A model generated the notes under the pieces. It was given only the letters and a program-made list of their open reading frames with translations, did no database searches and was not told where the DNA came from. 64,000 nt of DNA from an uncultured Actinomycetes bacterium (GTDB lineage Bacteria > Actinomycetota > Acidimicrobiia > IMCC26256 > PALSA-610). This document shows positions 1 through 64,000 of this stretch, in pieces (positions within the stretch are counted from its first letter, which is position 1; every line of letters begins with the position of its first letter). The position numbers and the translations under genes are program-made. The DNA lies in contig CAVSNP010000003.1 of NCBI GenBank assembly GCA_963729375.1, positions 25,525-89,524 of the forward strand, written 5' to 3'.

Positions 1-561
1 ATCACCGCGGTCGGAGTGCATCACGATGCGACCGGCCGTGCGCTCGACCGGGTGCTGGCGATCGCGAAGGCGATAGGCGGGCTCCGCCAGGGCGGGCTCG
101 CGCTCACTCCGATGCAGGAAGCGGTGTTGGATCTCGGGGTCGAGCAGGTGCTGTCGCCCGCGCTGACCGCCGTCAACAATGCGTTCGTGCAGACGATGAT
201 CGAGCACAACATTCCCATCGAAGCGATCGTCGTGGAGTTGGTGCTCTCGGGAGAGGTGGAACGTACCTATCGCCTGTTGCGCGAGGTCGGCTACGCGGTG
301 CAATCCGAGTTCCACTCGCCGACGAGCCAGTACGGGCAGCTGACGCGACGAGGTCGGTACGACCATCTTGACTTCGCCGCGACGATGCGAGCCCTCGCCG
401 ACGACATCGAGTCGGGGCGGTTCGCCGACGAATGGGATGCCGAACGCGACGCTGGCTACCCGACACTCACCCGGTTGCGGGAACAGTACGCCGGCTCGGC
501 CGTACGGGAGTACGAAGCGGAGCTCCGGCGCCGCCTCGGGCCCAACCTCATCCGCTGGTAG
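1..561 (+). CDS. ketol-acid reductoisomerase-like protein, C-terminal domain (5'-partial at window edge)
   Basis: Open from base 1 to TAG 559-561. Motifs HSPTSQYGQLTRRG and DDIESGRFADEWDAERDAGYPTL fit the helical C-terminal domain pattern of KARI-type enzymes. Confidence 0.55.
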   Translation: MTAVGVHHDATGRALDRVLAIAKAIGGLRQGGLALTPMQEAVLDLGVEQVLSPALTAVNNAFVQTMIEHNIPIEAIVVELVLSGEVERTYRLLREVGYAVQSEFHSPTSQYGQLTRRGRYDHLDFAATMRALADDIESGRFADEWDAERDAGYPTLTRLREQYAGSAVREYEAELRRRLGPNLIRW

Positions 562-580
562 CGAGTCAACAAGGAGCAAG

Positions 581-1783
581 ATGGATCGGGTTCGAATCGG
601 GATCGTCGGCGTCGGCAACATCGCGACACTGAACGTGCCGGGATATCTCGCGCACGAGCATTGTGATGTGGTCGCGTTGTGCGATCCGCGCGCGGAGGTA
701 CTCGACCGTCGCGCCCGCGAGTGGCGCATCGATCGTACGTACGCGGAGCTCGACGCGCTGCTCGCGGATCCAGACATCGACGCGGTCGAGATTTTGGGCC
801 CTACCCCGCTGCACGCCGAACACGTGATCGCAGCAGCACACGCCGGCAAGCACGTGAGCGTGCAGAAGCCGATCGCGAACACCGTGTCAGATGGCCGGCG
901 GATGGTGCAGGCCGCCGAAGACGCGGGCGTGATCTTCCGGGTCACCGAACAGGCGTGCTTCTACCCGCCGTTGCGCAAGGCCCGCGACCTCATCGCCTCG
1001 GGGATCATCGGCGCTCCAACCGTCGTGCGGATCAAGACTGTGGTGGGCCGTACCGAGTCGGAGTTCCAGGCCAACCTCGATCCGGCCGGTTACTCCTGGC
1101 GGTTCAACAATCAGAGCCCAGGCGGTCACCTGTTCGACGACGTCATGCACAAGTACGCGATGGCATTGTGGCTCGTCGACGAGCAGGTGCGCAGCGTGCA
1201 GGCCATCGTCCGACAGGGACCGCTGTTCTTCGAGGCGCCGACCGTTGCCCTGTGGGAGTACGCACGCCACGACCTCCTCGGCATGATGGAAGTGTCGTAC
1301 GCGCCCGACATGTTTATCCGCAGCGACTACTACGGCGCGGACGAGTTCTTCGAGATCCAAGGGACCCGAGGTTTCGTATGGGTGACCCGACTGTGCGGGA
1401 ACCTGCACGTCGACCTCCCACCGTTGGTGCTCTACGAAGAGGACGGCCGACAGTCGTCGTTCGCAGCGCTCGACGCGTCATACGACGCGTCGTTCCGCCA
1501 CGCGGCGGCCGGCTTCGTCGACGGGATCCTCTCAGACGAAACGCCTGATCTGTCGCCCCGAAAGGGAATCGAGGCTCTACAGCTCGCGTTTGCGGTCTAT
1601 CAGGCGTCGAATGAACGCCGGGCGGTCGATCCGAGCGAGATCGACGAGTCCGTGACACCGACCGGCTGGCCACCCAATGAGGACAAGATGCGGCGCGACG
1701 TGGAGGCGCTGTTCCGCCGCGAGGCGGCCCGCTCCGAGCGCCTGAGCGGGACGATGGGGGAGAACCCGTCCCAACGAACCTAA
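581..1783 (+). CDS. Gfo/Idh/MocA family oxidoreductase
   Basis: ATG 581 is preceded by AAGGAG (571-576). The N-terminus MDRVRIGIVGVGNIATLNVPGYL is the Rossmann motif of this family. Single intact frame. Confidence 0.85.
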   Translation: MDRVRIGIVGVGNIATLNVPGYLAHEHCDVVALCDPRAEVLDRRAREWRIDRTYAELDALLADPDIDAVEILGPTPLHAEHVIAAAHAGKHVSVQKPIANTVSDGRRMVQAAEDAGVIFRVTEQACFYPPLRKARDLIASGIIGAPTVVRIKTVVGRTESEFQANLDPAGYSWRFNNQSPGGHLFDDVMHKYAMALWLVDEQVRSVQAIVRQGPLFFEAPTVALWEYARHDLLGMMEVSYAPDMFIRSDYYGADEFFEIQGTRGFVWVTRLCGNLHVDLPPLVLYEEDGRQSSFAALDASYDASFRHAAAGFVDGILSDETPDLSPRKGIEALQLAFAVYQASNERRAVDPSEIDESVTPTGWPPNEDKMRRDVEALFRREAARSERLSGTMGENPSQRT

Positions 1784-1855
1784 ACCTGGATCCACCGATC
1801 GGTGATGGCGGTATAGGTCGCGTATGCGCGGAAAGTGCCTCCGTTCTTGGGATGA

Positions 1856-3433
1856 TTGCGGTGTTCTACGCCACATTCGTCCGAGAATCGGGAGGCACTT
1901 CCGGTGGGTTCAGTATTGCACTCGATCGATCAGCTTGAGGTGACCTTCGATGATGAGTCGTTGGTCGCGAACGCGGGGCTGATCACCCCGGCCACGTTGA
2001 TGCTCCGGCTGCGTCTCGAGGGGCTGGTGGATGCGACGGTGCGGCTTTCGGGTCGGGTTGGGGGGTCGCGTCCGGGCCGCAAGGTGTGTTCGTTGGTCGC
2101 GTCGATGTTGGCGGGCGGTTCGCATATCGATCATGCGGATGTGTTGCGGGCGGGAGCGACGGAGCGGGTGTTGCCGTTCCGGGTGATGGCCCCCTCGACG
2201 TTGGGGACGTTTTTGCGGTCGTTCACGTTCGGGCATGTCCGCCAGCTCGACAAGGTGATTGCCGAGACGTTGCGGCGGGCGTGGGCGTTCGGCGCGGGAC
2301 CCGGCAACCGCAGGCTGGTGATCGATGTCGATTCGACGATCTGTGAGGTGTACGGGAAACAGAAACAGGGCGCCGGGTATGGGTATACGAAAGTGTTGGG
2401 TTATCACCCGCTGCTCGCGACCCGGGCCGATACCGGTGAGGTGCTGCATGCCCGGATGCGGCAAGGGCAAGCGAACACGGCCCGGGGTGCGCGACGGTTC
2501 GTTGAGGAGTTGATCGCCCGGGTCCGCCATGCGGGCGCGTCGGGTGAGCTCGTGGCCCGTTTCGATGCGGGGTTCTGGTCGTACGACACGATCGCGACCC
2601 TCGCCCGTCTCGGGGTGCGTTACACGATGGCCGTCAAGGCTGGAAACACTGCGATTGCGAAGGCGATCGCGACGATCGACGAGAAAACATGGATCGCGAT
2701 CGGGTACACAGCCGATGGTGAAGCTCAAGTCTCTGAGTGTGTGTATAAGGGTCGGCGTCTGATCGTGCGACGGACCCGTCTCACCGACAAGACCCAAGCC
2801 GCGCTGTGGCCCAACTGGCGCCACCACGCGTTCTTGACCGACCTCACAGACGACACCGTCACCATCGACAAATTCCACCGTCACCACGCCGTCGTGGAAC
2901 TCGCGATCCGTGACCTCAAAGAAGGTGCCGGACTCGAACACGTCCCATCCGGGAACTTCTCCGCCAACGCAGCATGGCTCGCGTGCGCGATCCTCGCCCA
3001 CAACCTGATCCGCTGGAACACCAAACTCGGCGATATCCACCCCGACGATCAACTCACCGTCACGCGCACCATCCGCACCCAACTCATCGCCGTACCCGCC
3101 CGGATCGTCAACCTTCACGGCCAACACACCCTGCGGTTCCCCGCCCGATGGCCCTGGGCCGACACGATCCGCACCGCGCTCGCCCAACTCCGCGCCATCC
3201 CGCAACAATCAATGTGTGAGGACCTCCTCGGCTCGTGCGCAGGCAACCATGTGGTTGACAGAACGCCCAAGCACGATCAAGGAGGTCCCGGATGTCGATG
3301 GTATGTGGGTTGGATCTGCATCGAGAGCAGATCACGTTCGATGCGTTGGTGTTGGAGTCTGGGGAGTCGTGGTGCGGCAGGGTCTGGCAGCCGGATCGGG
3401 AACGGTTCCGGCGGTGGTTGGCTCGCGATGTGA
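1856..3433 (+). CDS. IS1380-family DDE transposase; native C-terminus apparently displaced by IS110 insertion near 3210
   Basis: Long ORF with LVANAGL, VIDVDSTICEVYGKQKQGAGYGYTK, RFDAGFWS and HHAVVELAIRDLKEG motifs typical of IS1380/DDE_Tnp_1_4 transposases. After ...ALAQLRAIP the ORF runs on into the next element and overlaps its transposase start. Confidence 0.8.
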   Translation: MRCSTPHSSENREALPVGSVLHSIDQLEVTFDDESLVANAGLITPATLMLRLRLEGLVDATVRLSGRVGGSRPGRKVCSLVASMLAGGSHIDHADVLRAGATERVLPFRVMAPSTLGTFLRSFTFGHVRQLDKVIAETLRRAWAFGAGPGNRRLVIDVDSTICEVYGKQKQGAGYGYTKVLGYHPLLATRADTGEVLHARMRQGQANTARGARRFVEELIARVRHAGASGELVARFDAGFWSYDTIATLARLGVRYTMAVKAGNTAIAKAIATIDEKTWIAIGYTADGEAQVSECVYKGRRLIVRRTRLTDKTQAALWPNWRHHAFLTDLTDDTVTIDKFHRHHAVVELAIRDLKEGAGLEHVPSGNFSANAAWLACAILAHNLIRWNTKLGDIHPDDQLTVTRTIRTQLIAVPARIVNLHGQHTLRFPARWPWADTIRTALAQLRAIPQQSMCEDLLGSCAGNHVVDRTPKHDQGGPGCRWYVGWICIESRSRSMRWCWSLGSRGAAGSGSRIGNGSGGGWLAM

Positions 3434-4340
3434 CTGGTCGGGCGGGGGATGGTCTGGTGGCGTTGGCAGTGGAGGGCTGTACAGGCTGGCGGTATGTGGT
3501 GGAGGAGATCACCGCGGCGGGGTTCGAGGCGCATGTCGCCGAGACGGCGGACACGAAAGCGGCGCGGAGTCGCAAGCATCGTGCCAAGACCGACCGCACC
3601 GATGCGCGTCTGTTGCGGGAGTTGTTGGCGGCTGGGGAGTTGCCGGAGTCGTGGATCCCGCCAACGGTCGTGTTGGAGTGGCGGGAGCGGGTGCGCCTGT
3701 ACAAGTCGTTGATCGATCAGCGCACCGAGTGGTGTCAGCGGATCCATGCCGAGTTGTTTCACCACGGGGTGTCGGTGCCCGAAGGTGCGATCCGTTCGGC
3801 TGCGGTCCGGGCACGAATCGCCGACAAGGATGTGCAGCTCTCGCCGGCCGCTCGGCAACGGATCCGGGTCGGCTATCAGATGATCGAGGCCACCGACACC
3901 GAAGCGTTACCGCTCAAAGCAGCGTTGACGCGTTTCGGGTTGCGCCAGCCGGCGTGTCGGGCGTTGGTCGACGCGCAGTACGGGATCGGCGGGTTGTTGG
4001 CGGTCGCGGTGTGGTGCGAGCTCGGCGACTGCCGCCGGTTCTCGCGCTCGAGACAAGCCGTGCGTCATACGGGTCTGGATGTGACCGTCGATGCGTCGAA
4101 TCGCCGGCGGCGGGTGGATATCTGGCTCGCCAAGGTCCGGAGACGTTGCGGTGGGCGTTGTACGAAGCTGCGAAGAACTCGTCACATCAGCGCAGTCCCG
4201 ACCACGCCTACTACGCCAAGCTGAAGGACCGTCATGGCGCCAAGATCGCTGCGATCTCGGTCGCACGTCTGTTCACACGCCGCTGCTATCACATTCTGCG
4301 CAACATCGATTCCGAGGTGGTGTACACCATGGCGACCTGA
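3292..4340 (+). CDS. IS110-family (DEDD) transposase, frame-disrupted
   Basis: N-terminus MVCGLDLHREQITF and ...KTDRTDARLLRELL. The C-terminal domain YGIGGLLAVAVWCELGDCRRFSRSRQAVRHTGLDVTVDAS continues as GYLARQGPETLRWALYEAAK...YYAKLKDRHGAKIAAISVARL in another frame. The shift lies in the CGG run near 4103-4114. Confidence 0.85.
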
Positions 4341-5163
4341 CCCTGACCGCGAGTGACGGCGTAGGCCGCCTCTTTCACATCAGGGTCGTCCGCGATCAGC
4401 TCCCGAAAGGTGATGCCCGCCAGCACTCGTGCTGGACGGCCTTACAACAATGACGCGATCGCGCTCCCAAGGGGGACACCCAAATACGATTGTTGTCGCC
4501 GACGACATCAGAATCGTCGAGCACCGAGGTAACGCTGGGCGCCCCCACGCCGCCGCCACCAAACCCATCCCGCACGCTCACGCAATGTCGTTCGTCTTCG
4601 CTCCGTTGCAAGCCGAACATGTCAGCAACACCAAACCGACCACGACCAACCCGAACCCGTGCGCGCTGTTGCCCGACTCGCAGAATGCAGACGCGGCGAC
4701 GACGCTAAATGAGCACGGCTCGATGCCTCCTCCGGCGGTCATCGTGTGCCGCCGCTCGTCGGCGTCAAGGTCGTTCGTCCTCGCTGCGCTGCGGGCGCTC
4801 CACCTTGACCCCTCCCACGCTGGCGGCGAAGTCCGCGACCGTGAGGAGAATCCATCACGCATCATCTCGACGGTGTGCCCCATCTCACCTCGCGGTCAAC
4901 ACGCGCCCGAAGAAGTCCTTGACACGCACACCTCAACAGGTAACTCACCTGAACGAACCACGCCGTTCGTACTCAACAAACCGTCACACCACGGCGCAGC
5001 CATCCCCAACGACGCCGCACAACACGATCCGCGCTCACCAACACGCCAAAAACGTGGCTCGCCCAACACGCACCCTCACCAACACGTCACAAACACCCGC
5101 CAAACTCACCACCGGACCCCCGACACAGTCACCACAGTCGAAAATCGGTGCTTCCAGGCTAAA

Positions 5164-6103
5164 TTGGCGGTCATCAACACGTCGTTCCGGGCTCGCCGTC
5201 GGTCTCTGCTAATCGCCCTTGGCGCGAATGCGGCGTTTCTCGTTGTCGAGCTGGTCGGCGGCTTCGTGTTCGGGAGCTTGGCGCTGATCGCGGACGCTGC
5301 GCACCTCACGTCAGATGTGTTGGCGCTCGGTTTGGCGCTAGGCGCATTGGCCCTCGCGCAGCGACCGCCCACCGAGCGCCATACGTACGGTTTCGACCGC
5401 GCCGAAGTGCTCGCCGCGCAGGTCAACGGCGTGCTGCTTTTCGCCGGAGCGGTCGCCATCGTCGTCGAGGCCGTTCGCCGGCTCGGCAGTCCCCACCACC
5501 TCGACGCGACCGGCGTGCTCGTGATCGGCATCGCCGGTGTCGTGGTCAATGTTGTCGAGCGCGCTCGCGTTGGCGCGTACCGCGCACGGAAACCTGAACA
5601 TGCGTGCGGCCCTGTGGCATCTGACGCTCGACGCGTTGGGCTCACTCGCAGTTGTTGCCTCGGCGGTCGGTGCGCTCATATTCGGATCGGATCGTCTCGA
5701 TCCGATCGCGTCGCTCGTGATCGCCGCGCTCGTACTCATCGGCGCATGGAGCGTGCTCCGCGATGCTGCACGCGTGCTGCTCGAGGCAGTTCCGAGTGAT
5801 GTCGACGTCGCCGCAGTTCGATCAGCGTTGGCGCACGAACCCGGCGTCGAAGCGGTGCACCACATGCATGTCTGGTCGCTCGGATCGGAGTCGTCGGCGC
5901 TGTCGGCCCACGTCGTGCTCACCGGACCGCTCAGCTTGCACGACGCGCAGGAGCGCGCAACAGCGTTGAAGACGATGCTCGCGGACCGATTCGGGATTGA
6001 GCACGCGACCCTCGAGGTCGAATGTCACACGTGCATCGACGATCCCGTCCACACTGGAGTTCCTCCTGTCGCTCCGGCCCATCCCGGTCACCACGAGCAC
6101 TGA
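5164..6103 (+). CDS. cation diffusion facilitator (CzcD/ZitB-like) metal efflux transporter, one frame disruption near 5553
   Basis: LLIALGANAAFLVVELVGGFVFGSLALIADAAHLTSDV, HTYGFDRAEVLAAQVNG, then in another frame NLNMRAALWHLTLDALGSLAV ... VHHMHVWSL ... His-rich tail HPGHHEH. The TTG 5164 start is a guess. Confidence 0.8.
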
Positions 6104-6112
6104 GAGCATCCG

Positions 6113-7738
6113 ATGCCCGACGCCGTCGTGATCGGTGCGGGACCGAACGGCCTCGTTGCCGCGAATATCCTCGCCGACCGCGGTTGGAGTGTCGCCGTCC
6201 ACGAGGCCGCTGCCGAGCCGGGCGGGTCGGTCCGCTCGACTGAACTCATCGAACCCGGATTCGTCAACGATCTCTTCAGCGCGTTCTATCCGCTTGCGTT
6301 CGTGTCGCCGGCGATCACGAGCCTGCATCTCGAAGACTACGGATTGCGATGGTGTCGTGCGCCGCTTGTGCTCGCGCATCCTGCTGGCGACGGGACATGC
6401 CCGGTGCTGTCCACCGATCTCGACGAGACCGCGGCGTCGCTCGACGCGGGCTACGCCGGCGACGGTGACGCCTGGCGGCGGCTCTATGACCGATGGACGC
6501 GCCTCGCGACCCGTTGCTCGCGGCGCTGTTCACGCCCACGCCGCCCATCGGCGCGAGTGCTCGACTCGCGCGGCGCGCCTGGCCCGACGGTTGGACACGC
6601 GTCGCGCGGTTCGCGCTGCTGTCCGTGCGTCGCATGGGCGAAGAGGAGTTCGGCTCCGACGCGGCACGCCGACTCCTCGCTGGATCAGCGTTGCACGCCG
6701 ACCTCTCACCCGAAGCCGTGCTGGGCGGGTTTTTCGCGTGGGTCTTGTGCGGGCTCGGTCAGGACCTCGGTTGGCCGGTCCCCGAAGGCGGCTCCGGCCG
6801 GCTGACGGCTGCGCTCGTCGCCCGGCTTCGGGCGCGTGGTGGAGAGGTGGTATGCGACTCGCCGGTCGAGCGCGTCATCGTCCGTGATCGGCGCGCCGTC
6901 GCGGTACGCACACGCGGCGACGACGTGCGCGCGACGCGGGCCGTGCTCGCCGACGTTGACGCGCCTTCGCTGTACCTCGATCTGGTGGGAGCAGAGCACC
7001 TGTCGTCGAACGTCGTCGACGACGTGCGGCGGTTCGTGTGGGACAACGCGACGGTCAAGGTCGATTGGAACCTCGATCGTCCGATTCCGTGGTCGTCGGA
7101 GCCGGCGCGGCGAGCGGGCACCGTCCATGTGGCCGACAGCGTCGACGCGTTGACCGAGTCGACGTCGGCGCTCGCCCGCGGCCTTGTCCCGGCGACTCCG
7201 TTCCTCATCATGGGCCAACAGTCGATGACCGATCCGTCGCGTATGCCGGCAGGAGCGGACACCGCCTGGGCGTACTCACATGTGCCCCGCGAGATTCGCG
7301 GCGACGCCGCCGACGAGTTGCGCAACGCTGGCGACCGTTCGACGCTCGACCGCTCCGGGCTCGAACGGTTCGCTGACCGCATGCAGCGAGAGGTCGAGCG
7401 GCTCGCGCCCGGATTCGGTGCCAGCGTGCGCGGACGGCATGTGATGGGACCGGGCGAGCTCGAAGCTCGGAACGCCAACCTCGTCGGCGGCGCGATCGGC
7501 GCCGGTACCTCGCAGCTGTATCAGCAGCTTGTCTTTCGGCCCGTGCCCGGTCTTGGGCGTCCCGAGACACCGATTCGAGGTCTGTATCTCGCGTCAGCCG
7601 AGCGCGCATCCCGGTGGCGGGGTACACGGAGCGTGTGGTGCGAATGCCGCGCGGGTCGCGGTCGCGCACGATCGTGTTCGCCGGGTCGTCGCCTTCGCGA
7701 AGAGTCGGCGCGCCGGTCCCCGCGAGCATGATCTGTGA
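6113..7738 (+). CDS. FAD-dependent oxidoreductase, phytoene-desaturase (CrtI-like) family, two frame disruptions (~6490, ~7600)
   Basis: MPDAVVIGAGPNGLVAANILADRGWSVAVHEAAAEPGG dinucleotide fold. Middle PEGGSGRLTAALVARL. C-terminal GLYLASA then SAHPGGGVHGACGANAA in a third frame. Confidence 0.75.
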
Positions 7739-8265
7739 CCTCTCTGCCTCGGTGACGATGCGCAGAGGTGAACGGGTTGCAGGATTCCCGCTTGCGTCGT
7801 GTCGGTGAATCGGCGAGCGCAACATGTGTGAAGGTCCGTCCCTCGGCTGGACGTACACGTCGTCCGAACGTGACGGCGACGACCACATCTCGCTACGGTG
7901 CCGACGGTGCGGATATCGATTCGGAAGTTGATCAGTTGGGTTTCGACCCCGCAGCAGGAAGGGTTGCGTCCGTCGTCAGACTCGGCTTGGGCGCAAAGCG
8001 TCGTCGAGCACGAACGTCGATTGGCAGCGCTGCGCACAGCGAGTCGCAGACGACGAGCACAAGGCGTCTGAGTGGGGCGACGTCGCTGCCGATAATCACG
8101 CTCAGCGTGAATCTGTGCGTTCATGCAGTGATCGCCGACCTCGCGCGGCGATGGCATGCTCGGGGGCGTACACTCGAATGTGGTTCTGCCCGGACCCCGC
8201 GGCCCAGACCCTGCTCCGTCGCCGGTCCAGAACCAGCTCTGTGACGAGCTGGGAAGGACGAGCCA

Positions 8266-8631
8266 ATGCGCGGAAACGAACCGTTGGAGTATCGACCTGG
8301 CGCGGCCCGAGCCAGGCGGGCCGATCAGGAGCTGAGTGAGCATCGCGGCGAGGCGCGGACCGCACCGGCGTCGTTGGCCCAAGCGGATGGGCAGGTCGTT
8401 GTCGAGTTGCACGACCGGGTGATCGGTCACCTCTTCGGATCGAGATTGAGGCTGGCGAGCATCTTGAGTCTCGGCAACGTCGACACGAACGTCGCCGAAC
8501 GACTTCGAGACGTGATGGATGAGCTCGGCACTGCGGCGCGAGACATCCGCCGTACGGACCGTACTCGTCTGGTCCGGCGATCCGGACCGACCCACCATCT
8601 GACCATCGTCGAACCTTCGTCCGATGGTTGA
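8266..8631 (+). CDS. possible stand-alone HisKA_3-like dimerisation/phospho-acceptor domain protein
   Basis: VVVELHDRVIGHLFGSRLRLASIL...AERLRDVMDELGTAARDIRRT resembles the H-box region of NarL-type sensor kinases. No ATPase domain follows. The upstream GAF-like remnants are uncertain. Confidence 0.35.
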   Translation: MRGNEPLEYRPGAARARRADQELSEHRGEARTAPASLAQADGQVVVELHDRVIGHLFGSRLRLASILSLGNVDTNVAERLRDVMDELGTAARDIRRTDRTRLVRRSGPTHHLTIVEPSSDG

Positions 8632-9052
8632 ACATGCTCGACCGGTACGGGTTGACGGACGCCGCTACCTGTGCAGTTTCGAAGACGGCCAAGTGTTCGC
8701 GTACGCGACACCGGTCGGTCCGGACTTCTTCCACGCAAGTGACCACAGCCCCTGGGCCCATGAGCGGGAAGGGCTGCTGTTTTCGGCGCGATCCGGCGCG
8801 CCGTTCGCGCGACGTATGGGCCAGGTGTTTCATGACATCACGTCCGACATGCCGTTGTATTACAACGGACCGAATAGATCCTCAGGGAACTGTGTCGAGG
8901 TCCGAGAGTTGGTGGTCGTTGCCGAGCGCGTTGCCTGCATGGACGACCGGCACATTTCGAGTGTCGCGTCCGGTCGGAGTGCACGGGCGGGGAGAAGCGG
9001 CGATACCGCCATCCGCTGCATCTCGCGCGACGGGTCGGGCCGAGCGTGGTGA
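8624..9052 (+). CDS. hypothetical protein with DUF397-like SSGNCVEV motif
   Basis: ORF overlapping the stop of the previous ORF. Contains NRSSGNCVEV, reminiscent of actinobacterial DUF397 proteins. The C-terminus looks out of frame. Confidence 0.3.
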   Translation: MVEHARPVRVDGRRYLCSFEDGQVFAYATPVGPDFFHASDHSPWAHEREGLLFSARSGAPFARRMGQVFHDITSDMPLYYNGPNRSSGNCVEVRELVVVAERVACMDDRHISSVASGRSARAGRSGDTAIRCISRDGSGRAW

Positions 9053-9534
9053 ACAGAACCTGCTGCGTCCTGCCGACAGGGTCGGCGATTTCGTTCGAGT
9101 GAGCGGTTCGTCTCGACGGCAGGCTCTTGCATGTGTGCGAGCGCTTCAGCGAGCGTGCAGTCGCCACGACGCTTCCGTCGCGTTGTCTCGCGCCAGTTCT
9201 GTTCTCTCGGGACACGCTGAATTGGGCTGACGGCCGTTCGTCAGTCCTTGTGCATGACGCATTGGTGGACCAGCCAGTTGTCGGCACCGATGACGATGAA
9301 CGAGCGCTGCCCGTCGGTTTTACGTTCGGCGTCGGTCACGGGCCGGGCTGACGAAGCATGTTCACCGCTCACGAAGGCTGGCAGTCGACGACTTGAAAGC
9401 GGTACACGCCAGCGGTCCACCCTGATCGCTGCGCACATCAGGGCCGAAGGTTCGAAGGTCGTGAATGCGCGGCGTCGTCGGTCAGCTTGCGTGGGTGCAT
9501 CGTTCGCCGAGCGCCCAGCGCGGCAACGATCGTT

Positions 9535-9816
9535 TCAGTCGAACAGCTCGGACGAGCGCACGAACGCCGCCAACATGCCGAAGAAGACGCCGGCGAGCAC
9601 GCCCAGGCCAACCGCGAGGGCGATCATCGCGGTCCAGTTCTGATGCTGCCTCGCGACGGCGACCGCGATCAGTCCGATGAAGAACGCGACGGCGACCGGC
9701 ACCGAAATCGCGATCGCTTTGATGGCGGTCCGTTGAAAGACTTGTTGGGGGGTCCGCGGTGGTCTGGTCCCAGGTTCGACGCTCGGTTGTTCGGCGGGAA
9801 CGATGTCATTCGTCAT
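9535..9816 (-). CDS. small membrane protein (two predicted TM helices)
   Basis: ATG 9816; 93 aa. Hydrophobic stretches AIAISVPVAVAFFIGLIAVAVA and AMIALAVGLGVLAGVFFGMLAAF. Confidence 0.5.
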   Translation of the reverse strand: MTNDIVPAEQPSVEPGTRPPRTPQQVFQRTAIKAIAISVPVAVAFFIGLIAVAVARQHQNWTAMIALAVGLGVLAGVFFGMLAAFVRSSELFD

Positions 9817-10445
9817 GGGTGTCCCTTCCGACCGGCACGCGCTCCATATGCGACGTCCCGATCGTACGTTCTCGCCGGCACCTGCGGGCCGTCGCCCGCG
9901 GTTCGGTGGCAAGCCGTCCTCGCGACGGGATGCTGGGGCCGGGGCCTCGTCTGGCGCTGGAGGCAGCGTGTCGCGACCGCAAGTTCGGCGAGCACGACGC
10001 GATTTCGATCCGCGGCCGTGCCATGCACGCGTGGTCGGCGACCGCGGCGATCTCGACGAAATTCGAGGCCCTGAACGATCGGCACGTCGAATCGGTGTTG
10101 TTGGCTCACCCACCACGGGACGTGCCCCTCCGTATGCGGTGAACGCGGGCCGGACAAGCCTGCTGGAGTCGGCGATGAGCATCTCGATCTTCAAGCACGG
10201 CAGCGACGCTGGCCGAGCACCCGCCGACGGTGCCGTACCGCGCGGACCCTGCGCGGGATCGCTTTTCCGGGGTCCGCCGGCTCGTGTGGCTCGTTTGGCA
10301 GGCACGCCACGAGCCGCCGTATCCCCCGGCGACGGTCGTGGCGTGCTGGCCCACCCCCGCTTGTGCTCGAACAGTACGTCTGCGTACGCGGATGCTCAAG
10401 AGCGAATCTGGGGGTGGCTCCATCGGTGCAGACCGACGAACGCGG

Positions 10446-10594
10446 CACGACCCGCCGGGGGGGTGGCGGGTCGTGGGTGCAAACGAGGGATGGGGGCCGT
10501 CGTTCTCCCCGATTGTCAGGTCCGACGATGACAAGGTTCTAGGCGGATTCTGTCAAGGTTCGGTCTTCCGGTCGGCCCGGCGGGCCGGAAGACC
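10446..10594 (+). repeat. hairpin+core repeat module, copy 1 (followed by a second GC hairpin)
   Basis: cacgacccgcc-N-ggcgggtcgtg (11-bp stem), conserved middle ...cgagg.a.ggg.gc.cgt..c.ccgattgt..., conserved tail ggttctaggcggattctgtcaaggtt ending at 10560, then hairpin ggtcttccgg...ccggaagacc. Confidence 0.7.
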
Positions 10595-10797
10595 GCACGC
10601 GACTTCGCGCCATCACGCCCTCGGAGCCACCCCGCGGGCGTGATGACGTTGTGATCGGTCCGCTCCCACGATCGGCGCCCCGGCGGTCTTCGGTGCCGTT
10701 GGGCATGGTCGAAGCCACGAGAACACACCCGACTCGAACACTCACAGCCCGCACGTCGGACATGCGCCGTGTCCGGGATCGAGTCGGTGTGACGCGT

Positions 10798-10913
10798 CAC
10801 GACCCGCCGGCGGGGTTGGCGGGTCGTGAGCGCGAACGCGGTGTCAGGGCCGTCGCTCTCGCCGATCTTGCGGACTGTGTACGCCAAGTTTCTAGTCGAG
10901 TTCGGTCAAGGTT
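10798..10913 (+). repeat. hairpin+core repeat module, copy 2
   Basis: cacgacccgccggcggggttggcgggtcgtg ... gtttctagtcgagttcggtcaaggtt. Same length (~116 nt) and order as copies 1 and 3. Confidence 0.7.
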
Positions 10914-11800
10914 CGGCCCGAGGCGGATCTCGTCGTCACACGACCGATCGGGTCATGGCCGGCGTCGTCCCTGACCGCGAGAGGCGGCGGTCCGCTGCTT
11001 CATCAACAGGGCCGACCGGCCGGAACTGCACGCGCGTGCACCACACCTGCGCGGCGGTTTCGGCGCCATCGCGCGGCACGTGCACAAGTTGTGATCTGAC
11101 CGACCAAACGCGGCGAAGCGCACGACGGAAACCTGACGCAACGCAAGACGTCGCACGTGATCCGACAAGCAGTGGTCGAGCGCAACCTTCGATTCAGCAC
11201 CTCGGGAGCGGTCCGACGTCCGGCGACGATCGTCCGTCTGACGGTGCGTGCGACGTACGCGCGCATGCCGGTGCGTGGACGTGGTCGCACACGCGATAGG
11301 CACGAGGGTGCGCGGCAACCGTGACCTCCACGACGACCCCCTCCTCGGAAGGCCAATCCTGTCGGATCGACCGTTCAGCGCGCGGTGCGCCGAGCGGTCG
11401 ACGACTCCTGCGAGCGCGGCGATTGTGCGGCAGCCGACACGACAAGTCGGACGTCGGGGAAGGACTCGGCGGTCGCGACCTGCAGGCCACATGCTCGCGG
11501 CGGTGGAATTGTGCAGCCGCGAACGTCATGCGGCTCGACGACTCCCTCGAGACGCGCAGCGTCGAGCGAACTGTTCCTGGCGACGACATCGCCACAATCT
11601 CAGGACTCGGGGCCAACCCGCCGCAGCCCCACTTTTGATCCGCGCAGCTCGATTCGCTGGCGGCCGTCTTTCGGTTCTGGGCCCATGAATGGGCCAACCC
11701 TGACGGCCGGCCACGTGGTGTGGGTTCTCGTGCTGCATGATGTGGCGATGGGAGGAGTCTCACGCGATCGGTTCATGGCCGGTCGAGCTGAGGGGGCGCC

Positions 11801-13136
11801 GTGACCGGCCGGCGGGGGGTCGCAGCGGTTGTCGGCGCTGTCGTCGTGGCGGCAGTGATCGTCACGACGGTGGTGTTGTCCCGTTCGAGGCACGTTACCC
11901 ACACGTCCTCGGCTGGGGTCACCACGACCACAACGACGCTGCCCGCGGTCGACTACGTCTATGCCCACGCGGCGGGCGCGACGACGGTGGCCGGCACCGG
12001 GGCGCCAGGGTTTCGGGGAGACGGAGGGCCGGCCGTCGACGCTCAGCTCGACGCGCCGGCCGGGATCGCCGAGGACGCGGTCGGGTGACCTCTTCATCGC
12101 CGACGCCGGAAATTGCCGTGTGCGCGAGGTCCCGGCGAGGACCGGGATGTCGTTCGGTCTGCACATGCAGGCCGGCGACATCGTCACCATCGCTGGCGGT
12201 CCGTGCCGCGATTCGAAGGCCGAACCCTGCTCCGAAGCGCTCTGGCCGTTGACGCCGCAGGTGATCTGTTCATCGCGTTCGGTTCTGGTGCGCGGGTCGA
12301 AGAGCTCCCGGCACGAACGACCACGGCGTTCGGTGTGCCGATGACAGCCGGGAAGCTGGCGGTTGTGGCCGGGACCGGCGTGACCGGGTTCAGCGGTGAC
12401 GGCGGGCCCGCCGGGCGCGGCGAACTCGACGACCCGACCGGTGTCGCCGTCGATCAGGCCGGGGACCTGCTCATCGCTGATACCGGCAACTGCCGCGTTC
12501 GTCTCGTGGCCGCCACGAACGGCGTCCGCTTCGGGGTGGCCGTGTCTCGCCGGACATATCTACACGGTGGCCGGGACGGGGATCTGCGGGTCGGCGGGTG
12601 ACGGTGGCGCCGCGTTGCATGCGGAGCTCTGGGATCCTGGCGCGCTGGCCGTCGATGCCGGCGGCGATGTGCTTGTGGCCGACCAGGGCAACCGGACCAT
12701 CCGGGTACTGGCTGCGCGTCCGGGCACGTTCTACGGTGTGGCGCTCGCTGCTGACCATCTCGGCACCGTTGCCGGCGAAGGATCCTACGGTCCGTACCTC
12801 GTCGACGGGCTGTCTGTCGCTCGGCGAGGCGGCCGAGATCAATTTCCCCAGCGGCCTTGCCGTCGACCACGAAGGATCTGTACATCGCCGACGGCGCGAT
12901 GCACACGATCCGTCTCGTGCCGGCGTGTCGCGACCACGTTGCTCGGCAAGAAAGCGCTCGCCGACGACATGTACACCGCGGCGGGTGCACTGTCGACGGG
13001 AGGGCTTCACAACCAGACGACGTGGATTCAGACCCGCTTGCTCGATCCGACGGGCCTTGCGCTGTCGCCTGGCCGCGAGCTGATCTACAGCGACACCGGA
13101 GCGAACGTCGTGCGCGAACTACCGGCCGGTCGCTGA
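11801..13136 (+). pseudogene. membrane-anchored NHL-repeat (beta-propeller) protein, at least 6 frame disruptions
   Basis: N-terminal TM VAAVVGAVVVAAVIVTTVVL. Repeated GTG.PGF.GDGGPA....L..P.G.AVD..GDL.IAD.GN.R.R units are spread over all three + frames (11801, 11961, 12113, 12396, 12598, 12857 ORFs). Confidence 0.7.
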
Positions 13137-13152
13137 GCCGGAGCGGAGGATC

Positions 13153-15948
13153 TATCTGGCCGCGACCGCGAAGTCGTAGCTGCCCGCACCCACGTCGAGG
13201 ATCACCGTGCCGGTGCTGGCTCACGACCCTGACCCCGGCCGCGCGTCGACAGGTGTGCCGCCTTCGGTCACGCGTGCGACGGTGGCATCCGGGAACTCGA
13301 CACTGCGCGGCAGCATTGGGAGGAACCGTGACCGCAAGGGCCGTGCCTTCGGCTGCGGTGCGCCACGCCACCGCAAACTCTCCGGCCGGTGTGGGGAACG
13401 TGCCCGAAACTCGGGTCAGTCCACCTGAGGGTGGGGTGATCGTGACGACCGTGGCCGGCCCGTTCGGCGGGGCGGGCGTGGGCACGACGCCGAGCAGTGC
13501 CTCTTGGATGCGACCAGGGCCGAAGAGCCCCATCCGTGCGACATGCTGTCACCGATCAGGTCGCTCGGGGTCCAGGTCTCCCAGGTGAACGTTCCCCCCG
13601 ACTGCGAGGATGGCGGCCCATCCTGGGAACGACGCGTCGGTGAGGATGCGGACAATGTCGGCATCACGTCCGCCGGCGTGGAGCGCCCGCAACAGCTCCA
13701 TGCCGCGGTCGGGTTCGACCGAGATGTCAGCGAGGCGACGTATTTGGCGACGCCGGAGATCTGCGCGTCGGGGACCACGCCGTAGGCCAAGGCCGCCACG
13801 ATTGGCCAGCTGCGACGAGTGGGTGCTCTGCTGCCCGTCACTTCGCAGGCCGTCGACATAAAGGCCGTCGGTACCCACCAGGTGGGCGTTGACCGCGGCG
13901 GTGAGCGCTGCTGTGCGTTCGGGTCTGGAGCGACGCGGTCTGCGCATCGCCGGCAAGGGCGGCGATCTCGCCGATCCGACGGAAGGCGTTGACCGCCAGG
14001 ATGTTCAACGTCGTATCGGCGTTCGTGTTGTAGTCGTAGCCGTACTCGTTGTCGCCGTTGGTCGACATCGGTTGGCCGGAAATGAGGCCCGGTCGCCGGG
14101 TCGATGATGCCCGCGAGGTAGTCCGACAGGCGGGAGAGGGTCGGCAGCAGGGCGGTGACGGTGGCGCGGTCACCGGTAGAGAGGTAGTAGCGCCACACCC
14201 ATTCGGGATACAGGGCGGTGAAGGTCGGGTAGTTCTGGGGGCCGTCGTCGTTCGGGTAGACCTCGTTCACCTGACCGGTGGTTGGCCAGTAGCGGGCTTG
14301 GGCCCGTGCCATGTCGCGCAGCCCCTGCCAGCTCAGGTTCTGATCGCCGTAGGTGCGCATCACCGTCTGGGACTCGTTGGCGGCGTCCCACAGGAACTGG
14401 CCCTTCTCCCGGGTCGGGGTGTCGATGAACTGCTCCTGCGACGTGTACAGACCCGAGTGGGCGCACAGCGCCCACACCGCGTCGAGCGTCGCGTTCGACG
14501 AGGTGAACGTGGCTGTCGGCAGGTCAGGCATCGTCGCGTGGCGGGCGAACGAGCGCGACCTGGTCGTTCCCCAACGTCTCGCCGGGATCGTCGATCTGCA
14601 GGTAACGGAACCCGAGATACCAGTACGGCTCGAACGTCTGAGTGCCGGCGCGTTGGATGTACGAGAAGGACAGATCGGTGCCCTGGGTGTTGTGTGTCGT
14701 CGAGACCGATCCGTCCGGGTCGAGGGTGTAGCCGACGTGCATCGGCACGGTGTGCCCAGCGATGCCCTGACGGAACGACACGGTGGGCCGACCGGCGTAG
14801 ACCTTGCCGAAGTCGACGACGACCGATCCGGTCGGAAGTGCCCGAAGCGATGCTGCAGGCAGCACTTGTTCACTGATCCGGGTGCGTTGGGCGAACAGAT
14901 GGGTGAACGGTTCCGTCCCCACCGGTCCGCGCACCGCAGCCGGTACCCACGTGCTGTCGTCGAAGTCGGCTTCTGACCATCCGGTCGGAGACAGCCGGCC
15001 GTCGATCCATTCGACGAAGTCGCCGCTGTCGTTGTTGCGTTGAGGAGCGGCAAGCCACTCCGCGCGACGGGTGCGCCAGGCGCCGTCCGATCCGACGATC
15101 ACCACGTTGCCGTCGGCGTAGTGCACCATCATCTGGACCAGGAGACCCGGGGCTGACGTCGGGCGTCCGCGGCCCGGTCCGTACCAATGATGCAGGACGC
15201 CGATGGCGTTGAGCTTTCCGGGAACCAATGCCGTCGTCACGTCGGTGGCCTGGTAGTACTGCTCATCGGGGAAGCAGAAGCTCGGGCCGGAGTCGACGTG
15301 GGTGCCGTTCACCCACAGTTGGTACTTGTGGGCGGCGGCCACGTAGGCGGTGGCGTACGCGACGGTGCCCGTCGGCAGCGCCCGCGTCGTGCGGAGGTAG
15401 GTGTATTCCTCCACACCGGGGTCGGCTGGACCAGGCCGTAACCAACGCACGGTCCAGTCCTCGTCGCGTAGTCCCGTTGTGAACATCGCCGGCGCGCTCG
15501 GTTCGCTCCAACGGTCGGCGCCGTCCGCCGTGCTGACCGTCCAGCGGTAGCGCGAGTCCGCCGAAAGCCGCGGTCCGCCGTAGGCCACGAAACTCTGGTG
15601 TCCTGAACGCACCTTGCCGGAGTTCCACACCTCGGAACCGGAGTCTCCGGGTCCGAGGACCACAATCTGGTAGCCGCTTTGCACCGCGCCCCGCCGAACA
15701 TCGTCGACCTGCCAAGCGAACAGGACGCTGTCAGGGTCGACGCCGACTGGCGCAGCGACGCCGGTGACCGTCAGCGCGGTCGGCGATCCGGGGACGCGCT
15801 GCGTTCGCGTCGACGTACCGCTCGCCGGGGTGGACGCCGATCCGGGGCGGGCGTCGTCGACGCCAGCACCGACGGCCGCGGCGGCCACCAACACTGCGCC
15901 GGTTTTCAGACCGCTCGCGAGGAAAGTGCGCCGATCCACGCAGCCCAT
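13153..15948 (-). pseudogene. secreted alpha-L-rhamnosidase-like glycoside hydrolase (GH78-like), about 9 frame disruptions
   Basis: TAT-like signal RRTFLASGLKTGAVLVAAAAVGAG. SRYRWTVSTADGADRWSEPSAPAMFTTGL and YQLWVNGTHVDSGP (rhamnosidase N-domain pattern). FTSSNATLDAVW..IDTPTREKGQFLWDA (six-hairpin domain). The reading frame hops among several minus-strand ORFs. Confidence 0.7.
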
Positions 15949-16093
15949 CGTCCCTTCGTCGAGGTGACGCCGATGCTACAGACGGAGCGTCACTCGAACC
16001 ATCAAGATGGATTCCGCGGTGACGCCCGACGTCGGTCGCGCCGCGATCGTACGAGGTCACAAGAATCGTGTGAGCCGACGCTTGCCGGTGCGA

Positions 16094-17360
16094 CTACGAA
16101 GGCTGGCTGTCCTGCGCGGTGCGCAACCGCTTCGACAGTGTTTGGAGCAAATTCCAGGCGATGGTCGCATTGTGCTGCACGAGCGGTCGGAACTCCCAGT
16201 ACGTGAGCCCATGGCACACGAGATCGCTCCTCGCGGTGATCGTCGCCGAACGTGCGCCCTCGTCGATGAGGGCGATCTCGCCGAAGTAGTCGCCGCTCGT
16301 CAGCGTCGCCCGCTGTCGGCCGCCGACGGAGACTGTCGCCTCGCCCGACTCGATCACGAAGAAGGCTGCGCCGCCCGCGCCCTCTTTGGTGATCGTTTCG
16401 CCCGCGGCGAAGCGGCGTTCCTTGAACAGCGCCGCGATGCCTTCGATGTCGCCGTGGGCTCAGATCGGCGAACAGCGGCACACGTTCGATCACTTCGACC
16501 GACCCGCGCGTTGCTCCGGGCCCGGTCGGGCGCGATGACGACCCCGCCCGCGTCACGGCGCGGCACTGCAGCAGGAACAGCTGCCCACCCGCGAACGCCC
16601 ATTCGATGTCACGCGCCGGTGGTCCGTAGACCTGCTCGCACCGCCCAGCAAGCGCGTTGAGCTGTGCGAGTTGATCGTCGTCGAGGCACAGCTGCTCGAC
16701 GAGTTCGGGCGCGACGGTCTCGTCGAAGGTGCCGCCGTTGGCCGCGGCGCGGATCGCGATCTTCTTGACGCCGGGTGTGCGTTCGAGCACCGCACCCGAC
16801 GCGGTGCGAAACGGAAGCTGTCGGGGATGACGCGGCCGGCGACGACGACCTCGCCGAGACCCCAGCTCGCCTCGATCAGCCGCTCGTCGGCCTCGTTGAT
16901 CGGATTCTGCGTGAACATCACCCCGGCGACGTCAGGATCGAGCAGCGACTGGACGACGACGCCGACGCTCGGACGGGCGAACAGGCCGACGCGTTGGCGG
17001 TATGTGATCGCCGAGTCAGAGTTCGCAGACCACCAGATCTCGCGGATCGCGGCGCTCAGGTCGTCGACCGACGGCACGTTGAGCAGCGTGAGGTGCTGGC
17101 CTGCGAAACTGGCGTCGGCGCCGTCCTCGTCGACCGCCGAAGAGCGCACCGCGAGCGGCCCGACCAGTGACCGGGCCGCGGTCGCGAGCTGCTCGATCGC
17201 GCGTTTGCTGCCCGCGGCCACCGCGTCGACGAACGAACCGGACAGTGCGACGCCGGGCGGGATCGGGAAGCCCGGTTCGCGCCGCCGACCCCAAACCCGT
17301 TGCTTTCGCTCCGAAGCGCGATTCCTCATGCGCGTCGGCGAGCGGCACGACCTCCGTCAC
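16094..17360 (-). pseudogene. PEP/pyruvate-binding ATP-grasp (PPDK_N) domain fused to a C-terminal cyclic-nucleotide-binding domain; 3 frame disruptions (~17290, ~16800, ~16470)
   Basis: FGAKATGLG, AVRSSAVDEDGADASFAGQHLTLLNV, GVMFTQNP, EASWGLGEVVVAG, DIEWAFAGGQLFLLQCRAVT. Then the CAP_ED motifs RVPLFADLS, FFVIESGEATV, GDYFGEIALIDEGARSATITA. The start overlaps the stop of the upstream gene. Confidence 0.65.
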
Positions 17361-18993
17361 GCGTAGACCGTCACTTCTCCCGCGTCGCCGTCGACCCGTA
17401 CGCGCGTACCGTCGGGAATCCGGTCGGTCGCGTCACGCGTCCCGACCACGCCAGGGATGCCGTACTCGCGCGCGACGATCGCCGAGTGCGACAGCAGACC
17501 ACCGCTGTCGGTGACGATCGCGCCGAGCAGTGGCAACAAGATGTTGAACGCCTCGGTCGTCGACTCGGTGACGAGGACGTCGCCCTGCACGATGCGGCCG
17601 AACTCGGACGGGCCCGAGACGCGCCGAGCTGGACCTTCGTACGCACCGCCGCTGGCGGCCAGACCGCGCAGCAGGTTCCCCTCGTGCGGAGCCTCAGAAC
17701 TGCCGAACAGCTCTCCTAACGCGATACCGGTCGCTTGCATGACCCTCGCGACCCCGGGCGGGAGGCCCGCCGGGTCAGGCAGCGGAGGAGGTGGCGGCCC
17801 GAGCGACAGCGGTGCCTCCTTGGCGGTGCGCGAGCTGCGGTCCGCGAAACGCTCCGCGAGTTCGTCGGCGGACGGTCCCGCCGCATCGGTCACCAGCGAA
17901 CACATCTCGTCGAAGCTGGCGTCGACGAAATGTTCGGCGTCGTGGACGCGGCCCTTGTCCTCGAGTCGGCGACCGGCCGCGAGCACGGCGCGCCGCATGA
18001 TGCCGGATGCCCAGATGTCGCTGAAGACGCCCCGTTCGTCGCGCAGGCGGTACATGAGGCGCGCCTCGCCGAGCAGCTCGTCGAACTGTGCACGATGCTG
18101 GTCGGGTACCTGTTGGCGGATGTCGGCGATGCGTAGGTCGACATCTGCGATGTTGTTTTCGCCTCCGTCCACGGACAATCGGATCGCGCGTACCAGCACG
18201 TCGGGTAGCTCGAGCGCGTAGCGTCCCGAAATGTCGAAGCCGTCGAGGAGCCGATAGCCGACGAGGTCGAGATAGTTCGACATCGCCGCGCCGACGTCGC
18301 CGCCGAACGTGCGCAGCTCCCCAAGTGTCTTGTCGGGGTCGCCGTCCGAGTCGAGGAGCGTTCGAGCAACCGTGTCCTGTGTGATCGCGATGATGAGCCG
18401 CTCGAGCTCGCCCGACGCGCCGGCCGAAACGGGCGCGGCGCCGCGCATCATTGCGAGCGTTTCGGCCGGCGCGACGCCGGTCCAGGACCCGAGATGCGCG
18501 AGCAGGTCACCGACTGGCACCATCGCTGAACCCGTGAAGCGCATGTGCTGGAAAATCATCTGCGAATGGTGCTCGCGACATCGGGACAGGTACGCGACCA
18601 TCCCGTCGTCGGAGAGCGAGTCGGCGTCGACCGACTGCAGCTCGCGGTGGGTACTGACCGCGGCCGGTTTGGCGCTCTCGTCCCACTCGCGCAGCTGTTC
18701 GCGCCAGACCTTGTGCGCCCACACTTGCTCCGCCGCGCGAAACGCTGCGGGATTTCCGACTCGGGTGCCGGCCGCATCGCGTTGTAAGCGAAGCCGTTGA
18801 CGTATTGCGTCTCCATCGACTCGATCGGCGTCCCGTAGTACGCCATGAACTCATGCGTGCCTCGGCGGAACGGTTCGGGGTGCATCTCCGCCCAGTAGCG
18901 CGTCACCGGACGCGGGAAATGCACTGGGTCCAAGTTCCACGATCCGGGGCCGGGAGGCTCGAAATGTGCCGACGTCTCACCCTGTCCGGACAT
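17357..18993 (-). CDS. PEP-utilising-enzyme mobile (His swivel) domain protein with large helical N-terminal domain; one frame disruption (~18720)
   Basis: C-terminus GDVLVTESTTEAFNILLPLLGAIVTDSGGLLSHSAIVAREYGIPGVVG is the PEP_utilizers domain. The N-terminal part MSGQGETSAHFEPPGPGSWNLDPVHFPRP lies in another frame and joins at ...PQRFA/AEQVWAHKVW. Confidence 0.7.
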
Positions 18994-19329
18994 GCTTGGC
19001 CTCCCTGCGTTGCCGCGCGGCTCGTCGCCGCGCCCGACGCACGCATTCTCACGTGCCGGGCACGATCGGGCAAGCGCTGACCGAGAACCGTTTTCCGTCG
19101 ACCAGGACACCCCCGGCAGCGTGTCGATGCGTCGTCGCGCCTGAGAACTCTCGCCCGCGACCGCGAGGTGCGTCTCGAAGAGACAGGCTCTCGCCAGTCG
19201 GTGCATGTCACCGACTGGCGAGGGCTCTCAAGGACGTGCAACGCAAGACACGACTGGGTGTGCGGGTCAACTCGGGCGCCGCCGGCGCACCGACGCGTGA
19301 CGTCTTGTCGTGGCGTTCACAGGTCAACG

Positions 19330-19700
19330 CACGGAGCGACCGGCGGTCTTCGACGGGGGTGTGCGCGACGGCGCGTCGCAGAACAGCACAACACATCGGG
19401 AGCCCGCGCGGTGGCTCGGCCGCGTGTCCTGCAGCGGGATGCGTGTCGATGCACGCATCGACGGTCACATCCAGACCCGTGTGGCGCACCGCCTGGCCGA
19501 ACGTCAGAACCGGCGCCAGTCGTCCAAGCTCGCACCACACACCGCCACCGCCAACCGTCCGCCGTTCTCGTATTTCGCGTCGGCCAACTCCCGACCGGTC
19601 GGTTGCGTCGTCCCGACCGCATGTCAAAGCACGCTTGAGCAGCACAGCCCCGGTGTCGGTGAAGTCGAAGTCGATCACCTGATCGCCGACCGAGACCCGT
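19330..19700 (-). pseudogene. IS110-family transposase relic (C-terminal domain fragment)
   Basis: Minus-strand translation ...GGGGVWCELGRLAPVLTFGQAVRHTGLDVTVDAC parallels AVAVWCELGDCRRFSRSRQAVRHTGLDVTVDAS of the element at 3292-4340. The flanks are degenerate. Confidence 0.5.
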
Positions 19701-19861
19701 GAGCGAGCGGCCGGCGACTGCGGTACCGCCTCTGGTGATGCTTGCTCGGACCGGCGCGGGACGGATCGCATCCCTCAGCCGGCTCCGTGATCGACCATCG
19801 AGGTCTGTTGCTTTTGTGGCGACTGTTGCCTGATGAGGCGAAAGGCTGATAAACACCGTTC

Positions 19862-20371
19862 GTGCTCGTTCACGAAGAAGTGGCGGTGTCCCGAGCGGCG
19901 GTGTCCGATGTCGGCGGCCTGCAGGTCGACGTGGACTCGGAGGCGCCCATTGTGGGAGCGCGCTGGGGCGTATGGATCTTCTATGCGGTCTTCGTGGTGC
20001 TCCTCGCGTTCGAAGGCGTCGTCGTCGGTGCCGTACTTGCCGTCGCGCGTTCGCTGCATCATCCCAGCGCCGGTCCGTGGGCGGCGTGGGCGCTTTTCGT
20101 GGTGGGAGGCACGCTGCTCGGGTTCGTTGAGTTGAGAGCGATACGACCCCAACAGCGCATGCGCGACCCGCTCCTGCGCGCATGCTGTTGGCTGCAACGT
20201 CATCTGGGCATCACCGGGTACGTGGTGAACGCGGTGATCCTCGGCGGGGCTCCTGGATCAGCCGTTGCGCTCGTGCAGACCGATCATCCTCGCCGCCGCA
20301 CCCTGACGTGTCTCGCCGCGGTGCTCTTCGCCAGCGTTTGGGTGCCGCTCTTCGTCTTGGTGTGGCGGTAG
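19862..20371 (+). CDS. hypothetical integral membrane protein
   Basis: Four hydrophobic segments (WGVWIFYAVFVVLLAF, WAAWALFVVGGTLLGF, YVVNAVILGGAPG, LAAVLFASVWVPLFVLVW). Start uncertain. Confidence 0.4.
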   Translation: MLVHEEVAVSRAAVSDVGGLQVDVDSEAPIVGARWGVWIFYAVFVVLLAFEGVVVGAVLAVARSLHHPSAGPWAAWALFVVGGTLLGFVELRAIRPQQRMRDPLLRACCWLQRHLGITGYVVNAVILGGAPGSAVALVQTDHPRRRTLTCLAAVLFASVWVPLFVLVWR

Positions 20372-20649
20372 GCATCGACACCGTGGGTCGAACGACGACC
20401 CGGTGACCCGGCTCGGACCGCGCCGATCGGCATCCGCCGCCCAGAACGACGTCCCGTCACGACGGCGTCGGGCGTCTGCGTACGATGCCGGCACGGCGGC
20501 GCTCGGACTGCACCTCGGAAGCGGGGACACGCCCCCGCGCGGGAATCAGCCCCGCGGTGTGAGCGATTCGTCCGTGGGTGATCCCGGTGCGCTCGTCGCC
20601 CCTCGCTCGCCGGTCGGTACAGCGCAGGTCTGTGCACGGCGGCCGGCGA

Positions 20650-21150
20650 TCAGTCTCGAACGACGGACAGTGCTGGCGGATGCGTGAGTGTCTGGAGGAC
20701 GACGCAGTATTGCTCCGTCGTGTGGATGAGCGCGTCAAGGTCGGCGGCCGGTGCATCCGATTCGAGGTCGAAGCTGAGCCGGATCGATCGAAACCCGACG
20801 GGTGCGGAGCGATCGACACCGAGTGTGCCGCGAAAGTCGAGATCGCCCGCGGCTCGAACCGTGCCGCTCACGGAGATCCCGCGGTTCGTCGCGACGGACC
20901 GTAACGTCACGCCGGCGCAGGCGACCAGCGCCTGCAGGAGCATGTCGCCCGAACACGCGAGGGTGCCGTCACCGCCGGTCGCCGGATGCAACCCCGCCTC
21001 GATGAGCGCGCGACCCGTCTGGACCGAACAGCTCACGTCGCGGTCGGTGAGCGTGCCTTCGGCACGCAACGTGATCACCGCAGCTGACGGCTCGGCACGA
21101 TAGTGATCTTTGATCGGGCGTTGCAGCGCCCGAAGCGCGTCGGCGTCCAT
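20650..21150 (-). CDS. OsmC/Ohr family peroxiredoxin-like protein
   Basis: ATG 21150 with GGAGGAAGAG RBS. ...ACSGDMLLQALVACAGVTL... and ...TEQYCVVLQTL fit the two-Cys OsmC pattern. 167 codons, intact. Confidence 0.8.
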   Translation of the reverse strand: MDADALRALQRPIKDHYRAEPSAAVITLRAEGTLTDRDVSCSVQTGRALIEAGLHPATGGDGTLACSGDMLLQALVACAGVTLRSVATNRGISVSGTVRAAGDLDFRGTLGVDRSAPVGFRSIRLSFDLESDAPAADLDALIHTTEQYCVVLQTLTHPPALSVVRD

Positions 21151-21417
21151 CTCTTCCTCCGGTTTTCGCGACCAGGGATACGACCAGACCGCAGGTGGCC
21201 ATCGCCGTCGTGATCGTACGCGCGGCCGTGTGCTGGTCGGCGTCGCTGGGGAGGCGTCGGTCGCCGACACGCGGCTCACCGCGCGGATTTGACCCAACGG
21301 CCGCGAGCTGACGAGAAGGCAGCGCTGTCGAACGTGGGTCCGCGAACGTTGTGATTGCGGGCCGCTGAACCCCCGGTCGGTGACCGTTGCGGCGCGCAAA
21401 ACCGAGTGAGGTCGACG

Positions 21418-22845
21418 TTAGGTCGGCTTGAACATTCGAGCGCGCTCGGCGGGGCTGGCGTGCAACGCGAACTCATCGAGTTTCGCCAGGGCGGGAAACA
21501 GCGCCGTCACGAACCGGCGCTGTAGGTCCGCGACGGCGGCTTTGTCGGGAGCCTGATCGAGATTCTTGACGAGGTTGAGGCGCGAAGCGTCGACCCACGC
21601 CAAGACATCGGCGGCGCCCTGCCATTCCATCTCGGTCCTCATCCCAGTCAGCAAGTGGCGGGTCCAGTCGAACCCCGTGTGGGGCCATGGGTTTGGTCGA
21701 CAGAGCCGGTTCTTTTCGGCCGTCGTCCGTCCCGACGCTTCGACGAATCCGCTCAGCGCCGCCGAGAGGCTCAGGCTTACGCGCGTGATCGGCTGCAGGG
21801 TGATGTTGTCGTCGGCGAAGATCGGCTTCGGTGCGTTGTCGCTCAGCCCGGCCGACGCGCAGTGGACATGCACATGATCAGGACTGGTCGGGATCGACCC
21901 GTGTTCGAGCGTGATCGCATCCCGGTCGATGCGTTCGACATGGCCGAGTCTCACGACCTTTTCGATACGTCGCAGCTGCTCCAGTTCGTCCAGACTTGCC
22001 GTCGCGCCTTTCAACATGGACGGCGGGACTGACGGGTCGATGCGCAACACCACCTGGCGTTCCTCGAGCCGCTCGTAGACCTGCTCGATCGAGTCGCACG
22101 CGGCGACCGCTTCCAACTCGGCCACGATTCCCTCGAACGTCGCGACGACGCCATGACCGGGCTGGAAGAACGCGCGGTTCAGGATCCACGACTCGCGAGG
22201 ACGGATCCAGGTGATGTCGTCGGGTGGAGTGCCCTGATCGAGCAGCCAGCACGCGGCGTCCATCGCCGTCTTGCCGCCACCGATGATCACGTAGCCGGCG
22301 GCGGGTTTCGCGACGTTCGTCAGTGCACCAACGGGAACGCATGTCGCTCCGTCGGCCACTTCGAATGGGGGCGGGTCCGTGGCCGGAACGCGCGACGCCA
22401 TGTAGGTGGCGTCGACGACCCGGCGGCGCACCAACACGTCCGTCTGGGTGCCGGTCAATCGGGATCGGAATCGCCGGGCGCCGAGGTACTCGCACATCGA
22501 AAAGAAACGCACCCGACCCGAAGCCAACATCCGATACCGCATGACCTCGTCGAAGTAGCCACAAATTTCCGGCCCGTCGGCACGTTCATAGAACCCGGCG
22601 TCTCTTCCGCCGGGTTCGACTCGGTCTTTTCCGAGTGGGGTGGAGTTCACGCCGTAGTTCATGGACGGCTGATGCAATTGCACGAACGGATACGAGTCGA
22701 GCCAGTGACCACCGGGGCGGTGTCGCCGGTCCACCATCACGACGTCCGCGTCGGAGTGCTCGATCAGCGTGTCGACGAACCCCATTCCGAGCGCTCCCGC
22801 GCCCACAACGAGATAGTCTGTCTCGATCTCCGAACTCGGGCTCAT
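21418..22845 (-). CDS. FAD/NAD(P)-binding oxidoreductase (flavin monooxygenase-like)
   Basis: DYLVVGAGALGMGFVDTL and YVIIGGGKTAMDAACWL are two dinucleotide-binding motifs. 475 aa, intact. Confidence 0.8.
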   Translation of the reverse strand: MSPSSEIETDYLVVGAGALGMGFVDTLIEHSDADVVMVDRRHRPGGHWLDSYPFVQLHQPSMNYGVNSTPLGKDRVEPGGRDAGFYERADGPEICGYFDEVMRYRMLASGRVRFFSMCEYLGARRFRSRLTGTQTDVLVRRRVVDATYMASRVPATDPPPFEVADGATCVPVGALTNVAKPAAGYVIIGGGKTAMDAACWLLDQGTPPDDITWIRPRESWILNRAFFQPGHGVVATFEGIVAELEAVAACDSIEQVYERLEERQVVLRIDPSVPPSMLKGATASLDELEQLRRIEKVVRLGHVERIDRDAITLEHGSIPTSPDHVHVHCASAGLSDNAPKPIFADDNITLQPITRVSLSLSAALSGFVEASGRTTAEKNRLCRPNPWPHTGFDWTRHLLTGMRTEMEWQGAADVLAWVDASRLNLVKNLDQAPDKAAVADLQRRFVTALFPALAKLDEFALHASPAERARMFKPT

Positions 22846-23124
22846 CGCGCGGCAACCGTAGCGTCAGACCCGCCATCGCACCGGACCCCGAACCTCGCGT
22901 CGACGCCGTCGGAGTGTCACCGATATCTCCTCGGGACGTTCCGGGCACAACCGCGCGTCGGCCCCTCGACATCCGTGACAGGAACGGCACGGTCCCCGGA
23001 GGCGTCGGCACGGCAAACTCGACGTGCGGACCGAAGCGTCATGCGGCGTTGGCACCGCGCCGGTTCTCACAACCTGAACGGGTGACGTCCCCAAAACCCG
23101 CCCGTTGCCGGTCCCAGACCGGGG

Positions 23125-24024
23125 CTACGCGGCGGTCAGCGGCGGTACTCCAAGCGACGCCAGTTTGTGCCACGACCGCTCGACGATCAGCGGGTAGGTG
23201 TGCAGGTAGTACGGAAGCGCGGCGCACGCCTGGTTGATGGCGGCGCCGCGGCTGCGAGCGAGGGTGGCGTCGTCGACGTGGAGGATGTCGACGAACGCAC
23301 TGCGAGAGTCCTCGGTGAACAGGGGCGACCATACGACCTGGACATCGACGGCGGGATCGCCGGCGCACACCGAACCCCAATCGACGATGCCGCACAGGCG
23401 GCCGCCGCGCACCAGACAGTTTCCTTCGAGATCTCCCTGGACCCAGACGGCAGGACCGGCGTGCGGGGCTGCCGCCAGTGCTTCCTCCCACACCGCGATC
23501 GCTGCAAGTGCGTCGATCAGGTGGCTCGCCCGTTCGATCGCCCGACGGGTGGGATCGTCATACTCCTGCAGTGGTCGGGCCCGGTTGGACGGCGACGGGG
23601 CATCGTCGGTGGGTACGGCCTGAAGTTCCCGGACCACGTTCGCGAGGTCGACCGCGAACGAAACCGGGTCGTCGACTCGGTCGAGTGCGGCGCCCTCGCC
23701 TGGTATCCACCGGTGTACGGCCCATTGGTACGGGTAGCCCTCGCCGGGCTCGCCGACAGACACAGGCTCCGGCACGGCAATCGAAAGGTGCGGGGCCAGG
23801 CGAGGCAGCCAGGCAGCTTCCCGTCCGATCTGTTGCGTCGCCCAGTGGATACGGGGCAGACGCACGACCAAGTCGTCACCCAAACGCCAGATCGCGTTGT
23901 CGGTGCCCCACGGCTCAACTTTGATGAGGGGCCGGTCCGCAAGCTTTGGCATCTGCGTTGTCAGCAGTCGGCGTACGAGCGCGCCGTCCACGTCGACTTC
24001 ATCGTCGTGCATGCGGATCGACAT
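23125..24024 (-). CDS. aminoglycoside/choline-kinase-type phosphotransferase (APH family)
   Basis: WGTDNAIWRLGDDLVVRLPR, VWVQGDLEGNCLV (HxDxxxxN-like catalytic loop variant), GIVDWGSVCAGDPAVD. 300 codons, intact. Confidence 0.8.
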   Translation of the reverse strand: MSIRMHDDEVDVDGALVRRLLTTQMPKLADRPLIKVEPWGTDNAIWRLGDDLVVRLPRIHWATQQIGREAAWLPRLAPHLSIAVPEPVSVGEPGEGYPYQWAVHRWIPGEGAALDRVDDPVSFAVDLANVVRELQAVPTDDAPSPSNRARPLQEYDDPTRRAIERASHLIDALAAIAVWEEALAAAPHAGPAVWVQGDLEGNCLVRGGRLCGIVDWGSVCAGDPAVDVQVVWSPLFTEDSRSAFVDILHVDDATLARSRGAAINQACAALPYYLHTYPLIVERSWHKLASLGVPPLTAA

Positions 24025-24285
24025 CGCGACCAGTCTCTCGGTGTTTCGCTGCCGCGTCGACGTGATTGACGCGGACGCGGACCCCTCGCAGCGCGGCCGG
24101 CATCGCACCCCCAACGCTGGCTTCGTGGCGTCGGGCGCAGTTCGGCGCGTTCGACCTGTTCGAGGGTGTCGCGGTGCGGTGTTTCGGCGTCGAGGACACG
24201 CTTTGTCGCACAACGTCGTCAACGTACGCAGGGGTCGGGTTCGTGTGAGCAGCAGTCCGCGATCTCGGATTGGCGGGGTCGACCT

Positions 24286-26041
24286 TCATAGTGTGTGGTT
24301 CGGTCCTGACCCCGCGCCGAGAGTTGGTCCTTCGAGGATGAGGCAGGCGGTGAGCGCGGCGGTCCAGTGGAAGTCTCTGATGCAGTCGACTTTGCGTCGG
24401 ATGTCGTAGCGGCCAGCTGGTGGTCCTTTGCGGTCGCATTCGGTGGGCGGCCGTCGGTCGCTGGAGTCGTAGAACTCGAAGGTGACGCCGTGGGTGTTGT
24501 AGTAGCGGTCGACGAGTTCGATCGTCTGGGTGCGAAGACGTGTTGCCGCATCGATGCGACCGTGGCGACAGAGTCCTTGGACGATGAGATAGTTGGTGTT
24601 GATCCATGTGGCGCCGCGCCACATATCGGTTGACCATGCCGGGTCCGAGAGCGCGACGCTCGGTGCAGGGGCTTGAGTGGCGAAGCGGGTCGGGTCGTCG
24701 AGTGCTTCGACGAGCCGGTCGACACGCTCGGATGGAAGATCTTCGAGCAGCAGTGGGAACAAGCCGCTGATTGCGGCGACGTCGGTGAGCTCGCCGGTCA
24801 TTGCGCGGTCGTAGTAGAGGCCGTGCTCATTGTCCCAGAGCAGGTTGTGGATGGCTCGGCTCGTGCGGCGGCTGGCGTTGGTCCATCGGCGAGCGCGTGT
24901 TGTATCCCCCAGATCGGCCGCGATGGCTGCCAGGCAGGCCATATCGTGCGCCGCGTAGCTCGAGAAGTCGACCGCGTCGAGGGCTGTCGCCGCGTCGAAG
25001 CGGACAGAGTTGTCCATGCCGGACTCGCCGGAGCGGCAGTCGGGGTCGTCTTCGATGTACCACTCCAACAGCCCGTTGTGGTTGCGGTCGCGCTCGCGAA
25101 GATTCCACTCGATCGCGCGTTCGAGGCGGGGGAGTGACCAGGTGAGCCGGTCGGGGTGACACGCGACGCGACTGTTCGTGAACACCGCCCATGCCAGCAG
25201 GGGCGGCTGCGTCAGTTGGTCGGCCGGCCAGTGCGCGCCGTGGCAGGTCGGGATCATGCCGTCGTCGCGCTGGCTGTCGAGCACCGCAGCGATGAAATCC
25301 CATGCGAGGTCGGGATCAAGGTAATTCATCGCGAACGAATGAAACGCCGAATCCCAGAGCCAGACGTCTCGATGGGGGACACGGTCGGGCGTCGACCACC
25401 GCGGATGATGTTGCCCTCCGGGGCGAGAGTGTTCACCTTCATCACGCTGAGGCACTTGTTGAGCAGGCGCGCGGAGGACGGTTCGACGCTCATCGGTGCG
25501 TCTCGCAGGAACGTCAAGCGATCGTGCGCGGTGCGGCCGACGTCTGCGTGCACGCCGCGCTCCCGCGGCGGAGTGCCTCCTCGGCGGATCGGCCGTAGGC
25601 AAGGGCGAACGTCGGTCCATTACGCACGAGCACTAAGGCGTCGCCCCAGCGAGTGTCGGCGGCGATGGTCGCGTGATCGAGCGCGTCGGTGCGTCGATCG
25701 TGTTCGAAGGAGAGCTCGATCGTCGTGGCGGGCGGCGCGATACCGACGATCGTGTGCCAGGCTGAGAACGTCACGACCAGCTCGGTCGCGCCGGGCCACT
25801 CGACGCCGAGCACGTCGCCGGTCGCCACGCGCACCCGGCCACCGTCCGGGACGCCGAGTCGGAGCTCACGCCGCGTCACGAGCTGGAAGAGCAGTCCGTA
25901 CTGCGCGTTGGTTGCCGTCGCGACGAACGATGACAGCACATCCGTCGGCCCGTCGACCCCGGAAAACGCGAACAGCGCGCCCTCACCCCACACGTCGGGC
26001 GGAGCGACGAGTCCCTCGAGAAGGTACTCGAGCACGGTCAC
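24286..26041 (-). CDS. GH63/GH37-like (alpha/alpha)6 glycoside hydrolase (MGH1/trehalase-like), two frame disruptions (~25555, ~25385)
   Basis: WLWDSAFHSFAM, QPPLLAWAV, NGLLEWYIEDDPDCRSGESGMDNSVRFD, WRGATWINTNYLIV. The N-terminal beta-domain lies in the 25514-26041 ORF. The GTG start is 4 nt after the upstream SBP stop. Confidence 0.65.
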
Positions 26042-26044
26042 GGA

Positions 26045-27437
26045 TTAGTTGCCGCTGATGTCTTCGACGGGAGTGATCGGCTTCGCGAGCCCGGTGTTGC
26101 CGAGCGCCGAGTCGTACTCCTGGAGGCGCCATGTGTCGTCGGCCGTGTACTTGCCCGTGTGCAGCGACGAGTAAGGACCGGAGCCGCGGTTCGTGATGGG
26201 CCCGAAGTGGTCGACGGTGTAGACCCAGTTGGTGTTGTTCAGGTACGGGCCCACACGCTGCGCGATGTCGTGGAACATGGACAGCGTCTGGCACGCATCG
26301 CTGATCGTCCCGTTGACGTCGTTGATTTTGCCGTTGGGCAACTTGATGGTGTGCTCGGCGTCCGGCGCGACCTTTCCCGTCGCGGCCAGATAGATCGCGG
26401 CGCAGTACTTCCAGTTCGCGCTGTCGTCGAACTCCTTGGCCGAGAGGCCGCCCGCGGTAAGAATGCCCTCGTACGGGTTGGGCTTGACTCCGGCCGCCTG
26501 CTCCTGCGCCGCCTGGTCGCCGACGTCGTTGTTGTCGGCCATGAGGAGCATGTGCGGGAACGCCTGCTTCACCTTGACGAGGAACGCCTTTGTCGAAGCC
26601 AAGTCGCCGGAGAGGAACAATGCGTCGACGTGCTCGGTCTTCCACTTCTCGATGAAGCTGTCGAGCTGGGCCTGGCCCGCGGTCGTGTCGCCCGTCGTGC
26701 CGACGTCGAGGATCGCCGTTGACCCCAGCTTCACGCCCGCTTTTTTGAGTCCGGGAACGATGGTCCCGTTCACGACGCTCGACTCGGTGGTGTCGCCGAG
26801 GACCGCGACGGTCTTGCCTTTGAGTGTCCCTTCCTTTTGGAGGAGCTGGATCAGGATCGATGCTTGTCGCTCGGGTATGTCGCCCGCGGTCACGATCAGG
26901 CCCGGTGGCGACTTGTCGATGATCGCCTGCGTCAGGTTAAACGTCATGAGCACGCGGTGCTCCTGGTTCGCGATGCAGGTCTGGGCGTCACCGGAGAAGT
27001 CGATGAACGTCCCGACGACCGCGAACACGTTGTCGTCTTCGGCGAACGAGGTGCACAGCGACAAAACGGCCGCGGTGCCGAGCGGCGTGTAGAACTTGTA
27101 GTACGGGACGATCTTGCGTCCGTTGATGCCGCCGTGTGCGTTGATGTTGTTGATGTAGATCTGGTAGATCTGCTTCTGCTCTGCCTCCGTGCGAATCAGG
27201 TCGGTGAACTGCTCGATCTGCGTGAAGTCGACGAGCGCCACACCGATCTTGATTGACGTCTCCGAGACACCGTTCCCGAGCGTCTTGTCGATCGGGACGT
27301 TCGGCCCCGTTGTCGGTGTCGTCTGCCGGGCTGGACTTCGCGCTCGTGGTACCAGAACCACACACGCTCATCGCCAACGCCGCGAGTGCGACACACGCGA
27401 CCGCCAGGTTCTTTCCCAAGTGATGAACGTTCTCCAC
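26045..27437 (-). CDS. ABC transporter substrate-binding lipoprotein (Peripla_BP_6/LivJ-like), one frame disruption (~27320)
   Basis: Lipobox LAVACVALAALAMSVCGSG lies in one frame. The mature part GVSETSIKIGVALVDF...INAHGGINGRKIVPYY...VFAVVGTF lies in the 26045-27361 ORF. Confidence 0.75.
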
Positions 27438-28017
27438 GCGATCCGCTCCCCCCGTGCCGCGAGATAATGGGACGCTAGATCGAACAGGTCTGTGTTGTCT
27501 TCCGCGTCGGCCGACATGTATGACCCCCGAGGGGCGGCCCCGCACGACCCGATCGTCGGCTTTGTTCGTCTTCGTGTGCTCGGATCGCTAGGACCTTCGC
27601 GCCCTGGTAGGCCGGGGTTCGACCCGAGTCCTCGCGAGGATGATCGTTCTCAGTCTGGCGTGTTCCGCGCTGTGCCAACAGTGGAACGGGTGTACGCGGT
27701 GGATCCCGCACTTCGTCGGGCCCAACGTCGCCGCGGCTGGCGGCCTCAGCGCGAAGGGATCGCGAACGGGCTCAGATCTCGCCGAGCGATGCCAGCAGCA
27801 CCACGACGACGCCGATGACGACTGAAGAGACGAGAGCCACGGAGGTCTCGCTCACGCCGATCACCCTCGCAGTCTCTCAGACGTCGAGCAACGCCAACAG
27901 CACAGGCCCAGGCGAGTCCGCCACCCCACTTCTCAGAATTCGCGACGGTGCGATCAGAGTCGGCGACGATCGCCAAGAATCGCCCGCTGAGGTTCGTGTC
28001 GAACTGCTTGTACTGTC

Positions 28018-28561
28018 CTATGACCGAAGGCACTCGTTGTTGATCTTGTCGACCAGCGAGGGCACCCAGTGCGGCCCGTAGCGAGCCTGAAGCTCTGATC
28101 GTCGCCAATCCTCGCCGGTCACCAGTTCTCTGCAAAGCGGCGAGCCACAGCTGCACTCCATCGCGAAGTCTGAGGTGTCGCTGCTCGTCCCGTAGTCACT
28201 CGTCAGTTCCTCACCAACGATGACGTCCCGGCGCATCGCGAGCGTCACCGAGTCGACATACCAGAGGTTTGGATCGCAGCAATGATTGCCGTAGTGATTC
28301 CGTGTGCCCGCCGGCAACACGAGGTGGACGTCGTCCACGAACGCGACCGTGTCGATGTAGGGATGCGACGGATCTCGCGCCGCTGCGGCGAACAACTCGT
28401 CGAGTTCGCAGCGAGGACACGAGTTGCCCACCGAGACACGGAACCGCGGTGCCTTCGCCGAGCGCGACGCGGGCGAAGAGCCCTTGCCCATGAATTGTCG
28501 ACACACGCGTCTCTACCGCGGGATGAAGCCAGCATTCGCGCTTCGGGATGGGTCGATCCAT
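28018..28561 (-). CDS. SET-domain protein (putative protein-lysine methyltransferase), one frame disruption (~28440)
   Basis: VSTIHGQGLFA (N-SET GxG), NHYGNHCCDPNLW (NHxCxPN), EELTSDYG, post-SET CSCGSPLCR. Confidence 0.7.
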
Positions 28562-28645
28562 CGCGCCAGTGTGCCGAATCAACCCGGCAGGACCAGGCGC
28601 ACCCTCGTGAACCGGCGTCTCCGCGGGTCTGGGATGGTCGCGGGG

Positions 28646-29345
28646 TCAGGTCGTCGGGTTTGTGTAACCGGAGAGCTTTTCGAGGACCCTGTTTTGGAAG
28701 TGGTCATAGGTTGCTCCCAGGTCGCTGAGGATTTTCGCCGCGAGAGCTGCGGGCTCCCCGAACAGCGAGAGCAACAGGTGTTCGGTCCCGATGTAGTTGT
28801 GCCCGAGCGTGCGGGCTTCGGTGGCGGCTCGCTCAAGCGACTTCGTTGCCCGGGGCGTGAAGGGCGCGGCCGCACTCGCGACCACTGGCGCCGCGCGGGA
28901 CGACGATCAGCACTCGTTCTTCGACCCGGATGCGCGTAATCCCTGCTTCGTCCAGGACCTGTGCTGCGAGGCCGCCGGACGGCTCGAACAGGCCCAGCAA
29001 TAGGTGCTCGGTTCCGATGTAGTTGTGACCGAGCAACCGTGCCTCTTCTGACGCCGCGCGCACAGCCGAGCGCGCCCGCTCGGTGAATCTCTCAAGGGTG
29101 GGAGCGGGAGATGAGAAACGCTTGTGCGCTGCCTGCTTCGTCACGCTGAGCGCTCCGCTGATCTCGGACCACGAGCGCCCGTTGCGGCGACACTGGTCGA
29201 CGAAGTGTGCCAGCAACGCGTCTGCAACTTCTTCGACTTGGGCGACAGTCGTCGCCGCGGTCGCGAGCTCCGCGAGGACGTCGTCACTTTCTGTATCGGC
29301 TCGGACGGTGGTGATCAGCTCTTGGAGGCTCGGCGCCGGCGTCAT
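28646..29345 (-). CDS. Clp N-terminal-domain (Clp_N repeat) protein with N-terminal HTH-like region, one frame disruption (~28880)
   Basis: Two copies of ...ARLLGHNYIGTEHLLLGLF / ARTLGHNYIGTEHLLLSLF (Clp_N repeat signature). WSEISGALSVTKQAAHKRF is an HTH-like stretch. Confidence 0.7.
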
Positions 29346-29703
29346 TCGTCAACCATAGATTGACGACCTTCGGTTGTCAATGTGAAGTTGACGCCCCGAG
29401 TCAAGAGCACGGCACCGCCCACGTCGGGCGCTCGAACGCGCCGGCACTCGCCGACAGGACAGACAAGACGGCCTTCACCCGAAGAGTCCGTGGACCACTT
29501 CCGAACGGATCCCTGGTCCGGGTCCGCGGTTCTACATGGCCTTCGGATCTCCGACGTGCATCAGCCCAGCGCTCGGTCTCACGAACGGTTGTGTCGATTG
29601 ATCCTCGTCTTCCGCAAACCGGGTCACGTGGCACTTGGCCCGGCCGGGGCGTGAGATTTGTTGGCGGGCTCTGTCAGCCGCCGGGTTGCTTGTCGGGTGC
29701 CGG

Positions 29704-30393
29704 TTACCAGGGAAGGTCGACTTCGAGTCGGTCGCGGTTGGCGCCGATGAACAGTGATGGGGGGAATCGCGAGAGGAAGGTGAACTCGTTGTAGGCGTGT
29801 TGGAGCATGGCGGGACCGACCTCGTCCGGAACCGCGCTCGCAACGTCGTCGGCGGCCATGCCGAGCCCGGGGAGGTCTTCGCCGAGGAAGAAGTGACTGC
29901 GCATCACCAGACCCCAGGACGTGTCACGACCGATGTGGAGGAGGCGGGCTCCGAGGACGTCTCCTGCGGGTGATCGGGGCGGGGGATGGCCGAGGCCGAC
30001 TCGTCCCACGAAGGAGGTGCTGACGGTTTTTTGTTCGACGGCCAGTGCATAGCTGGACAGCGTCGAAGAACTCTTCGGGTCGGCGGAACTGAACGACGAC
30101 AGCCTGCGCCGGTAGACCGGTGATTTCTTCGACGGCGAAATGCTCAGACCCGACGTGGGTGTCGTCGGCGAGATCACCGTCCCACGCGCTTGAGATGTGG
30201 TCCCTCGGGTGCCACCAGATATACCGCTCGTGTCAGGCCGAGAACGGAACCACCATTCGAACATTTCCCCGATGCAGCCGTGCATGTCGGTCCGGACAGC
30301 GACGTGGAGCACGCCGTCATCAAGTCGCTCGAACCCCGTCTCGAGGTTCAGTGGTCGAGGATTCAGCAACTCACCGACATCACAAAGGTCCAT
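29704..30393 (-). CDS. DAPG-hydrolase (PhlG-like) family protein, two frame disruptions
   Basis: MHGCIGEMFEWWF, then in another frame ERYIWWHPRDH, later VMRSHFFLGED and MLQHAYNEFTFLSRF. This pattern is recalled from PhlG-family proteins. Start uncertain. Confidence 0.5.
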   Translation of the reverse strand: MDLCDVGELLNPRPLNLETGFERLDDGVLHVAVRTDMHGCIGEMFEWWFRSRPDTSGISGGTRGTTSQARGTVISPTTPTSGLSISPSKKSPVYRRRLSSFSSADPKSSSTLSSYALAVEQKTVSTSFVGRVGLGHPPPRSPAGDVLGARLLHIGRDTSWGLVMRSHFFLGEDLPGLGMAADDVASAVPDEVGPAMLQHAYNEFTFLSRFPPSLFIGANRDRLEVDLPW

Positions 30394-31387
30394 GACCCTC
30401 CGATCTCGTCGATCATCATCATCCCAGACTGACTCAGCAGCGCTCGACGACAACGCGGACGAACCGACCATGTCCGTGTCCACACCGCCACGTTCTCGGT
30501 CGTCACCGCACCGCCGCCACACCGCCCCGGCTGCGCGGCCTCACGGTAAGCCGCGCAACTCCGCGACCGCACGGTGCCCACCGCAACTGAACAGTGCCGC
30601 ACGACGACACCCGGATCACTCGGGCTCCGGCTGCCGGTCTCGAGCGAAGCGGCCCAGAAGAACCGCGCACTTCCGCGAGGCCCCAATCCCGGGTGGCGGT
30701 CCTCGCGAGACGTTCTTGGACTTCTACGTGAATCCGAACAGCACGTCCGCCTCGGTGCGGAGGTAGGCGACGTCTTCCGCGCGTTCGAATGCGGCATCGC
30801 GCTCCGCGAGTCTCGCGAGTTGTTGCTTGCCGAGAACTTCGAGGAGGCAGACGCCGGCTGTCGCGACCATCTCGAGGGCCCAACTCGACACCGCCGCAGA
30901 GAAACACCGTCGGCCGTGTCGCTGCGCGTGGCCCGGACATGGCGTCTGCTCTCGCGATGGGTGCGCAGCCGGCTCGTGGCGATCGAACACGCACACGCCG
31001 ACGCCCGAGCCACGCGATCGGTTCGCGTCGGCTCCCGACACGTGCCACGGCCCGCCGCAGCCTTTCGCGGGAGATGCACCGGGTCGTGACCGCGAGGTAA
31101 TCGTCCCTCGGTCGATCATCTCGGCGGCGTCGAAGGGACGCGCGTCGGCGCGGGCGTTTCCACGGCACGTTCGAGGTACAGGTGTCGGCTGCTGTGACGT
31201 GAAGCGACGTCCCGGATAGAACGCATCGACGGGACGCCGCTGGCACGCCTCCATGCATGGAATGCGATCTTTCGCACTGCACGGTTGGCCGCGCCGCGCT
31301 CTCGGATCGCTGTTCCTGTTTCGTCGGGACGGCGGCTGACTTGAGAGACGCGCTGTGTCCGTGGCCTGAGGTTCCCCCGGGACGCGC

Positions 31388-31555
31388 CACGACCCGCCGC
31401 TGCGGGACGACGGGTCGTGAATGGAAAACGAGGAAGTGGGAGCTCGTCCCCTCGATTGTGCCGATCGCGTACGCCTAGGTTCTAGACCGATTCGGTCAAG
31501 GTTTTGTTCTCCGACGCGTCGCGACCCGCCGCCGGCCAGTGCGACGGGTCGTGAC
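31388..31555 (+). repeat. hairpin+core repeat module, copy 3, flanked on its 3' side by a second copy of the hairpin
   Basis: cacgacccgccgctgcgggacgacgggtcgtg ... cgaggaagtgggagctcgtcccctcgattgt ... ggttctagaccgattcggtcaaggtt (ends 31503), then gcgacccgccgccggccagtgcgacgggtcgtgac (31518-31555). Lies ~200 nt upstream of the ABC ATPase gene. Confidence 0.7.
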
Positions 31556-31757
31556 TGACGGGCCCGTGAAGACGCCCATCCGGTCGCAATACTCGCGTTC
31601 CCGGTGTAAGGGGTACAAGTAGTACAAAGAGGTGGTACTGACAGGTGACGCCCGACCCGCCGCAAGCGTGCGGGGTGACGAGGATGTACTGGACCGCGTC
31701 GTCTTCGAGCGCCGGAGTCGTCGCTCTGCACGCCTCGCCTGAACGTATGCTGCGATC

Positions 31758-32657
31758 ATGGCCGGTCCGCTTGAGCTGGACGGCTTGAGCCGCCGGTTCG
31801 GCACCGTCACAGCGCTCGACAACCTGAGTTTCGACGTCCCGGCGGGTGAGGTCGTTGGATTCCTTGGCCCGAACGGCGCGGGGAAGACCACGGCGATGCG
31901 GGCCATCTTCGGCTTGACCGACCTCGACGGCGGCTCGGTGCGGTGGAACGGTGCCCCGATCGGACCCGCTGAACGACGTCGCTTCGGCTACATGCCCGAG
32001 GAACGGGGCCTGTACCCGAACATGTTGGTCGCCGAGCAGGTCGAGTACATCGGTCGGTTGCACGGGATGGATGCGTTGACTGCCGCCACGGCCACCACCG
32101 CGTGGCTTGAGCGCCTGGCGGTGGCGGACCGGGCAACCAGCAAGGTCGAGGCGCTGTCGCATGGTAACCAGCAGCGAGTGCAACTGGCGGCTGCGCTCGT
32201 GCACGACCCTGAGGTGTTGGTGCTCGACGAGCCCTTGGCCGGTTTGGACCCTTCCGGCATCGACGCCATTGGCGACGTCCTCTTGGAGCGGGCTCACGCT
32301 GGGCGCTGTGTGCTGTTCTCGAGCCACCAGCTTGACCTAGTCGAGGACCTCTGTGAGTCGGTGGCCATCATCGACCACGGTCGGCTGGTGGCGAGCGGGA
32401 CCGTCGACGACCTCGCCACGAGAGGGGCGCGGCGGCTCGCGGTTCGAGTGGAAGGAGACCGTCAGGGGGCGTGGGCTCGAGTGATCCCCGGCGTCACCGT
32501 GTCGGAGATGGACGGCGGTGAGGTTCGGCTCGTCCTCGACGACAATACCGACAGCGACGTGGTGTTGGACGCGGCGCGCTCCGCCGGTCATGTCACCAAA
32601 TTCGTTTTCGAACGCCGCCGCCTTTCCGAAGTGTTCCGGGAGGCGGTCCGCCGATGA
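31758..32657 (+). CDS. ABC transporter ATP-binding protein (ABC-2/DrrA type)
   Basis: Walker A GPNGAGKTT, signature LSHGNQQRV, Walker B VLVLDEPLAGLD. 299 aa, intact. Confidence 0.9.
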   Translation: MAGPLELDGLSRRFGTVTALDNLSFDVPAGEVVGFLGPNGAGKTTAMRAIFGLTDLDGGSVRWNGAPIGPAERRRFGYMPEERGLYPNMLVAEQVEYIGRLHGMDALTAATATTAWLERLAVADRATSKVEALSHGNQQRVQLAAALVHDPEVLVLDEPLAGLDPSGIDAIGDVLLERAHAGRCVLFSSHQLDLVEDLCESVAIIDHGRLVASGTVDDLATRGARRLAVRVEGDRQGAWARVIPGVTVSEMDGGEVRLVLDDNTDSDVVLDAARSAGHVTKFVFERRRLSEVFREAVRR

Positions 32658-34012
32658 GAGCCCTCCCCGTCATCATCGCCGTCGCGGTTGGGGTCGTCCT
32701 CATCCGCCTCGGCCGACGCCGCCGGCGTCGGGGCCACCGGTCCCCGACGGGCGTCCTTGTGGCGCGACTTCGAAGACGGAAGCTCCTCGGCGACACCGGC
32801 CTTGTCGCCGGACGCGAGATCCGCGAGCGAGTGCGAGGACGGCTCTTTCGAGTGGTGACGGTCATCCTCTTCGCCGTGGTGGCGGCCGCCGTAGTCATTC
32901 CGACGATCCATACCAAAACGACCAGGAGCCCGCGAGTAGGCGTCGTGGCCAGCTCAACGTCCCTTGAAGCTGAGCTGCAAAGCCTGGCCGACAGCGTGGG
33001 GCTGTCCGTGAAGCTCGTGATCGAGCCGGACCTGTCGCACGCACGCGCCGCCCTGAAGGCTGGCCAGCTCGCCGTAGTTGTGGACGCTCCCGAGATGATC
33101 CTGGTGGAGGACCCCATCTCGGCCTCCGACACGTCGGCCGGGGCCCGCTACGTGCGGGCCGTATCCGTGGCCCTCGGCGCTCAGCACGCCTTCACGCAAG
33201 CCGGTTTGACCCCGCAGCAGGCGGACACCGTCGCCAGAGCCAAGCCGTTGGCGGTGGACAGCATCCACGCCGGCGACAAGAAGGCCCGTACGCCGGCGCA
33301 GGTCACGGCACTGCTCGGCGTGATCCTTGTCTTCATCGTGCTCACCCAGTACCTCACGTGGACGCTCATGGGGGTGATGGAGGAGAAAGCGAGCCGGGTG
33401 GTGGAGGTTCTGCTCGCCACGGTGCGGCCGATCCAGCTGCTCGCCGGCAAAGTCCTCGGGATCGGCGCGGTCGCCCTTGCCCAAGCCGTTGCCCTCGTCG
33501 CCTTCGCGCTGGTGCTCGCCGAGGCGGTGGGATCGAGCTTGGTGCACGGCGCCGCCCCACTCGTGGTCGCGGCCACGCTCGCTTGGCTCGTCCTCGGCTA
33601 CGCGTTCTACAGCTGGCTGTACGCAGCCGCCGGCTCGCTCGCCGAGCGCCAAGATCAAGTGCAAAGCCTGGCACTGCCACTGAGCGTGCCCCTCATCTTC
33701 GGGTACATCGTCTCACTCACCGGAGCCAGCGCAGGCAACGCTTCTCCGCTCCTGAAGGTGCTCGCATACCTACCCCCCACTGCCCCCTTCGCCATGCCGA
33801 CCTTGATCGGGTTCGGCGACGCGACCTGGTGGCAGTTCCTGCTGTCAGTGGTCGTCACGCTCGCGTCCACGGTCGTCGTCGCGCTTGTCGCGGCCCAGGT
33901 GTACCGGACAGCCGTACTGCAAACCGGCAGTCGGGTGCGACTGCGCAAGCTCCTACCGATCCTGACGCGGAAACCGCCCACACGAAGACACGCGGAGGCG
34001 GCCAATCACTAA
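32654..34012 (+). CDS. ABC-2 family transporter permease (NatB-like, large extracytoplasmic loop)
   Basis: Start overlaps the ATPase stop (ATGA). N-terminal TM, ~170 aa loop, then 5 hydrophobic segments. Intact. Confidence 0.8.
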   Translation: MRALPVIIAVAVGVVLIRLGRRRRRRGHRSPTGVLVARLRRRKLLGDTGLVAGREIRERVRGRLFRVVTVILFAVVAAAVVIPTIHTKTTRSPRVGVVASSTSLEAELQSLADSVGLSVKLVIEPDLSHARAALKAGQLAVVVDAPEMILVEDPISASDTSAGARYVRAVSVALGAQHAFTQAGLTPQQADTVARAKPLAVDSIHAGDKKARTPAQVTALLGVILVFIVLTQYLTWTLMGVMEEKASRVVEVLLATVRPIQLLAGKVLGIGAVALAQAVALVAFALVLAEAVGSSLVHGAAPLVVAATLAWLVLGYAFYSWLYAAAGSLAERQDQVQSLALPLSVPLIFGYIVSLTGASAGNASPLLKVLAYLPPTAPFAMPTLIGFGDATWWQFLLSVVVTLASTVVVALVAAQVYRTAVLQTGSRVRLRKLLPILTRKPPTRRHAEAANH

Positions 34013-34170
34013 CGGGGCTTCGCCCCAGCCCGACGAGTCGTGTGCGGGTGCCGGTTGGGTGGGTGGGCTCCGGCCGAGCGCATTGCTGGTGGGGTGTTTA
34101 GCCTCACCGTCATGAGCCGCTCGTAGCGGTGGTAGCCCGTGTTCGGGGCAGCGACGACCGGAGCCCGACG

Positions 34171-35776
34171 ATGACCGTAGCTCGCTCGGTGGCTGACGTG
34201 CTCGCCGATCATGTGACCCTCGAGGTGGAGTGCATCGACCGGATGTACCTGAACTTGTATGTCCCGAAACTCCAGTACGAGGGCGGGGTGGTCGGTTTCT
34301 TCAAAGGTCATCGGGGCGCCACGTTCGCTTCGTCGGCGTTGATGGATCCCATGACGAAGAAGTTCGTGAGCGACGTGGAACGTTTCGTCGACGATCAGGG
34401 TGTCGACCTGGTCACGTTCGAGAAGGGTCAACGCAAAGACGACCTCGCCCATGAGTACCTGGCGTCCTTCGAGGGCGATGAAGGAGTCTTGTTCGTCGGC
34501 AAGGCGCAGGAGAAGACCATGGCGTATCGGACCGAGAAACGCTGGAACCCGGAGAACCGGCCGGCCGTATCCGTGGATCGTGCGGGCCACGGTGCTCGTC
34601 AACCATTACTACTTCTATTGCGTGGACCGCGACTTCGGGCCGTTCTTCATCAAGTTCTGTAGTTACTTCCCGTACAACGCCAAAATATGTTTGAACGGGA
34701 ATGAGTGGGCGAAACAGCAAGCCGCGCAGGCTGGGATCTCGTTCGAGGCGCTCGACAACGGGTTCGCGTCGTGTGAGGACCCGAAGCGTTTGCAGCGGAT
34801 CTGCGGCCGGTTGAACGCGGCGAAGATCGATCGGCTGGTGCGGAAATGGTTGGCGTTGCTTCCACATCCGTTCACCGGAGCTGACCGTCGGGCCGGTTAC
34901 CGCTACGACGTGTCGATCCTCCAGGCCGAGTTTTCCCTCACCCAGGTCCTCGACCGTCCCCTGTCGGGGCGGGTCTTCTTCGAAGAGGTGATCCGCGACA
35001 ACCTCGACATCGGCCGGCCCGACCAGGTGTCGTTGATCTTCGAACGGCGGGTGACCAGACGCACCCCCGGCCGGTTCCGTACCCGCGTGATCACCAATGG
35101 GGTCACCCCGTCACTGCACGTCGACTACAAACGATCGAAGATCAAGCAGTACCACAAGGAGGGACAAGCCCTTCGCACCGAGACCACCATCAACGACGCC
35201 CACGACTTCGGTGTCGGCAAGCGGCTCCATAATCTTCCTGCACTAAAGGAGATCGGCTTTAAAGCCAACCGGCGTCTCCTCGACGTCCAACGAACGAGCT
35301 GCGACTGCCACATCGGAGAAGAAGCGTTCGGTCGGGTTTGTGCCCCGACGGTGGTGGAAAGACAACGCGCTTCGGGGCTTCGCTTCGGCGACCCGAAAGT
35401 GCAGGCACTCCTGAGCGTCCTCGTCGTCTTTCGACTTCTGCCCGACGGGTTCTCCAACAAAGACCTGCGGACACACCTCGCGCCGCTCCTCGGCATCGAC
35501 GCCGAGACCATGACCGCGGGCAGAATGACCTACGACCTCCGGCGCCTCCGCCTCCACGGAATCATCACACGCATACCCCACACCCACCGCTACCAGGTCA
35601 CACCCTTCGGGCTCCGCGTCGCGATGCTGTTCACCCGCACCTACGCCCGCGTGCTCCGACCCGGACTCGCCCTCGTGCTCGACCCCCACGCGATCGACAC
35701 ACCACTACGCCGCCAACTCGAACGTCTCGACACCACCCTCGACACGTTCATCGCCGAATCTGGCCTCGCCGCATGA
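34171..35776 (+). CDS. conserved hypothetical protein of unknown family (~535 aa), one frame disruption (~34570); possibly mobile-DNA associated
   Basis: LEVECIDRMYLNLYVPKLQYEGGVVGFF..., NHYYFYCVDRDFGPFFIKFCSYFPYNAKICLNG, ILQAEFSLTQVLDRP, IKQYHKEGQALRTETTIND. Protein-like composition throughout. I cannot place the family. Confidence 0.6.
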
Positions 35777-35973
35777 AACTTGACTCAACTGTGCCGGCTT
35801 CGCCGGCTAAAGGTCCCTAGCTACTTGCCCCTGAAGAAGTCGGTGCCGTAGGTGCCGGTTTCGTCGGTTTGTAGGTCCACGCGTGTTGTTGTGGGTTCTC
35901 GCTCGGCTTGTGTTTCCCGTTTCGGCCGTTTGTGGGCCGTCGGGACGCGCGAGCCGAGCGAGGGCTGGACGGT

Positions 35974-37452
35974 TCAGGTGCGGGTGGGTGTTCGTTGTCG
36001 GCCGGGTGGTCCGGTGTCACCGGTTGTAGGTGTTGGTTGTGGTGGTGTGGGGTTGGATGGTTGGTCGGGTTGGGTGTTGGTGAGCGCGGCGATCTTGGTT
36101 GCGTTGTGGGTGAGGACACCCCAGCCGCACCAGGTCATGACGCCGGTTTCGCCGTCGTTGAGGGTGCGTCGCCAGCCGTAGTCGCGTTTGAGGCATGAGA
36201 TACGTGCTTCGGAACCGGTACGCCATTTCACGAGCCGGACGAAGCGACGGGCACGTTGTTGTTGTTGACGCGCTGCGCCGGGCCGTCCTTTGCGTGGGAT
36301 CGCGATGTGTTTCACGCCGAGTGCTTCGAGGTCGCGTTCGACGCCAGCTTCGCCATACCCACGATCCGCGGTGACGGCGCGAGGAACCCGGCCCGCGCGT
36401 TGGGCGATCCGTTCGATCGCGGGAGCGAGCATCGGCGCGTCGGGCGGGTTGCCTTTGCCGACGACATAGTCGACGACGACACCATCACTGTTATCAACAA
36501 CTTGTGCTTTGTATCCGAACTCGATGGGTTTGCCGAGACGACCTTTCGCGATCGGCCGTGCATCCGGATCGTGTAACGACACGACCCTGGTCGCACCGTC
36601 AGGAACGTCACCCGCAAGACGAACCCGGGTCTGGGCCGCGACGCGTTCCACCAGCTCCGCGGTACGTTCCAACTGGCCGATCAACGCGACCGTCTTCCCA
36701 GACACGCGTGCACCGCGACGACGTACACCCCGACGGGCGTTGACGGCGACCCGTCGAGCGTCTGCCACACTCCGCAGTGCGATCGCGGTCATCTCGCCAG
36801 TGATTGTCAACACCTCGGCTTTGGCGTCGTCGTTCCGGCGGCGAAGCCACACCGCGATCCCGTGCGCCCGGCGGCGCACCGAACGGGTCCGGTTCCGCGC
36901 CTTCGTACGCGTCGCCAACCCGGCCTCTTTCAACGCGGCCGTCAACCGGGCCAACCGCGCGACCCCTTTGGCGAGCAGACCAGAATCCGTCGGGTACGCC
37001 ACGTTCGCCTCCACGACCGTCGTGTCCGCCCGCACCCGGTCACACTTGATCACCTTGTTCTCGTACGCCTTGGCGAGCAGTGCCTCGTTCAGATCGTGGA
37101 TCGCTCCCTCACCACAACGCGACGTGATCTTCATCAACGTCGTCGGATGCGGCACCCGAGTACCGAGCGGCACCCGAGCGAAACGACGCCACGCCAAACT
37201 GTCCGATACTTCGCGACACAACGGCTCGAACCCGAGCCGATACCGGTACTTCAAGAACATCATCCGCACATACGTCTCGATCGGGATCGACGGCCGGCCG
37301 ATCACCGGATCGAAAAACGGCCGGAACGGCTCGAAGAACCGGGCGTCGTCCAACAACACGTCGATCTCGCCCAGATCGCCAGGCAAGCCCATCAGGCACT
37401 CCGGGATCACCGACTCCCACAACGTCGGCCCATCATTTACCGTTCTCAACAT
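35974..37452 (-). CDS. IS5-family DDE transposase (DUF772 N-terminal + DDE_Tnp_1)
   Basis: GRPSIPIETYVRMMFLKYRYRLGFEPL, VRADTTVVEANVAYPTDSGLL, HDPDARPIAKGRLGKPIEFGYKAQVV, AVTADRGYG. 492 aa, intact. Confidence 0.85.
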   Translation of the reverse strand: MLRTVNDGPTLWESVIPECLMGLPGDLGEIDVLLDDARFFEPFRPFFDPVIGRPSIPIETYVRMMFLKYRYRLGFEPLCREVSDSLAWRRFARVPLGTRVPHPTTLMKITSRCGEGAIHDLNEALLAKAYENKVIKCDRVRADTTVVEANVAYPTDSGLLAKGVARLARLTAALKEAGLATRTKARNRTRSVRRRAHGIAVWLRRRNDDAKAEVLTITGEMTAIALRSVADARRVAVNARRGVRRRGARVSGKTVALIGQLERTAELVERVAAQTRVRLAGDVPDGATRVVSLHDPDARPIAKGRLGKPIEFGYKAQVVDNSDGVVVDYVVGKGNPPDAPMLAPAIERIAQRAGRVPRAVTADRGYGEAGVERDLEALGVKHIAIPRKGRPGAARQQQQRARRFVRLVKWRTGSEARISCLKRDYGWRRTLNDGETGVMTWCGWGVLTHNATKIAALTNTQPDQPSNPTPPQPTPTTGDTGPPGRQRTPTRT

Positions 37453-37499
37453 GACGATGGCTCCAATCCACGATCCACAACGCGGTTGGAGCCATCGTC
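37453..37499 (-). promoter_or_regulatory. perfect 14-bp hairpin abutting the IS5 transposase start codon; its 3' arm contains the GGAG Shine-Dalgarno
   Basis: gacgatggctccaa (37453-37466) / ttggagccatcgtc (37486-37499). On the mRNA strand ...uuGGAGccaucgucAUG. Confidence 0.45.
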
Positions 37500-37586
37500 A
37501 CACCAATCGAACCAAATCGCGAGCACCCCGCAACACAAAACCCCACGTCAACAGCCATCTCAACCCCGACATTTTCAGGGGCAAGT

Positions 37587-39675
37587 GTGCGTCCAGCAGC
37601 TTGGACGCCATGTCATCGAGGAGGTGTCATGACGTAACCGAGTGACAAGCTCAGGGCAGCCAGCCGGTGCGAGTCCGGTCCGGGGAGACGCCAGGGTCCT
37701 CGGTAGCGCGGCTCCCGGCATCGGGTGAGAGTCCGGTGTCGAAGCGGAGCAACTACATCCCGTTGAGGGGGTGGCAACTGGCCGGTCCGCAACATGAAGT
37801 GAAGCCTGCGGCGTCGTAAGAGAAACTCGCGTGAGCGAGCCAAGGGGGAGCCGAGCCGACACTTTGACGGCGAAGGCCATGGACAGCACTTGGGATCCTG
37901 GAGCGGGTGCTCAAGAACCTCCCGGCGTATGGGGCGTGGAACGGTCAGAAGGTTGTCCTGGGAACTGGAGAGAGCCTCCTCGGCCCCGGTCTGTGGGTGC
38001 GGGAAGCATGCTTGCTTATAACCGGTGATCCCGGGAAGTGGTGAGCGGTCGAGAGGCAGTCGGAGGGGGTCGTAGTAGTGATGACGGCTGGGACAACACA
38101 ACCCGGTTCGAGCGAAGGGCCCCTGCTTCATCGATGCATCGTCGTTTGTAGGGAGGGGTTCGGATGAGTGCCCAGACGGCTCGATCCATCCGCCGCACCG
38201 AGGGTGTGGACCAGACCCGAGCTCTTCAACGTGTGCTGTATCGCAGTGCCAAGCAGAATCCTGCCCGTCGGTTCCATGCTCTTTATTGTCATGTCGCCCG
38301 CAGCGATGTGTTGGCTCGGGCTTGGGACGACGTGCGTGTCAACCGTGGGGCGCCTGGTGTTGACGGTGTGCGTATCGCCGACATCGAAGCGTCCGGGATA
38401 CAAGCGTTTCTTCGTGAGCTCGCTACGGCGTTGCGGGAACGGACGTATCGTCCTGCGCCGTTGCGGCGGGTGTATATCCCCAAGGCGGGGGAAACGGCGC
38501 AGAATGCGTCGAGGCCCCTGTCGATCCCAACGGTTCGTGACCGTGTGGTGATGGCGGCTGCGAAGATTGTTCTCGAGCCTGTGTTCGAGGCCGATTTCCT
38601 TCCGGTGAGTTTCGGGTTTCGTCCGAAGCGTTCGACTCACATGGCCTGTGAGGCCATTCGGGTCGAGGCGAACCGGGGGGCCGAGTGGGTGCTCGACGCT
38701 GATCTGAGCAACTGCTTCGGCAGCATCTCGCACGACGCCTTGATGACGCTGGTTGCGCGCAGGGTGTCGGATCGGGACATGCTGAAGTTGTTGCGGGGTT
38801 GGCTTCGGGTGGGAGTGTTGGAAGATGGGCTGGTGACCGACATGGTGTCGGGGACCCCGCAAGGGTCACCGATTTCTCCCGTGCTCGCCAACATCGCCTT
38901 GCATGTCCTCGATGAGGACTTCACGCACGGCGACGGGAAGCGACTCGGGAAGCTGGTGCGTTACGCCGACGATTACGTCGTCCTTTGCCGCACTCGACCA
39001 CAGGCCGAAGCGGCCCGCCGCCGGGCGGGACAGGTCCTGGCACCGTTGGGTCTTCAGTTGAACCCAGACAAGACCAGGATCGCATGCCTGACCCGAGGAG
39101 CGGAAGGCTTCGACTTCTTGGGTTTCCATCATCACAAGGTGGAGTCCTGGAAGTGGCGTGGTCATTGGTATCTCCAACGCTGGCCGTCACGGCGGGCGAT
39201 GGCATCGGTGCGGGCAAAGATCCGTGCCGGTACTGACCGCCGTTTTGCGGGAACGTCGATGCAGATCGTGGTCGCCAACCTCAACCGTGTGTTACGGGGA
39301 TGGTGCGGATACTTCCGCTACGGGAACTCGGGGCGGAAGTTCGAAGACCTCGATCTCTACGTCCATGAACGCTTGGCCATCCTCGCCAGCCGCAAGCACG
39401 GGAAGAGCGGATGGAACCTGGGTCGCTTCGATTGGGAGTGGCTTCGTGTCCTTCGGGTCTACCGGCTGCAAGGAAAGACACGGTGGGGGACTCCGAATGC
39501 ATGGCGATGAACGATGTCGGAAAGCCGTGTGCGGGAAAACCGCATGCACGGTTTGAAAGGGGGCCGCTGGCGAAGCGGAACGCCCACGGTGAGATGGAAC
39601 AAGCACCCGACGAGAAATCGTCGGGACTGAGCCCATCGACCTACCGGCGAACGACCAGCCAGCGGCCTACCTCAC
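37587..39675 (+). mobile_element. bacterial group II intron (ORF in domain IV); canonical DVI would end at 39587, insertion boundaries imply an 88-nt 3' extension
   Basis: 5' GTGCG at 37587. Domain V aagccgtgtgcgggaaaaccgcatgcacggttt (39525-39557). DVI-like helix with bulged A ending ...cgcccac at 39587. The inserted block ends ...cctacctcac at 39675 according to the IS5 IR/TSD logic. Confidence 0.7.
38164..39510 (+). CDS. group II intron reverse transcriptase/maturase (no endonuclease domain seen)
   Basis: RT motifs RRVYIPKAG, LSIPTVRDRVV, FGFRPKRS, GTPQGSPISPVLANI, VRYADDYVV. Maturase X domain LRGWCGYFRYGN. 448 aa, intact. Confidence 0.9.
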   Translation: MSAQTARSIRRTEGVDQTRALQRVLYRSAKQNPARRFHALYCHVARSDVLARAWDDVRVNRGAPGVDGVRIADIEASGIQAFLRELATALRERTYRPAPLRRVYIPKAGETAQNASRPLSIPTVRDRVVMAAAKIVLEPVFEADFLPVSFGFRPKRSTHMACEAIRVEANRGAEWVLDADLSNCFGSISHDALMTLVARRVSDRDMLKLLRGWLRVGVLEDGLVTDMVSGTPQGSPISPVLANIALHVLDEDFTHGDGKRLGKLVRYADDYVVLCRTRPQAEAARRRAGQVLAPLGLQLNPDKTRIACLTRGAEGFDFLGFHHHKVESWKWRGHWYLQRWPSRRAMASVRAKIRAGTDRRFAGTSMQIVVANLNRVLRGWCGYFRYGNSGRKFEDLDLYVHERLAILASRKHGKSGWNLGRFDWEWLRVLRVYRLQGKTRWGTPNAWR

Positions 39676-39677
39676 AG

Positions 39678-40260
39678 CTAGGTGCCACCTTCCGCCCCGA
39701 ACGCTGGTCGTGAGGTCGGCGATCCTCCAGACCGCAGCAGCGACCTCGTGCGCGGGCGCGGGTTGTCGCATCTCGTCCGTGAACCCTTGGGTCGTTTCGC
39801 CTTCCGCGGCAAGCGCGTACGGATCTCGCGCACGACGTGGTCGTCGGGATCGAACGACACGAGCAGCGGTAGCCGGATGATCGCGGCGGTGGCTGACCGC
39901 AGAGGCGCACCGCGTTCAGCTTCTGCTTTCCACGACCGTAGCTCCACCCCGGGTCCGGGTCTGACCCCTCGTCGCGAGCGATACCGTCGCCGGAAAACAC
40001 GGCGTCGGCAGATATGACCACGATGTCGGCGTCGACTTCACACGCTGACGCGACGACATGCGCGGTCGCGTCGACAATCGCGGCGCGGTCCTTCGCATAT
40101 TCGGCGTGGATGACCAACGACGGATCGGCTCGCTTGACGGCCGTCGGCGTCAGCCGTTGCTGCACCGTCGCGAAGCGATATCGAGTGGTGGCCAGCACCC
40201 GCTCATAATGTTCCTGGTGGCGCGGCGACGCCACGAACGGCGGCTCACATAACGCGCGTG
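39678..40260 (-). pseudogene. RmlD-like sugar-nucleotide reductase/epimerase relic, frame-disrupted and truncated by the IS5 insertion
   Basis: PSLVIHAEYAK...VVASACEVDADIVVISADAVFSGDG...DPDPGWSYGRGK, and in another frame MRQPAPAHEVAAAVWRIADL...GGRWHL. No intact Rossmann motif. The ORF runs into the CTAG target site. Confidence 0.45.
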
Positions 40261-40364
40261 GGTGACCCAGACCGCGCGACGACCGATAACCCCGGGCGAC
40301 CCCCCATCTCCAATCGCCGGAAGTGGGTGGCAGAATGGTTGGGTCCGGGTGTTGGGTATTGCAG

Positions 40365-40670
40365 CTATACGGTGCCGGCGGCGTCGATCGATGCAAACAC
40401 CGAAACCTCGGGCGGTCCAGCCATTCCGATCGACGACATGACCTCCGCGACCTGAGGGTTCCCGTCGAAGAAGCTCTGGAACTGCTCCGCGGTTTCCCAT
40501 TCGTCGACGACCATGAGTTCGCCGTCTCCGGCGACGAAGCGGTGGTGAAGCATGCCAGCACCCTTCACCGACGCAGAGATCTCCTCGAGGAACTTGGCGT
40601 TACTTTGCAAGCCCTCGATGGCCTTCGCGACGTCTGAAACCGGGACGCGAATCGTTACCAAAACACTCAC
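40365..40670 (-). CDS. small dimeric alpha+beta barrel (ABM-like) protein, hypothetical
   Basis: 101 aa intact ORF MSVLVTIRVPVSD...MVVDEWETAEQFQSFFDGNPQVAEVM. The pattern resembles antibiotic-biosynthesis-monooxygenase-fold proteins. Confidence 0.55.
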   Translation of the reverse strand: MSVLVTIRVPVSDVAKAIEGLQSNAKFLEEISASVKGAGMLHHRFVAGDGELMVVDEWETAEQFQSFFDGNPQVAEVMSSIGMAGPPEVSVFASIDAAGTV

Positions 40671-41087
40671 TGGTAGTACCCCATTCGGTTGTGCTCTCCA
40701 CCACCCCGTCTGAGGCGGACCCTCGGCAGGCTAGGACAATGGCGGGCGATTCGCTTCTCCCGCTCTTGCTTTGACGTACGGACCGCTATCACGAAGAAGA
40801 ATCGTCGGGTCGTGCGTGCCTCGCACCCGCGTACCGCCGCCCAACGGCCGTCGTCACGGCTCCTCGCGAACCGGTGCCAAAGCGTTCTGTGGCGGTGGGT
40901 TGCCGGGAGTATGGGGCGTCCCAAAGTGGGAGCGTCGTTCTTCAGGGCGCTCGGCTCTGGATCTCGCGGTCCGAGCGCGAGATTCCGGAGTGCTGTGGTG
41001 AGGCACCCTTTTCGGCTCCGTCGTGACCGTGCGATTGTGCCGGTCCGCGGCTTACCTTAGGGCCGTGCGGACGGGAATGGTGGTGCA

Positions 41088-44000
41088 GTGACCACCGAGA
41101 ACGTGACGGTGCTGTTCACCGACATGGTCGGCTCGACCGCGTTGGCGTCGGGTCTGGCACCCGACGACGCCGACGAGTTACGTCGCGACCATTTCTCGAT
41201 CTTGCGTCAGGCAGTCGCGGAGTCGGGCGGCATCGAGGTGAAGAACCTGGGTGACGGGCTGATGGTGGTGTTCGCGACCGCGTCGGCGGCATTGTCGTCC
41301 GCGGTGGGGATGCAACAGGGCGTCGAGCGCGGCAACCGCAGCGCGTGAGCAATTGGTCGGGTTGCGGGTCGGGTTGAGTGGCGGCGAGGTGATCCGAGAA
41401 GACGACGACTACTTCGGGGATCCGGTAGTCGAGGCTTCCCGCCTTTGCGCCCATAGTGAGAGCGGACGGGTGCTCGCGGCTGACGTGGTGCGGTTGATGG
41501 CGGGTCGCCGGAGCCGTCATGAGTGCCGGGCGCTCGGGAAGGTGTCCTTGAAGGGCCTGCCCGATCCGGTCGCAACAGTCGAGATCGTATGGGAGCCGCT
41601 CGGCGCGGCTGAAGCTGGCATGTCTGTCCCGTTGCCTGGCCGTTTGGCCGTGGGTCCCGCGGTGGGTGTCGTCGGCCGGGCCGCGGAGATCACGGTCATG
41701 TTGGACGCCTTCAAACGTGTCGCGAATGGCGAGGGACGCGAGGTGCTGCTCGTGTCTGGCGAGCCCGGCTTGAGTAAGTCGACGCTGGTAGCTGAAGTCG
41801 CGCGCTCGGTGTTCGACGCCGGTACGTGTGTTCTGTTTGGGCATTGCGAAGAAGATCTCGCTCGCCCCTACCAACTGTTCGGGGAGGCACTCGGGCATTA
41901 CGTCACACACGTTGCGGAAGATCAGCTGGTCGCGCATGTTGCGGCGCTCGGTTCGGAACTGGCTCGTCTGGTCCCGGTCCTCGCGACCAGGATCCCTGAC
42001 CTTCCGCCGTCAAAGGCGACCGACACCGATTCGGAGCGGTTCTTGCTGTTCGCAGCCGTAGTCGGAATGCTCGCTGCCGCGTCGGAACATCAGCCGGTCG
42101 TGTTGGTGCTCGACGATTTGCAGTCTGCAGATACGGCAAGCCTCCAGCTGTTGCGTCATCTCATCGCATCCGATCTTCGGATACGTGTGCTGATCCTCGG
42201 CGCTTATCGCGCCAGTGAGCTGTCGCATGCTCACCCGTTGCTCGACACGCTGGCGGTGTTGCATCGACAGCCCGGCGTGAGTCGTATCGAACTCGCCGGC
42301 CTTGACGACGGCGGTGTGGTCGCGTTCGTGGAAGCGGCCGCCGGACATGCTCTGGACGACGCCGGGTTGGGCCTGGCCCATGCTGTGTATCGCGGAGACC
42401 GACGGCAACCCGTTTTTCGTGAGCGAAGTGCTCCGTCATCTCTCCGAGACGGGCGCGATCTACCAGGACGCCGCCACGGGACGGTGGACCGCACTGGACA
42501 CCTTGGATCAGATGGCGCTCCCCGACAGCGTCCGCGTTGTGATCGGCGCGCGGGTCGGGCGACTTGGAGCTGATGCCGGGCGGGTGCTGTCGATGGCGGC
42601 GGTGATCGGTCGGGACTTCGACCTCGATCTCCTGGCCCGAGCGACGAAGACATCGGAGGACGAGCTGCTCGATGTGCTCGACGCGGCCGTGGCGGCGGCA
42701 CTGGTACGCGAGTTGGCGGACAGTCCTGGCCGCTACTGCTTCGCGCACGCCCTCATCCAACACACCTTGTATGAGGACCTCGGTCCCACGCGCAGGTCGC
42801 GGGCGCACCGACAAGTCGCCGAAGCACTCGAAGACCTCGTCGGGGATCGGCCCGGACGGCGGGTCGGGGAACTGGCACGCCACTGGTTCAGTGCAACCCA
42901 ACCCATCGATCTGGCGAAGGCCATCAGTTACTCGCGTCAGGCAGCCGATGCCGCGCTCGCCGCGCTCGCACCTGAGGTCGCCTCGCAATACTTCGCACAG
43001 GCACTCGAACTGTTGACTCAGGCCGATGATCACGACATGGTGTTGACTCTCGACCTCGCGATCGGACTCGGCACCGCCCAACGCCAAGCCGCCAACCCTG
43101 CGTATCGGGACACGCTCCTCGACGCCGCCCACCTCGCCGAGCGTCTCGGAGATACCGATCGGCTGGTGCACGCCGCGCTGGCCAACTCTCGAGGCTGGGC
43201 CAGTCACACCGGACGAGTCGACGACGAACGGATCGCTGTCCTCGAACGAGCACTCGACGCGAACGGTCCGTCCGACAGCGCCGACCGCGCCCGGCTGCTC
43301 GCCGTGTTGGCGTCCGAGCTGACGTTCGGCGTCGACCTCGACCGGCGCCGCGCGTTGAGCGACGAAGCCGTCGACATCGCCCGTCGCCTCGGTGATCTGC
43401 CCACCCTGACATGGGTCCTGACACACCGCTTCGACTCCGTTCGGGCCCCGCACCTGCTCGCCGAACGACGGTCAGCCGCCGAGGAGAACCTGGCAGTAGC
43501 CAACATGCTCGATGATCAGATGGCCCTCTGGCTGGCCGCACAAGGACTGACGCAAATAGCAGTCGAGAGCGGCGACATCGACGCCCTGAACGACTCCCTC
43601 CGACTCGAGATCCAACTCGCTGACGCGCTCCGCCAGCCATATCCGCGTTGGCTCACCCTCGTGCACCAGAGCTCACGGGAGTTTCTCGCGGGACGGATCG
43701 ACCAGGCCGATCATCTCGCGGCTGACACGTTCGGGCTCGGCCAGGGAACCGGCCAGCCGGACGCACTCGCGATCTACGCCGGCACGCTCTTCTCCATATG
43801 GGTCGCGCAAGGACGCGTCGCGGACCTCGTACCCGTCCTGGAGGAAGCGAGCGCCGACAATCCTGGGATCGTCGGGTTACGAGCCGCGCTCGCGACCGCC
43901 TACTCCGCGACGAGCCGCAAGGCGGATGCTCAGGCGATCTTGACCGATACCCGTCAGGTCGGCTTCGCGACGATCAACCTCGACGGGGTATGGCTCAGCA

Positions 44001-44401
44001 CGCTGTGGCTGTTCGCTGCGGTCGCAGCGGAGCTCGGCGACCGCGACGCGGCCCACGAACTGGTCGACTTGTTCGAACCTTTCGCGACGCAGTTCGCATC
44101 CGACGGCGCCCACGTCCAGGGCACCGTCGCCCAGGCACTTGGCCGACTCGCAGCGGTGCTCGACCGCGACGATGACGCCGACCACTGGTTCGGTATCGCA
44201 GAAGCATTAGAGGGCAACATGAAGGCCGTCCTCATGCAAGCGGGCACTCGAACATACTGGGCGGAAGCGCTCGCGCAACACGAGAGCACAAACGATCGAC
44301 GACGAGCGCGGCTTCTGGCCGAACAGGCACGCCATGCCGCGCTCGGAGTGGGCTGCACACCAATCGTGGAGCGGTCCACCAGCGTGCTAGGCGCCATATA
44401 G
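41088..44401 (+). CDS. class III adenylate/guanylate cyclase - AAA/STAND ATPase - TPR-like multidomain regulator, two frame disruptions (~41345, ~42385)
   Basis: VTVLFTDMVGSTAL...KNLGDGLMVVF...GLSGGEVIREDDDYFGDPVVEASRL (cyclase). LLVSGEPGLSKSTL Walker A, VVLVLDDLQSAD Walker B, TDGNPFFVSEVLRHL, then a long helical repeat tail. No C-terminal LuxR HTH seen. Confidence 0.8.
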
Positions 44402-44849
44402 CCACGGAACGACGCGCGCCGCCGCGTCGCGTCGGCGCCGACGACTCCCAACGTCGATTGAGCACATGCTGCGCCGCCGCACAAGCGTGATCCTCGACCA
44501 CAGCCGACCGTCCGGGCGAGGCATCCGCGATCGCCAGCGTCTAGGTGCCGGCGGTTCGGTGATACGGCGGGGATATGGGACTGTGCGCTCTTGTTCTGGG
44601 GCACCCGGCGCTCGGTTCGACCGGACTCGTGGGCTGCACGCGCCCCTATCGGGCACCAATCTGCTCGGATTCGTCGAGTGCAGACTCGTGTCCGTTCGGC
44701 AGAGCGATAGGCGCGCCCGATCGTCAGGTCGCGAGGGTCGAGTTCGATCGCGAAGGCCGGGTCGGGGTCGATTCCTATCGACGCGAAGTTGCCGGCGATA
44801 TCGAGGCTGACGAAGCCGTGTAGACCACCTCGCGGCGCCTCGACGAACT

Positions 44850-45462
44850 GATACCCAAGTTCGTTGGGTTAGAACTCTTGCAGGGCGTCGCTTCGACACT
44901 GCGACCGCCATCGTGCACATCGAGGAACAGGCGACGCACCTCATGTCAGGTGAGCGCATTGTCGCCCCACCGAAGTCGGCCGCCGGCAAGCGGACCGTCG
45001 TATTGCCTGCGATCACCGTCGAGGCACTCAACGCGCATCTCGACCAATACGTACGCGCCGGCGACGACGCGCTCGTGTTCACCGACCCGAACGGCCAGCC
45101 GCTCCACAAGGATGTGCTCTACAAGGCATGGAGATCGGCCAGAGCCGCGGTCGTACTCGAGAATCTGACGATCCACGATCTGTGCCAGGCCGGAGCCACG
45201 CTCGCCGCGTGGACCGGCGCTTCCACCAAGGAGTTTTCATGGCCCGGTTCGGGCACGCATCGCCGAGAGCCGCGCTGCGCTACCACCACGCCGCCGAAAG
45301 TCGAGACCCCGAGATCGCGGCGCGCGCGGACGATGTGTTCGCCGCCGTCCGGAACCCTCCGCCCTCATCCATCGACGTCACGCGCGATGGACGCGCGATG
45401 GAATCGGACACGCGAGAGGCCCAGATCAACGAAGAAGGCGTTGACCCGGGCCTTTTGGGAGG
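44850..45462 (+). pseudogene. tyrosine-recombinase (phage integrase) C-terminal fragment, N-terminally truncated and frame-disrupted
   Basis: ...TAIVHIEEQ...PPKSAAGKRTVVLP...LTIHDLCQAGATLAAWTGASTKE, then in another frame MARFGHASPRAALRYHHA (the R..H..R..Y catalytic region). Ends against the partial tRNA-Gly repeat. Confidence 0.6.
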
Positions 45463-45508
45463 AGAGCGGGTGACGGGAATCGAACCCGCATCACCAGCTT
45501 GGAAGGCT
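45463..45508. repeat. 46-bp direct repeat = 3' part of tRNA-Gly (distal att site of the integrated element)
   Basis: agagcgggtgacgggaatcgaacccgcatcaccagcttggaaggct is identical at 45463-45508 and 55558-55603. Confidence 0.9.
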
Positions 45509-45524
45509 AGAGGTAGAAGCCCTT

Positions 45525-46705
45525 CTACCTGCGCAAAGACACGAGTTTCGGAACCTCAGGCCGCGGTTTGGCCGCGAGCGATGCGCGCAGCACCCCGTCG
45601 AGAGCGTCGGCCAGCGTCACGTCGAGGCTTGGGAACAGGCCGCCGTACCGATCGAGCGTCACGGTGATCGACGAGTGACCGAGCCGCTCCTTAATCGCCA
45701 AGGGATGCGCGCCCTGCGCGATCGCGAGCGCCGCCGCGGTGTGGCGCAGCTCGTGAAATACCAGCCCCGCAAGCGGATGCTCGGAGATGATCTGGTCTGT
45801 ATCGGGATCGTGTTCGACGACCCAACCGAGCGACCGGAGCGCCCGCGTCCATACGGTGCGGAAGTTCGATCTGCGCATCGGCTGACCGCTCGGCAGAGGG
45901 AACACGAGCCCGCTCGCACGCACAGCTCGCGTGCTCAGATGCGGTCCGAGTTCGTCGAGCAGAGCCGCCGGAATCGTCACCGTGCGCACGCCCGCTTTAG
46001 TCTTCGGTGGCCCGACGTCGACGCGGCCGCCGACCTCGATGAGCTGCTGATCGATCCGGAGCCGGCTGCGGAACACGTCGAGACGGTCGACGCGAAGGCC
46101 GGCGAGCTCGCCCCAGCGAAGGCCCATGTACGCGGCCGTCAGCACGAGCGGCCGGTAGTGGGGCGTGATCGCGTCGGCGAGCTGCGCGACCTCTCCGGGC
46201 TCCAGGAACCGCATCTCCCGAGCACTCTCGGGCGGCAGCTTCACGCCGGAACATGGATTGCGCGCAAGTCGCCCGTCGTTCACTGCCGCGGCGAGCACCA
46301 CGCTCAGCACGAGCACGTGCCGGCGCACGGCGCTCGAGCTCAGAGCGTTTGCTTCGAGCTCCGCTGCGAGCATCGCCTTCACGTCGGCGGTGCCGATCCC
46401 GGCGAGGGGCCAGCCGCCGAACCGTGGGCGCAGGTAGTTCCGCAGCACGCCGTCGTAGAGCTCGCGGGTCGTGGGGCGCAGGTCGAGCGATGACGACTCC
46501 GCCCACCGATCGGCCCACTTGTCGAACGTGAGCCGGCCGAGCGCAGGGTCGATCCAGCCTCCCGTCTGGCGCGTTGATTGCTGCGTTACGAGCCACCGCT
46601 CCGCGTCCGACCTTCCGCTCGAAGGTCTGCGATCGTTCGCGTCCGATCAGGTGCGCGGTACCTCGCTCGCCACCTGCCCGGACCGCGCTTCTCGACGTGT
46701 GCCAT
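45525..46705 (-). CDS. tyrosine-type site-specific integrase, two frame disruptions near 46600-46650
   Basis: MAHVEKRGPGRWRARYRAPD / RERSQTFERKV / DAERWLV... lie in three frames. The rest is intact: LTAAYMGLRWGELAGL, HELRHTAAALAI, LGHSSITVTLDRYGGL (R-H-R-Y). Confidence 0.85.
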
Positions 46706-47305
46706 CACTCGCCGCCCTTCTTCAGGATGTCTCTTGCCTTCCGGGTGAGCGTTCCGCCTGGCTTGCCTTGTCCAAGACCTTTGAAGAGGCCGCGGTTGAT
46801 CCGCGAGTCCTCGCAGCATCCGGACGGTCGCTGCCGAGTAGCCGATCTCCTCAGCGAGGGCGACGATGGGGCGCTTCGGCTGTTCCTTGCATACGGCCTC
46901 GTACCGTTGAGCGACGCGGGCGAGCTCGAGGTTCGACCAGGTTTGCGGGCGGCCGGTACGGGGTCGGCCACGGCGGTTCAGCGGCGTTGCTCGAAATGCA
47001 CCATGGAGTTGCCAAAGCGTCGCGTGGTCAATACCGATCTCCGCGGCCAAGTCGCGATCGACTCTCCATTCGGCGCGGAGTAGTTCGAGCCGAACGTTGC
47101 GCCGCAGTAGCTCTGGCTTGACGTCGCGCAACGTGCGTGCAGTGAGCGTCGGCTCCTGGTCGCCCCTTTCGTGCTCGACGACGAGGCGGGTCAGATGTAC
47201 ATCGCGCAGCGTGGCGTTCGGGATCACCTTGAACGTCGTGCTGACGCACCAGCCGGCGTGGTCGGGAATTTGGCTCGGGGCCGAGGTCGATCCGGTAGCG
47301 ACCAT
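46705..47305 (-). CDS. phage/ICE-type hypothetical protein with HTH-like C-terminus, one frame disruption (~46800)
   Basis: ...IVALAEEIGYSAATVRM..., then GLFKGLGQGKPGGTLTRKARDILKKGGE in another frame. The stop overlaps the integrase ATG (TGATG). Confidence 0.45.
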
Positions 47306-47469
47306 CGCGGAGGCGTGTCGCCTTGATCTTGGGCGGTCCGAGATCCGTGAGTCGAGGCTCCGAGAGGATGTCGATGGAATCGGACTCGTTAGAAATCCCG
47401 GGCATACTTGAAGCTTTAGGTAATTCACGTGAAGTATGCGAGAGAGTCCTTGTCACGGAGGTAATCAGA

Positions 47470-47653
47470 GTGTTCCTGAGTCTGGATCAGCTCGCTGAAC
47501 GATGGGGCGTCAGGCCACGGGTCGTGTACTCGCTTCGGTATCGGGGTGACGCACCTCGAGCGATGAAGGTCGGTCGCGAATTGACGCTTCGACCTCGGTG
47601 ATGTTGAGGCCTGGGAAGCCGAGCGCCGCGACAAGGGCGGACCGCGGACCTGA
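47470..47653 (+). CDS. excisionase/MerR-type HTH DNA-binding protein, one frame disruption (~47588)
   Basis: FLSLDQLAERWGVRPRVVYSLRYRGDAPRAMKVGREL, then RFDLGDVEAWEAERRDKG in another frame. Divergent from the int module. Confidence 0.6.
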
Positions 47654-48109
47654 GTACATCGCGAGCGCCTGCTCGGCGTGAAAACGGCCTGGCTGAGCTG
47701 TAACTCGAACCGGGCCTCGGAACAAGGATCTCAGGCATGAACCCTACGACCGGCCGCGGCTCGTGGAGCCCGCGGTGGCCAAGGCGTACCCAGACAAAAT
47801 CGCCGAGTCGCATGAGCGTCGCGAAAACCGTGTGTTGTCGACGTGTGTCGATGAGCTCGAAGTCGACTTGCGCGAGCTCGCGTCGGACGTCGCCGAATGC
47901 ACGAGATCGTGACGGAGCTAAGCGACCGGTCGGGGCGGTGATGGAACTTCGGCCGCTCGGCTACGACGAGCTGTATCCGGACGGGAACGACGGTACAGCG
48001 GTCTCCATCGACAAGGCGACGGTCGCCGAATCGTTGAGGAGCGGTGTCGCCGCGCGCGATGCGAGCAGCGGCGACCGAAAGCAACGGCTCGTTGAGCGCG
48101 GGTGACCCG

Positions 48110-49441
48110 ATGCCGAACGCCCGTAGGTTCGTCGCCGACCGCTACAACCACCCCGAGCACGAACGACTCGTTCATCACGGAGGTGCGTTCAAGCACTGGG
48201 ATGGCACCTGTTGGCCGGAGTGCGACGACCTAGCGTTGCGCGCGGCCATGTACCGGTACTTCGACGGCGCCCAGTACCTCGACCCGAAAGGCGAGTCGAA
48301 GCCGTTTCAGCCGACGATGCGCAAGGTCGCCGATCTTGTCGATGCGCTGCGCGTGGTCGTACACCTGCCGACGGAGACGATGGCGCCCGCGTGGTTGGGC
48401 GAATCGGTTGACCTGCCCGCCGACGAGATCGTGTCGTGCTCGAACGGACTCCTGCACGTTCCAACGCTGCGCTGTACCCACACTCACCGACATTTTTTGT
48501 GATCATTCGGTGCCGTTCGCATTCGACCCGGAAGCACCTGCGCCAGCACGGTGGCTGCGGTTCCTCGACGAGCTGTGGGGCGACGACGAGCAATCCAAGA
48601 GAACCTTGCAGGAGCTGTTCGGCTACTTGGTCGCCGGCGACACGAGCCAGCAGAAGATTCCGTGCCTCGTCGGTCCTCGACGTTCCGGCAAGGGGACGAT
48701 CGCGAGAGTTCTTACCGGCCTAGTCGGGCGCTACAAGTCGCGGGACCGACGATCTCGGGCCTGGCGACCAACTTCGGATTGCAAGAGCTGATCGGTAAGC
48801 CGCTGGCGATTGTGTCGGACGCGTGGCTGCGTTCGGATCAAGCTGTTCTCACTGAGCGGCTGCTCTCGATTTCGGGGGAGGACACGCTCACCATCGACCG
48901 GAAGTATCGGAACCCGTGGACTGGCCGACTGCCGACCCGGTTCCTGATCCTCACCAACGAGCTGCCACGACTGAACGACTCGTCTGGCGCACTCGCGTCG
49001 AGGTTCATCCTGCTCCAGTTCGTGAGGTCGTTCTATGGCAAGGAGAACACCGCACTTACGGGCGAACTGCTCGAAGAGCTGACTGCCATCCTCAACTGGT
49101 CCCTCGACGGTTTCGAGAGCCTCCGTGCTCGCGGCCGGTTCGTGCAGCCAGAGTCGGCAGCGGATGCCCTCCGCGAACTTGAGGATCTCGGCTCACCGAT
49201 CGCAGCGTTCGTGCGCGACCGCTGTCAGCTCGGACCGTACGAAGTTCCCGTCGACGCGCTCTACGACCAGTGGAGGGCGTGGTGCTCCGACAATGGTCGC
49301 GACCGACCCGGTACGAAGCAGACCTTCGGCCGGGACCTCCGAGCGGCCGTCCCCGGGCTGAGTACTCGCCAACCAAGGGACGACGAGCGGCGCGCGCGCC
49401 ACTACATCGGGATCGGGCTCGGTGTTGAGCGCGACGGCTGA
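48110..49441 (+). CDS. phage/plasmid primase P4-family C-terminal domain protein (D5-like NTPase/helicase), at least 2 frame disruptions (~48480, ~48730)
   Basis: NGLLHVPT, FAFDPEAPAPARWLRFLDELWGDDEQSKRTLQELFGYLV, Walker A GPRRSGKGT, KPLAIVSDA, RFLILTNELP, SRFILLQF. Confidence 0.75.
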
Positions 49442-49864
49442 TCACGCGTTCCACTGCGTTCCACGCGACGTTGGCACACGTTGGCACACGTGTTTCGCGT
49501 TGCGGTCGGCTCGCCGTCCACCGACTCGAACCCTGATGGCAGCGCGAGGATGCGGGTGGGGTCGTGAGCGATTCGCGTCGAAGTCGCGACGTGTGTCGAT
49601 GCAGTGGCCTGACTTCGGAGGTACAGCCGTGGGAGACAAGCAAGCCAGGCGCAGACCGCTATCGTGACCCGAGATTGATGCCATGGCCGAGGGCGTTCAG
49701 GCACTACTCGCCGACTCCGACGTGGGTCTCTCGCCGGATCGGCGGCTCCGCTGGGAGGGCGCGTTGGCAGCTCTTGAGGCGGTGCTCGGCCAGCGTTCGT
49801 CGCTAGTCGATGAAGGCGGCAGCCTCAGTTTGTAAACGCAGGACCGAGCGTTTATACTTGGACG

Positions 49865-50567
49865 ATGCGAGTCGTGATCTACTGCCGAGTGAGCACCGCT
49901 GAACAGGCGGCTGAAGGTCTCTCTCTGGACGCTCAGGAAGCCCGCTGCCGGGCGTGGGCGGAGGCGTCCGGAGCCGAGGTCGTCGACCTCGTGACGGACG
50001 CCGGGGTGAGCGGCACGAAGCCGTTGGCGTCCCGCAAGGGCGGGGCGCACGTTGCCTTGTTGCTCGATGCTCGCCGGCCCGACGCTGACGCCGTCGTGGT
50101 GCTGCGCTGCGATCGCCTCGGTCGCGACGCAGCAGAGACCCTCAACCTGTTCAAGCGGTTCCGCGCGGGTCGGGTGGGGCTCGTATCGGTAGCCGAGCAC
50201 TTCGACTTCGCGACGCCGCACGGACGAGCGATGGCTCAGGTCGGCGCGGTGTTCGCCGAGCTCGAGCGTGCACTGATCGCAGCGAGAACCGCCGAGGCGC
50301 TCGGAGAACTACGCCGGCAAAGTCGAGTATGGAATCACGCTCCGTTCGGATGGCGAGCTGTCGACGGGAAGCTCGTGCCGGATGCGAACGAGCAGGAGAC
50401 GCTGGCCCACGTTGCGCGTTCTTCGCGATTCGGGTATGGGTTATGCGGCGATCGCGAAGGCGTTGGCGGACGAGCGTAGGCCTACCAAGCGTGGCGGCAC
50501 GTGGGCCGCGATGAGCGTCCGCTCCGTGCTGCGCACGTCGGCGAGCTTGCAGCTCGAGGCCATCTAA
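49865..50567 (+). CDS. serine recombinase (resolvase/invertase type), one frame disruption (~50410)
   Basis: MRVVIYCRVSTAEQAAEGLSLDAQ (catalytic Ser), VVVLRCDRLGRD, FAELERALIAARTAEAL. The C-terminal HTH GMGYAAIAKALADE lies in another frame. Confidence 0.8.
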
Positions 50568-50679
50568 CGCCTCGGATGCCCCACTCGTCGGTAGTGGGGT
50601 CAGTTTGATTCGAGCAGTTCGCACAACTGGGCGATGGACCAGGGGTGATCCTCCAAGGACCGTCCTAGGGTTACACCCC

Positions 50680-51084
50680 ATGAGATCAGGCCCGAGTGGC
50701 CGTATCGCCGCGATCGCAGGCCAGGTCGCCGTCGTAGTCGGGCTCGTCATCGTCGGCGTGACGTACAAAACATCGGCCGTGACGCCACTCGTCGCCGTGG
50801 TCCTTGTTGTTGAGTTGTTCTTCGCTCTTGGCGGGTTCCTCCTCGGTGAACAACGAGGCAACGGCGCGGTCGGCCTGTTCCTCGGCCTGTTCCTCGGACC
50901 GATCGGACTGCTCATCGTCGCCGTGATGGAACCAACCGCCGAGGTCCGAGCCGAGCGAGAGCGTGCGACCGAGACCACTAGGCAGTCGCGCGACACCGGC
51001 CAGACCCACGCGTGCCCGTTCTGTGCAGAGACGATCAAGGCCGCAGCGATCGTCTGTCGACATTGTGGGCGCGACGTGCAGTGA
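50680..51084 (+). CDS. small membrane protein with C-terminal zinc-ribbon
   Basis: Three hydrophobic segments, then CPFCAETIKAAAIVCRHCGRDV (CxxC...CxxC). Start uncertain (alternative 50605). Confidence 0.5.
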   Translation: MRSGPSGRIAAIAGQVAVVVGLVIVGVTYKTSAVTPLVAVVLVVELFFALGGFLLGEQRGNGAVGLFLGLFLGPIGLLIVAVMEPTAEVRAERERATETTRQSRDTGQTHACPFCAETIKAAAIVCRHCGRDVQ

Positions 51085-51108
51085 ACTCCCGGTGTGGAAT
51101 CAATCTCC

Positions 51109-51236
51109 GTTACGCGGCGATCGCGAAGAACCTTGGTCGACGAAGGCCGGCCGACCAAGCGAGGCGGCGCGTGCGCCGCAATGAGCGCCGCTCCGTGCTT
51201 CGCACATCGGCAAGCCTGCAACTCGAAGCTATCTGA
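51109..51236 (+). pseudogene. diverged duplicate of the serine-recombinase 3' end (HTH region relic)
   Basis: tacgcggcgatcgcgaag...ccgaccaagcgaggcggcgcgtg.gccgcaatgagcg.cgctccgtgcttcgcaca.tcggcaagcctgcaactcgaagctatctga aligns with 50443-50567 (...YAAIAK...TKRGG..AAMS.RSVLRTSASLQLEAI*) with indels. Confidence 0.6.
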
Positions 51237-51316
51237 TTCCCGCCGCCGGTGAGCGCCCGCGTGATTCGGACGCCCAGTGGATCGAATTTCTTTCGCGAAA
51301 TTTCAGCCCTCTCCCG

Positions 51317-51967
51317 TCACGATGATGCTGAGGGCGTGCCGAACAGTGCACTGATTTGAGCGTCGGAACGCGACCAATAAGGCGCCAGATCTTTCAGTGC
51401 AGCGCCTGACTGGCTCGCATCAGCCGTGAGCACGGAGCCTTCGGCGGCGCATGGGTTCGCGGTGAACGGACTGACATTCTCAAAGCATGCGATGGACGCG
51501 TCCAGTGCGCTCACCGTTGTATTCGCGTCCTGAACATTCAGCTGCACGACATCGGATGGCAGGCCGATTGCAAGGTTCGAGAGCATGGAAGAGAAGTCGC
51601 TCATGCTGTCCGCCGCGGCTTGGTATTGACTGAGCGCGGCCTCGAGGCTGCCGCCGTTGTCGGCGCTCTTGTCTAGGTCGTTAACCTCGTGGGCAAAGAG
51701 AGAGATGGCTTCGTCGACTTCGTCTCGTCGGGTGACGCTGAGACTGAGGTTCTCGCTGGTGACTTGATTGGTTGCAGTAGCGAGGCGCGACTGCATGTCT
51801 GCTTCCTGTCGGGCTGCGGTGGCTACAGCAGCCGCGAGATCCCTTTTCGCTTTGCTGCGGCCCGAGGACGCCGAAGAAGCCAGAGATACTGCGAAGCCGG
51901 TAGATCCGGCCATGATGACGAGAAGCGTGATCACAGAGGTGCGGAGCCACCGAGGCGACTTCGGCAT
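51317..51967 (-). CDS. hypothetical membrane-anchored/exported protein
   Basis: 216 aa intact ORF. N-terminal anchor SVITLLVIMAGSTGFAVSLA. Ser/Ala/Asp-rich ectodomain. The region is visibly more A/T-rich than its surroundings. Confidence 0.55.
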   Translation of the reverse strand: MPKSPRWLRTSVITLLVIMAGSTGFAVSLASSASSGRSKAKRDLAAAVATAARQEADMQSRLATATNQVTSENLSLSVTRRDEVDEAISLFAHEVNDLDKSADNGGSLEAALSQYQAAADSMSDFSSMLSNLAIGLPSDVVQLNVQDANTTVSALDASIACFENVSPFTANPCAAEGSVLTADASQSGAALKDLAPYWSRSDAQISALFGTPSASS

Positions 51968-52047
51968 CGTGGTTGTGTGTGCGACCGAAGCATCGCCAGC
52001 GTCGTCGAAGACTGGCGCCTGACTCCATGTGGCCGCCGTAGTTCGCC

Positions 52048-52410
52048 TTAGCGACGGAGCTGTGACCGTTCGCGCTCGCCAAGGGGCCGTGACGGCGGGC
52101 TTTTCGACTTCGACCGTGCGACCGCTCTTGTATGGAGAGCGACAGTCGTCGCCTGAGGACCGTTTGCGGCTACGAGTTTCCAGTCGATCATCGAGCGGTA
52201 TGGCTCGGCTCCTAGTACTTCTTCGTTGCCCCCAAGCTGTTCGGCGGACGCCTGATTGAGCGAGTGAGCGAGCGACTCGCCGATCTCTTCCGCTGTTGGC
52301 GAGGACGTCGGGGTCTCGGATGATCGTGCGCCATTGCTGTCAGGAGCGTCGGCGTCGATCGTGCTCCTCCGGTGTGCCGCTTCCCCAAACCAATCAGCGT
52401 TGTCATTCAT
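52048..52410 (-). CDS. hypothetical protein
   Basis: 120 aa ORF divergent from the XRE gene. No recognisable motif. Confidence 0.3.
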   Translation of the reverse strand: MNDNADWFGEAAHRRSTIDADAPDSNGARSSETPTSSPTAEEIGESLAHSLNQASAEQLGGNEEVLGAEPYRSMIDWKLVAANGPQATTVALHTRAVARSKSKSPPSRPLGERERSQLRR

Positions 52411-52480
52411 GCTTCCCCCAGCCTGACCCGAACGATATCTGGATTTCAGATATCCGACTACCGGATCAAGCCTGCACGCC

Positions 52481-52720
52481 GTGGCAGGGACGATCTACAC
52501 GGCCGAGCATCGGCGCCTTGTCACGATCTTGCGTGACCTCCGATCCAAACGAGGGATAACCCAGGCGAAACTCGCGGCCCAACTGAAGCGGCCGCAGTCC
52601 TACGTCTCGGCGTACGAGTCGGGCCAACGCCGACTCGACCTGATGGAAGTCGAGCGAATCGCGAAGGCTCTCGGGACCACACTGGGCGCTGTTGTTCGCC
52701 GATACGAGTCACGCGGTTGA
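52481..52720 (+). CDS. XRE-family helix-turn-helix transcriptional regulator
   Basis: LRDLRSKRGITQAKLAAQLKRPQSYVSAYESGQRRLDLMEVERIAKALG is the canonical HTH_3 pattern. 79 aa, intact. Confidence 0.8.
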   Translation: MAGTIYTAEHRRLVTILRDLRSKRGITQAKLAAQLKRPQSYVSAYESGQRRLDLMEVERIAKALGTTLGAVVRRYESRG

Positions 52721-53183
52721 AGGGGCGTAGCGGCATCGAAAAACTCAGCGGCCCGCCCCTTACTGCGTCGGACAAACGAGACGCTTCACTCGTGGTAGCG
52801 GGACAGCGTCACACGAACAAGGTCGGGCCTTCGACCGAAGCGCTACTACGGGGTGCGAGAAGACGTTGCCCAGACGTAGCCTCGAGCGTGTGAACGGCCA
52901 TGAGGTTGAATCTTGGGCACGCGGGGTCGTAACAGAGTGCTCCGCGGTCAGCTTGTCGAGGACGGGCGCGTGAACGCAAGTCCGTGTTCTCCGACGACCA
53001 CGCTCGAGCCGCGGGGCAGCTTGGCGGTACCGCGAATACGGCGTGGTCGCCTGAGGTGTTGTGGCTCGTGGGCATCGACGAATCGGCGCGCGCCGTCACT
53101 GGTGCAAGCGTTGACGATCTGTTCACCCTGCCCCACGACCGCGCTTCAGCCATGCCCCACCAGCCCCACACAACGGAGGACGA

Positions 53184-53811
53184 ATGATGCCTGCAGGACG
53201 ACCCCGCGGCGGACCGAACGGACGCCCCACCGCAATCGACCGTGTGATCGGCGAACACGACGGCCACCCCATCACCGTCTTCGACCGAATCGTCGGCCTC
53301 ATCGAGAACAACGCATACTACGAATCGGCCTTCGCGGCGGCCGGCGTCCCGATCGACACGGGCCGAGGTTGGCTCGCACCGGCGCCAAAGTCCTCATCAA
53401 GATCGGGGACTGCCCCGTCGACGACGCCCCAGGACTGACGGACCTCGAACGTCGCTGCGCCCACTTTCAACGGCTGTACGGCAGGCTGAGGGCCGCGCCG
53501 ATGTTGCGGCGACACTCGATGTGCAGAAGTTGGCGCGGGGCGGCGTGCTCGAGCAGGTCACGACGATCAAGGTCGACGCTGACGGCAACGAGATCGAACG
53601 GACCATCAAGTCGACGTACACGTTGCCGGATCTGCGGGCGATTCAGTGGTTGCAGAAGCATGGCCCGTACCGGGATCGGTATGCGGATCGGGTCGAGTTG
53701 ACGGGAGCGGAGGGCGGTCCGATCGAACTGTCGCAAGCGGAACGGGCGACCGCGTTGTTGGAGCAGGTCCGCGCACACCGGGCCCACGGGACTGTCGCCA
53801 CAGCGACCTAA
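53184..53811 (+). CDS. phage small-terminase-like / HTH protein, two frame disruptions
   Basis: GRPTAIDRVIGEHDGHPITVFDRIVGLIENNAYYESAFAAAGVPIDTGRGWL, and in another frame LARGGVLEQVTTIKVDADGNEIERTIKSTYTLPDLRAIQWLQKHGPYRDRY. Resembles actinophage TerS-type proteins. Assignment is tentative. Confidence 0.4.
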
Positions 53812-53856
53812 CGGCGTACGGTTCCCGCCAGCGGGGCTTGCGAAGGCGGGGCGCCA

Positions 53857-55502
53857 TGTTTTATCGGTTTGGTTTCGCGGGCTACTCGTCGGGGTCGTCG
53901 TCAGTCTCGCGGCCGGTGGCACATTCGCGTGGCCGACGATTGCGGGTGCGACGAGTTGCGAGCCAGGTCCCCGAGCGGTCCTTGTTGGCTGCAACTTCAG
54001 CGGCGCGAATCTCAGCGGCGCGAATCTCAGCGGCGCCAACCTCACCGGCGCCAAACTCGTTAAGGCGAACCTCAGAGGCGCGAACCTCACCAAGGCGAAC
54101 CTCACGAGGGCGAACCTCACCGGCGCCGATCTCATTTCTTCCGTCCTCCTCGATGCCAACTTGACGAACGCCGTCCTCACAAGCGCGATCCTCACCAGCG
54201 CATACCTCTACGGCGCGAATCTGACCAGCGCTCGTCTCGGCCTCGTCAACCTCAGTCACCTCAACCTCAGACACGCCGACTTTTCCCACGCCGACCTGCG
54301 CCTTGCGAATGTCACGGAGAGCAATCTCAACTACGCCACGCTCACTGGTGCGAACCTCACCGGCGCCAACCTCACTGGGAGCAACCTCACCGCTACCAAC
54401 CTCAGCGGGACGAACCTCACCGGCGCCAACCTGACCGACGTGGCGGAGGTTGCTCCCGGTGCGGGTTCGATCGTCGGCGCTCCAGCCGCGCTGCCATCGC
54501 ACTGGTCGCTCATTGACGGCTACCTCATCGGCCCCGGCGCCGACCTCACGGGTGCCGACTTCAACACTGACAACCTAAGCCGTGCAGACCTGACCGACGT
54601 GATGTCGGGTGGGATCCTCGGCACTCCGGCCGCGCTGCCGCCGAGCTGGTCGCTCATTGACGGCTACTTCGCCGGCCCGGGCGCCAACCTGTATGGCGCG
54701 AATCTGAACGGCGCATATCTTGCGAACGTCAACCTCAGCGGCGCCGACCTGAGAGGGGGGGCCAACCTCACTGGAGCCACGCTGGCGGGTGCCAACCTCA
54801 CCGCTACCAACCTCGCCAACGTCAACCTCACTGACGCGAACCTCAGCGGAGCAACGCTTGCCGACGCGAACCTCGATCCTTTTGCCAACCTCACTGGAGC
54901 CACGCTGGCGGGTGCCAACCTCACCGCTACCAACCTCACCGGAGCGACGCTCACCGACACGAACCTCAGCCTTGCGAACCTCACTGAGGCGAACCTGACC
55001 GACGTGACGTCGGGTGGGGATCGTCGGCACTCCGGCCGCGCTGCCGCCGAGCTGGTCGCTCATCGACGGCTACCTCGAAGGCCCCGACGTCAACCTGTCC
55101 GACGCGAATCTGCAAGGCGCCTATCTCGCCAACGTCAACCTCACCGGCGCCCAACTTTTCAATGCCAACCTCGTTAGCGTCAACCTCACTGGTGCCATCC
55201 TCGTCGGCGCAGACGTCTCCTATGCGAACCTCTCAAACGCGAACCTCACGGACGCGAACCTCACGGACGCCGCCTTCAGTCAGGCCACATGGTCCGACAC
55301 AACTTGCCCCGACGGAACCAACAGCAACCTCGACGGCGGCACTTGCGTGAACAACCGTGCTGAGGGCGCCAGCGATGTCGACGCGGTCAGGGTCGAACGT
55401 CGTGCGCGGTCGCCACGCGCCCTCCACCAGGTCTTGGAAGGCAGGCCGCGGCCAGGCCGCGAGAGGCCGCGAAATGGCGGGTACCCAGGTGACGCGACGT
55501 GA
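53857..55502 (+). CDS. exported pentapeptide-repeat protein with three interspersed 'PAALPxxWSLIDGY' modules, two frame disruptions (~53880, ~55015); 3' end uncertain
   Basis: MFYRFGFAG / LLVGVVVSLAAGGTFAWPTIAGA signal-like N-terminus. Long runs of A(N/D)L(T/S)x pentapeptides. Modules at ~54473, ~54607 and ~55020. Cys-rich end TTCPDGTNSNLDGGTC. Confidence 0.75.
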
Positions 55503-55559
55503 AACCTCAGAGGTGCTCAGCGTGTGCGCTGACCTGCGCATACATGCTCTGACGTGCAG

Positions 55560-55631
55560 AGCGGGTGACGGGAATCGAACCCGCATCACCAGCTTGGAAG
55601 GCTGGTGCTCTAGCCATTGAGCTACACCCGC
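55560..55631 (-). tRNA. tRNA-Gly (anticodon UCC)
   Basis: Minus strand GCGGGTG-TA-GCTC-AATGGCTA-GAGC-A-CCAGC-CTTCCAA-GCTGG-TGAT-GCGGG-TTCGATT-CCCGT-CACCCGC-T. Complete cloverleaf. CCA not encoded. Confidence 0.9.
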
Positions 55632-56566
55632 GAACGGGGAGAGACGGTACTCGCGCCGACCTGCGTGTCTGCGCTCGTGACGTTCAGTGTTCGCGGAGGA
55701 CACAGATCATGGCAACAACGAACAGACGCGCGCGATGGGCGTTTTCAGGAGGAGTCGGGGAGGGGGGATTTGAACCCGCGTGGGCCGGTATTAGCGGGTG
55801 ACGGCGCATGCTGCCACATGACGTTTTCGCTCGTCAGCATACGTGTGTGGTGATGAGTGGTCCCGCCCGATGCCGACGGGTGACGGAATTTCTGCGACCA
55901 ATCCGTGACCACCGTCCCGCCAAGCGGCTCGTGCTCGACGATCGAGTCGTAGACGTTGCCGGCGGGGTCGAGAGGGCCGGTTTCGAACTGGCGCTCGATA
56001 ACCGCGACGGCGCGCTGACGATCGTTGGCGGCCTGGATATGGTTCAGAGCTTGTTTTGCTTCGTGCCCTTGGACGTTGTCGTTGAGCGCGTCGAGTGATC
56101 CCACGATCAGCGCCACGCTCCGCGCGACACAGGACAGCAGCGAACGTCAGGGCCCTCATGACAACGCGCTCTGCGCATCGACTGCGCCGGAGACATGCGG
56201 ACTTCAGATTCGCGAGGAAAGGTCGAAGCACCGAATCAGCGCGCAAACCGCTTCGATTTACCCACTTCGTCTGCGGCCACCCCAGGACGAAGTCGTTCAG
56301 CCACACCCGGCGCAATGTCGCGGCAGCGAGGAATCCAAGACGACGTCATGCAGCACCCACATTCCTGCGATCAACATGAGGGCGCCGGAAGGCCTTTGAG
56401 GCGATGACGAGATATGGTTGCAGACCCCGGCGCGACCGAAAGCACTGCGACCGACACCCCAGCAACCGGAGCGGACCATTCGAGTCGGCGCGGGGCGATC
56501 GTCGACGAGCGACCGGTCGCGACAGGACGGATTCGCTCTATCACGAGATGCTGCCGGGGGAGTCGA

Positions 56567-57361
56567 ATGCTGTCGACCCCGAGTGTTGCGATTCTCGTCT
56601 GCGGTCTGGTTGCAATCGCCGCAATTGTCGCTGGAGCCGTCGTCATGTCGAATCGCAATGGCGGACGGACGAGATCCGCGTCAACGCCTGTCGTCGCCCG
56701 CGCGAGCCTGCAACCTGCAAAGGCGTTGAGGACAGCGCCTGCAACGTTCGCGCCACTGTTCGCCGCGGACAGCTCCGGGGTGGTGCGGGTCGAATCGACG
56801 GGATGTTCATCTGCCGACGTCGGAACCGGCTTTCTCGTCGCGCCCAACCTGATCGCAACGGCCGCTCACGTCGTCGAAGGAACTGCCGATATCACGCTGC
56901 ACGGTGCGAAGTACGAAAGCGTCGGGGAGGTCGTCGGTATTGACGCGGTGTCGGACGTCGCGTTGGTGCGCAGCCAGACGGGCTTGACGGGCCATGTCTT
57001 CTCGCTCGCTCAGCGTTCGCCTGATGTCGGTACGCCCGTCGCGACCATCGGGTTCCCAGAAGCGTTGGCCGATCACACTGACCCAGGGCACCGTCAGCGC
57101 AGTCAACAGGTCGGGAAGGTTCAACGACGGCATCACACGCCATGGCCTCATTCAGACGGACACTCCCGTGAACCCCGGCAACAGCGGCGGTCCGCTACTC
57201 AAGGCTGACGGGACCGTCGTCGGCGTGGTTGAAGGCGACCTCACCCCGCGAACGGCATCGGCTACGCCACTGGTGTCGACGTTGCGCGTCCGCTTCTCCA
57301 GGGCTGGCAGCACTCGCCTCAGGTCGTCCCGATGGCGCGCTGTGGGAAGCCCAAACGATAG
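56567..57361 (+). CDS. membrane-anchored trypsin-like (S1/HtrA-type) serine protease, two frame disruptions (~57065, ~57245)
   Basis: [40 protein letters not shown] (His), DVALV (Asp), [15 protein letters not shown] (Ser). Confidence 0.7.
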
Positions 57362-57506
57362 AAACTCGCCCTTCACGACCTCCCCGATTCGACGTTGACA
57401 TCCCAAGCGGCAACCATTCGGCGCATCGGCCGGCCACGTGGGCAGCATGCAGCGGCCGCACGCGTATGAGTACCTCTTGAGATGTCGTCACGCAAAGGAG
57501 CCCAGC

Positions 57507-57998
57507 ATGGGATTGATCCGAAAGACACTGTCGGTCGGAACGCTCGGGATCGTGTCGTTCCGCAGCAAGAAGGAGAGACTGCGACGAGCCGAACGATCAC
57601 AGCACGACGCGCAGACGTCCCTGCAAGACGAACATGCCGCCCGTCTGGCCGCCGAAGACCGCGTCAGCGGATCAGAAAAACGGGCGAAGCGAGCGAGCGC
57701 ACAGGCAGCCCACGCCGCCAAACGTCTCGAACGATCCAAGCATCGGAACCGACGGCACAAGAACGAGACCACGCGAGACGTGCTCGCGGCGGTCGAGCCG
57801 ATGGTGCGCACCGGAATCGACAACGTGCGCAGCGCGAGCGCGGAGACGGCCGAACGCAGTCGCCGCGCCAGGCGCCGTACCCGCAAGGCCGCGACACGGA
57901 CGCTGCGCCGAGCGAAGAAAACTGCTGCGCCGCATGCCGCGTCGGTCGCCGCCCGCGCCGCAGATGTGCTCGATCACATGACCGCTTCCGACGAGTAG
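57507..57998 (+). CDS. hypothetical basic, coiled-coil-like protein
   Basis: ATG 57507 is preceded by AAGGAG. N-terminal hydrophobic GLIRKTLSVGTLGIVSF, then a Lys/Arg/Ala-rich region. Confidence 0.5.
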   Translation: MGLIRKTLSVGTLGIVSFRSKKERLRRAERSQHDAQTSLQDEHAARLAAEDRVSGSEKRAKRASAQAAHAAKRLERSKHRNRRHKNETTRDVLAAVEPMVRTGIDNVRSASAETAERSRRARRRTRKAATRTLRRAKKTAAPHAASVAARAADVLDHMTASDE

Positions 57999-58479
57999 CG
58001 ACCTCGACGATAGAAGTGGCATGAGACCGTCATCCTGCGAATCGGGGCCGGCCGACGTTTACCAGAGAGAGCATCCCCCAGATGGCTCCAGCGGAACACT
58101 GACAACTTCTGAGCTGGCGCGACGCGCCGACAGTCAGTCCGCCCGCCCACACTTGCGCAGAATCGCCGCGTCGAGCCTCACGGTAGCGACGCAATGATGC
58201 CGCTCAATGCGTGGAAAAATCGCCACTGGTCGGCTGGGGTGGGGTTGGTGTGAGGCCCCCCGATCACCTATCAACCGGCCTCGCAAGACCGTTGGATTCA
58301 TGAAACCATCGGAGAAGCTCGCCGAGCTCGTCGCGGCTACCCCTTGAATCCGCCGTCCCCCAGGACGGTGATATCGCTAGATCCGGTCCTCCACCTTTGA
58401 GAGTCACGACGCCCACGACGTGGGCAGGAGGTGAGCCTCGTAGCCGGTGGACTCGTTTCGAGGAGGCACCCCCACGTCC

Positions 58480-59877
58480 TCACGGAGCTAGAGCCCCAAC
58501 ACCGTTGGAGGCATTGCTAGAGAGCGGGTTGTATCCCCAACGGTCGACTTGTTCACACTCGGCCTCGGTGAACGATGCGCGTTTGCGCAGTTCTACCTCG
58601 GTACGTGATTGGAAGCTCATCCCATCCGGGTCCGGCCCCTCGAGGATCTCTATCTCACGACGCGCTCGTTCCGTGTCCGCCTCGAGGTAGTGCGCTCGCA
58701 GATCGCGTTGACGCCCGAAGAAGCGGCCGTGTACCCGTTCGCGTTCGACCATTGGATCGAGATGGAGTTTCTCGCACAGCTGGCGCGTCCAACGAAGCCC
58801 GTTCTCGACGTGGAACAGCTCATCAGTCGAGGCGTAGTCCAGCGCACGTGCAATGTCGACCTGGCCGAGGATATCCCGAGTTGCGATCTCGAGGGGCAGC
58901 TTGTCGATGGCGAGGCCCTCGAGCACCGTGCACAGGATGAGGAGCCGCCAGACAAGTTCGCGTTCGCTTCCCACCTCGCATTCGGGGAACTCGTATGCGA
59001 ACTGGTAGTTCGAACCATGCTGAGGAAGGCACGCTTCGTCAATGCCGCGGTCACTCATCAGACGACGAAAGAACTCTGCATGGCGCGCCTCGTCGGTCAC
59101 ATGCCGGGCGACGCCTGCGTGGAACGACCATGGCAGTGTCGGGTGCTCATAGGAGCACCGGGACATGAGCTCCATGGCGCAAAGCTCGGACATGACGTTT
59201 TCGTTCAGCTCGCCGGCGATCTCGTCGTCGTCCAGTCGAGAACCCATCCTCAAGTTCGAGCGTGCGCCTGTCTCCGGCCGTACCCTCCCAGCTGGTCGCG
59301 CCGGCACAGGTACGCGGTCCTGTGGCTCCCACATCACTTCGTCGAGCGACACGACCTCGGTGTCGGAATCGGCCAGCGCCCTGTGGACCTCGGCGACGAG
59401 CGTGCCGGACGTCGCGGGTCCCAACCGTTCCAACTCGCCGATCGCCGATCGCACCACCGCCATCAAACGCGCGTCGTAGAGGGGATCGATCCGGGCGGCG
59501 ATCTCCCGATAACGAGCAAGCAGGACCGACGGGACGTCCTGGCAGAGTCCTTGGACTACGGGAGCGGAGTCGTGGCTCGCGTCGAGCAGCCGGAGTGGTG
59601 CCACCCACACTGGCTTGACAGTCAGAGCCGAGTCGTCACGCTCGAGAAGTGCGAGGGCGTAACCACGCACGGCGCTTGCTCGTGCCATCGTGGCATCGAG
59701 GCGGGAAGCCAGCCGGAGCTTGTCGTCGAGCTCGGGGGTCTTCGCGACCCACCCAGCGCTGACATGGGCCACAGCTCGCTCGAGGGCGGCGAGCCGGAGC
59801 AGGTCGTCCACGAGCTCAGGTGCGGACCACCGCCCACCCGGACGCTGGTCGCGATCGGGATAGGTCGTCGTGCTCAC
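58480..59877 (-). CDS. DUF455-type ferritin-like di-iron protein with an extra N-terminal helical half
   Basis: Two ExxH motifs, DEARHAEFF and DELFHVENGLRW. LEGLAIDKLPLEIA resembles the DUF455 (MiaE-like) core. The GTG start overlaps the upstream stop (TAGTG); an alternative TTG start is at 59910. Intact. Confidence 0.75.
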   Translation of the reverse strand: MSTTTYPDRDQRPGGRWSAPELVDDLLRLAALERAVAHVSAGWVAKTPELDDKLRLASRLDATMARASAVRGYALALLERDDSALTVKPVWVAPLRLLDASHDSAPVVQGLCQDVPSVLLARYREIAARIDPLYDARLMAVVRSAIGELERLGPATSGTLVAEVHRALADSDTEVVSLDEVMWEPQDRVPVPARPAGRVRPETGARSNLRMGSRLDDDEIAGELNENVMSELCAMELMSRCSYEHPTLPWSFHAGVARHVTDEARHAEFFRRLMSDRGIDEACLPQHGSNYQFAYEFPECEVGSERELVWRLLILCTVLEGLAIDKLPLEIATRDILGQVDIARALDYASTDELFHVENGLRWTRQLCEKLHLDPMVERERVHGRFFGRQRDLRAHYLEADTERARREIEILEGPDPDGMSFQSRTEVELRKRASFTEAECEQVDRWGYNPLSSNASNGVGALAP

Positions 59878-60221
59878 TACGCGACAACAGACTTGTTCCA
59901 GGGACAACACCCGGCACCGGACGCGAAACCAGGACCCGCAAGCGCTGTGGTGGGAAGACCACTGGCTTGGTTCAGCGCCGCCCCGAGGCCCGAAGCGACG
60001 GCGGGCGAGAGGAGCGGGCCGCTCCCGAGAGCGCCCATGACGCCCCCGGAACCGAGCGCAAAGCCGGCAACATCTGTCGTAGCGTCCTCGACCAGCAGCC
60101 TCTTTTCCTCATCGGTCAGGTCCCAAGTGTCGAGTGTGCCGGGGTCCTGGGCGACCTTGTCGCGGAACTCTTCGTTGTTCAACATGTTGGTGTACACGCC
60201 CGCGAGTGCATCTTTGCTCAT
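59877..60221 (-). CDS. 114-aa leader-like + Gly/Ala/Ser-rich core protein ending ...GAGCCPWNKSVVA (candidate RiPP-type precursor)
   Basis: ATG 60221 with GGAGAAGGAG 6 nt upstream. N-terminus MSKDALAGVYTNMLNNEEFRDKVAQDPGTLDTWDLTDEEKRLLVEDATTDVAG, then GFALGSGGVMGALGSGPLLSPAVASGLGAAL...GPGFASGAGCCPW. Confidence 0.6.
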   Translation of the reverse strand: MSKDALAGVYTNMLNNEEFRDKVAQDPGTLDTWDLTDEEKRLLVEDATTDVAGFALGSGGVMGALGSGPLLSPAVASGLGAALNQASGLPTTALAGPGFASGAGCCPWNKSVVA

Positions 60222-60712
60222 GACAAGCTCCTTCTCCGATGTCTCGTGCTGACTCGACCACGGCGCCGTCAAGCGCCCGCGCCTCCCGTGTCGCCCGTCT
60301 AGGTCGCCGATGTTTTCTCCGAAACTCGCGCAGTGTGGTGTCACGCGAGCTCGTGACCGCGGCGAACATACTGCGTGAACAGCAATTTTTCGATTGTGGG
60401 CTCGATGCCGCCTTCTTCAAGCACCCTTTGGTGTGGGCGACGACATCAAGGCCGAGGTCCCCGCATTCCCACATCTTCCTGCCCCCACCGGCTCGTCGCC
60501 AAGGCATCCGCGTCACGACGACGCTAGAACAAGGCGCCAGCTCTTCGAACCGGGGATTTCCCTAGTTTCCGGCATGCCCAGGCCGATGTTTTGCCTCTTT
60601 TGCCGTATGTCGAACCAAAGAGCCGCATCGCGATCCGTCACTCGCCGCCCTGCAATACCGGTTCTTCGGAAATGAACGGGGTGGAAGTCCTCAGGAGGCG
60701 AAACTGGCCAGC

Positions 60713-61156
60713 ATGTTGCTCCGCGCTGCGACACCGGATGACGCCAGGGAGGTGGCGAACGTTCATGTGCGCTCTTGGCAGGAGCGATACACGTTCGGCG
60801 CGTCCGACCCTCTTCAACCAGCGACCATCGTCGCCGTCGATGAAGGGATTATCTGCGGGTTCGCGACGACCGGTCCCGCCTGGGGCACCGACGGGCACGG
60901 GAGCGGGGAACTGCACGCTCTGTATGTCGATCCGCCGAGTTGGGGTCTTGGCGTCGGCCGAGCGCTCATCGCCGCTGCCCGTGAGCACCTGTGTAGCCAA
61001 GACTTCACCGAGGCGTGTTTGTGGGTCCTGGTCGGCAACGACCGCGCTGAGCGCTTCTACCGGGCTGACGGATGGGTCTCGGACGGCACCCAACGCGTCG
61101 CTGCAGTTCACGGATTAGTGGTCGACGAAATTCGCTACGAACGACATCTCGTGTGA
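60713..61156 (+). CDS. GNAT family N-acetyltransferase
   Basis: ELHALYVDPPSWGLGVGRALI (motif A Q/RxxGxG/A) and NDRAERFYRADGW. 147 aa, intact. Confidence 0.85.
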   Translation: MLLRAATPDDAREVANVHVRSWQERYTFGASDPLQPATIVAVDEGIICGFATTGPAWGTDGHGSGELHALYVDPPSWGLGVGRALIAAAREHLCSQDFTEACLWVLVGNDRAERFYRADGWVSDGTQRVAAVHGLVVDEIRYERHLV

Positions 61157-61913
61157 CGCGCATGCGGAGCGACGGATATCCGCCCGTACCGGTTCGTTTC
61201 CGAAGAGCTACGTCCTGGTCAGACGCACATGAACCCTGGCGGGTCACCCGTTGAGAATGAAGATGAGCGCCCTCGGCGTTTTCTGGCTTCGGAATTATGC
61301 GGGCCCGCATTGGCACCGAGTGGCGTCGTCGGCGCGCAATCTGTGCGTGCGTTCTGCCAGGTTCGGCATGTCTGCGGCGAGCGCCGAACAGGCAGTTACA
61401 GCGCGTCGGCGAGAATCGCTCGGGGTGGGTTCGGATCGATCCAGATCCCTACCGTGACTGCAGTGTTCTCGGCCGCCCACCCACGCAGCGATTGCTTCGG
61501 CGTCCTGGGCTACGGATTGCGCGCGCCCATCGAGGACGATCGTGAGTTGACCGGACGCTCGGTGGATCGACGACATCCGGTAGCTCGCAGGTAGTTGCAG
61601 TCGGCCTGAGCGCAACGCTTCCCGCCAATCCTCCTCCGCTTGCACGAGTCGCGGATCTAGCTAGGTCCATCGTGCTACGCCATCAGTTCCGCGTTGTGGC
61701 TCAGTTTCGCTTGCGTTCTCGCCGTCTGCCACGTTCGCGATCGCTTGCTGACGACGGAACTCCTCTTCTTCCTCAGGCGTCTGGTCGGGGCGTGTCACGA
61801 TTACACGGTGCCCGCCCACTGGCGGCAGGTCGAGCGCGGATCAGATATGGCGTTAGCCGTCGATCTTGTCGACGGCGTACTGAGGCACTCCGCACCGCTG
61901 GCGATCGGTGATG

Positions 61914-62888
61914 TCAGGGAATGAGCACGGCCTTGCCCACGACCTTGCGGTGTTGCTGGTCCGCGAGGGCGCGAGCGGCGTCGTCGAAGGGGTAGCTCAC
62001 GGGCTCGACCGGGTCGAGCTCGCCCGCGGCGATCATTGCGACCACCTCCGCCACCATCTCTTGGTTCGCGGCAGCGTTCCGCGCGACCCAGCCGCCCCAG
62101 TCGACCCCGGTCACGCGCCGGTTGCGTAGCAGCACGTGGTTCGCCGGCAGCCGCGGGATGTCACCGGACGCGAAGCCGATCACGATGAACTGCCCGTCGT
62201 CGCGCAGCGCACGCAGGCACTCCTCGCCCAACGTGCCGCCCACCGGGTCGTAGACGGCGTCGACTCCGTCGCCACCGCTCAGCTCGCGGGCGCGCGTCTT
62301 GACATCTTCGGTGGACGAGTCGATTACGGCTGCCGCCCCGCGGCTCATCGCTACGCGGCGTTTGTCGGCCGACGACGCAGCCGCGAGCACCCGCAGCCCT
62401 CGCGCGCGCCCGACATCGACCGCAGCGAGACCCACGCCGCCGCCCGCGCCCAGCACCAACAGGGACTGGCCGCGCTCCAACTTCGCCCGGCGGGCCAGCG
62501 CAAAAAACGCCGTCATGTAGCTCTGCATGAACGTGGCGGCCTGACCGTCGGTGAGCGACGGTGGCACGATCCACACGCGGTCGGCGGCCGCGATCATCTC
62601 GGTGGCGAAGCCGCCGGCGCCACTAGCGACCAGCACACGATCGCCGACGGCCGGAGCGACGACGCCGGCTGCAGCCTCGATCACGATGCCCACGCTTTCG
62701 CCGCCTGCCACGAAGGGAAGCGGTGGCTTGATCTGGTACAGACCCTGCACAAGCAGCGCGTCGACGAAGTTCACGCCGGCTGCAGTGACGCGCACGCGCA
62801 CATGACCCGGGGGAAGGCCGTCGGACGGGCGCTCCTCGATCACCAGGTCTCCCAGGGGTCCGAACGATCGACAAACGACGGCGCGCAT
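61914..62888 (-). CDS. NADPH:quinone oxidoreductase / zinc-independent MDR family
   Basis: VRVRVTAAGVNFVDALLVQGLYQ, PFVAGGESVGIV, LVLGAGGGVGLAAVDV. 324 aa, intact. Confidence 0.9.
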   Translation of the reverse strand: MRAVVCRSFGPLGDLVIEERPSDGLPPGHVRVRVTAAGVNFVDALLVQGLYQIKPPLPFVAGGESVGIVIEAAAGVVAPAVGDRVLVASGAGGFATEMIAAADRVWIVPPSLTDGQAATFMQSYMTAFFALARRAKLERGQSLLVLGAGGGVGLAAVDVGRARGLRVLAAASSADKRRVAMSRGAAAVIDSSTEDVKTRARELSGGDGVDAVYDPVGGTLGEECLRALRDDGQFIVIGFASGDIPRLPANHVLLRNRRVTGVDWGGWVARNAAANQEMVAEVVAMIAAGELDPVEPVSYPFDDAARALADQQHRKVVGKAVLIP

Positions 62889-63047
62889 CTATCCGACCGT
62901 ACGCGCCGAAAGGGCACCGGCGCGAATCGGTAAGCCGCTGATCGACGCGAAGTTCACCACGTTGCGGACGGTGTCGATCGCTGGACCCGCTCGGTCAGTT
63001 GACCGCCCTCACTGGCAGATCGGTGTGCGCGCGCATCTGTCACACGA

Positions 63048-63793
63048 CTACGGCTTCTGCGCGACGGCGATCAGCCGCGTACCGTCCAGTGAAGTGCTGT
63101 CGACGTCGAAGTCGCCATAGAAGCGCAGGAACCGAAAGCCGTTGGTCTCGAGGAAATAGCTCAGTTCCTGCGGGAAGAAGAGACGGAACTCGGTGACGTC
63201 GCTTTGGACAAGCTTTCGGTCGTCGATCGTGAACACCGACTGCGTCGCGATCTGGACTGCCTGGCCTCATCGATGCCGTGCGCGGTCACGTAGCGCAGGT
63301 TGAACGGTTCCCAAACCGCCTCGATCGCCTCAAGGTACCCCCGCGTCTGGATCAAACGGATGGGGTTGAAGACGTCAATGACGACAAGCCCTCCGGACCG
63401 TAGCGCGCGGTGAAAACAGCGCAGCGCGGTGACGATGTCTTCGTTCGTCGTGTTGTAGGAGAACGTCGTGCAAACGCACACCACCGCGTCGAACTCGTTA
63501 TCGAAGGGCAGCGCGCGCATGTCGGCGGCGTCGAACCGCAGATGCGGACGTGCGGTGCGCGCATAGTCGAGCATCCGCTCGTTCAGATCGACGCCAGTCC
63601 CAGTGAACCCGAGCCGTGACAGGCGGTCGAGGTGGCCCGCTGTACCGCAGCCCACGTCCAGAACGCGTTCGACGGAGCCATAGCGCCCGAACACTTGGGC
63701 AAGGAACGGTGGCTCGCGATCGAACCTTGACTGGTTGTTCTGCTCCCAGATTTCGGGATGGTCAAAGAGGTACTTGTCCACCGGTCTCTGCAT
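63048..63793 (-). CDS. class I SAM-dependent methyltransferase, one frame disruption (~63260)
   Basis: VLDVGCGTAGHL (motif I), FDAVVCVCTTFSY, LRSGGLVVIDV. The C-terminus FTIDDRKLVQSDVTEFRLFFPQEL... lies in the 63048-63236 frame. Confidence 0.8.
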
Positions 63794-64000
63794 GGTGACC
63801 ACAAAGTAGGGCAGAGGGCGAGCGGTCGGGCCTCCCCGAAAGGCGACGGAGCGACGCGTCGACGAGCACCGATTGCCCTGATGGAGCGCGTGACACCACA
63901 AGCCAGAACCGCACCGAACGCCGTCGGCCCGTCGGCAGCCAACCTCGTCCGTATCCGCGACCCCGCTTATTTTCCGAAGAGTCTCCAGCCGCAATACCGC

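What the first reader, a model, noticed from the sequence alone, without database searches (positions are those of the whole stretch)
58480..60221. Leader-like/Gly-rich small ORF translationally coupled to a DUF455 di-iron protein: candidate uncharacterised peptide-modification pair
A 114-aa ORF has a strong RBS and an amphipathic N-terminal ~50 aa (NEEFRDKVAQDPGTLDTWDLTDEEKRLL...VAG). This resembles the 'FRxxLxxDPxxxL...LTDEEL..VAGG' logic of Nif11/NHLP/lanthipeptide-type leaders. It is followed by a low-complexity Gly/Ala/Ser/Leu core ending in GAGCCPWNKSVVA. Its stop codon overlaps (TAGTG) the start of a 465-aa protein with two ExxH di-iron motifs and a DUF455-like core, preceded by a second helical half. 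The pair stands alone between unrelated genes and both ORFs are intact in a window where many genes are frame-disrupted. As far as I know, DUF455/MiaE-like ferritin-fold oxidases are not an established RiPP tailoring class. A Cys-Cys-containing substrate for a di-iron oxidase would therefore be new chemistry. This is inference from architecture only.
Basis: partly seen in the sequence, partly recalled or inferred. Interest (0 to 1): 0.7.

Follow-up and report, generated by a model that had tools for sequence, protein, structure and literature searches.

The report
Small CCxW protein with dedicated di-iron enzyme
A small protein carrying an invariant Cys-Cys-x-Trp motif on a floppy tail always sits directly in front of an unusual two-domain di-iron (DUF455) enzyme, which most likely makes this an undescribed peptide-modification system built on an enzyme family not known to do that job.

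Summary
A 114-aa ORF (59877-60221) has a strong RBS, and its TAG overlaps the GTG of a 465-aa protein (58480-59877) that passes Pfam DUF455 and keeps all six di-iron ligands.

Both genes are conserved, mainly in Acidimicrobiia metagenome-assembled genomes (MAGs). In 44 of 46 scored loci (33 distinct sequences) a homologous small ORF with CCxW lies directly upstream of this long enzyme form. One of the two exceptions is a scoring artefact. No ordinary short DUF455 locus (0 of 45) has one.

The small protein has a helical N-domain that repeatedly gives sub-threshold hits to the nitrile-hydratase-leader (NHLP) clan family Os1348, a class of ribosomal-peptide (RiPP) leaders. Its CCPW tail is predicted disordered. 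One divergent clade adds a Sec-type signal peptide to the small protein only.

The enzyme's extra N-half is homologous to a stand-alone protein found beside DUF455 pairs in PqqD-containing clusters. Those clusters encode short precursors ending in an invariant WW.

Best reading (about 0.6): a precursor/maturase pair in which the di-iron oxidase modifies the Cys-Cys-x-Trp site. The chemistry is unknown and nothing has been tested experimentally. The main rival is that the small protein is an accessory subunit.

The parts
60228..60237 (-). Ribosome-binding site GGAGAAGGAG, 6 nt upstream of the ATG of the small ORF
   Evidence: Read directly from the sequence
59877..60221 (-). Small ORF, 114 aa: the candidate precursor or substrate protein of the CCxW family
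   Evidence: 50 homologues. Alignments A1/A4 have invariant L14, L30, L35, E39, G68, L79, G80, N84, G88-L89-P90 and C105-C106-P107-W108. dN/dS is about 0.13-0.24.
60072..60221 (-). Helical N-terminal domain (aa 1-50), a distant NHLP-clan / LigA-like leader-type domain
   Evidence: AF2 helices 3-15, 17-25, 27-32 and 37-48, pLDDT 79-86. Pfam LigA E=0.14. 13 of 46 family members hit NF038399 below threshold, best E 0.0016. The family profile reaches bona fide Os17/Frankia_peptide proteins.
59898..59909 (-). Invariant Cys-Cys-Pro-Trp motif (aa 105-108) on the predicted disordered C-terminal tail; the proposed modification site
   Evidence: C, C and W are invariant across all clades (A7). Among 33 distinct locus sequences: CCPW 28, CCSW 3, CCKW 1, CCGW 1. 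pLDDT is below 50 for residues 93-114.
59875..59879 (-). TAGTG stop/start overlap joining the two ORFs
   Evidence: Read from the sequence. 26 of 33 related loci have ATGA or GTGA at the same junction.
58480..59877 (-). Enzyme ORF, 465 aa: N-extended DUF455 ferritin-like di-iron protein
   Evidence: PF04305 at 51.5 bits. 109 homologues. AF2 model has pLDDT 94.6 and pTM 0.92 and is all-helical. The best PDB fold matches are ferritin/Dps/bacterioferritin at only E about 0.06.
59356..59823 (-). N-terminal helical half (about residues 20-175), outside the Pfam DUF455 model; a partner-type domain and candidate substrate-recognition module
   Evidence: No similarity to the C-half (hhalign). Homologous to stand-alone proteins encoded next to DUF455 genes in PqqD clusters (hhalign Prob 93-96%, E 3e-7 to 3e-9, residues ~29-157).
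58747..59313 (-). DUF455 four-helix-bundle core (residues 190-378). Di-iron ligands: E232 (59185-59187), E264 (59089-59091), H267 (59080-59082), E321 (58918-58920), E354 (58819-58821), H357 (58810-58812)
   Evidence: Five of the six (E232, H267, E321, E354, H357) are invariant in 98 sequences, where E264 is nearly invariant (A3). All six are invariant in the 14-sequence alignment that includes clades down to 31% identity (A6). They lie on AF2 helices 218-244, 251-277, 306-337 and 341-371.

Best explanation
This is a two-gene, translationally coupled cassette for post-translational modification of a ribosomally made small protein.

The 114-aa product has a folded helical N-terminal domain of the NHLP/LigA-like leader superfamily. 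This domain presents a disordered C-terminal tail that carries the invariant Cys-Cys-x-Trp motif. The downstream 465-aa protein fuses two modules. One is a partner-type helical domain, inferred to dock the small protein. The other is a DUF455 ferritin-like four-helix bundle with a complete E/ExxH/E/ExxH di-iron site.

I infer that the di-iron centre uses O2 to oxidise the CCxW site. Because no reductase or ferredoxin is conserved with the pair, an oxidase-type reaction that takes its electrons from the substrate is more likely than a reductant-dependent hydroxylation. Examples would be Cys oxidation or rearrangement, or a Cys-Trp cross-link.

The product may remain a modified small protein rather than a cleaved peptide. 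In the window no protease or exporter accompanies the pair.

Shown: gene reality, conservation, strict adjacency, ligand conservation, domain homologies and genomic contexts. Inferred: the enzyme-substrate relationship, the site of modification and the chemistry.
For: - Strict co-occurrence specific to the N-extended subfamily. 44 of 46 loci have a CCxW ORF directly upstream. Of the two exceptions, L019 is a coordinate artefact and does carry the ORF, and L093 is a 24%-identity member of a different cluster type. Ordinary DUF455 loci score 0 of 45.
- The pairing survives divergence to 29-44% (small protein) and 31-43% (enzyme) identity, in otherwise unrelated neighbourhoods.
- C, C and W are the only invariant tail residues across all clades, and they sit in a segment AF2 predicts as disordered.
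- The N-domain consistently gives sub-threshold hits to NF038399 (13 of 46 and 4 of 4). Member P0177 also hits PF14407. Os1348/PosA is a characterised NHLP-type RiPP precursor with a folded leader and no dedicated protease (PMC12636437). ECOD groups LigA, NHase-alpha, Frankia_peptide and Nif11 together as a leader-type fold (PMC12353581).
- In clade L044-L049 the small protein, but not the enzyme, has a Sec-type signal peptide. It shows a positive n-region, a 15-aa hydropathy mean of 1.7-2.5, and AxA. This fits transient enzyme-substrate contact and argues against a permanent complex.
- Independent context: 11 loci encode PqqD (an RRE), a 43-57-aa precursor with a conserved leader and an invariant C-terminal WW (7 of 11 ending in Cys), a stand-alone homologue of this enzyme's N-half, and two DUF455 paralogues. 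DUF455 plus this partner domain therefore occurs in classical RiPP-type clusters.
- Accessory genes typical of RiPP clusters occur in subsets. An S8 peptidase (with GAF) lies directly upstream in 6 loci, and 4 of these (L020, L023/L024, L025, L027) also have an FHA/cNMP ABC transporter in the same block. PhyH dioxygenase lies directly downstream in 6 loci. A LanKC/LanL-like synthetase is present in one locus.
- All six di-iron ligands are invariant.
Against: - No experiment and no complex model exist.
- The small protein is single-copy and conserved along its whole length at about the same rate as the enzyme. That is also what a subunit would show.
- Two members of the same fold superfamily, LigA and nitrile hydratase alpha, are enzyme subunits rather than substrates.
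- All NHLP-clan hits fall below the curated cut-offs, and the window protein itself gives none.
- No RRE, protease or exporter is conserved across all loci, and none is near the pair in the window.
- The S8/ABC block could be lineage synteny. S8 is 65% identical between loci whose pairs are only about 30% identical.
- No biochemical function is known for any DUF455 protein, as far as the held literature shows.
Confidence: 0.6

Rival explanations
1. The small protein is a permanent accessory subunit of the DUF455 enzyme, which acts on an unknown small-molecule substrate. It could be a LigA-like lid, or a swinging-arm carrier whose vicinal Cys-Cys tail delivers electrons or metal to the di-iron site.
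For: - 1:1 adjacency with translational coupling.
- Whole-length conservation and single copy.
- Weak LigA hits. LigA is the alpha subunit of a dioxygenase, which I state from established knowledge.
- C-terminal vicinal Cys pairs act as mobile redox or metal arms in mercuric reductase and some thioredoxin reductases (from my own knowledge, not tested here).
- Most loci lack a protease or exporter.
Against: - The signal peptide is on the small protein only in clade L044-L049, which would separate it from a cytoplasmic enzyme.
- The related DUF455-plus-partner-domain sets sit in PqqD/precursor clusters.
- The invariant Trp next to the Cys pair is not explained by a thiol arm.
- The enzyme already carries its own partner-type domain.
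Confidence: 0.24
2. The small ORF is an unmodified Gly-rich bacteriocin-like peptide, or one modified by something else (for example a lanthipeptide). The DUF455 protein would then serve immunity, regulation or an unrelated role.
For: - The Gly/Ala-rich hydrophobic middle region.
- One locus has a LanKC/LanL-like synthetase directly upstream (L031).
- Relative P0189 has a VAGG site followed by a lantibiotic-like core.
Against: - The LanKC link is a single occurrence, and the close relative L034 lacks it.
- The Gly-rich stretch is missing in clade L044-L049 while CCPW is kept.
- No double-glycine site, C39 transporter or immunity-type membrane protein is conserved.
- An intact di-iron site that is invariant over all clades points to catalysis.
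Confidence: 0.05
3. The adjacency or the small ORF is a chance feature of GC-rich DNA, not a functional gene pair.
For: Long spurious ORFs are common here. For example, a 547-aa antisense ORF spans 58609-60252 on the plus strand.
Against: - 50 homologues, with dN/dS about 0.13-0.24.
- A conserved RBS and start.
- Adjacency in 33 distinct sequences across unrelated contexts.
Confidence: 0.01

Closest known systems
MNIO (DUF692) systems: methanobactin MbnA/MbnBC, bufferins, TglA/TglHI
   Same: - A non-haem multi-iron, O2-dependent enzyme is paired with a partner domain or protein and a dedicated ribosomal substrate whose conserved Cys residues are the target.
- Minimal cassettes occur without a protease.
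- Bufferin precursors carry Sec signal peptides and are modified before export (PMC11626156, PMC12452194, PMC9060507), as I infer for clade L044-L049.
   Different: - The enzyme fold is a ferritin-like four-helix bundle (PF04305), not the DUF692 TIM barrel.
- The partner is a fused all-helical domain unrelated to MbnC, TglI or DUF2063.
- The substrate motif is CCxW with an invariant Trp.
- No chemistry is known.
Os1348/PosA-PosC and other NHLP-clan RiPP precursors (NF038399, PF14407 Frankia_peptide, TIGR03793 NHLP, TIGR03798 Nif11)
   Same: - A long, folded helical N-terminal 'leader' domain is followed by a short C-terminal modification site.
- The full-length precursor persists and no dedicated protease is encoded (PMC12636437).
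- These are the only families the small protein family hits.
   Different: - All scores are below the curated cut-offs.
- The partner enzymes differ: HEXXH/alpha-KG enzymes, YcaO, rSAM or LanM in the known systems, DUF455 here.
- There is no GG cleavage site and no PCAT transporter.
Ferritin-like di-iron oxygenases/oxidases (AurF, CmlI, MiaE, PaaA, aldehyde-deformylating oxygenase)
   Same: A four-helix bundle with E, ExxH, E, ExxH ligands. Weak AurF and rubrerythrin hits appear, and the fold matches are ferritin-type.
   Different: - Those enzymes act on small molecules, tRNA or acyl carriers, and most need an external reductant system.
- None is known to modify a ribosomal peptide.
- There is no sequence match to any solved structure.
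Cysteine tryptophylquinone (CTQ) and tryptathionine-type Cys-Trp cross-links
   Same: A Cys and a nearby Trp in a small protein or peptide are the chemically plausible partners. This is the only known kind of PTM that would use both of the invariant residue types.
   Different: - The known makers are flavoproteins or radical-SAM enzymes (QhpG/QhpD, LodB), which I state from my own knowledge.
- Nothing here shows that a cross-link forms. This is an analogy only.
PqqD/HprK-related-kinase/nucleotidyltransferase peptide-maturation cassettes (SynChlorMet- and GeoRSP-type; lasso-like accessory sets)
   Same: The WW-precursor clusters found here (for example L072) share PqqD, an HprK-related kinase-like protein, NTP_transf_5 and an Asn-synthase-like gene.
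   Different: - Those cassettes use radical SAM/SPASM maturases. Here two DUF455 proteins plus the partner-domain protein take that place.
- The window pair has none of these accessory genes.

Membership tests
Pfam PF04305 (DUF455, ferritin-like clan) | HMM score above the gathering threshold | tested here: met
   51.5 bits against 34.3, residues 190-378. The precomputed PF04305 annotation is present on nearly all 109 homologues.
Pfam PF04305 (DUF455, ferritin-like clan) | Four-helix bundle carrying the di-iron ligand set E / ExxH / E / ExxH | tested here: met
   E232, H267, E321, E354 and H357 are invariant in 98 sequences, with E264 nearly invariant. All six are invariant in the 14-sequence set that includes the divergent clades. 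They lie on four long AF2 helices. Fold matches are to ferritin/Dps/Bfr. Metal content itself was not tested.
NHLP (TIGR03793) / Nif11 (TIGR03798) leader-peptide precursors | HMM score above the curated cut-off | tested here: not met
   The window ORF gives no hit at E<=1. None of the 46 family members hits either model; only NF038399 appears.
NHLP (TIGR03793) / Nif11 (TIGR03798) leader-peptide precursors | Double-glycine-type cleavage site together with a C39-peptidase ABC transporter | tested here: not met
   The conserved motif is V-x-G-F, with x = A/S/E/T/Q. No C39 transporter was found in any neighbourhood.
Os1348 family, NHLP clan (NF038399) / PF14407 Frankia_peptide | HMM score above the curated cut-off (40 bits / 48 bits) | tested here: not met
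   Best scores are 15.9-25.4 bits. However, NF038399 is the top family for 13 of 46 members, for 4 of 4 signal-peptide-clade members and for P0177. This indicates a superfamily-level relationship, not membership.
Os1348 family, NHLP clan (NF038399) / PF14407 Frankia_peptide | Partner HEXXH/alpha-KG enzyme (PosC-type) or ATP-grasp enzyme | tested here: not met
   The partner here is DUF455. No such enzyme is conserved in the neighbourhoods.
RiPP system (general definition) | Ribosomal precursor gene genomically coupled to a modifying-enzyme gene | tested here: met
   Adjacency in 44 of 46 loci, against 0 of 45 for ordinary DUF455.
RiPP system (general definition) | Recognition element (leader/follower or RRE) distinct from the modified core | tested here: inconclusive
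   A leader-type N-domain and an enzyme partner domain are both present, but no binding was modelled or measured.
RiPP system (general definition) | A demonstrated post-translational modification of the precursor | not testable with these tools
   Requires co-expression and mass spectrometry.
MNIO/bufferin-type systems | DUF692 (MNIO) enzyme with a DUF2063/MbnC-type partner | tested here: not met
   No such Pfam hit on the enzyme or its neighbours.
MNIO/bufferin-type systems | Sec signal peptide on the precursor | tested here: not met
   Absent from the window protein and its clade. Present only in the divergent clade L044-L049.
Class III/IV lanthipeptide cluster | LanKC/LanL synthetase adjacent to the precursor | tested here: not met
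   Found only in L031 (and its partial duplicates L032 and L033). Absent from the window, from L034 and from all other loci.

The most novel reading that the evidence does not exclude
DUF455 together with its helical partner domain (fused here, separate elsewhere) would be an unrecognised, widespread class of O2-dependent di-iron peptide maturases, a ferritin-fold counterpart of the MNIOs. It would target Trp-containing C-terminal motifs: CCxW in NHLP-clan small proteins, and WW(+Cys) in PqqD-dependent short precursors. In the CCxW family it would build a new Cys/Trp-derived structure, for example a Cys-Trp cross-link or a quinone-like or metal-binding group. In some lineages the modified small protein would be exported.
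Probability: 0.4. Interest if true: 0.85.

Novelty: new variant of a known kind. Interest (0 to 1): 0.72.

Why it matters
DUF455 is a large ferritin-like family, and the held literature reports no biochemical function for it. If this reading holds, the family gains a function and RiPP biology gains a new maturase superfamily. Iron-dependent peptide oxidation currently rests on radical SAM, alpha-KG, P450, MNIO and HDO enzymes.

The strict pairing gives a minimal system that can be tested directly: two genes, about 1.75 kb, and no accessory factors in most loci.

The invariant Cys-Cys-x-Trp site, and the WW site of the sister clusters, point to chemistry on Trp and Cys that no known enzyme class performs on peptides in this way. 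The signal-peptide clade suggests an extracytoplasmic role for the product, possibly metal binding or redox, by analogy with bufferins. That role is speculation.

Tried and rejected
- Sequence search of solved structures found nothing for the enzyme. For the small protein it gave only weak eIF2-alpha and gallate-dioxygenase helix matches.
- Foldseek of the small-protein model gave no match with E<1.
- Foldseek of the enzyme model gave only generic ferritin/Dps matches at E about 0.06.
- I tested whether the enzyme is an internal duplication of two ferritin halves. This is rejected at the sequence level (hhalign Prob 0.2).
- The GNAT gene next to the pair in the window is not conserved in any other locus. 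SCO1/SenC appears in one locus only.
- The SecA-PrfB-[pair]-FtsE-FtsX arrangement is lineage synteny.
- The LanKC link is a single occurrence.
- P0172, a 782-aa protein with 14 'core' repeats, is a low-complexity false hit.
- The promoter/terminator scan and the Rfam search of the region found nothing.
- Clustering the neighbours of the canonical DUF455 loci with stop-to-stop ORFs was swamped by shadow frames and told me nothing.
- Literature searches for DUF455 or ferritin-like terms combined with RiPP, leader peptide, PqqD or tryptophan found nothing relevant.
Full report
**1. Observation**

The feature is on the minus strand. The small ORF runs from the ATG at 60221 to the TAG at 59879-59877 and encodes 114 aa. 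GGAGAAGGAG lies 6 nt before the start codon.

The enzyme ORF starts at the GTG at 59877-59875, so the junction reads TAGTG. It ends at 58480 and encodes 465 aa. My residue numbers use the 466-aa translation of 58480-59880 and are therefore one higher than the true protein.

Pfam places residues 190-378 in PF04305 (DUF455) at 51.5 bits against a cut-off of 34.3. Only marginal rubrerythrin and AurF hits accompany it, and NCBIfam has nothing for either protein.

The long plus-strand ORF at 58609-60252 is a GC-rich shadow of these genes.

**2. Both genes are real and conserved**

The word-indexed search found 50 relatives of the small protein and 109 of the enzyme. Nearly all come from metagenomes or Acidimicrobiia/Acidimicrobiales MAGs, and many share the same contig.

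The small protein is conserved along its whole length, with a mean column identity of 55-59%. Invariant residues are L14, L30, L35, E39, G68, L79-G80, N84, G88-L89-P90 and C105-C106-P107-W108.

Against six relatives, pN is 0.18-0.22 and pS is 0.57-0.66. This gives dN/dS of about 0.13-0.24 in both the N- and C-terminal halves, although synonymous sites are near saturation.

**3. Adjacency**

In one-genome-per-species contigs, all 20 loci with upstream DNA have the small ORF directly upstream of the enzyme. This includes an enzyme only 36% identical.

After a metagenome scan I split all loci by whether the match covers the enzyme's N-half.
- Among N-extended enzymes with at least 400 nt of upstream DNA, 44 of 46 have a same-strand ORF containing CCxW that ends at the enzyme's start.
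- Of the two exceptions, L019 is an artefact of my coordinate projection and does carry the ORF.
- The other exception, L093, belongs to a different cluster type (section 7).
- Among ordinary short DUF455 loci, 0 of 45 have such an ORF.

There are 33 distinct small-protein sequences in these loci: CCPW 28, CCSW 3, CCKW 1 and CCGW 1. ATGA or GTGA sits at the stop/start junction in 26 of them.

In two long-read contigs it is frameshifted.

**4. The small protein**

AlphaFold2 on a 46-sequence alignment gives the following:
- helices 3-48, with pLDDT about 80-86;
- two weaker helices at 60-66 and 73-86;
- a disordered tail at 93-114 (pLDDT below 50) that contains CCPW.

An exhaustive profile search of 1.84 billion representative proteins found only 36 hits. 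Distant full-length members keep CCxW, for example P0171 CCKW and P0173, P0175 and P0177 CCSW. Weaker hits share only the N-domain.

Those N-domain-only relatives belong to the NHLP clan:
- P0185 scores 114 bits on NF038399 (Os1348 family) and 57.9 bits on PF14407.
- P0187 scores 39.2 bits on NF038399.
- P0189 combines such a leader with a VAGG site and a lantibiotic-like core.

When each of the 46 family members is scanned alone, NF038399 is the top family for 13 of them, with a best E-value of 0.0016. Every hit is below the 40-bit cut-off.

Os1348/PosA is a characterised NHLP-type RiPP precursor with a folded leader and no dedicated protease (PMC12636437). [quoted passage not shown]

Membership of TIGR03793 or TIGR03798 is not met.

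**5. A clade with a signal peptide**

The enzymes in L044-L049 are 31-36% identical to the window enzyme and match it full-length. They are preceded by a 209-258-aa protein with this layout:
- a positively charged N-terminus;
- a hydrophobic stretch at residues 12-27 (15-aa Kyte-Doolittle mean 1.7-2.5);
- an AxA|A site;
- the same NHLP-type domain;
- a helix;
- CCPW[NS]K.

All four of these proteins that I scanned hit NF038399, with E-values from 8.6e-5 to 0.01. The enzymes in this clade start directly at the conserved domain and have no signal peptide.

This clade lacks the Gly-rich stretch, so that stretch is not a defining feature. Across all clades only M1, one Glu, one Gly and C, C, W are invariant. 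No neighbouring gene is conserved in this clade.

**6. The enzyme**

The AlphaFold2 model is confident (pLDDT 94.6, pTM 0.92) and all-helical. No solved structure matches it by sequence. By fold, only generic ferritin, Dps and bacterioferritin bundles match, at E about 0.06.

E232, H267, E321, E354 and H357 are invariant in 98 sequences, and E264 is nearly so. All six are invariant in the 14-sequence alignment that includes the divergent clades. They sit on four long helices.

The N-half (about residues 20-175) is outside the Pfam model and is not a duplicate of the C-half.

**7. An independent context for DUF455**

Eleven 'ordinary' DUF455 loci share one gene order: L072, L091, L093, L099, L102, L105, L106, L107, L110, L112 and L114. 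The order is:
- PqqD (PF05402, 54 bits);
- a 43-57-aa precursor with the leader motif P.YE.P...VM.E.E.L..FQ.T and an invariant C-terminal WW, 7 of 11 ending in Cys;
- an HprK-related kinase-like protein, present in most loci;
- a roughly 185-aa protein;
- two DUF455 paralogues (97.6 and 84.7 bits);
- a signal-peptidase-like protein.

L072 also carries NTP_transf_5 and an Asn-synthase-like gene.

The roughly 185-aa protein aligns with residues ~29-157 of the window enzyme, with hhalign probability 93-96% and E-values of 3e-7 to 3e-9. The window enzyme is therefore a fusion of a partner-type module and a DUF455 catalytic module. The same two modules occur as separate proteins in clusters with a classical RiPP recognition element. 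Trp is the one residue common to the two kinds of precursor termini.

About 25 further ordinary loci have a DUF455 gene followed by a gene for this partner module, without PqqD. I did not resolve what these are.

**8. Accessory genes**

Only the pair itself is universal. Some accessory genes occur in subsets of loci:
- An S8 peptidase plus a GAF protein lie directly upstream in six loci: L006, L020, L023/L024, L025 and L027. Four of these (L020, L023/L024, L025, L027) also have an FHA/cNMP-domain ABC transporter in the same upstream block, and a Ser/Thr kinase gene precedes it in L023/L024 and L025.
- A PhyH dioxygenase lies directly downstream in six loci.
- A LanKC/LanL-like synthetase lies upstream in one locus but is absent from its relative L034.
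- A radical SAM gene lies downstream in L027.

The S8 block may be lineage synteny. S8 is 65% identical between loci whose pairs are only about 30% identical.

In the window the pair stands alone, between a divergent GNAT gene and a convergent Lys/Arg-rich ORF.

**9. Interpretation**

The best-supported reading is a precursor/maturase pair. The NHLP-type domain and the enzyme's partner module would provide recognition, and the disordered CCxW tail would reach the di-iron site and be oxidised with O2.

No reductase is conserved with the pair. I therefore favour an oxidase-type reaction that draws its electrons from the substrate, such as Cys oxidation or rearrangement, or Cys-Trp cross-linking. 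This is inference by analogy with MNIO chemistry on Cys (PMC9060507, PMC11626156).

The product may stay a modified small protein. This is reported for Os1348 (PMC12636437), and bufferins are also exported after modification (PMC11626156, PMC12452194).

The main rival is an accessory-subunit role, at about 0.24. It fits the 1:1 coupling and the whole-length conservation. It is weakened by the signal-peptide clade and by the PqqD clusters.

**10. Novelty**

I found no paper in the held library (PMC open-access and bioRxiv to mid-2026) that connects DUF455 or a ferritin-like di-iron enzyme with a ribosomal peptide. Subscription-only literature could not be searched.

I classify the finding as a new variant of a known kind: RiPP-type logic with a new maturase fold, a new partner module and a new substrate motif. 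Nothing about the chemistry has been demonstrated.

Noticed in passing
L072:1689-10509 (also L091, L093, L099, L102, L105, L106, L107, L110, L112, L114): A RiPP-type cluster with this gene order: PqqD, a 43-57-aa precursor with a conserved leader and an invariant C-terminal WW (7 of 11 ending in Cys), an HprK-related kinase-like protein, a stand-alone homologue of the window enzyme's N-half, two DUF455 paralogues and a signal-peptidase-like protein. L072 adds NTP_transf_5 and an Asn-synthase-like gene. I found no description of it in the held literature.
   Followed up: partly
L061:5524-7361 and about 25 other loci (L050, L053, L062, L063, L065, L066, L068, L070, L071, L073, L077, L078, L080-L084, L086, L089, L092, L100 and others): Ordinary short DUF455 genes are followed by a gene for the same partner-type module (phmmer E about 1e-13 to 1e-19), without PqqD or a recognisable precursor. 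DUF455 may generally work as a two-module enzyme.
   Followed up: partly
window 56414-57398 (+): A trypsin-like peptidase gene is split over two frames. 56414-57208 matches Trypsin_2 positions 1-109 and 56994-57398 matches positions 88-144. Several related long-read MAG contigs also show frameshifted copies of the pair (L017-L020, L023, L025). The 'frame-disrupted genes' of this window are therefore probably assembly indels, not pseudogenes.
   Followed up: partly
window 59877-59897 (-): The window's small protein has only 6 residues after CCPW (NKSVVA). Relatives in its clade have 12-13 and usually end in E, encoded by GA[AG] overlapping ATGA/GTGA. Here a TAG sits where relatives have GAG/GAA, and about five codons are missing. 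The tail after the motif seems dispensable.
   Followed up: partly
L031:375-5199: A class III/IV lanthipeptide-synthetase-like gene (RamC_N, Pkinase, LANC_like; 923 aa) lies directly upstream of a CCSW small protein and its DUF455 enzyme. This is a single occurrence, seen on three related contigs.
   Followed up: partly
L027:3007-7900; L023, L024, L025, L006, L020: A block of FHA/cNMP-binding ABC transporter, GAF protein and S8 peptidase, often with a Ser/Thr kinase, lies directly upstream of the pair in six loci. S8 is 65% identical between loci whose pairs are only about 30% identical. This means either a conserved insertion site or functional coupling with fast-evolving cassettes.
   Followed up: partly
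P0189 (protein): A 123-aa protein has the same N-domain, then an ELEQVAGG site and a Ser-rich core that hits lantibiotic, class II bacteriocin and NHLP leader models. It shows that this N-domain type is used as a true cleavable leader elsewhere.
   Followed up: no
window 58609-60252 (+): A 547-aa ORF lies antisense to both genes. It has no support and is a GC-rich shadow ORF.
   Followed up: yes
window 54161-55177 (+): A pentapeptide-repeat protein (PF00805, E 8e-50) lies a few kb from the pair. No link to the pair is apparent.
   Followed up: no
L007, L011, L012, L013, L016, L019, L022 (record titles): Some loci come from MAGs labelled Rhizomicrobium, Rhizobium, 'beta proteobacterium' or Mycobacterium. 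Their small proteins form distinct subclades (for example ...CCPWGHPKIPDPLGMIE). The cassette may therefore occur outside Acidimicrobiia, or the bins may be contaminated.
   Followed up: no
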